A DNA stretch of 64,000 nt from Xylographa opegraphella (Eukaryota). Under the pieces are notes generated by a model. The model did no database searches. It saw nothing but the letters and a program-made list of their open reading frames with translations, and was not told where the DNA came from. Positions 1 through 64,000 of the stretch are shown one piece after another. The position numbers and the translations under genes are program-made. Location: positions 124,001 through 188,000 of the forward strand of contig JALDZX010000025.1 in the NCBI GenBank assembly GCA_022813865.1, written 5' to 3'. Numbering within the stretch: the first letter of the stretch is position 1; every line of letters begins with the position of its first letter.

Positions 1-2148
1 CTATGTAAGGTAGGGTGTGTAAATTAAAATTGAGGACCTACCTTAGTAAGGTATCGTCAATCGCAAAGCACGCCGGCGTTTACTAGCTTAACGCCGAGTA
101 CGATTATGCTTATTATTTAGTTTGGTCTAACCAGCTTTTGGCGTGGGGAACCACCATGAACCACTCGCTCAGACCTGTTCAATACCTGGTCTGTGACTTT
201 CGAACGATGATGATTTCGAGATAGTCGCAAGATTGAAATGCTTCTCACAGTTCATCCTCTCGCTTTACTACACTTTGCCTTCTTCTGCAGCTGGATTCCT
301 TCCAAAGATAGAGAGAGTTATCTGCATGTGTTGACGATCCATTGGGCACGGAACAATTGCTGCAGTTATTACACAACCAGCCCCGTCTGTAGAGTTCCGG
401 GTTCTTAATGTCAAAACGGGCTAGCCAACTGTTTCTTTCGGAGATCGTGATGCCAAGTATACAACTTATTCAAGCAATGTTTCTTTGCAAAGTGATGGGG
501 AAGAACGAAACAATGATAGTTTTAAGGTATCCTGCTTGTTTACTGTGAGCCCTTGTTGAGACCATTCTGATGCTTCTACGTACCCTTTGGTGATGAGAAA
601 TTTCTATGACATTCGATCATCGCTGGTACTAAGATGATATACCAAACCAGGTATTATCTCACTGGAGACTTTATAGTAACAGCGCTGCCAAAGGTTCAAT
701 CTGGATTCATGGAAACCATGCCCATGCTGGCCACGATAACAGACACACTTATGAAACCAATAATATACCAAATTAACATTGGTGCAATATTGACATTGAT
801 CCCCAACGTTTTCCTTGCTACCTTTCTTATCGTCATCGTCTTTTCTGAAATCAGCTTGACAAAATAAGATCTTTGACTGCAACGAACAAGGCAGGCTATT
901 CTATTGGAATAGGCCTTCTCGCATCGACTGGTATATCTCTAACCTCGACTCGGATTCATACGCTATGGCTGAGGACTGGAGATTTTATTACTGCACTGGG
1001 AGTGGCTATCCAAAGATTCGCGCTGGAAGCACAAGCCTCTATCTATACGTCGGAAACCTCACCGGATGGGTCATCTGTAAATACAAAATATTTCAGTCCA
1101 GCCTACAATACACCATCCATTGTGTCACAGTATCGACTGCCAATCCAATCCGGTGTACAATGGACAGCAACCTAACCTTTTCGGACGGTTCCTTTTCCAT
1201 CATCGCAAGTAATGAATGTAGTGTCACTACTGGCCCGTGAGTTGCGTCCGGTATAGAAAAAGACGGGAGGGTTGCGGCGAGAATGTGTCTACATAATAAC
1301 GCCGGCCAAGCAACTATACTGCTCGACAGTTTGAATTCCGATGCTTCGTGCCTTGGTGAGGCAGTTTGAGATACCGATTGTCTGGCACCCATTGATTTCT
1401 CTTGCGCTACAAGAACCAATTCCATGTGGAGCAGTGTGTACTTCGTACAGTGAATACAATTCCTGTAGTTCAGATACGGACTGTTATCTTCATTGGTACT
1501 TGTGATGCAAGCTATCGATATGAGATTTCTGGTAAAGCTTCAGTATTTTGGGATCAATTCAGTAACGAAGGAGCCAATGAAGCATGGTGACGAGCAATTG
1601 TTAAGGAATATGCGTACGTAGAGTCGAGACTTTGGCTTGCAATCCGGCTAAACACGCCCTTGGTCGTGCAAGACAGCCCGAGTAGATCCAAGCGCGTTCT
1701 TCAACTACCAGGTGATCCAGCGTGAGGGGACCTCTCGCTCAATATGCAGCGTTGTGGAGAGCCAAGGCCCGGAGGAAGCTAAACCTAAAGAGGGAATATT
1801 GTACTGATCGGAGCGGAAATACTGCCCCACTAGCGGCCGATGTTCAATTTGGACCCCCTCATCCTTAGAGCAGCTACGCTGCAATTAGTTGGCGTCCCGC
1901 TAACGGTAATCTAAATTGAGCGGCATCTCAGCCACTCTTGGTCCGTGCTTTATGGCTGATTTGTTGCAGGGATAACAAGCTACATACTCGTCGGTCCAGT
2001 TTGTCCAACGATATGTTTGCGCGAAAATCTGCAATTATCCCGTGAAACCATCCTCCTCCATGTCATCTTGCTACCTATCCTCCATATGAATGAATCCTTC
2101 ACTTCCGATCTGGACCGCTAAAGAAACCCCCATCACTGGCAGCTTAAC

Positions 2149-4134
2149 ATGGCCACTCAAAGTCCAACCCTGGAACTACTTGGACAGATAACTTACCAAT
2201 TTACCCTGGTCCGTCCATATATCCCTACATACATACATCTGATCATTTCAGCCCTTTTCCCTATTTACGCCGGCTCTCATGCTTCGTTATCCAGACCGAC
2301 TTCCGCTGAAAAACCTTCAAGGCGCAAGAAACACAAGGAACACACGGATGATGATGACGATGATGAAGAAGGTGAAACAAGAGAGCAATCACAGCGAATG
2401 GAGGGACTGGCCCCATCGGACGCTATACTGTACCCTGTCTTAACAGGATGTATGCTTGCTGGTCTATATTTCCTGATGAAGTGGCTGAAAGACCCGGCAA
2501 TCCTGAACAAGATTCTCAACTGGTATCTGTCAGTCTTTGGGGTCCTATCAATTGCTAAGCTTCTCTCCGACTGCATGGCTACAGTGATGTCTTATGTGTT
2601 CCCTACACGATACTATAGGGGCGGATATACCTGGGAGATCCATGGCGAACAACGATACACGTCAGTTAGAGACAATGATATGGGAGGGAACAATGCTCTC
2701 AAACCGTGGCAATCTCCCCTACCAGGACTGGCTTCTCAGCTTCCACTTCCAGACTATACCATGGAGGCATTGTGGGACATTCGAGATTTCCTGAAACAAC
2801 CAGTGTACATAATAGAAGCATATATTCAGGGCGTGTTGGAGAGGACAAAAGTCCCTGTTGGTCCGCAAGGACTAACTAGCTTCTTCATTGCTGTTACTTC
2901 TGTTCTTTATTTCAACTTAGTTGATAAGCCGTGGTGGCTCACAAATTTACTGGGCTTTTCTTTTAGCTATTCGGCTTTACAACTGATGTCTCCGACGACC
3001 TTCTGGACCGGGACTCTTGTCTTGACTTCTCTTTTCTTCTACGATATTTATTTCGTCTTCTACACGCCACTGATGATAACAGTTGCTACCAAATTGGATA
3101 TTCCGGTAAAGCTACTATTTCCCAGACCTGCCGGAGTGAACGATGATCCTAACAAGAAGTCTCTTTCGATGCTTGGACTTGGAGATGTTGTTTTACCGGG
3201 GATTATGATCAGTCTTGCTTTGCGTTTCGATCTCTATCTCTTTTATCTGAAGAAGCAGAGACGGCAGAAAGTAGAGAGCAAGGAAGCATCTGATGGTCAG
3301 TCTTCTGAGCTAAAAGATGACAGCATAGTACATCCTCAAGCAAACGTCACAAAGGACGGTAAGAAAGATCACCCAGGTGAAGAAGTCGTTAAGGCTGCAT
3401 ACCGATCAGCTACTGGAGGGTGGGGTGAGCGGTACTGGCTGGGAAGCAAAGCCGTACTGGAAGGCGGGTCATTCCCCAAAACGTACTTCCATGCAAGTGT
3501 GGTGGGCTACATCATAGGTATGGTATGCACGCTATGTGTTATGCACGTGTATCAACACGGTCAGCCAGCATTACTGTATCTAGTCCCTGGGGTTTTGTGC
3601 TCCTTATGGGGAACAGCGCTTTTCAGAGGAGAGGTTAAAACAATGTGGGCGTATACGGAAGCGGAAGAAGAAGAGAAGAAACATCCGGAAAAGAACGGCC
3701 AAGGGAAAGACAACTCTGAGACTCAGAAATCGCGCACTGATCAGGGTATTGAAGCTGCTGAGAATCCCAGCTCTGAGAAAGGCGGCGTGGCCGAACCAAA
3801 GGAACCTGAAGCGAATATCCCGCATCAGGAATCCCAGTTAGCTCCCATCAAAAGCAAGCGGAGTTTTCAGACGAAAGAGGCCAAACCTATTTTTCTCTTT
3901 GCAATTACCTTACCGCCGACTTCACCGCCGACTTCTGCAGTCGCTCCTGCGACTGGCGCAGCGTCAACGAAGGACAAAACTCCCAACGAAGACTCAAGCC
4001 CAGCTACAACTGATGAGTCAACCGCCATCGACACACCACAATCTTCCACCTCTTCCGTCCACTCGACCCTCGTAAAAGGATCATCAACTGCCAGCGTTGC
4101 CAAACCTGCCGTGAAAAGACCTAGGTTGGACTGA
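2149..4134 (+). CDS. sppA: Signal peptide peptidase (presenilin-type aspartyl protease, A22B; SppA/Ypf1-like)
   Basis: 661-aa ORF with several TM segments and the motifs YDIYFVF, LGLGD and GQPALLYLVP. Confidence 0.92.
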   Translation: MATQSPTLELLGQITYQFTLVRPYIPTYIHLIISALFPIYAGSHASLSRPTSAEKPSRRKKHKEHTDDDDDDEEGETREQSQRMEGLAPSDAILYPVLTGCMLAGLYFLMKWLKDPAILNKILNWYLSVFGVLSIAKLLSDCMATVMSYVFPTRYYRGGYTWEIHGEQRYTSVRDNDMGGNNALKPWQSPLPGLASQLPLPDYTMEALWDIRDFLKQPVYIIEAYIQGVLERTKVPVGPQGLTSFFIAVTSVLYFNLVDKPWWLTNLLGFSFSYSALQLMSPTTFWTGTLVLTSLFFYDIYFVFYTPLMITVATKLDIPVKLLFPRPAGVNDDPNKKSLSMLGLGDVVLPGIMISLALRFDLYLFYLKKQRRQKVESKEASDGQSSELKDDSIVHPQANVTKDGKKDHPGEEVVKAAYRSATGGWGERYWLGSKAVLEGGSFPKTYFHASVVGYIIGMVCTLCVMHVYQHGQPALLYLVPGVLCSLWGTALFRGEVKTMWAYTEAEEEEKKHPEKNGQGKDNSETQKSRTDQGIEAAENPSSEKGGVAEPKEPEANIPHQESQLAPIKSKRSFQTKEAKPIFLFAITLPPTSPPTSAVAPATGAASTKDKTPNEDSSPATTDESTAIDTPQSSTSSVHSTLVKGSSTASVAKPAVKRPRLD

Positions 4135-4487
4135 GATGCGAGGATAGTCTACCGCGTACACATTGCATAGCATTGGCGTATGGAGTGGAAAAGGTAAATG
4201 GAGCATAGCGTGGGCGTGACGGAATACTGGAGATACCCAGCAAAGTGGCGCATGTTCGTTGGACGTAGTAGCAGCATCATAGAAACGGTTTTCATGGTTT
4301 CGGCTGCATGCTTTCTTGTCGAAATTCGAATGCTGTCCCTCGAATGCTTTTCCATGAGCCGTGGCACTCGCAAACCCGCTCACGTAATCCATAGACACAG
4401 TCGCTATGCCGGTCCATTACCACGCCATCTCATGCCACCTAGCACAGCCAATACGAACCACCATCACTCCACCCACTCCTCCTCCGC

Positions 4488-5573
4488 CTAAGCCCCCTTC
4501 CCCAACACCTCCCTCCACTCCGCCACCCTCCCCCTCACCATCTCCACACACCCCCTCATCTCCTGCACCCCCACCACCCCACCCCCACTCTTCTCCACCC
4601 GGAGCACTTCCCCCCCCTCCCCATCAACCACGACCGTAACCGTCTCCGCACACAGCGCCTCCTCGAAATCATCCGGGTCGGCCAATATCCACGGCCCCTG
4701 CTCTCCCTCCCCCTCCCCTCCCTGCCCCGTCCCCTCAAACACCCCGAACGTCCCCACCACCGGCCACCCCCTCAGCTCCAGCTGCCGCGCCTCCTCCTCC
4801 ACCGGCGAGCACAGCACCGCCTCGCGGTCGGCGTCCCACCACGCGCGCGGCAGCACCGTGTCCCGCAGCGCGGCCAGCACGGCCGCCCACGCCGCGGCGA
4901 AGGCGCCCCCGTCCAGGGAGAGGAATAGTACGTCGATGTAGAGAACCCAGTAGGCCATGACCTGGGCCTGGGGACCGGATCCCTCGTCATCGTCCTCCTC
5001 AACTCCCTTCTCATCCTCCATCACCGCCCCAGTCCTGATGTCTCCGGACGCCGCATCAGACAACCCGCCGCCCGGACGGTGCCAGATCTGCAACTGCGGC
5101 AGCGGCACCAGCCGCGCAATCCGCAACAGCGACACCAAGCGATGAGCCAGCGTCTGCGCGAGCGGGGAGGGCGGACCGCCAGGGAGATGAGCGGGCGAGC
5201 AGCCAGTCTGCAGCTCGAGATTGGGCACCAGCAGATCGAGCGCGGCGACGGTGTGGGCCTCGTCGCTCCTCCTCCTCCGGCCGCTCGCGGTCTGCTGTTG
5301 CGGCTGCTCCGCCACCACGTCGGCCGCGCGCAGCACTTCCGCCCGCACGCCGCACACGACCGCCGTGTCGCCGACGCGCACCACCGCGCTGCCGTGCGTG
5401 TGGGTTAGGGAGCCCGGGTGCGCGCTGAGGGGGCGGAAGGTCGATGGCGCGCGGGCGTTGGGCCGCAGGGGGGGGGTGGAGGTTAGGTGCGCTTGGAGGA
5501 AGGGCGCGGGGGAGAGTTTGGCGTAGGTGAGGGGCGGGAAGGAGAGGGGGATGGGGGGCGTGGCGGTGGGCAT
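4488..5573 (-). CDS. RRP43: Exosome core subunit, RNase PH family (Rrp43-like)
   Basis: 361-aa ORF with RPNAR..FRP, GSAVVRVGDTAVVCGV, LLVPNLEL and YWVLYIDVLFLSLDG; very GC-rich. Confidence 0.8.
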   Translation of the reverse strand: MPTATPPIPLSFPPLTYAKLSPAPFLQAHLTSTPPLRPNARAPSTFRPLSAHPGSLTHTHGSAVVRVGDTAVVCGVRAEVLRAADVVAEQPQQQTASGRRRRSDEAHTVAALDLLVPNLELQTGCSPAHLPGGPPSPLAQTLAHRLVSLLRIARLVPLPQLQIWHRPGGGLSDAASGDIRTGAVMEDEKGVEEDDDEGSGPQAQVMAYWVLYIDVLFLSLDGGAFAAAWAAVLAALRDTVLPRAWWDADREAVLCSPVEEEARQLELRGWPVVGTFGVFEGTGQGGEGEGEQGPWILADPDDFEEALCAETVTVVVDGEGGEVLRVEKSGGGVVGVQEMRGCVEMVRGRVAEWREVLGKGA

Positions 5574-6096
5574 TGTTTTGCCGTTTCCCTTTTCTTTGTC
5601 TTTGGTGGGCGGGGTGAGGAGGGTGGAAAGGTGGAGCGGTCTTTTGTGGATGTGAGTGGTTGTGAATCTCTGAAGGTGGTGGTGGTGAGGGTTTATCGAT
5701 AAGCAGAAGCGAGGAGGAGTTCAGGGTTCCAGAATCACTGGGAGATTATTGTAGGGGTGAAATTACGTGGTAAGTGGGCAATACTTTGAATTGGTGTCGT
5801 AAATTCGTCCTTTCTACGCAGCAGATTTTAACATTTGGGCATCATGCGAAGATTGAGAACGAATCATGATTTTATGGTTGCAGCACTGCTTAACTAATCT
5901 ACTACTTAACACCATTTGCGATGCGTTTCTCCTCGGCGGAGCCAAGTTCCTGGCATTGTGTCCCGAATTGTAGTCTCGAGGAGCTCCAAGAAACGACATG
6001 ACCAGCACCATGACAGAAAATGCCGCTAAAATATCAGAGTATGTGAACGAGTAAATGTACGCCAAGCCAATGCTCGTGTCTGAAGATGTCCCATTC

Positions 6097-7405
6097 TCAG
6101 CTGTCATCGTCTAGACTGGAGGACTTGCCAGGAGAATCAGCCTCTTCTTTAGCTTCCTTCTCCTTGGTTGTCTCTTTGCCGTTGGGAATTTCCTTACCAA
6201 CAGGCTTTTCCGGAGATTTCTCTTTCTTAATCTCCTTTTTGATTTCCTTCTTATTCTCCTTCTCCTTAATCTTGGCCAAAGGGCTGGGTTCTCTGCTTTC
6301 TCGATCCGACTGTCCCGGTAGTCTCTTATCGGCGCTCTTCACACGTTGAATATTCGTGTTGAGGGCTTTACTCTTGGGACCTGTATCAACCATTTTCTTG
6401 ATGACAGATTTTTTCTTCTTCTTTTGCGGGATTGCTTCTTCCGTCTCGTCATCGCTTCCCTTCTCGAGCTTCCTCTTCTTGACAGTCTTGGTGGCCGCCG
6501 GCTTCGGTGTACTGGCACGAGACTCCCTTGGGGTACCTTGTGAGCTTATCTTTATCATAGCATTCTTGCTGCTTTGCCGGCCACCCAACGCCATGCACCG
6601 CTCCAAGTGCGCCGCGATTCGGTTGAGCGCCATATAGCGAGTGCAATTCGGACACTTGCCGGAAGGAATAGTTGCGACTGATAGTTTTTCTGACGCTTTG
6701 CCGTTGTCGTGTGATCCATCGGATTTCTCTGAATTGTCAGGAGAGGGGTCTTTGGTCTTGCTGTCCTTGCCAGATTTCTTGTTCCTTGGGGGTTCCTTGA
6801 GTTGCAGTGACCTCCCATAGATATCACACCCGTCTTTCTGAACATAGGGCTTTTTGGCGCAGTAATCCTTTCCAGGCTCTGGGGGCTGTGAGTTCTTGCC
6901 AGTCGTCGGGTATAGTAGCCGGGGTTTTCGGCAGGTTGGGCATAGCACCTCCGGTGTGGTGTAGAATGGATTCCCGTGCAAGTATATTTTCCCATCTTCC
7001 GTCGCTGATGCTCCGGCTGTAGTGATTGATTGGAAGGCTTCGCCGAACGATGCATCCTCCTCTGATTTAGCTTTTTCCTGAGCAGCTTGAGCGACAATAG
7101 CAGCAGATTGCATGCGAATGATCTTTTCGTCTCGGTGTATCTTCATAACAGTATCGCTCACAATGTTGTAAAGGCAATCCTCTAGGATTGAGCGTGCCTA
7201 GCAAGGTAGTTAGCATAGTCCTAAGGTAAGCTCATGGTTCGTGGTTGTTGGGCGTGACATGAATTGAAGCTCCCTCAAGCAAGGCATTACGCACTGGTCC
7301 GGCCAAGCTTGCCTCGCTGAGGATAGCTGAAGTATTTCTCTCTGAGCTTACCAGATCTGACATGCTTGCTTCATCTATTCTAGTCGCTTCAGAATTTGCT
7401 GCCAT
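6097..7405 (-). CDS. SGF11: SAGA deubiquitination-module subunit Sgf11-like zinc-finger protein
   Basis: CPNCTRYMALNRIAAHLERCM zinc finger and Lys-rich tail; exon 1 7352-7405 (MAANSEATR..), GT-AG intron 7198-7351 with CTAAC branch. Confidence 0.72.
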
Positions 7406-8005
7406 AGTTCTGAAGTGGCGTAAGGCTCATGTAGTGAGTTTGTTGTATGTGATACTGATGAGAAAGTTTTTGGATTAATCAAGAAGAAGTTTAGGAAGCA
7501 TAAGAGATCATATATCTGGAGGACGTCGGAATGTTAGCTTGATATCCTCAATAAGCCGCTCGATAAGGGTGGGAACGACAGAAGGGGCACAAGCCTATTA
7601 ACAGGCACACGACCGAATAAACCTCTTCACGGGAAGACAATAGACTCATCTCCGTGCGATCAACACCATGCTGCCCAAAACCTAAAACTTCTCGCCATTG
7701 TTTATGAATAAATCCAAGCCGTGAATCGAGTTTTGGGGCCGCTCCTATTGTCGGACACCGGGAATTGCCACAGTTCCTGACCAAGAGTTCTGTACCAAGT
7801 CCACTCGGTTTTCAAACAACTCGAATCTGGGAGTCGAGTCGTGGGACTTGTCAGCGTATCAAGGAGTTTGATAAATGGTAGATCCACAACTCTCATAATT
7901 TCCACTCCATGGGCTTGCCTCGTGCGGGTGGAGATCGCCGCCGCTTGGCGTGGCGCTCGTACCTGCATTAGCTCCCGCTCGCTTGTCCCGCGCGTCATAA
8001 CGTGA

Positions 8006-8926
8006 ATGATCCCTGCACCGAAGGAAGAACGGATCAACAAACAAGAAATCGTCGAACGTGCCACACATCGTGGCATGATGGCGATTTCTTCTTCTTTGAC
8101 GCAATCCGGAATCGCGTCTCATATGCTCCGTGACACTTCTGCGACAGTATCAACATTACTCCATAGGGACAACCAGCAAGTGATAACAACACCACCACCA
8201 CCAGCCTCCACCCGCTCATTTACCTCGACCCCGCGTCTTCCCTCCCACATAGCAATCACACCAGTAACAGCAGCTACTCTCCCTTCTTTCCGCCGCGCCA
8301 TCTCTCTCATCCTTCCAATCCGCTATCCAAACAGCTTCTACACCACGATCCTGTCCGAGTCCACCACCTCGTCTCTGTCGCGCGCCGCGATCTGGTACGA
8401 TCGCTCTCGAGCATCAAAGCAGAAACGGGATGATAGGCATGTGTCTGCTCAGCAGCCTACTAAAGCCGAGCCGCAAGTCAACCCGCTGGAGAATGGGGAG
8501 CTGGTAGGAGCCATCCGCTGCCGTCTGGAGCCGGTTCCAACTCCGCCCTCGCCCGGTGGCAGTCCCAAAACGGAGCATCAGCTATACATACAAGCCCTTG
8601 CGCTTCTGTCACCTTATCGGGGCCGTGGAATTGCGACCCACCTGCTCGAGACAGTGATCAACGAAGCGTTACGGATGCACGCGGACGTGAGCGGAGTCTA
8701 CGCGCATGTGTGGGAGGCGAATGAGGAAGGCCTAGATTGGTATAAACGGAGAGGTTTTGTGGTGGAGGAGCCAGTGATACAGAATTACTACAGACGGCTG
8801 AAGCCTGCCGGGGCACGAATTGTGAGGAGAGCCATTGGAGTGAAGGATTGGTTGAGGGCGAAGGAAAAAGCAGGAGCTGTTCTGGACCATGATGAATTGA
8901 GCACGTCGACAGGAATATCTGGATAG
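8006..8926 (+). CDS. GNAT-family N-acetyltransferase (Naa50/Nat5-like)
   Basis: LYIQALALLSPYRGRGIATHLL acetyl-CoA motif and VYAHVWEANEEGLDWYKRRGF; true start may be a downstream Met. Confidence 0.8.
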   Translation: MIPAPKEERINKQEIVERATHRGMMAISSSLTQSGIASHMLRDTSATVSTLLHRDNQQVITTPPPPASTRSFTSTPRLPSHIAITPVTAATLPSFRRAISLILPIRYPNSFYTTILSESTTSSLSRAAIWYDRSRASKQKRDDRHVSAQQPTKAEPQVNPLENGELVGAIRCRLEPVPTPPSPGGSPKTEHQLYIQALALLSPYRGRGIATHLLETVINEALRMHADVSGVYAHVWEANEEGLDWYKRRGFVVEEPVIQNYYRRLKPAGARIVRRAIGVKDWLRAKEKAGAVLDHDELSTSTGISG

Positions 8927-9115
8927 AAAACTGCGGACAACATCATGCCGGAAACATTGGTCCTACCATAACGGATGGACATCTCCAGTTACCGGCGGTA
9001 GGATTGAAATTGATACTACACGAAGAGGAAAAGTATGTACACCCAACGACTGCGTCATCCAGCCTTTCCTATGTCATTTATTTGCTCATGCATCTTGTGT
9101 TCGGAGTCGGCGAGC

Positions 9116-10848
9116 TCAACCAATACTGTGTGCTCTAGCCGGGTTGCCGTTCGACTGCGACTTTTCAGCACCTCGAGCCACAAGGGCGATCAGTGCCGCT
9201 CCAACGCCACTGCCGTCCTTTGCGATCCCTATTCGGATCTTCTTTTCTCCTTCTGGCCCAATTTCGGGAATCTCTCTTAATGCTTCCCGAAGGTAGTCTT
9301 CGAAGCCAGGATAGTATTCCACGACGCTACCATCAACCCCAATATCGATGACATCCTCTTCCTTGACAGCCTCACTGGTTTCGGCTTTCGTTTCTGATGG
9401 CTTGCCTCCAGTCGTTATGGCTGTTGTGGATGTATTGATAGTGTCTTTATTAAGTCGGCCAGTAGAGATGACAATTGCGCCTAAAGCTACAGCACTCAAC
9501 CTTGCTGCTCGCTTGCCAATAGCCAGAGCAAGCATTTTGACGGCTTCCGCATCCTCAAAGCTTGCTGCGCTTATCGAAAGGTCTCTGTCAAGGACTTGTC
9601 GGACAATCCTTAGATCAGGGCTATGGTCTTCAGATACTATACTAAGGAAGCTTGTGTCGAGACCCCACTGCTCATATAGAGCCGAATTGTCATCGATAGT
9701 CGTGGTCGAATGGACATCGTTGACTCCAGAATGCTCATCTTTGAGAAATGCGACATGAGGTCGATTCATCATGGAAAGCATGGCTCTTCTCAGAATTTCG
9801 CCCAGAAACATGCCAGATATACGCTTCTCGAACATTTGGATTCCCGGGTTGACACTTTCTTTGTCGAGATCTTCATCGTAGGGTGTGTTTGGGAGTACAC
9901 TCAAGTCATTATCAAAGGAGCCCCATTCAGTATTGATTATCATTTCTCCAGTAGATTTGTCGTAGTCGCTGCCATTCACAGAGACCATCTTCTTGACTTT
10001 GTCCAGTCGCTCCACATACGCACCATTGGTTCCGGTACCGAAGATGGCACCTAGCAGGGTTCCAGTCTTACCTGGTGACGTGTACGATCGTGCCATCAGA
10101 GTTCCCACCGTATCGTTGACCAAAGCAGCCACTTTCACTGGTAAGTGCAGCTTGTCGATCTCCTCCTGAAGTAGCGCGCAGACATCCTTTCCAACGGCAT
10201 CTTGAATATCAAATCCTTTCGTCCATCGAATAAGTTTGCCAGAGTTGATTCCCACCTGATCGACCGGAAAACTGAACGTGAATCCCAGATAGAAATTCTC
10301 TTCGTCTTTGTATCCGTCGGTCGCGCTCATGGTTTTACGTCTACGAACTCCAGCCTCGTAGTGCTCCTCATGGTGAGTCTTGAGGAATATCTGTATCTGC
10401 CTCGCCAGAAAAGAGAAGAGTTCCTCCGCTGTTTTCGCGACCATCAGCTCTCGAGGTATGGCGACCTTTGATTGAGTGAGAGAGAAGGTGGAGTCTCCGT
10501 TGAGGTGAATTGAGCAAACTCGAAAATTCGTTCCACCGAGATCAACAGCCATATACAGACCCTATTTCACAATCAATGTCTATAGTTGATCCAATTCCCA
10601 AGCATCTATACCTTCTCCGTACCATTGGGCACTGCTGTTACGTAGGTAGGGATTTGGCTCATCGTCGCGCCAACCTTTTGGAGGCCCTCGTCTATGTATT
10701 GGAAAGTTCAGTACATAATTTTGTGTAGACCATCACACATTTTGAACAAACCCATTTCCTTCATGAACTCTTTCAATCCCTTGTTCACCGCCTCTGCCGG
10801 ATACTCGAACTCCGCAGCCACCTTCCGCGCCTCCTCCATTAGCGACAT
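9116..10848 (-). CDS. glkA: Glucokinase/hexokinase (GlkA/Glk1-like)
   Basis: DLGGTNFRV, LGFTFSFP, WTKGF, VNDTVGT, GTGTNG and DGSGVGAA motifs; N-terminus MSLMEEARKVAAEF joined by two short introns (~10560-10760). Confidence 0.9.
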
Positions 10849-12082
10849 CTTGAGCACACGTGTGAATGGCAGATCTCCTGAGAATAGATCCTTATTGATA
10901 CATACACCCGCAGAAGATCGGGCGAAAGGCTCAGGCTGCAGATCAGTTATGGCCAGGAAAGAGGACTGATCCGACGATAGAGAAGGCCAAAGGAACTGAA
11001 CCGTAAGAACGATGACGAGGACGGCAAAGGAAAGGAGCTGAGTGTTTGTCCACCTCGATTGTCGCGACAATTTTGTAGATATTTTATACTCGCCGTAAGA
11101 ATAGGACACAGCAACCGGAGAGGTCGTTTCGAAGGGAGGAGGAACGTGAGTCTCGAGGTTAGAGAGCGCCAATGCTGCGGTTCGTGACACGAGCAGGTTC
11201 GATTATGGCAGGTGGGGCCGAATAACCTTTAAGCTCCACGTCCAGATGATCCCGGTAGTGCTGCAAGAGGTCCAGAATGCTTTGGTCGCAAGCACACCAG
11301 AGAGAAGAAGCACAGACGGCTTTCGACCGGCTTCAATTGAGGGGCATGCGTGTTTCGAATAGCAGATATTTCCGGGCCGCCGAAACGTGGGGAAGGTTGA
11401 GGAGCATCATGTGCTCGCGCCGGCTCTAAGTTACCCCGAAGGAGCAGTCACGCAGCCTCATTTCAACCCCTGCGCCACAGCCTAGCAACGACGACAACCA
11501 CGCAAAAGCGTGTACGGAGTCTGTCATCCCAAGTTGGACCTCGATACTCATGAGTAGGTACAACTGAAGGTCCAAGCGATGAACCGAAACATCCCCACGG
11601 AAGCGCTACAGTGGAAAATCTCTTCAATATATATTTTCTCATCACTGCGAACCGTGTTTCCTCACATGACACCATCGTTTCTGTAACGGTACCGTATTGT
11701 TATATATTGATCGCACCCTCCGATTGATATGAGACAACAGCGGAGAATATACGCGTCCAATCAATTAGGGAATTTGAATGGTGCCTTTACCTCGGCTCTA
11801 GTGCTGCCCTCAGTTAAATCAAGGAGTGATGCTTGGATTATAGATGACAGTACTCCAGCGGTTTCCCTCTGAATCCCATTGGAACTATACTGGTCTTTGC
11901 AGCTGTGGCTGCTAGTCCTTCATGACTTTTGCTATACGACTCTCCACTTTCCTTGCATCTGCGCTATCATCCCGCTTATTCGCAGCACGCCAAAACATGT
12001 TTATTTGATTACAACAGTTTCGTGTTCATCTCCACCATAGTTATGATTATCTCTTTACGTACGAGAGCAGGCCCGTGAGAGG

Positions 12083-14279
12083 TTATGGACCTGCTTCCCA
12101 GAACGACCAATCTATGGCATCATAGTCAATCTCGGCGAACGTGTCCGGGTCAAATTCACTAGAAGACATATTGTCCATCAGTACATCTCGGGCTTGCGTG
12201 TCCAGTGGTGGCATAGGCTTCTTGGCCGGTGTGGAACCCAGTGTTTCAGCTTCGTCTAGCTTCCGTTTGCTTGATCCTTCGGACTTCCCGGCTTCAATGT
12301 AGTTTAGTAGCCTGTTCTCGAGATCGACGAGGAAGGCTGGCTTTTGAGGCGGGCGGTACGTGTTCTGCGGATGCTGCTGACGCTCAGCGAGGAAGTTTTC
12401 GCGCGCCTTCCATGCCACAGTCATGAGCTCCACGACGTAAGATTTCCGACGGTCCTCTTGTAGCTCTAAGAGACTGGGGTCTGCGGCGTAGACGTCGGAA
12501 AGCAATTCCCATAACTTCTCGGCTCTAGGTGTATCAAAGCGCCGATGAGCCTCAATCAGGACATAGACCACTACCGAAGTAAGAACTTAGAGATTGCTCG
12601 GAGGATCCATTGGACTTACGTGCGCTCCATTGGAAGTAGCCCTGAAAGCGCCATCGAAAGTGCTTAATGGAAGGATTCGAGTGTGATGCGATGTCGTATT
12701 CCAAACACCGTATGCAGACATCCAACAGTTCTTCTCGATGATATTCACTCAACTTCGACAGTTTGTCATCGTGTGCAAGTGGGTGTAGGGCTAGTCGGCG
12801 CATACAAAAGACAAATGACCGCGCTAATATCTGAAGCAGAACATCGAGCGGTCGAATCGGATCGCAATATTGGAGATATCTTTGGTTCAGACCAGCTTCA
12901 AGACGGTCGATCAATGCCTCTTTCTCGGCTCTCGATAGAGATTTATCTGCGGCCCAAGTGAAGCCTAATTTACTTCCGTCAGCGCGGCAGAATGAGCGCT
13001 GCTCGTATAGAATCCAATACGTCGTGAGACACTGCGACATGCTAGTCAGGCCCTGGCGCTCCTTGGGGGCTTCTCGCATGTTTGGATGTATATCTTCATC
13101 TTCAATGTTCAGCGGCAGTTTAGTGTCCCACGGGGCGGTTAATGTTAGAGAAACGGATCCAGACTTTACACCCATCGCTATGTCGAGATGTTGGAGCTGC
13201 CACCAAAGTCGCCTTCGCCTTTCAGTTTCGTAAGGTGAAAGACCAAGAAGAGTGCCATCCCTTTGTAGACCGCACCTCTCCGCATTGCGGACAACAGCAC
13301 CCATCATTGACCACAGACTCCTCGTGTTGAATCGCTCTAACCCAGCAATCTGGATGTGGATAAGCAACAAAAAAGAAGTTACCGGGTGCGACGACTTACC
13401 ATGTACATGGCCGATGCTTGCATAATGATTATCTCGGACGCACCGAGGAAGTTGCTTCCTGCAAGCGCTTGCTCGCAGAGTAGCTGCAACTCCGAACAGA
13501 AAGTCGACTTGGGTCGGCCTAAAAGCGTTGAGCATTCGTCCTCTGAAAGACTTACGAGGCTGATCAAATACGCGGCGAAGATGAACGCATGCTCCTGAAA
13601 ACCAAGTCCGGCGGGACCATCCGCAGCAGTCGCAATGGCCCGTATTCGCTCTATCTCCCAAGTAAATGATATTTTCATTACGGGGTGCACGCGTTGGTAA
13701 AATATATTCCATAACGTCGTGGCATCTTGTGGGACCGGATGCCTTCCTGCCAGGTTAATGTAAGGATCTCGACAAATGATGCTTTCCAGTGCAAGAGATC
13801 CGGTGCTTGACAGTACCGGTACGCGAGGATACCCGCCACTTAGTCGTGAAGCTGTAGCAGATTCGGCAATCTTGCCGTTCCAGCTATACCATGAAGACCT
13901 TCATTATTAGTTAACGACCGGCCTAGACAGCAAATACGCACGATTCCAGATACGTAAACTCCCCATTCTCCTTCACAATCATGGGGGTAGTGCCTTTCCG
14001 AAGTTGGGCATCATCATCCGCATCATTGTGAAGCTGCTGAACTCGGGACGAGGCCGACGCAGCCGTGGTCTTGGCTTGCGCGTGGTTGTACGGGCCACTG
14101 TGCTCGGAGCGTTCCTGGAGGCTGCGCACGAGGGCCTCCAGCTGCTTGATGCGCTCTGTTTGCGAGATTTCAGGGTATATGCAGTGGTCTTGCTTGCGCC
14201 TCATGCAGTTCGAACATGGCTCCTTTCGGTCGCAGCGAACTTTGCGTTTGACACAGGGCTGGCACGCCTGGGTGTTCAT
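12083..14279 (-). CDS. Zn(II)2Cys6 transcription factor with fungal-specific TF domain
   Basis: CQPCVKRKVRCDRKEPCSNC..C binuclear cluster; middle-homology region GLQRDG..ETERRRRLWWQL..TKLPLNI; several introns. Confidence 0.88.
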
Positions 14280-14399
14280 GGCGCTCAATGAGACCTCCTA
14301 TCAAAAACTTCTCACAGAGCGATCGATGATTAAATTGCAGTACAAGGAATTGCAAGCATTAATTGAATTGGTTTTTTTTTGGTGTCAGGAATCCGAAAG

Positions 14400-14580
14400 A
14401 TCTTTGGCCTCGGAGTCGAGGCCGAGCTCTAATCCCCGGGTAACGGACAGCTTAGAATATCATCGTTCCGGCTGGCGTACCCGCTAATTTCGTCCACTAT
14501 TGTCAATCATTCGTCGGATAACCCCTTTGTCGGACTTTCCGAACTCGGGCCTCGGCCGAGGCCCGACCTCGATTCGGCTC
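14400..14580. promoter_or_regulatory. Divergent promoter with CGG/CCG inverted repeats (candidate Zn2Cys6 sites)
   Basis: Perfect 22-bp palindrome TCGGGCCTCGGCCGAGGCCCGA at 14545-14566; TCGGA-ctt-TCCGA at 14530-14542; GGCCTCG-gagt-CGAGGCC at 14406-14423. Confidence 0.5.
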
Positions 14581-14776
14581 GACGTGGACTATATGTTGTC
14601 ATCAGTCGTTCTGGTTAAGCTGCGAAAGATGTCTGATAAGATCCCTAGTCCCTTGAATATCCTGTCTTCGTATACACATCACTGTTTCGCAGGCCTTCTA
14701 ATGTCAGAATAAGCGGTTTGACTCCAGACGCAGAAGCGACTTTTGAACGACCGTGGGGGAATAGGAGACTCTCACT

Positions 14777-15680
14777 ATGGTTGATCAGATTGAAGACGAG
14801 ATCATCTATCCATCACGCCAAATCGACACACCAACTATGTTGGCCATAGCCTTGGACGTCTTTCTTATTGCGCCCGTACATCATTTCCCTCCTAATACCT
14901 GGTCATATTGCACTGACACAATTCTCTCGGATAGAACGATACTCGGCACAGCCACACCAGCGATCACAGACGGATTCAACAGCTTTGGAGATACAGCATG
15001 GTATGAATCAGGTTTCTTGTTGCCGCTAATGCTCCAGCTGGCCTTCGGTCGAGTGTATGTGAGTGAAGTAAGACGCCAATCAAAGAATAGTAATGATGGT
15101 TGCCCCTAGACACACTATTCAGGCAAATGGGGTACTCAACATACCGAAAGATCCGTTCGAGTCGCAATAACGAAATCTGATCTAGTGCTTATCGCACTCG
15201 TTGTAATATTTGAGATAGACTCCATAGGAATTCCCCACTCCACCAAAAACCCGCGATAGTGCGTTCTTCAATCTCCACAGAGTCAAGAAAAAACCCTCTT
15301 CAACAGCAGAATATTGCCACAAAAACGATTCTTCGCAAGTTTCAAGTTGCCATCGGCATCTCGCTTCTAAATTTCGTTCGACTCCTTGGGGAAACCATAT
15401 TCGTGACTGTGCCAAAATCTGCTGGAAAACAAGCTGATCGATGGTCTCACGGGCAATATTCTGGATTTTGATCCAGCTAGCATAGCCAACCAGAAAGCGA
15501 CCTCACTTTCGAACCTTGGTGCCTGCTGACAAGCTTCCACTTCTACTTGACGTGTACAATGATTCTCTTCGATCAGTGCGCTACATGACTTTGGCGCTAT
15601 CCTGTTTAGTATTTTTTGGATCCCTTGGATGGAGTGGAAATGCGTCAAGAAAGACAACATCCAAGAAAGCGTGCAAGCAT
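14777..15680 (+). pseudogene. Collapsed DHA2-family MFS efflux transporter pseudogene
   Basis: N-terminal DRTILGTATPAITDGFNSFGDTAWYESGFLL..FGRVY and C-terminal VYNDSLRSV..LALSCL..GSLG/MEWK only ~0.5 kb apart; frameshifts; first intron acceptor appears mutated. Confidence 0.75.
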
Positions 15681-16214
15681 GAAAAGGATAGTGTTAAATT
15701 TTCGACACATATTCACAAATATGGAGTACCACAGAGATTATGTTTGCACTCTAACATCATAACAATTACGAGTAGGAAGGAGAAATGTTCTGATCCATGG
15801 TTTCTCGCACATTCGACTCGATCTATCGTATACTGCCTAGTCTTGTGAAGTGTACTGGTTCTTACAACCCCTTTTCAGAAGACTCGTTCCTGTGACACGT
15901 CCCTACGTTCTTGCTTGATCCGCAAGAGAATGAACAACTCAGTCGTGAGTGTCGGCAGGGGCTGCTGGTTCAAACCAGCATATTGGCTGTACGAACCATT
16001 CCAAGGTGTCAAAACCATGTTCGCGAGGATCAGTTATAGCTTGTAGACTCGCTGCATGGTAAATTGATGCACAATATCGATAGAAACAATAGTAGTGATG
16101 GTAGTTGGGAGGAGCACGAATCCGCTACTGGACTAGCGTGAATGCTGCCAAGACATTGAATATGTTCTTGTTCCATGGCCTAAATTGAGCATTTCAATCC
16201 ATTGAGCATTCAAA

Positions 16215-16929
16215 ATGGGTCAGGGCACGTCGAAATCGTCGTCGCCAAGCACGCAGCATGTCTTCGCAAGGTAAAACCAAAAACATGAACATCGATTCGC
16301 AACTCTATATTCCAATGTTGACCACACCTCAGCGACACTCCCGTCCGCTTCTCCCAGGAGCTCATTGATTCTCTGCAAGCAAGTCCAGAGGTATGGCTAC
16401 AAGAGAGAGAGACAGTCACACTAAAATCCAGCTTACTGACAGTCCCTATTAGACCGACAGCACTAGAGCAAAAGATTTAGAGTTACACATACAATCACGC
16501 GTCAACGCCGAGCTGTCACGCCTCGAAGCCGAGCAGACTCGAGCCTTGAAAGAGCTTGAGGACGAAATATCTGCCACTCCAGACTCTACAACTGAATCCT
16601 TACATACGCCTTCGCAACCTGGTGTCCCTGATCAGGCAGCTTCCAAAGGCGGGAGAGATCATACCGCAAAGGCGGACGGAGACAAGCTCCGGGATCTGGG
16701 GCGTGAGAGCGTACAAAAGGAGATCGAAGAGTTGCGGCAGAAGCTGAAGCAAAGAAGGCTCAGAGAAGACATTATCGGGGATAAGGCAGTAGAAAAGTCA
16801 AAGCAGGATATGGTGACATGTTTACGGTTGAACGATCGGAGACCCCTGGACTGCTACAAGGAGGTTGAAGCCTTCAAGAGAGAGGTTGGAAGATTAGAAA
16901 AAGCTTTTCTTGGGAGGATATTGGAGTGA
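16215..16929 (+). CDS. MIC19: MICOS subunit Mic19 (DUF1690)
   Basis: MGQGTS N-myristoylation start; spliced DTPVRFSQELIDSLQASPE/TDSTRAKDLELHIQ; C-terminal CLRLNDRRPLDCYKEVEAFK; two introns. Confidence 0.85.
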
Positions 16930-17528
16930 ATATTCTTGGTGCTTGTGTGATATTCACTGTGATATTCAACCAAAGGACATGTCATGGGAGAAGACGGTGG
17001 CTGAGATACCATTTGTATTATTACACGTCGTCAATATCTGATCGCGACTACAGGCAGCTTTGTTGATGGAGAGGGTCAGACAACCAAGGTTTGCCTCTTA
17101 GCGACCATGTGTGTATATATAGCAAGTTACAAAAAGGCTACAAGGACATTCCCAGTCCATATCAGAGAGCAACTCCCCTGCAGACAGAGAAGGGGTTTCG
17201 AAGGTTCGTTTGCACTACTCCGTATTCTTGAAGCATGTTGTACATTTCACCAGGTCTGTTTCGTACAAAACGAACCGCTTCTTTCAGACGACATCCAGAG
17301 CAGTAGATACAAGCCGAAAGTTCCATCTTCGCATGTATTCTTTGGAGATCAGTGAAGACCCAAAAGCTTACAATTTCATATATGGAATATGAATTGCCTG
17401 CTCATGCGTGAAGAAATTGAAGAAATTTGGATTGGTGAGCTTCGAGAGCCGTGTGAGAAGGAAAAAGCTGAGTCATTAGACAGGGATCTTTGAGTCCGCA
17501 CTAGCAATCCCAACGTTCCATCTCCAAT

Positions 17529-19433
17529 ATGGACAGACTTGCAATGGATACACTAAATGGTACACAATGGGATGTCGTTATCTCAGGCACAGGCTTACCA
17601 CAGTCCCTACTTGCGCTGTATGCTCATCCCACAGCCTGGTCGAGTTGCCGTCTCTGACTGACGCAGCACTTGAGGAAGAGCTCTTTCCCGTTCCGGGAAG
17701 AGAATTATCCATGTGGATCACAATACTTATTATGGAGGAGCGGATGCTGCTCTTAGCTTACAAGATGCAGAGGCTTGGGTACATATAGTGAATGAGCATA
17801 ATGATACACTGGACAGAAATCAGAATTCGCAAAACGATGGAAAAAGTCGAGGTGCTCTACCCGTCGTTTTCCAGAAAGCGGCGATTTTCATACCTACCGA
17901 AAAAGCCAACGTATCGGCACCCAGAGCTCCGGTCTCTGAGCTGGGGTATTCTCGGGCTTACAGTCTTGCTTTGTCGCCACAGCTGATATATACGCGTTCC
18001 GAATTGTTACCTACTCTTGTGTCATCGAAAGTATATCGACAACTGGAGTTTCTAGCGGTCGGTAGCTGGTGGCTGTATGAGTCGGACAAAAGAGATGAGA
18101 GTCGTGCAGTGCCTTCAGCGAAGGATAACACAGGTGGTAAATTAAAGAAAATACCGGGAGGGCGGGAAGATGTCTTTGCAGACAAAACGATCGACCTTAA
18201 GTCAAAAAGAAACCTGATGAAATTCTTGAAACTAGCTGCAGACGTCGAAGCTCAACAGCCCGTCCTCGCGGAATGGGGTCACCGCTCTTTTGAAGACTTT
18301 TTGACCTCACAATTCAGCATATCACTAGAGCTACAATCCGCACTTCATGCTCTTACGTTGTCGTTGCAGCCGCCGACGGCAACAAAGACATCATACGCTT
18401 TACCCCGTATCACGCGGCACCTATCGTCGATTGGTGTATTTGGCCCCGGCTTCGGGTCAGTCATTCCAAAGTGGGGCGGCATGGCAGAAATAGCACAAGT
18501 TGCTTGCCGAGCTGGCGCTGTAGGTGGCGGCATCTACGTCCTTGGTAAAGCTGTCATTGATATTCGCAACAACCACCCGGTGCCTAATGAGGTAAACCAA
18601 CGAAGAGTAACCGTTGGCCTGCAAGATGGAGATACTGTCACGTGTGAATGGATTGCGGGTTCTGACTGTGAACTTCCTGGTCGACCCAGCATCGTTACCG
18701 ACAATAAGTCTTCGTCTTATATTTCGCGCTCTATCACCATTGTGTCATCTTCTTTACTAGAACTGTTCCCCCTCACAGCCGAGGGAGCACCACCGCCCGC
18801 AGGTGCTATTGTGGTATTTCCAACAGGGTCCATAAAACAGCGGACTTCTCCTCCTGTCTATTTTATAATACATTCGAGTGACACAGGGGAATGTCCTACT
18901 GGTCAATGTAAGCAAACCCTAATGTTCGTTTTCTTGCCTTTCATGATGATCAAACACATACGAATACTTATCTACATTGTCTGCAATTCCATTGAAGACA
19001 ATCAACCTCTGACAGTCTGATCTTGCAATCCATCCGTTCTGATGATGCTTCAAATTAATCCGGGTCGTCGGCTAACCATTGTCCGACAGGTGTCATATAT
19101 GCAAGCACGCTGGGATCTGATGCCTTTGACCTCCTCGATATAGCCATACAAAAATTCTTCATGACTTTTGCGGAAGAAGAGAGACCGTCCACGCTTTGGA
19201 AACTGCAATATTCCCAGCAGCAACCACATCAAGAACATGAAAGCCAACCCAAAATTGATATCAACGACGGTATCAACTCATTTCCAGAGTCTGGCACAGA
19301 TCTAGCTTTCGACGACAGTACGCTCGCTACCGTCAGGGAGGCGTGGAATAAGATCAGTGGTGATACTGAGGGCTACATGCAATTTGAGGATCGGGAAATC
19401 GGTGCCTATGATGATGAAGGTGCTTTAACCTAA
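17529..19433 (+). CDS. MRS6: Rab escort protein / Rab geranylgeranyltransferase component A (GDI family)
   Basis: WDVVISGTGLPQSLLAL, DHNTYYGG, QLEFLAVGSWW, EDVFAD and ACRAGAVGGG; introns near 17618 and at 18908-19089; start at 17529 or 17544. Confidence 0.88.
18940..19022 (+). ncRNA. snR62: Intronic box C/D snoRNA, U34/snR62-like
   Basis: Box C ATGATGA 18943-18949 and box D CTGA 19017-19020; guide CTTATCTACATTGT (18967-18980) before a D'-like CTGC is antisense to the recalled 25S rRNA motif ACAAUGUAGAUAAG; lies in an unusually long (182-nt) intron. Confidence 0.7.
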
Positions 19434-21619
19434 TAATATGTTGTTCATGTCGGAATTATAGACTGCAAGATGGTTAGATGACTAGCGATATTGTTTTTTT
19501 GCACTATTATCTCCCGCCCAAGATAGAATATCGAGGTCGTCCCTCGTCAACCTACATACGAGAAACCTCGACATAGAGTATGTCAATATAACGAAGCATG
19601 CGGACCACCCAGATATGGCAACGAAGGACTCCTTCGCAACCATTGGAGACAGCGCCATTTTAGGTGTAATATAGTCACTACCTTACTGGGTACGCTCGAA
19701 GAAGGGTTTACAAAGACTTCATGAAATTCAGCCAAAACCAAACAGCCACGTCTCGAACTTCCCTTGGCAGCCTTGGCAAAAGAAATCTCAATGTGAAACC
19801 AGAGTGCTTTCACGTTTGTCGGCCTTCCAAAGAGAAACTGGCCTGAACGATTCCTTTAATCATCAGTTGTTGTACTCGAACGTGACTTCCAATAGCAGCC
19901 CTAGGCTCTCGATTTAGACTTCGTGCAATCTCGGGGTCGCATATCGGTATTGATGAAAACCCTCAATAGTACACATGATGATGCTGCTGATGACAAAATT
20001 TACTTGCTTTACATGTCTGATAATACTTTGCAAATGAGCTTTTCTTGTCATTTCCTTGTCTTTGTTCCCTCCTTCTATAGTCATCTACGTGTATATCGAA
20101 CTTCTAATATTAGAGAAGTTATCTCAGCCCGGCTCAGCTGTGCATCACTTCTAGCCTCTGCTATATCTATCGCCAATTGTACCGTTCGATCATCTCATAT
20201 GCCTTCTCCGTGAGGGATATCATCACCGCTGATATCCTTCCCGCAGCCTCTCCCACAGCCATTGCTCTGTATCTCTCCTTGTTGACTTTCGCCAACCTTG
20301 ATGTCGTTTCTTTCCGACCCCAAACCTATATAATTCCTGAATGCACATCATCATCGCCTTCCTCTTGTCCGAATTTACACTGTTCTCGCTCCCTGCCATT
20401 CCCAATCCGTCCTCCACCCACACTCTCAACACACGCAGCTCCACCCCGAATACCGCCCCCCATCTTCCCTTCACATCCCTCATCATCCCGTGCACCGCCA
20501 CTAGCTGGGCCTCCATCTGTTCGGGGCACTCCTTCACCCTAGGGCGGGTCTACCACCTCCGACGGCAGTGAAGAAAGGCCTGCGGCGGCGAATCTGTCCT
20601 TGACGTGCCGATAGCCACGGGGTACTCCCGAAGCTAGGACGTTGGGCGTCCTCAGTTGTGATGGCGAGAGCGATGATGACGGCGCCCATGTGCTCTGAGG
20701 GCAGATTGAGGACGCATTTGCTTTGTGCGGAGAAGGTTGAGGGTCGACTGGGAGGAAGAGTCGAGGCCTAGCATGCAGTGATGGCCAAGGAAGAAATTGG
20801 AGGAGAGCGGTGCTAAGTTGGGCGAGGAGTCGGGGTTTGGGGTGCTGATGAGCCAAGACTGGGCTTTCTATTTCAACGATCCGGCGCGGGCCCTGTAACA
20901 CGATCTAGCCCGCGAGACCAGCCGCCTCACGCGCATACGCCCCTGGACGTCGAGCTCGCTACGCCGTCGGACTACAGAGCTGATGCTGGCGTCTCCATGG
21001 CGCTGCCTTCCCCGCTGGAACCAGATCTCTTCGGCGACGAGGAAAGTTAGCGGTGGCAGCCCGCTGGGCTTGAGTGGGATACGAGGATCAGGTTAATACT
21101 ACTTGACGAATTAGGGTCTATGGCTGGGTTTGAGCCAGGGGGGTGGAGGGATAGACGGGCGGAAGGCCGGTGATGGGGTTGGTGGGTATGAGCGGTTGTG
21201 AAGTGGTTTATGGAAGCTAGGGCACTGGGGGAAGTATGTGTCAACATGCTGCTCGATGGGGTTTTAGGTTGTCTGGGAAATGAGCGGGGAAGCTGATTAT
21301 TGCTGGTTGCGGTGGAATGCGCTGGTTGATACCGGTCGACGGGATCTTCTGATTGCAGAACGACGCTTTGGTGCGCAGTAGGTCGCTTGAGTATCTAACC
21401 GAAGATCCTTCGCTGCTTGTCTTTGGTTATTGAAGATGAGCGTGTTGGTCCAATCGCCAAACGAAATGGAATATACTACGACGAATGCGGGGCCTGGATC
21501 ATAATAATTTAGCGCTGCACGCTCACTAGGTAGGTACCCTGTGCTAGATCTAAGAATGTAATGCGGTTTTCAACCTCACAGCGAGGTAGAGGACAGTCGA
21601 TGCATCTCGAATAGCACAT

Positions 21620-23358
21620 TCAATATAAGAACCTGAAGCCCTTCTTCGCCGCCTCGCCAGGTACACCATCCTGCTCTGCAGAGTGGTTTCCATTAATAGC
21701 ACCCTCAACATACTCACCTCTATCAAGCTTCTTATTCAGCCTGATCAGCATAAACCGAAGAGTGACGGCGGCAAGAATGGCTATAAAGGCCGTAGCACAG
21801 TTCACGGCAAACGCAACGACTATGGCACTGTTAGCGTCATCAATGTGCTGATCGTTGGAGCAATACTCACTATATCGAGGTCCGGCAGATGAAGGATACA
21901 TGTAGCTGACATAGATCGAGCTGGTGTTCGAGACCGCGTTAATAGCCGCCAGTGCCGCAGCACGTTTTGCAGGTGGGCGTGGCATGGAATTGGAGATCCA
22001 CTACGGACATCAGTAATAGTTGATAAGTTTCCGATAGAAATACCTACGGCGAGTACGACGACATAGCCGGTATACACTCCAGGAACCATAAGCATCATTG
22101 ATAGGTAGCGAGGACCGGTTGATGTGGTGGCGGCACCAATAATGAAGGCAGCAACACCAACACAGAGGGGTAGCACTACGTGATAGAACCGTTCTCCAGT
22201 CTTATCCGCATGCCAGGCATTCGCCAGAGAAGTTATCACAGCGAGGACCTAGAAGGAGAGTTAAGAATTTAGACCACCATATCTGGAGTTGGGAAAACCT
22301 ACGTATGGTGGAGCGGTTAGTAGAAGGGAATCAATATTGCCATAGCCAAGAGTAGCCACAACCGTTGGGAAGAAATTTGTGACGCCGCCAGAGGCAACAA
22401 TGCAGAAAAGCATAACCATCAATACCCACATCTTGGCATCTTTTATAGCAAGCATGAGACCGTGTCCAAAGGTTTGTGCTTTACTGTTGACCCAGTCATC
22501 TTCACCTATGTCTTCGTCCAGTCTCCAAACCGCAAGCGCTCTTTCTTCTTCCGTAAGCCAAGAAGTTGTTCTAGGAAAGTTAGGCAAGATGAAGAACGCT
22601 AGAATGGCTACTCCGACGGTGATGACGCCCTCAATGATGAAAAGCCACTGCCAGGCCCCAAGACCTTTCGCTCCAGCCAGTCCGCTGACAACTCCAGCTG
22701 CAATTAGGCCTGAGAATGTGCCAGACAGCAAGGCTCCGGAGTACAACAGAGCTGTTCGAAGGCCAAGCTCTTTCCTGGTGTACCATGAAGACAGGAAGAA
22801 AAGACAGCCCGGGAAATATGCAGCTTCCACAAAGCCTAGCATAAATCTTATAGCGAGGAGGCCTCCAAATGATTTGGCCGCTGCTGTCGCTGCGGAGATG
22901 GTTCCCCAGACTATCATCACAGTGGGTAGGTACAGTGCAGGCTTTCCAATCTTGTTGAGAAACAGGTTGGAAGGCACCTGCATAAGCAGATAACCCACAA
23001 ACAGTATGCTCACAGTCGTCTGATACTGTGTACTCGAGAGATTTAGATCTTTCTCCAGACCGGCAAGCCGCGCCGAGGCAATGTTATTGCGATCCAAGTA
23101 GTTCAAGATGTACATGAGGATGATCGTAGGCAAGAGCCGCAAGTCGATCTTCCGAACCAGAGTGCGCTCCAGTCGTTGTCGCTCCTCACGGGACAAATTC
23201 TTGATCAACGGCGGAGCCTCTCTTTTCCGTCGGCTGCTTGTTTGTGTCGCACTGAGCTCCAGGCCATCTACGTATTCTGCCGTGCCCTTTTCCAACCCAT
23301 TGTAGCCTGTTTCGCCTACCCCAGGGGCATAGTCCATCTGGTGCCCGGCGAAGGCCAT
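21620..23358 (-). CDS. MFS transporter, anion:cation symporter (Dal5/Tna1-like)
   Basis: RKIDLRLLP, LDRNNIASAR, QVPSNL, RFMLGFVEA, WYTRKEL and WLFIIEG motifs; three short introns in the 3' half. Confidence 0.9.
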
Positions 23359-24009
23359 TATCGTCGTCGAAAAAGCCTTGGCGGAGGTGTGATCTGTCGG
23401 AGAAAAGGGCGAGATCTAGGAACAGAAGGTGGCTGCATGATGGCTTATAAAGGGTGAGTTGGGCCAACTACAACCGTGTTGTAAGGGTGGGTGAGATCTG
23501 CATGGGCCAAGCTCGTGTGGTGTGTGTTGAAGAACGCGGGGAAAGCAATACGTCAGCAGACACGCTAGGCATTGTCGGCGGGGATTGCCGCCGGAACCCT
23601 AAAACTAGCGCTAGCTTTAAAATTCTTAATCTTCAGCTGTTGGAAGTTGGAATGCCTTCTGTGACGTTGATGTTGGTTACTCTATCAGCCAATCCCCTTT
23701 AGCTCCGGACAATAATCATCAGTACGCCTCCCTGCGTACCACGCTGTCCTCAGAGTAGCCGGGCCTTTTTCCAGAACGAGCTTGTCATAGTAGCAGCACT
23801 ATTTGTTCTTCAGCCAACCCGAACACTTTTCTCTAAACCAATATGCTCCGTGTAATAACTCTAGACTGCTTTCTGTTGTTCTGTAATTTCTTGTCTTAGA
23901 AGAGCATACGATTACTCTCATCCGGATTCACAGAATTAGGCCAAATCGAGCTTCTTTTAGTGCGGGTCTGTCAAAAACTAAAGTCTGGCAAGGCTTTTAT
24001 TTAATTAGC

Positions 24010-24941
24010 ATGGCTCGTATCATGGAGACCACAGGCGATATCTTTGCGGCTCCACCAAACAGTGTCTTAATCCGTATGTATCTCGTCGTGCTCCGTCTTA
24101 GCGTCATGTTGCTTTGCGATCCTTATCTGACCTGTCTTTCCAATTAGATGCTTGTAATTGCAGAGGCGTCTGGGGCAGCGGAGTTGCGTTGGAATTTAAG
24201 AAACGTGTAGGCACTTCGCGTTGCTTATATAGGTAGACAGCCTGACCGAAGCAGTACCCGCAAGCATTCGAAGCATACCACGAAGAATGTAACACCCCGT
24301 CTACCGAATTCCACCAAAAGAGCCTCCTTGGAACGGCACTTCTTATACCACCACAAAAGGACGATCTTACTAGCACCGCAGATGAGGGACATTGGATTGC
24401 ATGCTTGTTCACATCTGTGGACTACGGCAAGAAGGTCTCCTCGGCACTCGTTATTCTTGAAAGCACAAAGAAGGCCATGGCAGATCTCCAGAGAAAAATG
24501 AAGTTCCGAAAAGCCCAAGACCAGAAAATTGGCGATATGTGGGCTGTCAAAATCAATAGCGGAAAGTTCGGCGTGCCATGGGACAGGACCAAGCGGATTC
24601 TAGAGCAATGTGGAATGGACATTAAAGTAGTGGTACCAGGAGCTGAGGTAGTTGGAGCAGCGAATGAGGTTGAGCAGAGTGGCAAGGGGACTTCGAAAAC
24701 CGCCAAGAGTGCCGCTGTAGCAGGAAAGGCGAGCCTGCTCGACGCCCCGAGTGGAGGTTCTGTGATGGAAGAGGATTCCAAATGCACTGTAAAGATCTCC
24801 AAGAAACGCAAGGAAAGAAAGGAGTCGTCGTCTCTTCACGAACCACAGCTGTCGAAGAAAGTCTCGCAGGACCGAATCAAATCCTCCAAAAGACGTAAAG
24901 GAAAGAAGCACGGCGCAAGTAAGAACGAATCGCATTCGTGA
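24010..24941 (+). CDS. POA1: Macrodomain ADP-ribose-1''-phosphate phosphatase (Poa1/TARG1-like) with Lys-rich tail
   Basis: Spliced [53 protein letters not shown]; two 5' introns not captured by the ORF track. Confidence 0.8.
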
Positions 24942-25711
24942 GACAAAGCGTAAAAATATTGCTCAAACATTCTCCGAGATCAATTTAGGCTCCCGCAAGA
25001 TGTTACCAGCCACAAGGAATAGTTCCAATGGTAAGATGGGTTTTGCTCAGCAATGTCTCATTGAGGTTGTTATTGATGGCACCCACAGCGACTCGCCAAC
25101 AGGAGCTGTTTTTTGCTTCGATGCTGGCCAGTATCACTGGCCGGCACGACACGAAAGACACCAACCGCATAGATATTATATTCAGTGCGTCTCGCAACCA
25201 TCGAATACTTCATCAACTTGGAAAAGACAGGCTCATTTACGATATCAATCTCTGGGCTGATGAGCGGCCAGCCGATCGGCAAGTACTCGCATATTCAGAT
25301 CAACAAGAAATGCTTCTTTCTTGACCGGCAGGCTCTTCCAGCTATGAGACTACTCGAACAATGCACGCACTAATTAGCTGATCGTGAATTGGAAGTTACT
25401 GATGGAAGGGGGAGACGAGCCGACCAACTGCATTGCTTTGAAGGGAAGGAGTGAGCATACGGGAATAGTTGACGGCGAACGCTACAGTTTACCGGTAGCT
25501 TTTTACGTAGAGTGCTTACACTCAGACATCACGGTACAAGTCTATGCAATTGCAGTCAACCTGTCCTTTCATAAGTCACCTAAAACAGATCCAAACATAA
25601 GCCAGGTTCACTATACCCGGCCGACTAATCCAACGGGCGATCATTACGCTCCGCCTCGTGTAACGGTGAATCCCCCAACGCCCGATACCCAAAGGTCCAA
25701 ACCCCCCACCC

Positions 25712-26914
25712 TCACCTCCTCCCCTTCCCCACCCTCGACTCATACGCCGTCCACGCCGCCACACGATACCTCTCCGCCTCCCTCGCGCGATCCCTCGCGC
25801 CCAGAATCCCCCTCCCCACAATAACCACGTCGCATCCATCGCCCGCGACCACCTTGGCCGGCGTACGATATTGCTGGCCCAGCCCATCTCCCGTTCGCGC
25901 ACCCAACGCCGCCTTGCCCTCCTCCTCCTCCGCCACCGAGGGCAAACTGACCCCTGGCGTCATAGACACGAAGTTATCCCCGGCACCCTCGTTCAGCGCC
26001 CGCTGCGCGATGAAGCCGACCACGAAAGCCGGATGCGCGCGCGCGGCGTCCAGGCAGCGCTGCGCGTAGGCCGCCGTCATCAGGTTGCCCGCGCTGCTCA
26101 TCTCGGCCAGCAGCAGCAGGCCGCGGGCGAGCGGCGGCTCGCCCAGGGCGTCGAGCGCCTCAGCGCGGTCGCCGGCGTCGCCCTCGCCCGCAGAGACGGC
26201 GCGCGCCAGGGAGGCCGGGCTGCGGGCCGTGCCTTCGAAGGTTTGAGAAATGGTCGTGGTCGCGGTGACGACGCTGTTCTTGCGGCCGGAGCGGCCGAGC
26301 GGGCGCGTGCCGGTTTCGTTGCCGAAGTCGTAGTCGTCGTCCTCGTCCCCGTCCGGGGAAACGTGTGGCGTGCCGGCGCTGATCTCGGTGGAGACGTTGT
26401 GCACGAGGGATTGTAGGGCGGAGTCGGCGGCGGAGTGGAGGGCGGTGATGATGGCGGGGCCGGGGAAGATGTGCGCGTTGGTGAGGTGGGCCCAGGAGGC
26501 GATGCGTAGGGGGCCGCGGGTGTACTGGGCCTGCACGGTGCCTAAAGGNGGGGGGGGGGGGTTCGGTGTCAGCTACTAGGAGGTGGGAGATACTGGTGGG
26601 GGTGTTCACCACGCACTTCCAATGTCGCCGAACTTGCGGTCCTCGAAGATGAGGAACTTCTTCCGCCGCGAGATCTCGCGCAGGCCGGCGATGGTGCGGT
26701 CGCTGAAGTCGTCGACGACGTCGGCGTGCGTCTTGAGCACGCAGATGGCGTCGCCGACCTCTTCGGCCAGGCGCAGCAGGGCGCTAGTGGAGTTGACGTC
26801 GGCGGACACGCAGAGGTTCGAGCGCTTGATCGAGATGAGGCGGTAGAGGTATACGGTGAGCGGGTGGTTGTTGGGCAGGTCGGCGCGGGCGGAGAATTGC
26901 AGGCTGTGAGACAT
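25712..26914 (-). CDS. pyrG: Orotidine-5'-phosphate decarboxylase
   Basis: SNLCVSADV, LKTHAD, FEDRKFGDIG, LLLAEMSS, GLGQQY and IVGRGI; intron 26542-26616. Confidence 0.95.
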
Positions 26915-27937
26915 GTTGAGCGGTTGGGTAGATGCTATGCCAGAGTGAGGGCTGGCTGGCGCCCTTCTGCTGTCTTTGACGGTAACGGGGCTTTCTAAGT
27001 CATGTTCTATATGAGTTCGATGGGAACAAGGGCAACAACAATGCAGATGGAGAGGTCCACGAAAACGGTTATTGTGAAGCTGAAGCACAATTCCTGATGT
27101 CGAGCCAAGCCAATGAAAATTGATTGCACAATTCCGTGCGCACGAAGCAGGGGTCTTCCCGGGAGCGGTCGATCTAGTTGCCGTGCCCGAAGGGGCCCTA
27201 GCGCCGGCTACGTAAATGAAGGCGTTCCTTGGCAGTTCGCAGAAAAAAAGCCCGATCGGTCGATGGGTTATGAAGTCATCCCAAAGAGTTTCAACTACTA
27301 CGTCGCCACCTCCGTGAGACCGTTGCTCGCACCAGATTCCCCGGTCTGATATTCTGTATTTATCAATTGATACTTCTCGTGAATCTATGCGGCTATCAGC
27401 TGAAGGCCATTTTGCCCCATCTCGCTGTGACGATGTGAAGCAGTGATCATCTCCAGGGATGTTTTACTTGTTGGGCCAGGGAAGGACGAGAGAGGCTTGA
27501 GCCCAGTAAGCGAGCTCTCGATAGCTCGAACGTCATCGCAGCCTTTTCCAGCCACAACATCCTGGCCCCTATCTCCACACGGCAAGATGTGTGAGCGCAG
27601 CAACGCGACACTGGCCAAACTCGTGGCACTAAGATAGTCGGGACCACCGAGGGGAGGAGAGACCCATAAAATGGATCGTGCTGCTCTGCCGTCGGAATGA
27701 CGTTCTGCTGGGGACATTCCAGCCTTCTTAAGACCGCTTTTTCTTCACATGGGTTTCCCCGTCTTCATCTTTCCTACATCATCTTTCCTACATCATCTGT
27801 GGGCATTTTTGGGGAGTACCGTTTGTCACAGTTTTCTTTGTGCGTCGTGACCAAGAGCTTGCCTACATTGCCATAATATCTGGCAGCGACTTTTTGTGAC
27901 ACAAGTTTTTGGGAAGAATATCCGATCACAACCAAAA

Positions 27938-28893
27938 ATGCCTGGCTCTCAACGTCGCTCCGAAGGGCCCATCCTTCCAATGCACAATGGCAACGTCAGG
28001 CGATCCGGGGACTATCGAGATGGAAGTGCAAGACGACACCAAAGGAGAGCTGAGCCGGAAAAGGAGACCATGGGCCACAAGGCACGAGGACACTTTGTCG
28101 CCATGACGGGCGAGTTCGTTGGAACCTTCCTCTTCCTCTTCTTCGCCCTCGGCGGCACTCAGGTCGCCAACAATCTACCGCCGGCAAACACCACCGAGCC
28201 GATCCTCTACATTTCTCTCGTCTTCGGCTTCTCGCTCCTGGTCAATGTGTGGGTGTTCTACCGCATCAGTGGTGGTCTCTTCAACCCAGCTGTAAGCCGA
28301 CTTCCATACCCGCCCCTCCCTCACTTTGCTTTGCTAAACAATATGTACAGGTAACCCTCGGCATGTGCATCACCGGCTCCCTCCCCTGGTTCCGCGGCCT
28401 CTGCCTCCTACCCGCACAGATCCTCGCCGGCATCTGCGCCCCCGCCGTCGTCTCCGTTCTGCTCCCGGGGCCCCTCAGCGTCAACACGAACCTCTCCAAC
28501 GGCACCACCACGGCGCAAGGCCTCTTCCTCGAAATGTTCCTGACCTCCCTCCTCGTCATCACCGTGCTCATGCTCGCGGCCGAGAAGTCCAAAGCCACCT
28601 TCCTCGCCCCTGTCGGCATCGGCCTCGCCCTTTTCGTCGCAGAGCTCATGGGCGTCTTCTACACCGGCGGCAGCTTGAACCCTGTGCGCTCCTTCGGGCC
28701 ATGCGTCGTGAACCGCGACTTCCCGGGCTACCACTGGATCTACTGGTTGGGCCCTTGCATGGGCGCCTGTCTCGCGGCCGGGTACTACAAGTTCGCGAAG
28801 CTGATGAACTACGAGGAGGCGAACCCCGGCCAGGACGCCGTCGATGAAGGCGAGGCGGACATGCAGCAGCGGGAGAAATCGCGCTCCCGCTAA
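27938..28893 (+). CDS. Aquaporin (MIP family)
   Basis: GEFVGTFLF, ISGGLFNPAV, GGSLNPVRSFGP and HWIYWLGP; intron ~28292-28350. Confidence 0.92.
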
Positions 28894-31033
28894 GGGGCGT
28901 GGTAATGTATCTACTACGGGGCATTTGGAGAGGTCGATCTGTTCTTTTTGGATTTCTAGCACAGCGGGGGAGTACACATCGGCATGGTTGCCTAAAGCGT
29001 TTGGTGTGGGGGGCAAGCTTGTGTACATAGAAACGGTGTTTTGCAGTGTCGAAAATTCCAAAAGTCGCATATTGTCGTTGGTTGTGTCCGGGAGCTACGT
29101 GCTCTCAATCGCTGGAGGCGTGGAATGGGAGTTGTGTTCCGATGAAATGATTGCTGATGCATGAGCATTGTTCTCGTCTCTCCCGTTTTCATCCTTCGTT
29201 ATTTCTAGCTTACGATATCAATATCAACAAGCTAATGGCTTTTTCATACCGAACCATGGCCAACACACATGTGAGGACAGCATTACCTAAACCCTAAACG
29301 CCTTACCCGACAGACAATGCAAGACCACAACCTGCGCGTCATACGTCGGATACAACAGCCTTCAACGCTCACATCTGACTCCCAGCCACCGAAGATGAAC
29401 GAACCTCGAAGCGGCCTCTGCACTGCCGTCTGGAATAGGTATCTCATCTATAAATCCAGCGCTGTCCCTGTGGCTTCACTCGCCGGCATTTTTGACAAGT
29501 CTTCTCCCTGTTAATTTTAGCACCAGCAACATCTTCGGTATCCTCAGCTAGCTCATCATGCTCTCGTTCAAAGACAGTTCCAACCCTCAATCGCTTCCTT
29601 CATCGTGGAATTTTAACCTCGGACCCTGTTTTTCGTAAAGGCTTTGCATTTCTGGAAGCTCGGATGCAATACCAGATACTTTGACTAATGGATGTAAAAA
29701 GTGCTTGTTTGTTCTTGGCTAGGGCCGCTGGTATTGCATCTACGAATGAGAATTGCTGGCTTGTATTTAATTCCCATTTATTTGAGGTTACTATGTTGAG
29801 CGGTTTGACTTATGCTGCATAGTCCGTTGCACCCGGCAATGTACGTGCATTTGATATATTAGTGTTACATTTATGATTATTATACCTACTCGCCATTGAT
29901 TCGATTGGCCGGTTTCCACGTCCATAGCGTCAGGCTTGGAGTGTATAACTCGACATACTCGATCCAGTTTTCGGAGCGGGGTCTCGGTTTCGCTTCACGT
30001 ATTGAATTATGCTTGACTGTTCCTTCATTGTGCATTTTCACTGTGCATCCCTCGACGCCAGAAGTTTGTCAGTTATACGGTGTATCTCGAAACTGTCTCT
30101 GCTTGTGAAGCGGGTGTCTATACGTCTGTGCTTACTTCTGGAAGGGTCTATTGTAGAGATCGATTGGGGATGGGGGGCCTCGTTGCGGTACTGTATGTCG
30201 TGAATATAACCTGATGCCGTTTCCCATATCTTCCATTGACGTTCAGCATAACCGATATATCCAGCATCTCCAAGCACCCCCAGCACCTCCAGAAGACCTC
30301 CATTACTTCTAGCGCTATCAATGTGTCCAAGGACCAAAAGAAACTGTTATATAGTACTACAATCCAAAGCTCTAAACGTGCTTATTCAATCCGGGTGAGG
30401 TGCCCTAGCCATCGCATTCAAATATGAATCACTGTAACGAAGATCTCCTGTAAGTTGCAGTTAAGTTTCTATCAGCTAAGAAGCGCTATCTCTTCCATTC
30501 AGTGCCCTTGCGATGGAGCTTCGTGCAATGCACAAGAGTTTAGTCTTGTAAATTGTAGCACTGTTGGTGAAAGAAAGTACGGAGTATAATACGAGGACTT
30601 GGGGTGGTGTTGCACTGTTGTCAGCAGATTCAGTTGCCATTCCACTATCATCCATTTGTGCATCAAGAGTTTCAACTACAAAAGTATTGTTAGCAGTTCA
30701 GAAAATTCTTTATGATATTCGGAATCCGGAATAATAGAAATCCGATGATCGGTCTGTGAGTTCTGATTGGTGTATATAGAACTAGGGCTGAGGAAACGTC
30801 TCCGGTGCCTTACGGAGCTAAGCTCGGACCGTTAGCTAGTGCATGTCCGATCGCCACTTCATAATTGCTGACACATTAGGTATTTTCAGCGTGTGCGAAT
30901 CTCCCTCCCGCCATCAATTTCTCGACTCTCACGAAGCTCTCCTTTTGCATGTTCCTCTATTAATAACAGTGAAAGTATAACGTCAAAACTAGACCTTCTT
31001 TTTTCCTGTTCCTCCTCATCTCAATCCCTAAAC

Positions 31034-32325
31034 ATGCCTGGTCGCACCTTACCTACCATCCTCTCTTCAGATGTCGAGTCACGCAAGACCACAAAATCGT
31101 GTTACGTTACGCTCGGCACCAAAGTTTTCGACATAACACCATTTCTGGCAGACCATCCTGGCGGGGGAGATTTGATACTGCAGTATGGTGGCAAGGATGT
31201 CACAGAGATCATGGGAGACGAGATCTCGCACACACATTCCGAAGCGGCATATGAGATACTCGACGACCATCTCATTGGCTTCATGGCCACCGATCCTGTC
31301 ATGAAGACAGCTGTTAAGAGCGACCACCCAGACAACATCATACCTTTACCACCAAATCAGGAGGGAATGCAAGAACTGAAGGCCAATGGGGCTGCTAATG
31401 GAGTTGCTACAAAGAACGTTTATAGTACGACGGGAATGTCTTCGGCAGATGACCTGTCTATCGAGACAGATTTGAGCGCGGACTATCGGACTCATAAATT
31501 CCTCGATCTCAACCGACCATTGCTCATGCAGGTGTGGAATGGAGGGTTTAGTAAAGACTTCTACCTCGAGCAGGTACACAGGCCAAGACATTACAAAGGG
31601 GGAGCATCCGCACCATTGTTTGGCAATTTCCTGGAACCTTTGAGCAAGACTCCGTGGTGGGTCATACCAATTGTGTGGCTGCCACCAGTAGCATATGGTA
31701 CTTTTTTGTCGTTCATGAATATTCCAAGCACGGGCGCAATGGCTGCTTATTGGATTCTTGGTCTTGGGATCTGGACGCTGGTCGAATATTTCCTTCATCG
31801 CGGTCTTTTTCATATCGATGGGTGAGCAAGCTACTTTGCAAAACGTCCGGAACTGTACTGATCACTCCCAGATACTTACCTGACAACCGGGTTGGCATCA
31901 CACTGCATTTCCTACTTCACGGAATCCATCACTACCTGCCCATGGACAAACTTCGGCTTGTCATGCCACCCACAATGTTTGTCGCCTTGGCTACCCCGTT
32001 CTGGAAGCTCGCACATGCAGTTTTCTTCTACAACTGGTACGCCGCGACAGCAGTGTACTGTGGAGGAATCTTTGGCTACATCTGCTATGACTTAACCCAT
32101 TATTTCCTCCATCACCGAACGTCAGTCTTCTTTTTACTGTTGTCGAAACACCTTTCTCTGACTGTTTCTAGGCTTCCCTCATATTATCGCGAGCTCAAGA
32201 AGTATCATCTTCAACATCATTTTGCCGATTATGAGAATGGTTTCGGAGTGACAAGCCGATTTTGGGACAGGGTGTTCGGCACAGAACTTGCCATGCCTAC
32301 GCCGAAAGTTGTCAAAGCCACTTGA
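31034..32325 (+). CDS. SCS7: Sphingolipid fatty-acid alpha-hydroxylase with cytochrome b5 domain
   Basis: HPGG heme motif; His boxes LHRGLFH, HGIHH, HYFLHH and HLQHHF; two introns. Confidence 0.93.
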
Positions 32326-32910
32326 TGCGCTTCTTGACGTTCCTTATCTGATGCATGATGGACAGCGCTTACCCCTAATATTCTTTGGGTTCATAGATGG
32401 GATAATAGACGTTCGATAGCCATGAGAATGCTGCTGGTCAGAACAGGTTCGTTCGGCTTATAATTTTTAGTTGTACATAGTTGTATAATATATGTGTGTT
32501 TAATATTTTGTTTAGTCGAAGTCATCTGACCTTCGTGAGAGGTGCAAGTGCGTGGTTTTCATCCGCAGTGAACTACAAGGACCACGCCAGGTACATTCTA
32601 CACGTGATTCACTAACTTGATTAGGGACCTGTCGCTTGCCTGTAGAAACTTTCGACAAATCTTCGCCTCGCATAATAGTAGTCAACTTCACGTAACCATC
32701 ACTATTTGATGTAGATTTTTAACCAGGACCTACTTGGCACATTTGAAGACAGTTCCTGCAGATTGAGCAAGAATTAGGAAAGAAGGGTTCGCTCACACCA
32801 GCTTTCTACACCTGGTCGAAGCACGTTCTGACCACCCCCAAGTGAACCAATCCCCGCGTGTGACAGTTTTCTCCAGCATCCAAAAGGAAAAATTCTAGCA
32901 AGCAACAAAT

Positions 32911-34880
32911 ATGTCAGGACTTGACGTCGAAGCACTTCTAGATTCCACTGCTGTCGCAGCCTCCCACGATTCCAAAGACTCCAAAAGCAAAGATCAGTCC
33001 GACCGTCATCGAAGCGATCGCAATGACCGTCGAGACCGTGATCGCCATCGGGATGGCAGTCGAGACCGCGATAGAGACAGGAAGCGTCTGGATAGGAGCA
33101 AAGACAAACCTCGAAGGGATAGCCGAGACCGGGTCAAGAGGGAAAAAGATGCTGATGGAGACGAGGAATTGAGAAGCCCTGGTGGTGGGAGTGCCAATGG
33201 AACTCACCGAAGCAAACATAGAAGCCGAAGCCGTGATAGCGATCGACGCCACTCCAGACGTCATCGAGACTCTGTAGAAATAGATGATGCTCGACGCGGT
33301 TCGGGAGGAGACTACTACCGAGGTGGTGGGCGTGCTCGCTCCAGATCAAGATCACCTAATGATGATAGATACTACCGGCCCGGAGGCAGAGGTCGCCGAG
33401 ATGACGATGATAGGAACCGAGACCGTAGCCCACGTCGTGAACGCAATGGTGGTCGCAAGAGAACGCCGAGCCCCAAGAGAGTCAAGAGCAAATCTCCCAC
33501 ACCTCAACCTACGGAAGATGAGCGTGATAGACGCACCGTCTTCGTTCAGCAACTCGCGGCACGACTGAGAACGAAGGAATTGATCACTTTCTTCGAGAAG
33601 GTTGGTCCAGTTAAGGAGGCACAGATTGTGAAAGATCGAGTCAGTGGTCGGTCCAAAGGGTAAGTGTTCCATCTAATCAAGCCTCTGGTCAGGGTAGCAT
33701 TAACATGGTTCAGTGTGGGCTACGTCGAATTCAAGCAAGAAGAATCAGTTCAACCTGCGATCCAGCTTACTGGCCAGAAGCTTTTAGGAATCCCCATCAT
33801 CGCTCAGCTCACCGAGGCAGAAAAGAATCGCCAGGCTCGAAACCCAGAAGCCACGAACAGCAATCCAAACCAAATCCCATTTCACAGGCTCTACGTAGGA
33901 AATATCCATTTCAGTATCACTGAAAGTGATTTGCAGAACGTCTTTGAACCTTTTGGCGAGCTTGAGTTTGTCCAGCTACAGAAAGAAGAGCAAGGTCGAA
34001 GTAGAGGTTACGGCTTTGTGCAGTATGTGACGATTCACTTCGGCTACCACCACATGTGATTGGCTAACGTAGCTGTTTAGGTTTCGTGATCCTACTCAAG
34101 CTAGAGAAGCATTGGAGAAAATGAATGGGTTTGATCTAGCAGGCCGCCCTATCCGGGTTGGTCTTGGAAACGATAAGTTCACCCCCGAATCTACCGCCAA
34201 TCTTCTCCAACGGTTCCAAGGACAAGAATACCAACGCAACTATCAGGGCTCTGCATTCTCCGGTCAAGGCGGCCGTGGTTCCCAAGCCGGTGGTGCCGGT
34301 GGTGCCTTTGACCGCGCTGGAGGTCGAGACAACGAGAAGGGCGCCGGGGGTGCAAGTGCTCTCGACGATACCGATGTTGCTGGGGTAAACTTCAATAATT
34401 ATAGCAGGGATGCATTGATGAGAAAGCTTGCGCGCACAGATGAACCCACCCCAGATGCTGCCGCCGATGAGAAGCGCAAATTAATGAAGGCCAAGGCCGA
34501 GGCGAAACCGCTTCCTGTCGCGGTCAACCAAGCCAGTCGGTGTGTTCTGCTCCGGAATATGTTCAATCCCGCAGAGTAAGTGATCCTATGTTTTCTTCCA
34601 TAGGCTCGTCACTGACGTCTTCATCAGAGAAGAAGGAGAAGCGTGGATCAAAGAGCTCGAGGACGACGTGAAGGCTGAGTGCGAAGAAAAATATGGTCAC
34701 GTGGTTCACATTTCTCTAGATGCAAACACCCCGGGCGACATCTACCTCAAGTTCGACAAGGTGCAGGGCGGCGAGAACGCCATCAAGGGGCTCAACGGAC
34801 GGTTCTTCGGCGGTCGCCAGATCAGCGCTCAGCCGGTAGTCGACGCCGTGTACCGTAGTTTGTTCTCGAAGGCTATGTGA
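32911..34880 (+). CDS. pad-1: RNA splicing factor Pad-1/RBM39 (CAPER): RS domain plus three RRM/UHM domains
   Basis: RD/RS-rich N-terminus, [26 protein letters not shown] and [10 protein letters not shown]; three introns. Confidence 0.9.
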
Positions 34881-35727
34881 GTGATGTGCTAATCTAGGGG
34901 CATTGTCGTGGCGTGCGAAGAGTGCAAACGTAGGTATCTTGCTTTTCTGCTTGTTGTTATACGGTCGAGGTCTTTCGTATGGCTGTAACCCTGCTTGTGA
35001 TTCTCGGTATGTCACTGTTGAGCTCGTTACTGGGCCTAATCCGCTTTACTTCGTTGAGTGTATACTATTTGCATGCACTGAGAGTCTAGTGACTATTCCA
35101 GCAATGATGATGCTTTTGTGGAGTTCCCGGGGCCACAGGAGCTCTAGTGATATCGCTACGAGGCATCACTTGTGAGATCTGGATCGTCAATCACCAGCGC
35201 TGCGACTGTGATGGATCTGGTATCCTTCACTCCCAGATCACATGTTATCCTCTGCTCAGAGACAATCAACGACCATCCACGCCCATTATACCGACTGGTG
35301 CTATTTCTGCTCACTCGTGTGAAGCTTCCCTGTCCTTCCGCGTCCTCTCCTCCCTAGTACTGACCCGCACCCACGAAGATGGCCACACATGCCATGTTCC
35401 CACTTTCCTGTCCGACAAATGCTTATTCCCTCCGGGCCGATCCACAGAGCCGTCCCTTCTCCATCACCACCATCCATTTACAAGATCTTCCCCACCCTGG
35501 GGATTTTGATGGCTAATTTGAGATGGCCGCTTTGGACATACGTAGTCAAAATCCTCGAGCCCTGCCAACTTCGATTCCTGGTGTCTCGACGCTTCATCTA
35601 TGTAAAGTAGTTGTCGCACTCTCGACCCAACTCCTCCACCGTCCCTTTCCTCCAGACCGCCCTCGTTAAGGCTTTAGTATGTAACCAGAGCGTGCTTGCG
35701 TGTCCGGGCTATGATGGGCGACGGCCA

Positions 35728-35799
35728 TTTACTATCCATCTACACTTTACTATCCATCTACACTTTACTATCCATCTACACTTTACTATCCATCTACAC
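35728..35799. repeat. Minisatellite, 4 x 18 bp (TTTACTATCCATCTACAC)
   Basis: Four exact tandem copies read directly. Confidence 0.95.
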
Positions 35800-36468
35800 T
35801 GGACAGCAAAACCCACACAACGGCCACCTCCGTAGCCACACTCCAACCCACGTGCGCCCCCATCCACCCGCGCCCCGGTCCGCTCACGACCCCACGTCGA
35901 CCGTATACAAGCCGAACGGGTCCACAGTGTTTTCACCACCACCACCACCACAACACCAACATCTCCCATCATGACGAGCAGCTACCTTACCTTAATCTAA
36001 TCTCCCCATCACCGTTCACGGCTACGACACGGAGACCAAAGCCCAAAACAGGCTAGCCCACTTAGCGCGGCATGGAACCGTGTTCTCGAACGCGGCGCTC
36101 ATTGGCGGAAGCGGACCGCTGACGATGCTTGGCATGCAGATGCGCGGCCTGCAGGAAACCCTGGACGCCCAAGCTCCGCGACGACGACGACGCAGCTTCC
36201 TTCCTTCTCCGGAAGGTAGGTAGGTAGGGTCGTTGCCCCGTACGCTGTTTCCCTCCGTGCTGGGTTGCACGTGGAGCTGTGGATTGGGTAGATAGCATAC
36301 GGGGGTAAGTAGCACGAATGGGACGTCTCGAAGCATGCTGGCTCCGAAGGGGGGCCGGTATATAAGAAGGCACTGCCTACGCTGCGCGCGGGCTTTCTCG
36401 AACCACTCCGCCCGCTTCAGAGGCACGTTGACGATCCGCCCGTGCACTATCTCGCTGCTGCTGCGAGC

Positions 36469-38691
36469 ATGTTCTTCGCTATACTCGCCACCGCCCTCGC
36501 GGCGACCCCGGCGCTGGCGTGCGAGGGCTGCTACGGACCTCGCGACGAAGCCGCGCACGTCCGCAACGTGCGCCGTATGCAGCCCGGAGCGCTGAACGCG
36601 ACGACAGGCCCACGGGCGCCGCTCGAATGGGGCCAGCTCAACATCATCCACACGACCGACACGCACGGCTGGCTGGAGGGCCACCTCAAGGAGCAGAACT
36701 ACGGCGCCGACTGGGGCGACTTCTCCTCGTTCGTGACGCATATGCAGCACATGGCGGGCAACCTGGCCGTGGACCTGCTGGTCGTGGGTACGGTCTCCCC
36801 TCCCTCCACCCCGTGCTTTTGCTGTCACCGCAAGGGGTTATGATTCAGCTTGTTGACAGTGAGGCCGCCGATGTATAGATACCGGGGACCTGCACGACGG
36901 CAACGGCGACAGCGACGCCGAGTACCCCGACGGGTCGCTGTCGAACCCCATCTTCGAGAACGTGGCCTACGACGCGCTGACGATCGGCAACCACGAGCTG
37001 TACCTGGCCAGCGTGGCCGAGCTGACCTACGCCCAGTTCAGCCATTATTACGGCGAGCGCTACCTCACGAGCAATGTGCAGATCTTCAACAACGCAACGG
37101 GGCAGTTCGAGTATATCGGCCGGCAGTACCGCTACTTCACCACCGCCCACGGCTTGCGCATCATGGCCTTCGGCGTCCTGTACGACTTCACCGGCAACAC
37201 GAACGTCACCCAGGTCATCAAGGCCAAGAACCTCGTGCAGGAGCCCTGGTTCCTGAGCGCCATCAGCTATCCCCAGCCCATCGACCTCTTCCTCGTGCTC
37301 GGCCACAACCCCGCCCGCCCGACCGCCGGCGGCAGCACCTTTGGCACCATCTTCAACGCCATCCGCGCCAAGAACCCCAGCACGCCCATCCAGTTCTTCG
37401 GCGGGCACACCCACATCCGCGACTTCGCCGTCCTCGACGAAGGCTCCACCAGCCTCGAGTCGGGACGCTACTGCGAGACCCTCGGCTGGTTCTCCATGAG
37501 CGGCATCAACTCCAGCACCTACACCGGCGTCGCCCAGCCCCGTGGCGTCCCGAACCCGACCCAACCCGCCATCAAGGTCTCCAAAACCACCGCTTCAGCC
37601 GGCGTGCCCAGTCCCACAGGCGCGTTCGCGAAGCTCGTCTACTCGCGCCGCTACATCGACTGGAACCGCCTCTCGTTCGCCTACCACGCCGTCGGCTCCC
37701 AGTCCAACACCTTCGACCTGCACAGCGGGCTGCGCGTCTCGAGCGACATCACCACGCTGCGGAAGCAGCTCAACCTGACCACCCTGTACGGCTGCGCGCC
37801 CCAGTCCTACTGCCAGACGTGCGCCCCCTTCGGCTCGGCGGCGAACATCTTCCCGCTCGTGGAGACGGCCCTCGGCCTCACGGTCGTGAACGCCAGCCGC
37901 GCCAGCGTCCCGCGCCTCATCATCGTGAACACGGGCAGCGTCCGCTTCGACCTGATCGAGGGCCCCTTCACCTACGACGACTCCTTCATCGTCTCCCCCT
38001 TCACCGACGGCTTCCAGTACATCCCCAACGTGCCCTACCACCAAGCCAGCCAGGTCGTCGCGGCGCTGAACGGCAACGGCGGCGATGCGAAGCGGCGGCG
38101 CGAGCTGCAGACGCGCGACTTCGCCTTCTCGCCTCTGAGCGGCCAGGACTGCATCGACGACGTGTACGGCGCTATGGATGGGAAGCCGGGGCTGGCGAGG
38201 CGGTCCGCGCCCCTGACGAGGGGGAAGCATCGTCGGCAGACGACCAATCTGACACCTGGGTATACGACTTCCGGTTCGTCCCCCCTCTCCTCTCCTCTCC
38301 TCTCCCTCTTTCACCCACCCACTCCTTTCCACTACCCCACAACTAACCTCCTCCTCCCCTTCCCACAGACGACTTCGGCACCACCGGCGACGACACCGTC
38401 CACACCGCCATCCCCTACTTCTCCCAGCCGGACTACATCCAAGCCAACGCCTCCTTCCCCCCCGGCGGCGACCTGCCCGCCACCGTCGACCTCGTCTTCC
38501 TCGACTTCTTCGCCGACTCCGTCGTCCCCATCCTTAAGAACCTCGGCGCTAGCTACACCCTCGCCGACGTGGCCTACTATCTCGACCCGGCGTCCTTCAC
38601 CACCCAGACCTACCTGCCGCTGTACGCGCAGATGGCATGGCAGGCCAATGTGCCGAACTGTCCGATCGGGAATGGCTTTTCGACGCGGTAG
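36469..38691 (+). CDS. Secreted calcineurin-like metallophosphoesterase / 5'-nucleotidase family (YHR202W-like)
   Basis: Signal peptide [40 protein letters not shown] and GGHTHIR; introns 36788-36878 and 38274-38368. Confidence 0.88.
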
Positions 38692-39129
38692 GAGAGGCGG
38701 GGGGTGGGGGGGTGGGGGGGGGGGAAAGGGGGATGTAAATAGGTTTCACGGGTCAAATTTTAGAATCAATAACATGTACATTGCGACCTGATATATATGT
38801 GCGAATGTATGTCCACTGCGCAGTTTGTGATCTAGGTATCAAGCCCCCCCCGCAGAGCCCTGAAGCGAATGCCTCCCATCTGCGACGACGCTTCTGCACG
38901 GACAAGTGCGCAGTCGCGGCCGGTAGGTACAGTGGTAAACCACACGCTTTGGCATGGAATGGCAGGGTCCTCCAATAAACTACCCCGTAGATAATCCCAA
39001 GCCGAGGGATGCGGCAAAAACACGCGTCACCCCAGTGGTTGTTCAGCCTACCCATCGACCATGTGGGACGCAGGAAGTCCTCGAGATCCACGACACGAAG
39101 GCATGAGTCATGAAAATAATGACACCCCC

Positions 39130-40020
39130 AGCCTCGTGGGAGCGGCCACGAATCGCGAATCGGCGCGAGGGACCGCCGCCTCCTGGCATATATGGTTGAC
39201 ACGATTCAGGAGTTCGGGCGCCTTGATGCGCGTCTTGGGGTTGACGTCGAGCAATCTGGGGCCGCAGGCTAGCGAACCACCGAGGCCGGGTGGGCCGTCG
39301 GCGGGGGAACTCGTCCCTCGGCCGCTTGATGGTTTTCGTGATGCACCAGTGGAGGTATGTGTGGCCCTCAGTGTCCTTTGGCCAGAAGCTGTCCTCGTCG
39401 GCTTTGTCGGAGGAGGCTGGGAGGCGGAGGGCCTGCCGGCGTTCGCGGAACTGCTGCGCTTCCTCGTAGCCCCACGAGGCCTAGGTGAGCATCTCGAGGA
39501 AGACGCAGCCGAGGGACCAGACGTCGTACGGCCGCGATATGGCCCCACCGTTGGCCGTGCCGTCGGGCGGGCTTCGTACATCTGCGTGCCGGTTGCAGTC
39601 GGCCAAGCACAAGTCTATACGATTGGATGACTCCTTGTTTGTTTCTGGGAAGCACAGGATGTTTTCCAGCTTGATATCGCGATGCTAGCCAGACTTTTGA
39701 ATCTCTTTGTGTGTAGCGGCATTGGCAGGGGAAAGTGCCAGACTGGATGGTGTGTTCGAAGCGGAAGCTGCCGTGACGGTGTGCACACTCTCCATAGCGC
39801 CGACTAATCCTCGAAACTGCCACAAAAGCCACAGTACATTGTCTTTGTTCATCGGGCCGAAAGCCGTTCGGCTCATGTATTCGATAATATTACATTCCGC
39901 CTACGGAAGTAGCATGTAATATCATCCGTCCTGTGTCCATGAAGCATAGTGGGTGACGATCCGCTTCTCAGATATGGAGGGACGCAGTTGCTCCAAAACG
40001 TCGACTTCCTTGCGAAAATC
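39130..40020 (-). pseudogene. Protein kinase pseudogene
   Basis: Minus-strand reading FRKEVDVL..YYMLLP*AEC..G*HRDIKLENILCF..AD/GTQMYEA/SRPYDVWSLGCVFLEMLT*..LLDVNPKTR with in-frame stops and frameshifts. Confidence 0.85.
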
Positions 40021-40894
40021 TACGTGCACTCGTTCAGAAAGGAGCGGGTCTTCCACGTTGGTGGGCGCTGTTTGGAGAAAGATGTAGACCATCGACCGTG
40101 TCCTGGATTCCTGCGATGATGTCCCCAGTCAGCCTCGTCCGCACCATGTCCATTCTCATCGCTGACCTTGCTCTTGGTCAGTATTAATCTCTGCAAAGGA
40201 CTTCGATAGCTGATCACTAATAGCCTTCTATCCCTCCAACAGCTCGTTGATGGTGAAGTGGAATGTCGGAAGATGGCTCCATAGAGGAGTCGTCTCATAC
40301 ACCAATAAAATTGATGGTGGTTACACAAAGATAATGATGCGCAAGTGGAAGCCTCTAAGATACCTGTTTCCCGTCAGGCGCAAATGCATGGCAAGAAATT
40401 AGGCAGACTGATTCTGTTGCTTGGTGGTGGTGCTCCACGGGCCAGAATGGCTGCTCCAAGACTAGTTGTGCCTGGGCTATGAGGCACACATGGCATCTTG
40501 CCAATAGCTACAACCCATACCATCACTGGCCATCCATGACAATGACTTTGAAATGAATAATTAGAATGAAAAGCGTCTCCTAGAATCCTCCGACAAGGCC
40601 AGATAGAATGATGACAACTCTTGAAATACTAACACCGGTAGCCTTACTGTGGTGCTTCCTGAGATGCTATCCGATTGGATTAGGATAGGCGACGATGCGG
40701 GCGCGCGGTGTCTTGAACAGGCAAGAGGCTCCAGTGTAGATCGGGCGTCAGCTCCACCGGCCGTCCGCGACATGATAACGACGAGAATGAGGCGCAGAAA
40801 AGAACAGGGCAATATTCTGGTACACCGTTCGAGTACTATTCTCATGTATGAAATACTGAGCACTAGGACCACTAGGGACAAATGAGCCACCTGT

Positions 40895-41375
40895 AGACCA
40901 CCAAGACTGATTACTTTCACAGCCGTAGCGTCGCGAGTGTTTTTTTCGGTGAAAGTCCTCATCGTTATGTTTTCCATCTTGGCCTCCTTAGCCAGGTCTG
41001 TCAAGACACTTCCAGTCCCAATATCAGGAAGCCTGGGAAGCTATGGACGATTATCAGTACGAACAACGTAATGAATCAAAGTCGGCGGCTGAATCGGTCT
41101 GTATGATTACCAAGCTTAGAGTTCCGTCAACTTTCTTCTACAAGGTTTTCACTTTCCTGCGTAGTAGTTCGATCTCCTTATGCTTCTCCTTCAGAGCCAG
41201 CTGGAAAGAGTCCAATGAATCATCAAGGTTCATCGACGAGCCATTTGCACTATCGCAGAACTGCTCGTAATTCCCAGTCGAAGTTACGGTAGTACGGTGT
41301 CTTGAGTTGAGGATCAAAGGATATCAATGATCTGATCTTCAAGGTCTTTTGGTCGTTGACATAAATTGACTCCAT
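40895..41375 (-). pseudogene. Remnant of a fungal CorA-like (coiled-coil plus C-terminal TM) protein
   Basis: KDLEDQIIDIL..EIELLRRKVKTL*KKVDGTLSL / intron / LTDLAKEAKMENITMRTFTEKNTRDATAVKVI, ending where the TM helix should begin; stop codon and frameshift; family match from memory. Confidence 0.6.
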
Positions 41376-41719
41376 ACAGATTTTGCACCCAAGCCAATTC
41401 GTAATTGTATCCAGTTCGGACCAAGTAAGGTGTCTTTACATTGATTCGTTCAATGGACCGCATTTAGCGCTTAGGAAAGACAAGCTCTGGACCTGGGAGT
41501 TAAGAAGAGGTTTGCTAAACCTGCATCACTTGGTCTGCAGTGCAGACGCAACATGTTGTAGGCTGGCACGAGTGCGGCTGTGCTGGAGAGCGCCAGCCCC
41601 CCACCCGTCCAGCCGTATCACTGGGCTCGAGAAATGTCATTCTAGGTGACAAAACTATGACCACTCTCTTTCTCTGACATCTTTATCTATACCCAAAGTA
41701 CACTGGAACGAATACTACA

Positions 41720-44700
41720 ATGAGTTTCGGAGTTAGTATCAGTGACTTTTTGGCAGTCATCGAGTTGGCCAAAAGGATCAGAAAAGACTTCGCAGATGCC
41801 CCCAACGAGTTCAAGGGCGCCTTAGACGTGTACGCGCCCATAACACAGAACCGATCATTACTGACATATGTATTCATAGAGTGCGGAGCCTCTCGATTGT
41901 CCTTCAAGACGCTGAAGTAGCCGCATCGGGATGGGACCTTAGCCCTCAACAGGAAACAGATTTGCAGACTATTAGCGATGGCTGTCAGAGCATCCTTGCC
42001 GAGTTGGAACGCACATTGGCCAAATACACAGAGCTCGAATCACATCATACAGGGATAAGACGCAAGATAAAAAGAGTATGGAAGCGACTATCCATAGAAC
42101 CAGAGGATATCCGCAACCTTCGAAGTCGTGTTAACGATAATATCGCCTTACTGAATACCTTTACGTTACAGCAAACAAGAAACGACACTACGAGACTAGT
42201 GCGATACCAAGAAGATCAAGAACAGCAGTCGATCCTGGACTGGCTATGTCCGGTCGACTATTTTCCTCAACAGAATGACTTCCTCAGGCAGCGACAAGCC
42301 GGAACAGGACAGTGGCTCTTAGACTCGACTAAATTTAAAGCTTGGATAGAAACCAAGCATCAGACACTGTTTTGCCCGGGCATCCCAGGGGCCGGAAAGA
42401 CAATTCTTACGTCAATTGTGGTCGAACAGCTTTTTACACGCATTAGAGGCGATTGCAGTATTGCTTTCGCGTACATCTACTGCAATTTCAAACGGCAACA
42501 CGAGCAATCATTGGAACATCTACTTGCAAGCTTACTGAAGCAGCTGGCGCAAGGCAGACATCATCTGCCGGAGAATGTCAAAACCATCTATGCCCGGTGC
42601 AGAGATCAGGAGACCCGGCCGTCGGTAGATGACATCTCAGCGGTCCTTCAGTCTGTAGCCGCTGAATATTCGCGAGTCTTTATCGTCATCGACGCACTAG
42701 ACGAATGTCAAGTCAATAATGGCTGCTTAGCAAAATTACTATCGCACATCTCTAACCTTCAGAGCAAGTGTCGAGTGAATTTCTTTGCGACGTCAAGATT
42801 TATTCCAGACATCACGGAAAGATTTCAACGGGACGTGAGACTGGAGATTCGTGCCAACAAGCAAGACGTGCAGCGATATGTGGAAGGACATATTGATGAA
42901 CTGCCACGTTTTGTTCGACGTGACCCGGATCTGCAGCAGGAGATCAGCTCTGAGATTGTCAAAGCTGTCGATGGCATGTACGTTGCTTCTTCCTTGTTTC
43001 AAACCCCTGCTGATCTTAATAGGTTTCTACTTGCACAACTTCACATTCATTCTTTAAAGGGAAAGAGAGCACCAACGGCTGTCCGCGATGCTTTAAAGAA
43101 GCTGCCCACTGGCACAGAAGCATATGACTATGCATATTCTGATGCTATGAAACGAATTGAAGGACAGCTTTCAGATCAAGCAGAGCTTGCGAAGGAAGTT
43201 TTATCGTGGATCACTTGCGCAAAGAGACCGCTGACTACCTTGGAACTTCAGCATGCACTTGCTATCAAAGCCGACCATACGGAATTTGACGAAGGCAATA
43301 AACCAGACATTGAGGATATTGTTTCAGTATGTGCCGGACTGGTCACAGTTGACGAGGAAGGTGGTATCATTCGCCTCGTCCATTACACAACACAAGAATA
43401 TTTCGAGCGGACGCAAAAGGAATGGTTTCCAACAGCAGATTTCGATATTTCGGCAAGCTGCGTGACCTACCTTTCATTTTCCGTTTTTGCATACGTTGAA
43501 CACGTGCGTAGGATTAATGGGGTTCCATCGTATGTTCATTGCAGAATCCTATATTTTTATTAATTTTAATTATTTTCAAGAGTCTGTTACGAGAAATCTT
43601 ACAATCGAGAGGTTTCGGACTATTACAATGATGCAGAGGATCGGGAAGATAATACCTACGAGGGTCGCTTTCGAGAGCGAATGCTACTCTATCCGCTGTA
43701 TGACTATGCTACACAGTATTGGGGACATCATGCCCGCCAGGCATTAAGTCTTCCTCGCGGAGTTCTTGAGCTTTTGCAGTGCGAAATCAAAGCAGAAGCA
43801 GCAGCTCAAGCATTGCTGTACCGGTGGCCTCATGGCGGATACACCCAAAAGTTTCCAGGGCAGATGACGGGACTGCATTTAGCGGCGTATTTTGGAATTA
43901 CAGAATCATTTGCGAAAATTCTGCAAAGTGCTTCGGTCAACGCGAAGGACAGCTACGATCGAACGCCGTTGTCGCATGCCGCCGAGGAAGGGCACTCAAC
44001 CGTGGTCAAGCAGCTGCTCGAGGCCGGAGCCGATATCGAGTCGAAGGACCAACGAGGTCAAACTTCGTTACATTATGCTGTTGGAAATGGTCACTTAGCC
44101 GTGGTCAAGCAGCTACTCGAGGCCGGAGCCGATATCGAGTCGAAGGGCCAACGAGGTCAAACTTCGTTACATTATGCTGTTGGAAATGGTCACTTAGCCG
44201 TGATCAAGCAGCTACTCGAGGCCGGAGCCAAGGTCGAGTCGAAGGACAAAGAAGGTCAAACTTCGTTACATTATGCTGCTGAAAATGGTCACTTAGCCGT
44301 GGTCAAGCAGCTGCTCGAGGCCGGAGCCGAGATTGACTCAAAGGACATAGACGGTCGAACGCCGTTATCGCATACCGCCGGGAAAGGGCATTCAACCGTG
44401 GTTAAGCAGCTGCTCGAGGCCGGAGCCGAGATTGACTCTAAGAATAATCACGGTCAAACGCCACTATTGTATGCCGTCTGGGTAGGATATTCAACCGTGG
44501 TTAAGCAGCTGCTCGAGGCCGGAGCCGAGGTCGACTTGAAGGATAATTACGGTCGAACGCCGTTATCGGATACCGCCTGGAAAGGGCATTTAATCGTGGT
44601 TGAGCAGCTACTCGAGGCCGGAGCCGATATCGAGTCGAAGGACAAAGAAGGTAAAACTTCGTTATATTATGCTGCTGTAATGGGGCATTCAATCGTGGTT

Positions 44701-45043
44701 AAGCAGCTGCTCGAGGCCGGAGCCGAGGTCGACTTGAAGGATAAATACGGTCAAACGCCGTTAACGTATGCCGCCTGGAAAGGGCATTCAACCGTGGTTA
44801 AGCAGCTGCTCGAGGCCGGAGCCGATATCGAGTCGAAGGACAAAGAAGGTAAAACTTCGTTACATTATGCTACTAAAAAATGGTCACTTAGTCGTGGTCA
44901 AGCAGCTGCTCGAGGCCCGAGCCGACCCCGCGTCAAAGGATAAGTACAGTCGAACGCCGCTATCGTATGCCCTTAAGGACGAGTACTGGTCCCCATCACC
45001 ACGTAAAAATGATAGCCCCGATGGAATCTTTCAAGGTGTCTAA
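41720..45043 (+). CDS. Fungal NLR-like STAND protein: SesA/HeLo-like N-terminus, NACHT, winged helix, ankyrin repeats (frameshift in last full repeat)
   Basis: MSFGVSISDFLAV N-terminus; Walker A GIPGAGKT, Walker B FIVIDALDEC, LTTLELQHALA and RLVHYTTQEYF; introns ~41829-41878, ~42979-43022 and 43530-43580; as read the ORF stops at 44943, the shifted frame at 45043. Confidence 0.88.
43945..44970 (+). repeat. Tandem 99-bp ankyrin repeat array (~10 units, high internal identity)
   Basis: Near-invariant AAGCAGCT(G/A)CTCGAGGCCGGAGCC (KQLLEAGA) recurs every 99 bp. Confidence 0.95.
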
Positions 45044-45689
45044 ACAGCGTATGAAAACGATTCGTAATGACAAGCTCTAGTTCATAAGGGTTTTTACCAT
45101 CCCATCAGTTGTCCCTGACTGGTTCTGACCGCCAAGCGCGACTGAAAGGAGCCAAACCTGTGCAAGGGTGACGACGGGCTTGGCTGCAAAGTTCCAGCGC
45201 TTTGCGCAGGCGGAAATCGAGACTGTTCGGGTTCAGGTGCGGAGCCAGCCGCCGCAGCATCACGATCGACCGGGTTGACGGAGTGGAGCATTCTGAAAGG
45301 CGTCAGTCATGAAAAGCCTACGGCTCTGAGGCTAGCGCAGGGGTGGAGATTTGTGAAGGTGAACGATAGGGGCAGAGCGAACGTGCCACACACGCGTGCG
45401 AATAGTATTGTTGTCGGTGTGGTCCGGAGACATGGCTCATCCATTTATCGCGAGGGTGTACGCTGTTCGTAATTTCGGATTTTGCCTGAAGGTGACAGTC
45501 AGAAACATCGCTCAGAAGCCCTTGATGTGCGCCTTCTATTCAGGATGACCATTTGGAACAGTGCTCTTGTTATATGCTATGAGCTTCACATAGCAGATCA
45601 TGCCCAAGCTCCACGCAATGCCAATCATCTCGGAAATGCGCCGATGCATCGTGGATGCCGCGCTATGCAATGCTATCGACCAGCAGATC

Positions 45690-48489
45690 CTAGCCAGTAG
45701 TTTTCGCAAACACAAAGGATACGTCGATCGTCTCATCTTTCAGCACATCTAGTAGTATATCATCGTGAATGAGCGCTTCCATGTTCTCATCCATCCCCGG
45801 CTTGAAGTCCAAGGTGTTGACATGTGAGTAATTCATCAGGGACAGCAGCTTCGCTCCGCGACCCTTGGTCTTCGCCGCTTCTGCCGCCTCTCGTATCTTC
45901 CTTTCCTGATCCTCCATGTTGACCTGAGAAGACTTCAGAAGGGTGGGTATATCCAGAAGCTCATCATCCTCATCGACAGGATCTTCTATAGCCTCCTCAT
46001 CTACCGGTGAGACATCCGGCAACCCCTTTCCACCACATTTACAGCCAATCAGTTCGTGTGTTTGACAAGCGAGCTTCTCATCCAGCGTGAACAGGTCCTT
46101 CAGCTCCTCCTGCGTGAAGCTACTGGCGCCACCCTTCTTATCCATCACACTACTCGCAAGGCCGAGCTTCGTTACTTGCCGCTGCCAGATCTTCTCGTCC
46201 AAGCCACCGGCCATGAGAAATCGGTAGATGACACATGGGCGTTTCTGGCCATCACGATGGATCCGAGCCATCGCTTGCGCATCAATGGATGGGTTCCAGT
46301 CTACGTCGAACAATACTAACCGCGAAGCGCCAATGAGGTTGATGCCCAACCCACCGGCTTTAGCCGAGAGGAGAAAAGCAGTAATGGCGCTGGCAGGTGC
46401 TCTGTTGAAAGTCTCCACCAGATCTTGACGCTTGCTGGCAGGCGTGGTTCCATCGAGGCGCAAATATTTGATGCCATTTTTTGTCAGGAAAATCTGTAGT
46501 TGATCGAGTGTGGTAGTAAAGTTTGAAACAAGCACGATTTTTTCGGAAGTCGTGTTTTGCAGAGTATGGAGGAGTTGATCGAGCACGCGGATCTTCGTAC
46601 TACTACCCTGTTCATGCAGGAGATGGCGAGGTATACTTGCTATAAGCGAAGCAGTGAGAGGATTGATAGGCTTTTCGGAATTATTCGTGACCATGTCGCC
46701 GAGCAGTTTCGGACCATTGCAAACTTTCCTCAACAAGGTGATCAGCTGTAGTTGAGTTTCCGAACTACCCAAGGCCGACTGGAACATCGGAGATGCAAGC
46801 ACGTGCTTGTACACCTCGGCTTGAGCCGGTGTGGGACGACATAGGAGGACGTACTCGGTCTTTGGTGGCAGATACTTTGAAAGAATGTCTGCTGTACGTC
46901 TGAGAATAAACTTCGTAGTCTCGGAAGCCAGTTCAGCACTCCTTGCTTCTCCCAGCTCAACCTCTTCGCTATTGGCCTCTGGCTGCCTGCTCTTCAAGAT
47001 GGGATTCTCAAATTTCTTTGTGAATAACTTGTACGTCTCAAGAAGTCCTGGATTGACGAAATCGACCATCATGAAGAACTCGCTGAGATCATTCTGGATC
47101 GGCGTTCCTGAAAGAATAACCCTTCTCGTGGTATTCAACGACTTGATAGCCTGTGCACTTTTGTTCGTTGCTGTCTTCAAACGATGTCCTTCGTCGGCAA
47201 TGACGATGTCGATCCCACCGCCCTTCTTCAGCTCTTCTGTAACACTTCTTATTTTTTCATACCCGATGATCATCACGTTATAGCTCTTGCTCTTAGTAAA
47301 GTCGGAAAGTCTTATTTTCGTATTATCTGCAACAAAAACGCCGATTCGCTCATTGCCCAGCCACTTCCGGAACTCTTTCTTCCAGTTGTTGATCAGGGTA
47401 ACCGGGCACACTATCAAAGCTTTCTTGATAACCGGAGCTTCTTCGTATATTGGATTCTGCTTGAGGAGAGTCCATATCAAGGCAATGGTTTGCAAAGTCT
47501 TACCTAAGCCCATCTCATCGGCCAAAATCGCACCTTCTCCATTGAAGCCGCGCATCCCCATGACACACTCATATAAAAACTTGACGCCTTCACATTGATG
47601 GTCACGCAGATGTTTCGTCAAGATTGGGTCAATCACAACGTCAACGATAACCTTACCGTCTTGGACGCCTTGCGGTCTCTTCATCACTATTGCGCCTGGT
47701 GTAGAAGGGTCGTGCCGAGGTGTGGGTGTCTTGCCTTCCTTTTTTGGCATGATGTTGTTCACCAGCATTGGATTTTTCCATTGCGATTTTGACGCAAGAC
47801 TTTGTGGTGCGGCTATGTTGAGCTTCTTCTTCAACCCTTCCTTTTCGATATCAACTTCCTTCTTCAACGACAGCTTTGGCCTGATAGGTGCAGTAAGCGG
47901 AGTCGCAGGTGCTGTGGATTGATTGCTCGAATTCGACAACGTGCCACTCTCTAGATAGTCTTCCCGGGACAGAATTGACTCTATCTCGACATCTTTACCT
48001 GCAATAGAAAGCTTCGATTCTGGAAGCAAGGGCTCATCGCATGTTGTTCTACCCATATCCTTTCCAGATACATCTTGCAGATATGCAAACCCGTCAACAA
48101 CCCGGACGATACCGTCGCCATCCCATGTCTTGTGCTTTTTCGTTGTGTATTTTCGCCTAAAAATTACACACCTCAGCTAGTATCCTTAAGGAAATAATCT
48201 AGGCATCGTACCATAAGACATTATAGTAGCACGTCTCCGACTGTTGATCTTTCTGACGGCTGTCTGACGAGACGGCGGTGTTGAGGACTGATTGAAGAGG
48301 TTTTCGGGGTAAGGAAGATACCCCAGGCGTTCTGAACACGAGTCGGGGTAGTGACTTGATCTCGACCGAATCAACATTCTCATTCAGCCGCAGCCGTTTT
48401 GCAGGAGGACTCTGTGGATGATCATTGACTTGAGCTTGGTTCGGACTCTCCTTCTTCAAAAAAGGCGGCCTGAAGGGCTTCATTGTCAT
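45690..48489 (-). CDS. RDH54: SNF2-family dsDNA translocase Rad54B/Rdh54
   Basis: ILADEMGLGKTLQ, DEGHRLK, LSGTPIQNDL and QAMARIHRDGQK; N-terminus MKPFRPP..YYNVLW/RKYTTKKHKTWDGDG across one intron near 48160-48210. Confidence 0.9.
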
Positions 48490-49612
48490 ATTTGCTGATC
48501 CCCTAAGCCCCCATCACCGCCTAACAGCGTTAAGTATAGCGTTGCATTCATGCTTCGATGTTTGGGGTATGGCAAATGCCGTTAACGCGGAAAGCCGAAA
48601 GTGCTTTTACCTACGCGTAAGTTAAGCGCGTCTGAATTAATCTAGGCTCCTCTCGCTTAGTTTCCAAGATTGTGTGACTTCTTGGTTAGATTTATCGCAA
48701 CTACGGAGGGGATTCTGCATTCATCTTCAGAATATTCTCAAATCAGTTATCAAGGAATGTGTGCATGTAACCATAAACAATTAGCTGGTATGAGTTTGAT
48801 GCATGACTAGATTTGGGTGTTGATGATCAGTAGGGGCACAAATCGCGGTATTGCTTTGATAATGTCATTGGCATTATTTTAAAATGAGTGATGATTGAAT
48901 TTAAGAAAGAATTCATTTCCAACTCCTATGTTCAAAATTGCGTAATTTTTGCTTTTATGCTTTGTGAACATTCAATTTGATTCACCTCACAATTTAGAAA
49001 CGTTGTCGGACATGGTTCTCACGTGTGAGCGCACTGGGAAAATGTATCGGGCGCCGCTCCTCAGTTCTTGAGCTTGCAATCCTTCTACCCGTGTAGCGGA
49101 AGTATCACAAGCGCTGGAATTGCCTCGCCGCGTCAACAGAAGCCCCAGCTAATCCAGCCAAGAAGCGCAAAAGCCTCGAAAGCGTCACGGACCTGGAGCA
49201 ATGTACGTGGTGGCCTCGAACAGTTCAGAAAGCTATGTTATTAATCAGCTATCTGATACAATTCAAGCAACTGCCTGGGTTGATTGGACGCACCTTGGCT
49301 TGGTGGAGGGTCGACAGACCGCGAGCAGAGAAGGAGGAACAAGCTAACCAATTGAAGGTCTCATCGGAGAAGAACCTACCTGTTCAATCAAATCACCCCA
49401 GTTCCAAATACACCTCGAGCTAGCCATCCATAATGAATTGGAGATCTTGCCATGATAGTCAGGACTTCACATCAGAAGGGCTGCCAATAACGTACAGGAC
49501 AGCAAGGCTTAGAAGCAGTGTCATTGGTGAGGCGCCCATCACGTGAAATGTGCCTCCCCAGATGATGCTAAGCAGAGCGTTGCGCGGTCAACAATACGGC
49601 GTAGTGATGCAA

Positions 49613-50782
49613 TCAACTTTTCAGGCGTTCCATCGTCTGCGTAATCATAGATTGTATCTGTTTCCATCTTTCTAGGAGAAGTTCTCGCTGGGTAGCCTGG
49701 CCAACGTTTAGCTTCAGTATGTCTGCCATGGTCTTTTTGATCGTCTGTAAAAATGTGTCTAGCATCTGCATTAGCAGGACATCAACCTTTCCTTGTGAAG
49801 CCTCCCCATCATCCCCAGCGTCAACAAATCTGCGCCATTGCGCCGACGTACTGCACAGCAGCCGCAACGCCACTTGCGTCCTGTGACACCCGGCCGTCTC
49901 AGCATCCAGCATATATCTACCCAGGAAGCCACTCCCTTCCAACTCCGCCTTCTGCGTCGTGTTCAAGTTTGGCAGAATCACTTCATCAAGACACACCTCA
50001 TCCCACCTGTTTTTTGCCAGCACAAACCCATATTCAGTCAGCAGGAAATCATTTGAATGCCCGCCGTAGGAGATGTAGACTTCCTCGCTCGCACCGTACG
50101 CGCGGTCCGCCACAATGGTATAGCTCTCCGGCGAGAACGACACCTGACAGCCACTATCTGCATGGTTGAGCAAGTCCGCGACTGGTAACAAAGCCAGCTT
50201 GTCGTTGTGAGGGAACGTCTTCATCATCGAAGTCTCATAGTAGAACGTCCTCGTATTGACAATGAACCAAGCATACAAATAGTCCTGCCGCTGCAGACTC
50301 AAAAATACCTTTGCGACACTATCCCATTCCTGCTGGAACTTGGCCTGCTGTTTCTTCAGAAGGTCCTTCGCTGGCTTCGGAAGCAGATTCTGCAGTTCCA
50401 CGGGCCACATGAACGGCGTACTGGCCTCGAAGTCGGCCCACGTAGGTAGCACGGCGGTCCACGGGGCGAATTTGGCAGTCTTGTCCAGTGCTAAGGCGGC
50501 GGCCAGGAGGGCGTGGATAGATACATCTGCGGGAAGTTTCCGAGGAATGCTTCTGGGAATCGTGTGCAGACTCCGCAGAGCCTCAGTCGGCACCGTGAGG
50601 ATAGTCTCTCCTGCCTACCAACTGAGTCAAACGGGCCTTTCAATCATCGCGTGGCCTAATACCTTCAATGGACGCGTCGCAACCACTCCGAGCCCTCGAC
50701 CTGGGATCCTCTGAGGCTTGATCCCGTCCAATTCAACCCCTTTGTCCTCCGCCCAGTGGACTAAATTTTGGGCCATATCCAT
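49613..50782 (-). CDS. SET-domain lysine methyltransferase (Rkm2/Set11-like)
   Basis: GRGLGVVA in exon 1; VNTRTFYY, ALLPVADLLNH and EVYISYGGHSNDFLLTEYGF; intron ~50615-50662. Confidence 0.85.
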
Positions 50783-51577
50783 CGTGCGGAAGCCGTAGAG
50801 AAGGATGCTCTTCTTTCTGAAACAGAAGTGATCTGGCGGACCTCCATTTACATGAAGCTACACTTGACGCCTAGCGTATCTACACGTACCTCCGCAAGCG
50901 GCCAAATGCTGGTTAAATCACTTAGTACGAGGTACCTTTCATGCTTGCAATATGGCTTGATAAGGGACCTCTGTGGTCAGATCCCCAAGGAAACATCAAT
51001 ATCATGCTACGGCCCATGCGGTAGTGGTTTCGATGCGTGAAAGGTCTGATCAATATACTAGGCAACAAAACCATTAATTACCAAGCCCCTTTCCCTCCGC
51101 CCTTACCGGGATCACGAACGAATAATATAAGCACATTCTCCTATCCCCCATAATTCGTGACATTTAGCTGATACTTAACATTCTACACTTACACGTCACT
51201 TTAACGACTCGCCCCGAACCTCCGTCATTACATCCCAAAATTCTCCTCTCACGACAGCATCTGATCGTTCAGGCGTGTACGAATACTCCATCCAACCACG
51301 ATCTCATTCCCATGTCACCAATCCCAACCATCCAAATTAGTGAGTTTGCGAATCGGATGTAGAGGGGCGTATTATGGACCAGAAAGGCTTAATTTATCCC
51401 AAGGGCGATGTGGATGATTCGTTAAAGGCAACAAATTATCGTCCAACTAATGACAAAGTGCTAAGAACGCGCAAAAAGTTGAATTGACTATCTGCCTCCG
51501 CTCTTACGTAGCGCCTCTCTTTATGAACCGTGATATCTAGATCCGAATGCTCCTCCTGAAGAAAACTATCCCCAATC

Positions 51578-53639
51578 TTACGAAACAACCGACGTATTCT
51601 TCTCATCCCTGCCCAGATTTTGGCCCGCGCCTACCGTGGCTTCCTCTCCACTGCCGTGCGCGGGATTCAAGCCGTTGACAATCAAGCCCTCGTCCCGAAT
51701 AGCTTCGGCTTGCTCCTCCGTCAAATCATCCGTGTCAATCGTGATCTTTGGACCTGTGAACCACTTGCGAGCATCGATAAAGTAATAAAGCAAGCTTCCG
51801 CCCCATACGCAAGAGTTTATAACCACGGTATAGTTCATTGTCGCCGCTATGAGGTACGTCAGCAGAGCCAGACAGCAGGAGCTGAGGAAGAAGAGAGCCT
51901 TACGGGTAGGATTTGGGCCTCCGACAGGGAACATGGACAGGAAGATCCCAAAGACAAGGAAGACGATTGCTGTCCAAGCAATGGGAATGGACAGTCTATC
52001 CCCGGTGTAAAATGGCCCCGGCTTGAACTTCCGCTGGCCCCAGACGATTCTCGCGAAGATTGGGGTTCCCCAGGCCAAGTTGTTGCCGGCAACAGCCAAG
52101 CTGAAGAGTGCCTGTGCAGCCGCCGGTGCAATAAGAGCGAGAAGTCCAAGTAGTGCAGCTAGGGCGACGCAACCCCAGATAGCACGGAGTGGGATGTAGC
52201 CAAATTTCTTAGAAATAGGACGGAAGAATTTGGAGAAGGGCAGGGCGCCGTCGCGCGAGAAAGCCCACGATTGGCGGGAGGCGGCGACCAGGATGGAGAG
52301 ACCCATCAGAAATTGGACGATGAAGAGGAGCGACATAAGGCCCAGAGTACCTTGTTTTCCTACAGCGTCGTAGTAAATCTGCCGGGTTGGTGAGTGATGG
52401 GACAAGAATGAGAATCTAGAATATCTTCGGATCTGATGCGAATGGTAAGACATACCTGTGCCATGGGTTGACCAAATGGGCTTCCAAGTACATTTGATAA
52501 GTTGGTGTCCATACATCCAGCAATGACAATAACGAGGATGAAGCCAAAAAGCCAGCAGGAGCCGATCGCCATGAGAATCCCATAAGGTACGGCTCGTGTG
52601 GCGTTGGCAGCCTCCTCGCTCATGTGTACGCAGGAATCAAAACCACCAATCGTCCAAATCGGACTCAACCATGCCAGCATGAAAGCCCAACCCGTCGGCC
52701 AAGTCGTCAGATTTTCTGTGTCGGCGAAGATGTATGAGCCACTATTGCGATTCATGGCCCTACCAACTGGAAGAGCGATAATAGTGGCGGTGATGAGAAT
52801 AAAGTTCATTATGACAAAGACTGTCTGCAACTTTCCCATGACTTTGGACAGAGTCGATGCGAGAATTCCATGACAGATGACGCAGCCGAGAAATACTGCA
52901 TAAATGACTCCATTGGACGGTGTATAGTTTCCGTCATTTGCGACGACAATGACCGAAAGAAACATCAGAGAAAAGCCGTCTACACACTTGTGAACCCAAT
53001 AGTCCCCGACAGCATAGATGATGTTGCTCACAATCGATAGAGCAAAGTCCTCCAACGAGACCCAACGTGTTACTGTATCCGACTAGGAAGCTCAATGGGT
53101 TTCTAGTCGCCGGTGACGCGAAGAAATGCGTCCACCAATATAATCCACCGGAAGTGGGCATGGCGGAGCCCAGATCGGCCTGAAAGTTCTAGTAATTGGC
53201 GTCTCTGTGTAGATTAGAGTGAGCTTACCATTGCCAGACCGACAATGAAGATAAATCCAGAAGCCAAGAACCAGCCCTGGGAATGATCAGTCAAGATCTC
53301 TCCAGTCTATTTGACAGTCCGGAATGGCAACTAACCCAGACCATACCGACAGGGCCTGCCGGTATCGAGTACGATAGCGTGGATGCGATTGATGGCAACA
53401 GTCCCATGATACTGAAGGCGATGCCGAACACCTCGATCATGGTAAAATTACGCCGTAGCTCCTGCTTGTAGCCAAGCTTTGCTGAGCAGATAATCAGCTA
53501 AATTCAGTCGCTATCGTGCGGTATTGGACTGTTTACCAAGCACGGCGGCATCTTCAGCTCCCCCCAGTTCCGGATGAGCAACAGCCTCAGAGGGTCTTCG
53601 TTGCTCTGGCTTGGGCGAGGTCTCCCCTTGCGACGACAT
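51578..53639 (-). CDS. Amino acid/GABA permease (ACT family, Uga4-like)
   Basis: LGYKQELRRNF, SAMPTSGGLYWW, GFDSCVHMSEEA, AFSRDGALPFS and ARKWFTGP; several introns. Confidence 0.9.
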
Positions 53640-54305
53640 ACTGCGGATCCTGATAAAGTACCCGTGAGAATCGGTGAATTGATGAACTCAGGCGGGGAAT
53701 CAAGGCGGGCTGATGCATGGTTATAAGTGTGGTGCGACCTGCACAGTCCCAGTCCAGCATCGTCGAAGTGGCGTGTCCCAGGGCGCTGATAGCGCAGGTC
53801 CTGCGATAAGCACCAGATCTGCGTATCGTAATGCCAGTATGCAAAGGATACGGTAAGGTGCTAAAACGTAAGCTCTAAGGTAGCTAAGCTGCTAAGATCA
53901 ACAACGGACTTACGGCTATCTAAGTAGTGGTTCTCGCTATCGTGGTACCGTGTTCTGAGCTGCAATGTCTCGCTTCGACGGCTTACTTCCAAGCGACATT
54001 CTGATCCTGGGATGAGCGTAGGTAATAGTGATGAGTCTCGAAAAGTCGGGATGGATCTATTCGATAGCAATACGAAGGTAGATAATGATGGTTTTGCTTG
54101 ACCAGTCACCTCTTAGCTTACGTTGGCAGATATCCTATCGCGAAGCGATAGGTCCTAGCTGATCACGTGATTAGGTCTTAGCAAGCACGGGAACGTGCAG
54201 CAGAGCCTCGATATCTTTCCCAACCCGAGTAAAGCCTGAACAAAGTGTGAAATCTGCTGTGAAGAATACATCCGTGACTTGGAACACTTTTCAGATTCCG
54301 GCGCA

Positions 54306-54883
54306 ATGATGCAGCGGCGTATGGTAGACACAATGCCAGATATCCAGTGCAAATTGCCTTAAGCTTATATCGCTTATAGCTCACCAAAGAAGACGAGGCG
54401 GCTGTCGGCGCCGACGAGACCGAGGTCCGGAGAGAAGACCAAGATAAGATCAATCGGTTCAGCAGGCTGCATCAGCGCGAAATGTTGCTGGAAGACGAGC
54501 TCAAAGCGAAAGCCGTAAGCTCAACCGAAGTATCCAAGCTTGTATCGACAATACTCATGTCGGTCGCAGAAGGACAAAGAAGATTTGGAAGAAATCTCTA
54601 ATGAATTAGAACTGGCGGACGAAGATGACAAGATCCCGTCGGTGGCAGTAATCTCACACTCTCGGAACGTAGGCTGATCGGCTCATCCAGGTACAAGATA
54701 GGAGACTCGTTCATCTCGTTACCGCTGCCCCAGGTGCAGGAGTTGCTCTCATCTTCGACGGAAAAAATCGAGGAAGAGGTCTCCACGGTGGAGGAGAAGC
54801 TAAGCGAGATTCGAGAAGAGATGCAGCAGCTGAAGGTGGCGCTGTATGCACGCTTCGGACGGAGTATCAACCTGGAGACATAG
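54306..54883 (+). CDS. GIM3: Prefoldin subunit 4 (Gim3)
   Basis: Four exons, absent from the ORF track: MMQRRM/..EVRREDQDKINRFSRLH../KDKEDLEEISNELELADEDDKIP/YKIGDSF..LYARFGRSINLET*. Confidence 0.9.
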
Positions 54884-55319
54884 CCTCTCGCCTGAGATCG
54901 CTGGACTGATATCCCTAATGCAATGCCTCTGCACATCGGCGAATAGTATGTGGTGGGTACTCATCATCTCTACGAAGTCGCCACTGGCTTTCAACCCAGG
55001 AAATACCAGCTGTGGCGCAGTCACCACACTGATGCACAGGAAAAAGTCATTGGTGGAGGCCCAAGCCGTACCTCTCTCACTTAAACAGTGCTGATTACCG
55101 CTCAGTCAGGCAAAATCATCTTCTGCAGGGCATTTTCGAAGAAGTGAGCGAAGTTGATGACAGGTAAGAATTTGAGCCTCAGACCAAGCTCAAACAACAT
55201 ATAGACACATACAATAATTCAGAATCTATGTACAGCGAATCATTCAAGCTTATCCAATATCATACATCATGCATCGACCCTCCAAAATCACCCCCACTCT
55301 CACTCTCCAATCACTTCAC

Positions 55320-55874
55320 TCACCTCACCACCCCATCCCCAACCCCACCACCCTCCTTCCCCCTCCCAAACATCCCCTTCAAGCCCCTCTTCCTCGGCGC
55401 CTCCTCTCGCACCAAACTCCCATAAGCCGGCGGCTCATCCCTCACCCCCGCCCTCCCACTCCCCGCCATCCTCTCCTCCTCCTCACTGCCCCTTTCCCTC
55501 ATACTCCCGCCATCCCCGAAGCTCTCTCTCCCCGGCCCATCCGCAAACGGATCCACTGCCTCTCCCCTCCCCACACTTCTTTCCGCACTCAACGGCGTGC
55601 TCGGCGGCGCGTACCCCTGGGGCTGCAAGCGCGCCATCCGCGCCGCGTTATCCTTCTCTAGCTCGGAGAAGCGCTGCGCATTGCCTTCTTTACGATCACG
55701 GCGCTTTTGACGGGTGGTTTTGACTCTGCGAGTGTGGGGGGGGCGGTTAGCGGGATTGTTTGAGCGGCGGTGTGAGTAGAGGGTTGGAGTACGGTTGAGG
55801 GGGGGGGTGGGATAGCGAATGAAGGCATACTTGTCATATGTGAGTATCCCGGCGGCGACGATGAGGGAGGCCAT
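55320..55874 (-). CDS. Small hypothetical protein (hydrophobic N-terminus, short coiled coil, PPAY motif)
   Basis: MASLIVAAGILTYDK, probable intron ~55729-55828 with GCTAAC branch, then VKTTRQKRRDRK..NAQRFSELEKDN. Confidence 0.55.
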   Translation of the reverse strand: MASLIVAAGILTYDKYAFIRYPTPPLNRTPTLYSHRRSNNPANRPPHTRRVKTTRQKRRDRKEGNAQRFSELEKDNAARMARLQPQGYAPPSTPLSAERSVGRGEAVDPFADGPGRESFGDGGSMRERGSEEEERMAGSGRAGVRDEPPAYGSLVREEAPRKRGLKGMFGRGKEGGGVGDGVVR

Positions 55875-56312
55875 TTTTTTGGGTTGTGGCTGCGGCTGTG
55901 GTTGTGGGCTGGAGAGGATTGGGGGGGCGATAGGTTTCTTAGATGGGCGAGGGCTTGCAATGCGTGAATATTGTTGTAAAACGGTGGACGTTGGAGAGGG
56001 CAATTTGGGTCTGGGCAAAAGTGTCCGTCGTAGGACGCCCGTAGGATGCGACTCGCTCTGTTACTTAAGCTATGCTCCGGACCTGCCTGACAGTGGAAAG
56101 TCCCTCGGACGTCATCCATGCCGCAGCGAGTCTTGGCGTCATCCAAGCCCTAGTGCTAGGGCTAAGTGCGCCCCGCGCTAACGCCTTTCAGGCTTGCAGC
56201 TGGGCTTTCGCTTTGTGGATTACGCGGACAACAAAACGGGAGGAGTATAATCGCCGCTGACATGAAGCGGATTTGATTGGGGTTTTACATATACAGCGCA
56301 CTTCGTGGTAGT

Positions 56313-59300
56313 CTACAACAGCATCGAATCCAAGCTCTCCCCCAGTATCCCCTCAATCTGGAGGATCCATGTCCCGACTTCCCGCTCCACCCGCTCGTCA
56401 TCATCCTCCTGCAGCTCACTGATGAAGGGCAGCATCTCCGGTAATAGACTTAGCCATTCCTCTCCAAGCTTACCCGTAAGGCTCATCTCGCACTGTACGG
56501 CAGCTAGCCTGACGGCGGCATTGTCGGAGCGCATATGCGCGAGGATAGCGGCGTTAAGTGATTTGTGGTGATCAGGGGAGTCGGCGGCTACGGCAAGGGC
56601 CGTGATGCATGGTATAAGGTCTGGAGAGTCTTTGTGTAGCGCTCCATGGCTTAATTGTGCGAGGAGGGGTGGGAATATAGCGGCGAAATGTGATGGCGCC
56701 TGCCAGAACTCTGTGCTCGTTGATTAGCTTGGTGAACATGATCAGCAAGCTCGAGATTATATACCGTCTTGGTCATGTTCGAAAGACGAAGTTAAGGCGG
56801 CAATGACTCGACTCCATAGTGTCACCGAGTCTGGGTCATTCGTAGAGATGGTGTTCAGGACTTTCACGGCATCTTCAATGATGAAGCTGGCATAGTTTGT
56901 GACGATTGACTAAATAAGGTCAGCCCGAACCGACCAACTACAATAGATGTAATGCCCATACTTTTAGTGTATTGAAGAATGCATGTAAGAACGTATACCA
57001 TGAGATCTGACGGAAAATCTTCCCTTGTTTTTCTTTCGTACCTGTTGGCGTGGTGGCCCATTCTAAAATCTTCACAAAAAGCGGTCTGAAAATCGCGTCG
57101 TTCAACTTGTATATCATCTTAATAGCGACATCGTCGCTTATCTTTTCCACCTCATCCATTTCTTCATTATCGTAGCTGTCGGTCGTGCGAGGGCTACACT
57201 GAATACGCCGGAGGTCGAAAACTTTCAGGAAAAGATTGAGCAGTGATTGTGAATGCTTCGCGATGACCGACTTTGGCTGCCGCTCTATGGTTAATTGGAG
57301 AATCTCCAAGTGTTCGCTTACAGCCTGTCTTTCGTTTAGTATGCTCTTCTTCTTATTCAAAGGTATCTCCTGCTGCTACCTACATCAGGTCCCTCCACCA
57401 TCGCACTATCCCATGTTCGGAGTAATGCACCAAAGCATTCCTGAGGGCCCGCTTGCTTAGCTATCAGATTCAATACCTCCTTGCGAGCTACGTTGCAATC
57501 CGCAGGTAACCCTGCATTAGCAGACTCGTGAGATGTTTTCAATGCTCGATCTAGATATGGCCCAGTCATAATCCAGGGAATATATAGAAGCAGCGAACCA
57601 AGGAAAGAGTATGCCGCATTGTGCATACTTGAGTCCACATCCTCTCCACCTAAAATAGCTTCCAAATGATCCATAGCTTTCGGTAATGCGTGAGGAATAA
57701 TGAGTATGATTGCCTCGCCGAGCACCTCGACTGAGGTCGAAAGGCATAATAGTGCCATTATACGGAGTCTTGAATCGTCTGCTCCTAAGCACATATTACT
57801 TGCAACCACTTTCATGACAGCCCAAACAGCTTCCACATCTTTCTTTCCATATCTCTCAATAATACGATCAATGCAAGAGGTAGCAGAATGTAGAAGCAGT
57901 AGATCAGACGAGCTTTCCAAAATAAATGATAGTTCGGCAAGAAAGTTGATACATGCTTCTTGTGCGGCATGATTGCCTGCACTCTCCGTACCAATCCTAT
58001 GCTCAAGTGATCTCAAAACCTGCCGCTGGACCTAGCTTGAATTAGCACCTGCACACTAGAATATAGTGGAATGGATTTGTTTACATTGGTATTGCCTCGC
58101 TTTAGTAGAATTTCGAGCGAATTGATAGATTCCCCCAAAGAGAGCAAGCCAAGAAGAGCATCAAGCATGAGATCGCAAGCGCTTGGGACTGCCAGCACGG
58201 TCAACATATTACCCGAACCAATTGAGGGATGACCTACGCTTTGTGTAAGGCCGCACTTGTTCTGCTAGCAGTAATGTGGCCTCAACCAGATTTGAATATA
58301 TTTGACGTAGTTGTACTACATCATCGCTCTTGTCCGAAAGTAATCGAGCGGATCTCGAAATCAGGCGCGGCGCACGAAAGATATTTGGTGGAAGCGAAAG
58401 TAGATTCATAGCTGTACTTGTTCGAGTACGACCGTCACCGAACGTCAGAAAATGACTAGAGACTGTAGGCTTTGGTTTGAGAGAATCAAGAACTACTTCC
58501 AAGTACTTTTCCATCGTCTGAACACAAATTAGCTTGAAAGATACTGCTTCCACCCTAATTGGATGGACCAACCTTCAGCTGAATTAGCGGACTGTATTGG
58601 CTTGTAAATGCCTGGATAAACTGATTGATTTCTCTGCTATCCCCATATCGATCCAATAGCAATACCAACAGCGCGAAAAGAAACTCCTCAGGTCCAAGCT
58701 TATCAATCAATGAAGAAAATAGACCATTTCTTCGGTGATTCGGTATATGCTCAAAGGCAGCGACAAAGCTGAGGAGTAGTCCCGAGGCTCCGGCTAGCGG
58801 ACCACCCTTCTGTTTCCGTAATGCTTCAACTAGTGGTGGGATAATTGATTCGATAGTCTTGAAATATTTTAGCAGTCCATTGTGAAGAGATTTTTTGATT
58901 ACATGATGGTTATAACATACCTGATCAATGATGTGGGCAGAATAATCATCCGATTGACGTAGTAGACCTGTGCTCATGAAGGTGAACACCGGCATTACAC
59001 TATGTATGATGAGCTCGGGGATGACGGTCGCCAGACTCGACATGAGCATTAGAGCAGCTTGCTGGACCTGGGTATTTGATGCTGTCCTGAAACATTCTAC
59101 GATAACATCTGGGCGTACCGCGGAACGATCGAGTTGAATATCTGCGGTAGCCTATCATAAATTAAACTCCGTTGTTGACTTTCAGGTTGAGGTACACTAT
59201 AATTACCTTCGATTGTTCCACAATCCGGTATAAAGAACGAAGCACAAGAGATTGCAGGTATCCCAACTCAATTCCGAGCTGGACTTTAGAATGCTGCAAA

Positions 59301-62208
59301 TTCATAAGTACTTGAAAGAGCTCCCTTGTTAGGACTGAATTAGTTGCGTTCTTGGATGCCTCGACCAGTTCGAGAACAATCGTAATATGCCGTAGCGCGT
59401 GTTGCATTCCTTCTGAAGGCCTATCATCGTGACTTTGCACATGTCCATTGCTAGTTCGGCGACGCTTTGTTTGCGCTGGTCCATCTCCAGACATAGCTGG
59501 CAACGCCGGAATAGTTCCTAATAGGTGGTGAAGCGTATTGGCAGACACTGGTACTACACGAAGGACCTCTAAAGCGTCCCCTTGAATATCGTCAGCTTGC
59601 CCAACCGTGGATTCGGTGAGTGTAAGCGCTAATAATGTTTCTGCAAACGAAACCTGCGCATCAGGCTTGGTGGAAGGCCACAAGTTGCGAACTTGGTGTA
59701 CTGCTGCCCTTTGTAGCGATACAGGGGGTAGAGAGTCATCTAAAGCAATAATGCGCTGGAGAATTCGAATTCCATCTCTATCATTTGGCGCAACAATCTT
59801 GACCACCTCTCCAAAAAATCTTGACTTATCAATATCCTCCGCCTCACAGTGATCTGTGACGCTCTTTTCGTTCTCTTTTTCTTGAGCTAGCAGTAGAGGT
59901 AAGAGTGTCTTGGACTTAGATACACCTCCCACTTTGCTTATTCTATTCAACATCGACAGAAGTCGAAACTTTACCCTATAAATAGGCGTATAAACTATAT
60001 GACTGCCTACTGAAACTAGAATTGCACCCTTTGTAGAATTCCTTAGACCTTTTGCCGGTGTTTGTAAGCCTTTAGACTGATGTGGTCCATCCAGAGAATC
60101 TACTAAGAGCCGGGCCACATGGTTTTCATCCTGGCGAATCTCCTCTAAGTTCGGTATGAGGATTTCTCGAACAAAGCGAGAAGCATCGGCAATTGAGAGC
60201 CATGAAACTCCTTTAGTCTCGCTACCCGATCCGTAAATATTGTCAGATCCGAGTATTGGTCCAACAAATTCCTTCTTGTCGTCTCCTAGTTCCAGGTATG
60301 TTGAAGCGAGCTTCAGAGAAAGTTCAGAAGCAGCATGTCGTACTTTTATACTTGGATCTGCTAATGCGTAGATGATGTAGGGAAAAAGCATTTGAAGATC
60401 AGCTGTAACATTCTGCACGCTTAGATAGTTCTGGACACTCATGATCGCAGAGGCTCTGGATCCGGCTGAATGAGGACCACACCAATACCGGATAAAGAAC
60501 GAGAAGAAAAGGGGTTCGGATAAAGCCAATGTTTTTCGGAGAACAGGCAGATCTGAAAACTTCTCCAGTTCAAATGGCGAAGACGAAGCCAGCAAGAACG
60601 CTTTAGACAGACTGCCGTAGACATAAGACTGCGAATGCGACAAAAGGGAAATCTCGTAAGCTGTTCTAGTAGGAATGTGATGAGATATGGATTCGAGTGT
60701 TTGCAATTGAGGCTCTTCAGTTACCTCATCCATTTCGATATCCTCGGTTGTTTGGTCTTGCTGCTTGTCCTTGGGGACAAGCACCATCTGCAGTTTTGCT
60801 TCGAGACTCTCCATGTCTGTTTTAGTCTCCCTAATGGTATCTTGCACCAAACTGCCAACTATTTCTGAATCCATCAACCGCAGTATCAGGTCTGCCAATT
60901 GACCTTGCAAATCCTGGTCTCCTTCTGGTGCTGCTTCACTGTTTTTCGCTGCGGCCACAATTGCCCTGATCGCTAATACGATATGAGTATTGCTCATGAA
61001 ACGTCCTTCAATGGCCATCCTGACGAAGGTCAAGCGGTAAAGGTCTACCTCCTGTATTCTGTCAAGAGTACCGAGTACAAGACCAATCACGAACTTGTCG
61101 ACCCGGTACTGTTCACTCAGTACAGAAAGGTCGTTTTCAATCCCCTGGATGGACATCACAGCCTTGAGAATCTTCTTTGGTAGATGCACGTTCTGCCTCC
61201 GCTGTGAGAGGACAACCAAGCAGATCAGTCCAGCGTGTGTCGTATTCGGGGTCCAGTTCATGACAACCGCTTCCATCATAGCCAACAATACTTTCTCACT
61301 CAAGGCCAGTTTTGATGCAACTACGGTCAAAATCATGTAACAACCAACCCTGAGGTCAGGTACTTCACGCTTTGCAAGGCCTTCGTTGAGAAATGGAAGT
61401 ATGCGTAGTAATATGTCTTCTTCCTTCTTTCTCTGTATCTCTCGTCTGCCAGACAAGGACTCATCTATGAGTCCAGCGACTGCCTCAGTCATAATCGTAG
61501 CCCAGCAAGAAACAAACGCAGCATAGTGATGCCCTGCACTACTGGCCTTCATCATATAGCTGTTCAAAGCGGAAAAGAATGTTTGATTGTGGATCGCCGT
61601 GTACACAATGGTATGCCTTGGAGGACACGCGAAAGACTTGATATATGGATGTAAGAACTTCAGAGGTGGTGGGATGTTCTCGGGGAAAATCGAGAGCAAG
61701 GTCGCAAATATTGGCATAGTATGGTATGGAAGAAAGGTCAATGTAAGACACAAGATATTGTGTTCATGTACTCTGCGGTATAATGTCAGCTGGATTGTAC
61801 AACAAATGCTCGAATGTAACGAGAGTCGAACCTAAACCGCCTAACGAGCCACTCGACCGCCTTCAGCGCTGGTCTCAACAACAGCCGAGCACCCACCAAG
61901 CTGAGAAAGCTTTCCAAGACTTCATCAAGCTCTTTGTTCTGTGCATCAGTCATTTGCGACCTCTCTTGCGTCTTACTTTGCTCGCTGAAAATGCTCCGAG
62001 CAAAATTTATGAACCTTTTATCCATCTGACATAGCTCCTGGTAGCCCTCTATACAGATTTGGTAGATGGTATCAAAATCCTGAGAAGCAGCCACATTCTG
62101 GTCGAACAATAACGATTTTGAGTGAGCCCGCTTTTGTGCTTTGAGGTCTAGAGGATTGGTAGATTTGGCAGCTATCTGGGCCAACTGTGCGGTCAAAACG
62201 GTCGCCAT
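56313..62208 (-). CDS. UTP10: U3 snoRNA-associated protein 10 (HEAT repeat, BP28CT)
   Basis: MATVLTAQLAQIA..SLLFD, KAVEWLVRRF, LTFLPYH, KLNDAIFRPLF and LLPEMLPFISELQEDDDERVE; many introns. Confidence 0.93.
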
Positions 62209-62488
62209 CCTTCGGCGATCTCAATGACAGCTTCTATCAACTGTAATTGAGCAGGTCGTTGCCCATCTGATCAGAGCTTCCACAGAAAAAACATTTCTAC
62301 AGATCACTCTTTCACACTAGCAATTTTAATCAACGGGAATTTTTCGCGACTCTTATCCTAGGCCTAGCCTAGTCCTAATCCTGGGACCTAGCCTCGGCTC
62401 GGCAAAAGTTGCTCTATGAAACATTCGACTCGCAACCAAGTTGGAGCAGCTAAGGTACTTTCAAATTCCGTTTGTACATAGACGCAGC

Positions 62489-64000
62489 ATGACGGAGGAA
62501 ACTACTGTACGTCAGTAACTAAGATTGTCCGGGATAATAAGCTCTTACTGATATAAATTTTCCAGATTTTCAATAAACCAGTACCCAAATTTGCAAGCTT
62601 CCGCCCCAAGCCTGAGCCGCCAGCATTGAGTCCTCCAAGAGGAAGCTCTGATTCCTCCAAACACACAGAAGATGGGCAGGCAAATGCTATCTTACTTCCA
62701 GAATCTTCCACACGACATCGGCATAGGAAACATGCCGCACCTGAGCACAAATCTAAACGCCTGAGACACCTACAGTCGGAAGACAGGCGTGGAGAGGACT
62801 CCGTATCGCAAGTCAATACTACCTGTTGGAAAGAGCCGGAGCTTTACGTTGTTGATGTATCTGGGGATACCGCCAATGTGAAATACGGCTCTCTACACAG
62901 CTACAGTGTTCCTTCGTTCTTTCGGAGTGGCTACGGCAACATCCTTGGCTTATCATCGAGTCTCAAGGTCAATCGACAGCTCAGCAATGATAAGTACCTT
63001 GTTGTATCAGGTCCCGACAACACCGGCTACCTCAAAAGGAACAAGGCAGCATTTGCAAAAGTGGGCCGCGGGCGAGCGACCAAGGTCAAGTCCATCACGC
63101 CAGCTATTGAGCTGCTTGGGAATCGTGAGGCCGACTTCATTCCGATTGACGGTGGAAGAACCAAGAAACGACGGCGTCTTGATGATGTCTTATGGGGCTC
63201 TGGTTCGAACACAGATGATGAGCAACATCATTACAGATCAATCGAAGGAAAGGCAAAGCCTTCAATTGACGTGGAGGACTCTGATATCGAGTTCAATGAA
63301 GATGCTTCCGATCTTGGACAGACAAAAACATTGGCTGACGAGGTAATGTTGCACAAAGCTGCATTAACTAGGAAACTAGACTTGGAGCCTGGCAATGGCG
63401 CGGCATGGCTCGATCTTATCAATTACCAGGGGCACATTCTTCTGGGTCGTTCTCTGGATCAAAGAGCCAATGCCGCCGAAACCACGAGCACCGCAGATAT
63501 AAAGCTGTCTATGTACGAGAAAGCTTTGAACGCGGTGAAAGATCCGGAACTCGTTGAACAATTAATTATTGGCATGATGCACGAGGGTGCTAAGCTGTGG
63601 GATGTCAAGAAGCTTGCAAATAGATGGCAAAATGTGCTGCAAGAGAATCCTCATTATATCAACTTATGGACAAAATATTTGGACTTTCAGCAAACCAACT
63701 CTGCGAGCTTCCACTTTGACGAGCTCAGAGAAGTGTATCGGAAATGTCTAGGTATTCTGCGGGTAGCACTTCTGCGGGCAGAGGGTGAGGTGGCAAAACA
63801 GGACCATCTCATCACAATTCAGTTGTATCTACTTCTGCGATTGACCGTATGCTTGAGAGAGGCAGGCTATGCCGAGCAATCCGTCGCGATCTGGCAAGTG
63901 GTTTTCGAGTTCAACTTGTACAGACCCTCGAACTCTGGGAACGAGAAGACCCCTCTATCTTTCGAGAAGCTAAGAATAAGTTTCGAAGACTTCTGGGAAA
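62489..64000 (+). CDS. NRDE-2 family (Nrl1/DUF1740) protein, 3'-truncated by the window
   Basis: MTEETT/intron ~62507-62565/PVPKFASFRPK; VDVSGDTANVKYGSLH, KLSMYEKAL, LWTKYLDFQQT, EAGYAEQSVAIWQ and FEDFWE; frame still open at window end. Confidence 0.82.

Follow-up and report, generated by a model that had tools for sequence, protein, structure and literature searches.

Fungal NLRs have been described in which a HeLo-like/SesA domain is followed by a NACHT domain and by ankyrin repeats (Dyrka et al., 2014, PMC4986451). In NLRs of the NWD2/HET-S type, a short amyloid motif at the N-terminus recurs at the C-terminus of a protein encoded next door, which is of the HeLo, HeLo-like or a similar kind (PMC9815663). 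The NLR gene that we describe from Xylographa opegraphella shares the three-part build of the former group, with a NACHT-type P-loop, a winged helix and ankyrin repeats of high unit-to-unit similarity, and has nothing unusual about it except a sub-threshold SesA match and a late +1 frameshift. It resembles the NWD2/HET-S pairs in that it directly adjoins genes that one could imagine as effectors. Unlike the NLRs of those pairs, it has a full N-terminal domain, and its neighbours are the wrecks of a kinase gene and a CorA-like gene that seem to bear no such motif relation to it.

The window, by which we mean the whole 64,000-nucleotide stretch of X. opegraphella DNA that was analysed, contains a kinase remnant and a CorA-like remnant, both on the minus strand, and an NLR gene on the plus strand, the three being bracketed by two ordinary genes. 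The left-hand flank is a metallophosphoesterase / NadN-C-like gene of 65% GC (36313..38791, plus strand; Pfam Metallophos and NadN_nucleosid_C), and the right-hand flank is a gene for an SNF2-family helicase of the RDH54/RAD54-like kind (45690..48176, minus strand; Pfam SNF2-rel_dom, E 4e-76, and Helicase_C). The edge of the CorA-like remnant at 41373 and the NLR start codon at 41720 are 346 bp apart, which bears out, at close to the same positions, an earlier sequence-only reading in which two minus-strand remnants faced a divergent NLR gene some 350 bp away. We consider it probable that an ordinary NLR here sits beside a decayed but conserved CorA-like/kinase pair, two unrelated things that have become neighbours.

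The SesA-like/NACHT/ankyrin NLR gene (41720-45043, plus strand) was delineated from Pfam matches, translation and homologues, and consists of exons 41720-41829, 41880-42977, 43023-43529 and 43581-44946 separated by introns 41830-41879, 42978-43022 and 43530-43580. Its protein matches P0043 (X. opegraphella MMC26_004190) with 100% identity. The A-run at 44875-44880 has one letter too many, a +1 frameshift that ends the open frame at 44946 and cuts off the last repeat and the tail, which continue in another frame to a stop at 45041-45043; the P0043 gene model conceals this frameshift inside an intron. The P-loop domain matches PF24883 NPHP3_N at 132.3 bits (cut-off 24.8; E 2.5e-38) and PF05729 NACHT at 26.2 bits, slightly below the 26.7 cut-off, and the translation contains the Walker A/B type motifs GIPGAGKT and IVIDALDE as well as a winged helix. 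Ankyrin repeats (Ank_2, E 8e-106) include an array of 99-nt (33-aa) units at 43990..44970 on the plus strand, which a repeat-family search, a unit listing and Tandem Repeats Finder (~9.4 copies, 82% matches) resolve into nine to ten units, and which is presumably the ligand-binding part. A domain of ~180 aa, putatively SesA-like, precedes the P-loop. Note that the PF17107 (SesA) match of P0043 (E 0.0019) stays at 18.8 bits where the cut-off is 26.3, and that many NLR homologues are annotated with PF17107 or with PF17111 (PigL_N/HeLo-like). The gene is a near-intact, self-contained and ordinary all-in-one fungal NLR. From family knowledge, the ankyrin array of its product would serve for ligand binding and the NACHT domain for oligomerisation, and its own N-terminal SesA/HeLo-like domain would carry out the action with no need of a neighbouring effector. 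The proposal that it works through adjacent effector genes is not supported, as the protein has this N-terminal domain of its own and appears to lack a short amyloid motif.

The kinase pseudogene (40111-39159, minus strand) was located by tblastn against the window with P0003, P0004 and P0029 as queries, by read-through translation and by a homologue search, and is what remains of a gene for a protein with an N-terminal domain and a Ser/Thr-type kinase. A single frame from 40035 to 39307 matches residues 460-719 of the intact 778-aa P0003 of Xylographa soralifera (67% identity, E 8e-100), and is interrupted by four in-frame stops at 39922-39924, 39901-39903, 39685-39687 and 39481-39483. A last piece at 39260-39159, preceded by a frame change, corresponds to residues 734-767, and a weak match to residues 8-25 lies at 40111-40058 (E 0.008). 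What is recognisable thus amounts to residues 8-25 and 460-767, with residues 26-459 of the intact orthologue missing. The HRD motif is kept; the VAIK Lys region is deleted, as is DFG, within a 17-residue gap in the DFG..APE segment. Pfam Pkinase (PF00069) on the HRD piece reaches 28.2 bits, below its 31.7 cut-off.

The second remnant is a fragment of a CorA-like gene of the PF26616 family (41373-40903, minus strand), recognised through phmmer matches (P0022-P0026), intact homologues (P0027-P0042) and tblastn; its assignment to PF26616 is by alignment to homologues that carry this annotation, and Pfam CorA (PF01544) has no match on the window ORFs. The fragment corresponds to the stalk helices of the intact protein, aligning to residues ~310/322-454 of the 522-538-aa P0027 and P0028 with 61-66% identity (E 5e-31). 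It contains an in-frame TAG at 41138-41140, a frame change and stop near 41290-41317, and a conserved 70-nt GT..AG intron that has been retained at 41110-41041. The 5' part of the gene, coding for residues 1-~320, is missing. At the other end, nothing recognisable is left of the former 3' end and the inter-gene spacer (40112..40902, minus strand), and the membrane part of P0027 finds no significant match there in any frame, 184-288 of 500 shuffles scoring as high. The implied spacer between the remnants is ~570 bp, which fits the ~600-700 bp of intact loci. Between either remnant and its congeners the similarity is roughly that found among intact orthologues, with the kinase remnant at 74% to X. 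soralifera versus 62-70% among intact congeners and the CorA-like remnant at 56-65% versus 70-76% among intact orthologues.

Could the genes be intact, and the damage an artefact of assembly or annotation? The assembly is from short reads, and in the source run the Logan contigs break up at the ankyrin array. Against this stand the sheer size of the losses (~320 codons from the CorA-like gene and ~434 from the kinase gene) and the presence, in unique sequence, of five in-frame stops and two or more frame changes. One 5.3-kb public-run contig, from a run that may be the source itself, also covers the remnants with 0 differences. We regard an artefact as having next to no chance of being the explanation.

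The intact relatives indicate what kind of proteins these genes encoded. As seen in a structural model of the intact orthologue P0027 rather than of the window fragment (mean pLDDT 69.5), the CorA-like protein is predicted to have the fold of CorA/ZntB/Mrs2 channels (MIT superfamily), with an N-terminal alpha/beta domain, a stalk and two C-terminal membrane helices. Its top Foldseek matches are all to T. maritima CorA (E 1.4e-9, probability 1.00, ~410 columns). With VIA-align the ten best rows are all CorA/ZntB/Mrs2/CmaX (Z 12.4-17.5, the best unrelated row being at 10.8), and Z values of 16.9-17.5 go with 241-323 aligned residues. Unlike these channels, however, the PF26616 family is fungal-only, as judged from the annotated homologues and Atlas clusters, and lacks the GMN motif: an alignment of 15 CorA-like proteins has no GMN around the first membrane helix and instead has the invariant columns LIYLPAT..(S/N)FFS (T L I Y L P A T .. 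F F S). Nor is there a significant match to PF01544, which reaches only E 0.13-0.72 on short relatives and is not found at E<=0.01 on five full-length ones, and a profile search of the PDB gave no significant sequence match of the family to any CorA. PF26616 itself is annotated, by pre-computed assignment, on all 16 of the CorA-like homologues listed and also on Atlas clusters. The protein may be described as channel-like, with ion transport as a putative role. The intact kinase relatives score 69-91 bits with Pkinase, and their conserved VAIK-type Lys, HxD..N loop and DFG predict an active kinase domain; they also carry a conserved N-terminal domain of ~280 aa. Among the structural neighbours of the kinase domain are RIPK1, RIPK2, RIPK3 and IRAK4, in the company of many tied TK/TKL kinases (Z 19.6-21.5).

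In all three of the other Xylographa species seen (X. soralifera, X. trunciseda and X. bjoerkii), the CorA-like gene and the kinase gene are intact and adjacent, as judged from consecutive locus tags on contigs of identical size and from one merged gene model. Specifically, P0027 (MMC17_002571, CorA-like) and P0003 (MMC17_002572, kinase) are both on a 298,243-bp contig, P0028 (MMC11_005331, CorA-like) and P0004 (MMC11_005330, kinase) are both on a 76,085-bp contig, and P0029 is a single 1273-aa model with PF26616 plus kinase. Among 22 metagenome loci, 14 were informative, having 1.8 kb or more of sequence downstream of the match to the CorA-like gene, and in 12 of these the kinase gene follows the CorA-like gene on the same strand; since L009 equals L010 and L014 equals L015, this amounts to 10 of 12 distinct loci. 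The pairing persists down to 28% CorA-like identity, and the pairwise distances of the two genes are correlated across 12 taxa (r 0.86; 1 of 5001 permutations as high). The window remnants have the order, strand, spacing and one intron of the intact pairs, and because intact homologues adjoin each other in congeners and on metagenome contigs, the remnants are not independent debris. In this respect the sequence-only reading was right that the two belong together and have been inactivated here. The literature searched contained no account of the CorA-like/kinase pair.

The surroundings of the window copy are not those of the intact pairs on metagenome contigs: the genes that flank these pairs are all absent from the window, and neither the phosphoesterase gene nor the RDH54-like gene occurs at those loci. 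L005, L009 and L012 share Csm1/AAA-ATPase neighbours, which are likewise lacking from the window. As the window copy is thus in another context than every intact pair with readable surroundings, it would also fit a displaced duplicate, that is, a decayed segmental copy set down between the phosphoesterase and RDH54 genes with a working pair elsewhere in the fungus. No X. opegraphella protein is present among the 16 CorA-like and 19 kinase matches listed, and annotated proteins of this species are in the database that gave them; this is weak evidence against a duplicate because the homologue searches are limited by word index and length. Duplicated DNA in such fungi is often marked by RIP. Against thresholds of TpA/ApT >= 0.89 with (CpA+TpG)/(ApC+GpT) <= 1.03, the values are 0.62 and 1.14 for the kinase remnant and 0.74 and 1.04 for the CorA-like remnant, and the composite RIP index is negative; the missing signature also speaks against duplication. 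So does the retention of intron and spacing, from which it follows that the remnants are not a retrocopy. Overall we think a duplicate unlikely, and return to an ancestral pair lost in place beside an unrelated NLR.

The sequence-only reading had gone further, and joined kinase, CorA-like protein and NLR into one co-inherited sensor/kinase/membrane-effector defence module with two partners inactivated in this genome. The three do lie within 6 kb, the NLR gene being divergent from the CorA-like remnant. Some contacts between NLR and CorA genes also exist elsewhere, because a NACHT-ankyrin gene lies 6 kb from one unpaired CorA-like gene (locus L003), and because the annotation of one of the 120 best NLR homologues listed (P0092, from Pseudogymnoascus) gives it a fused C-terminus of true CorA type (PF01544, E 1.5e-11). 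However, tblastn with the NLR and a Pfam analysis of all ORFs of 150 aa or more, 163 in number, revealed no NACHT or NB-ARC gene closer than 10 kb at any of the 10 distinct pair-bearing loci. The three congeners that keep the pair are absent from those 120 homologues, none of which carries a kinase or PF26616 domain. Furthermore, the NLR gene lies where the 5' part of the CorA-like gene should be, and both could not have been intact in the window arrangement. An NLR copy in another organism, ~89% identical, loses similarity at 41668, only 52 bp upstream of the ATG, beyond which 336 letters of that organism's contig are unlike the window. Together with the effector-type N-terminal domain of the NLR, which would make it self-sufficient, these results largely refute the three-gene module, which we hold to be very improbable. 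The sequence-only reading had made co-localisation elsewhere the touchstone of its module; at the loci covered here the trio was never found together, whereas the kinase/CorA-like duo was.

The ancestral arrangement would have been a tandem pair on one strand, in which ~0.6 kb separated a gene for a CorA-fold membrane protein from the kinase gene downstream of it. Both would have been lost in place through large deletions together with nonsense and frameshift mutations, leaving the pair functionless in this genome. CorA-like homology stops at 41373, and from there the junction and NLR upstream region (41374..41719) leads into the NLR gene, which with that region occupies the place that the first two thirds of the CorA-like gene should fill. 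Gain and loss of NLR genes are usual in fungi. Most likely a rearrangement or insertion brought in the NLR at the cost of the front part of the CorA-like gene, after which the orphaned kinase gene would have decayed as well; in an alternative order, the pair would have been dead before the NLR arrived. Insertion is read here from breakpoints only, and a repeat search found no target-site duplication or terminal repeats.

The window locus itself is ordinary, and the interesting part is the CorA-like/kinase couple. Because adjacency, order and strand hold down to such low identity across fungi, the pattern suggests that the CorA-like protein and the kinase work together; to our knowledge, linkage of this stability is seldom seen in fungi apart from metabolic clusters and allorecognition/cell-death gene pairs. 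Where relatives retain the pair, the kinase probably either controls its partner, a pentameric channel-like protein of CorA type without GMN, or is controlled by it. We offer as a tentative idea, and one more doubtful than not, that in lichen-forming and other ascomycetes the PF26616 CorA-like and N-domain kinase genes make up a two-gene module of ancient linkage that has not been described before. In such a module, a TKL-like kinase coupled physically via its private N-terminal domain would gate, or be triggered by, a pentameric CorA-fold protein that lacks the Mg2+ filter, as a signalling or cell-death switch like kinase/executioner couples, and its loss in X. opegraphella would coincide with the arrival of the NLR. 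If the module is real, it gives a function-prediction handle on PF26616, a large fungal family at present without one, and makes X. opegraphella a natural loss-of-function case.

RIPK3/MLKL is a couple of a kinase and a membrane executioner, and bacterial CorA effectors occur in type III CRISPR systems. The fungal pair is unlike the former in that its membrane partner has no homology to MLKL, and unlike the latter in that no cyclic-nucleotide or SAM-AMP machinery lies nearby. A role of the pair in cell death or immunity is speculation by analogy; what it would share with both systems is a signalling enzyme coupled, genetically or functionally, to a membrane protein.

The window is a gene-dense fungal region with genes for signal-peptide peptidase, hexokinase, OMP decarboxylase, aquaporin, amino-acid permease, UTP10 and NRDE-2. 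As claimed by an earlier sequence-only reading, a kinase remnant, a CorA-like remnant and an NLR gene are all present between a metallophosphoesterase gene (+, 36313-38791) and an SNF2/RDH54-like gene (-, 45690-48176). For these flanking genes no main-depth contig at ≥80% likeness was found in X2 and X3, two of the sequencing runs compared with the window, and such gaps carry no weight. GC content is 62-68% at 36000-39500, a stretch that takes in the phosphoesterase gene and the kinase remnant's 3' half, and 44-53% in the surroundings including the NLR gene. A short tandem repeat lies 5' of the phosphoesterase gene (35611-35835), with a repeated pentapeptide in the ORF translations, and directly 3' of this gene there is a long C/G homopolymer-rich tract (38700-38745) at which Logan contigs from the source run are interrupted.

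The kinase and CorA-like genes had also been called decayed, which is borne out by the stops, frame changes and lost codons found in both. Specifically, the minus-strand frame at 40035-39307 corresponds to residues 460-719 of the intact 778-aa X. soralifera kinase (P0003) with 67% identity (E 8e-100), but four stop codons break the frame, and 17 residues, DFG among them, are missing. The C-terminal helix of the kinase follows in another frame at 39260-39159, and there is a weak match to residues 8-25 of P0003 at 40111-40058. Since the remnant matches only these residues and those from 460 on, ~434 middle codons are gone. Searched exhaustively by phmmer, the 159-aa ORF of the CorA-like remnant returned five short proteins of fungal type (E 1e-5 to 5e-4), one of which led to 16 full-length proteins, all of them (16/16) pre-annotated as PF26616 and carrying the UniRef name 'CorA-like transporter domain-containing'. 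When compared with these full-length proteins, the window matches only residues ~320-454, at 41373-40903 on the minus strand (E 5e-31); this part contains one nonsense codon and one frame change and keeps a conserved intron, while nothing remains of the first ~320 codons, and the membrane part can no longer be recognised. An apparent 67-nt insertion in this remnant proved to be the conserved intron. A by-eye match to CorA membrane helices in another frame at 40748-40987 was rejected, as 184 of 500 shuffles equalled it in score.

Intact homologues of the two genes are neighbors in related genomes. The best CorA-like and kinase homologues adjoin each other in X. soralifera (MMC17_002571 and MMC17_002572) and in X. 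trunciseda (MMC11_005331 and MMC11_005330), and in X. bjoerkii both are contained in one merged 1273-aa model (P0029) in which the second membrane helix is cut short; P0029 is probably an annotation merge of tandem genes and not a fusion protein. With 15 aligned CorA-like proteins as the query, a scan of public metagenome contigs gave 22 loci, 14 of which have at least 1.8 kb 3' of the CorA-like match, the other eight being too short to score. A gene coding for an N-terminal domain (N-domain) plus kinase is located ~1 kb 3' of the CorA-like gene on the same strand in 12 of these 14 loci, the exceptions being L003 and L022, and in 10 of 12 distinct loci once exact duplicates are removed. The pairing is still present at a CorA-like identity of 28% (L020). 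The distance matrices of the CorA-like and kinase genes correlate with an r of 0.86, showing that there has been no partner swapping; taken alone, pairs of vertically inherited genes in general would give such a correlation too. The linkage of the kinase and CorA-like genes is thus real and conserved. In the window, the remnants have the order, strand and spacing of the intact pairs and are what is left of a single former unit.

As far as our literature search goes, this linkage is undescribed. Nothing in the papers searched connects CorA-like proteins of fungi to kinases or NLRs; 'CorA' has 0 occurrences in PMC9815663, and the only 'cora' in PMC12258605 is part of the word coral.

Similarity between the remnants and their congeneric counterparts is roughly that seen among the intact orthologues, indicating that the decay is not ancient. 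RIP was ruled out as its cause by negative indices. The window flanks have nothing in common with those of any intact pair examined, so the remnants could conceivably be a displaced and decayed duplicate of the pair, a reading that we consider improbable. Proteins of X. opegraphella are absent from the CorA-like and kinase matches listed, which come from searches limited by word index and length. What is clear is that the kinase/CorA-like pair of the X. opegraphella window is dead.

The NLR gene on the plus strand has its ATG at 41720, introns at 41830-41879, 42978-43022 and 43530-43580, and a stop at 44944-44946. The encoded protein has 100% identity to MMC26_004190, a hypothetical protein of X. 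opegraphella (P0043). It starts with an N-terminal domain of ~180 aa, for which a SesA match remains below threshold (E 0.0019), followed by a NACHT-type P-loop domain (NPHP3_N, E 2.5e-38) and a winged helix (GPIID_WHD); a tandem array with a 99-nt period then encodes nine to ten ankyrin units. Many of its homologues have a Pfam SesA or HeLo-like PigL_N domain, and passages of Dyrka et al. (2014; PMC4986451) describe these two annotations as overlapping and internally conserved ankyrin repeats as typical of fungal NLRs. This build is that of an ordinary, putatively all-in-one fungal NLR. In the window sequence an additional A within the run at 44875-44880, in the last ankyrin unit, puts the final repeat and the tail in another frame up to 45043. 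Contigs from run X1, which may be the source run, give no cover past 44840, a gap that likewise carries no weight. The P0043 model spans the +1 frameshift by an invented intron ('...KDKE|VVVKQ...') and reads the 45-nt second intron as 15 coding residues.

The sequence-only reading had suggested that all three genes may form one co-inherited defence module. The kinase/CorA-like part of this claim holds, in congeners and in 12 of 14 metagenome loci, but the membership of the NLR does not. Looking beside intact homologues for NACHT-ANK genes, as that reading had proposed, found none in pair-bearing loci: these contain housekeeping genes and no NACHT or NB-ARC, as judged by tblastn with the NLR and by Pfam over all 163 ORFs of at least 150 aa. 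Conversely, among the best 120 of 3194 significant NLR homologues none has a kinase or PF26616 domain, and no Xylographa protein is named apart from that of the window; X. soralifera, X. trunciseda and X. bjoerkii are not represented among these 120, even though their proteomes are in the same database. Furthermore, the NLR and its upstream region fill the place of the CorA-like 5' part, so that both genes were never intact together in the present arrangement. The NLR is not a third member of the CorA-like/kinase pair, and the proposed three-gene defence module finds no support.

The sole NACHT-ankyrin gene seen in the metagenome loci is on L003, 6 kb away from the unpaired CorA-like gene of that locus (10291-11264, with no kinase 3'); it is a 1222-aa ankyrin-rich ORF with a NACHT piece on the other strand (17254-20919). 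A close NLR homologue from Pseudogymnoascus sp. (P0092, 1221 aa) is annotated as combining SesA-like, NACHT and ankyrin regions with a true CorA domain at its C-terminus (PF01544, E 1.5e-11, residues 968-1134); this reflects either a genuine fusion or two neighboring genes on one strand that were joined in the model.

Relatives of the N-terminal half of the NLR (41720-43529) are patchy: after its own protein the next matches have 83-88% identity, followed by Dothideomycetes (Corynespora, Phaeosphaeriaceae, Lepidopterella, Bipolaris) at 69-72% over ~96% of the query. Among the listed matches with a named source, no Lecanoromycetes protein is as close as those of the Dothideomycetes. A contig from run X3, which is from another organism of the same study, contains an NLR copy with ~89% identical DNA over 41668-43489, preceded by 336 letters unlike the window. 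The start of the shared segment thus lies between the CorA-like breakpoint at 41373 and the gene, 52 bp ahead of the ATG. Insertion signatures around the NLR amount to chance-level short repeats, such as 21 nt at 41468 and 45058. Birth-and-death evolution of NLR genes, or their transfer, may account for the patchy relatives and the X3 copy.

Of the proteins of the intact pair, the kinase is modelled with a confident N-domain of ~280 residues, alpha/beta plus helical, in front of a kinase domain whose catalytic residues are conserved across the family alignment. By model comparison the kinase domain is closest to TK/TKL kinases (VIA-align, Z ~20-21.5, with many rows tied); all rows for the whole 778-aa model are kinases and speak for this domain, not for the N-domain. 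The N-domain matched no Pfam family at 1e-5 and had no usable match in an Atlas search, and PADLOC gave generic kinase-domain matches only. Three close kinase relatives (P0005-P0007, 393-427 aa) have DWG instead of DFG and no N-domain in their models, which may mean that the models are truncated or that these proteins form a diverged sub-branch.

As for the CorA-like family, classical CorA gives no significant sequence match to it, and a profile of its alignment retrieved no CorA from PDB sequences at E≤10. The AlphaFold model of the X. soralifera protein (P0027, mean pLDDT 69.5) nevertheless matches the CorA/ZntB/Mrs2 family in two independent fold searches. The relation to CorA is therefore visible at the fold level only, and the family differs from classical CorA in lacking the GMN filter.
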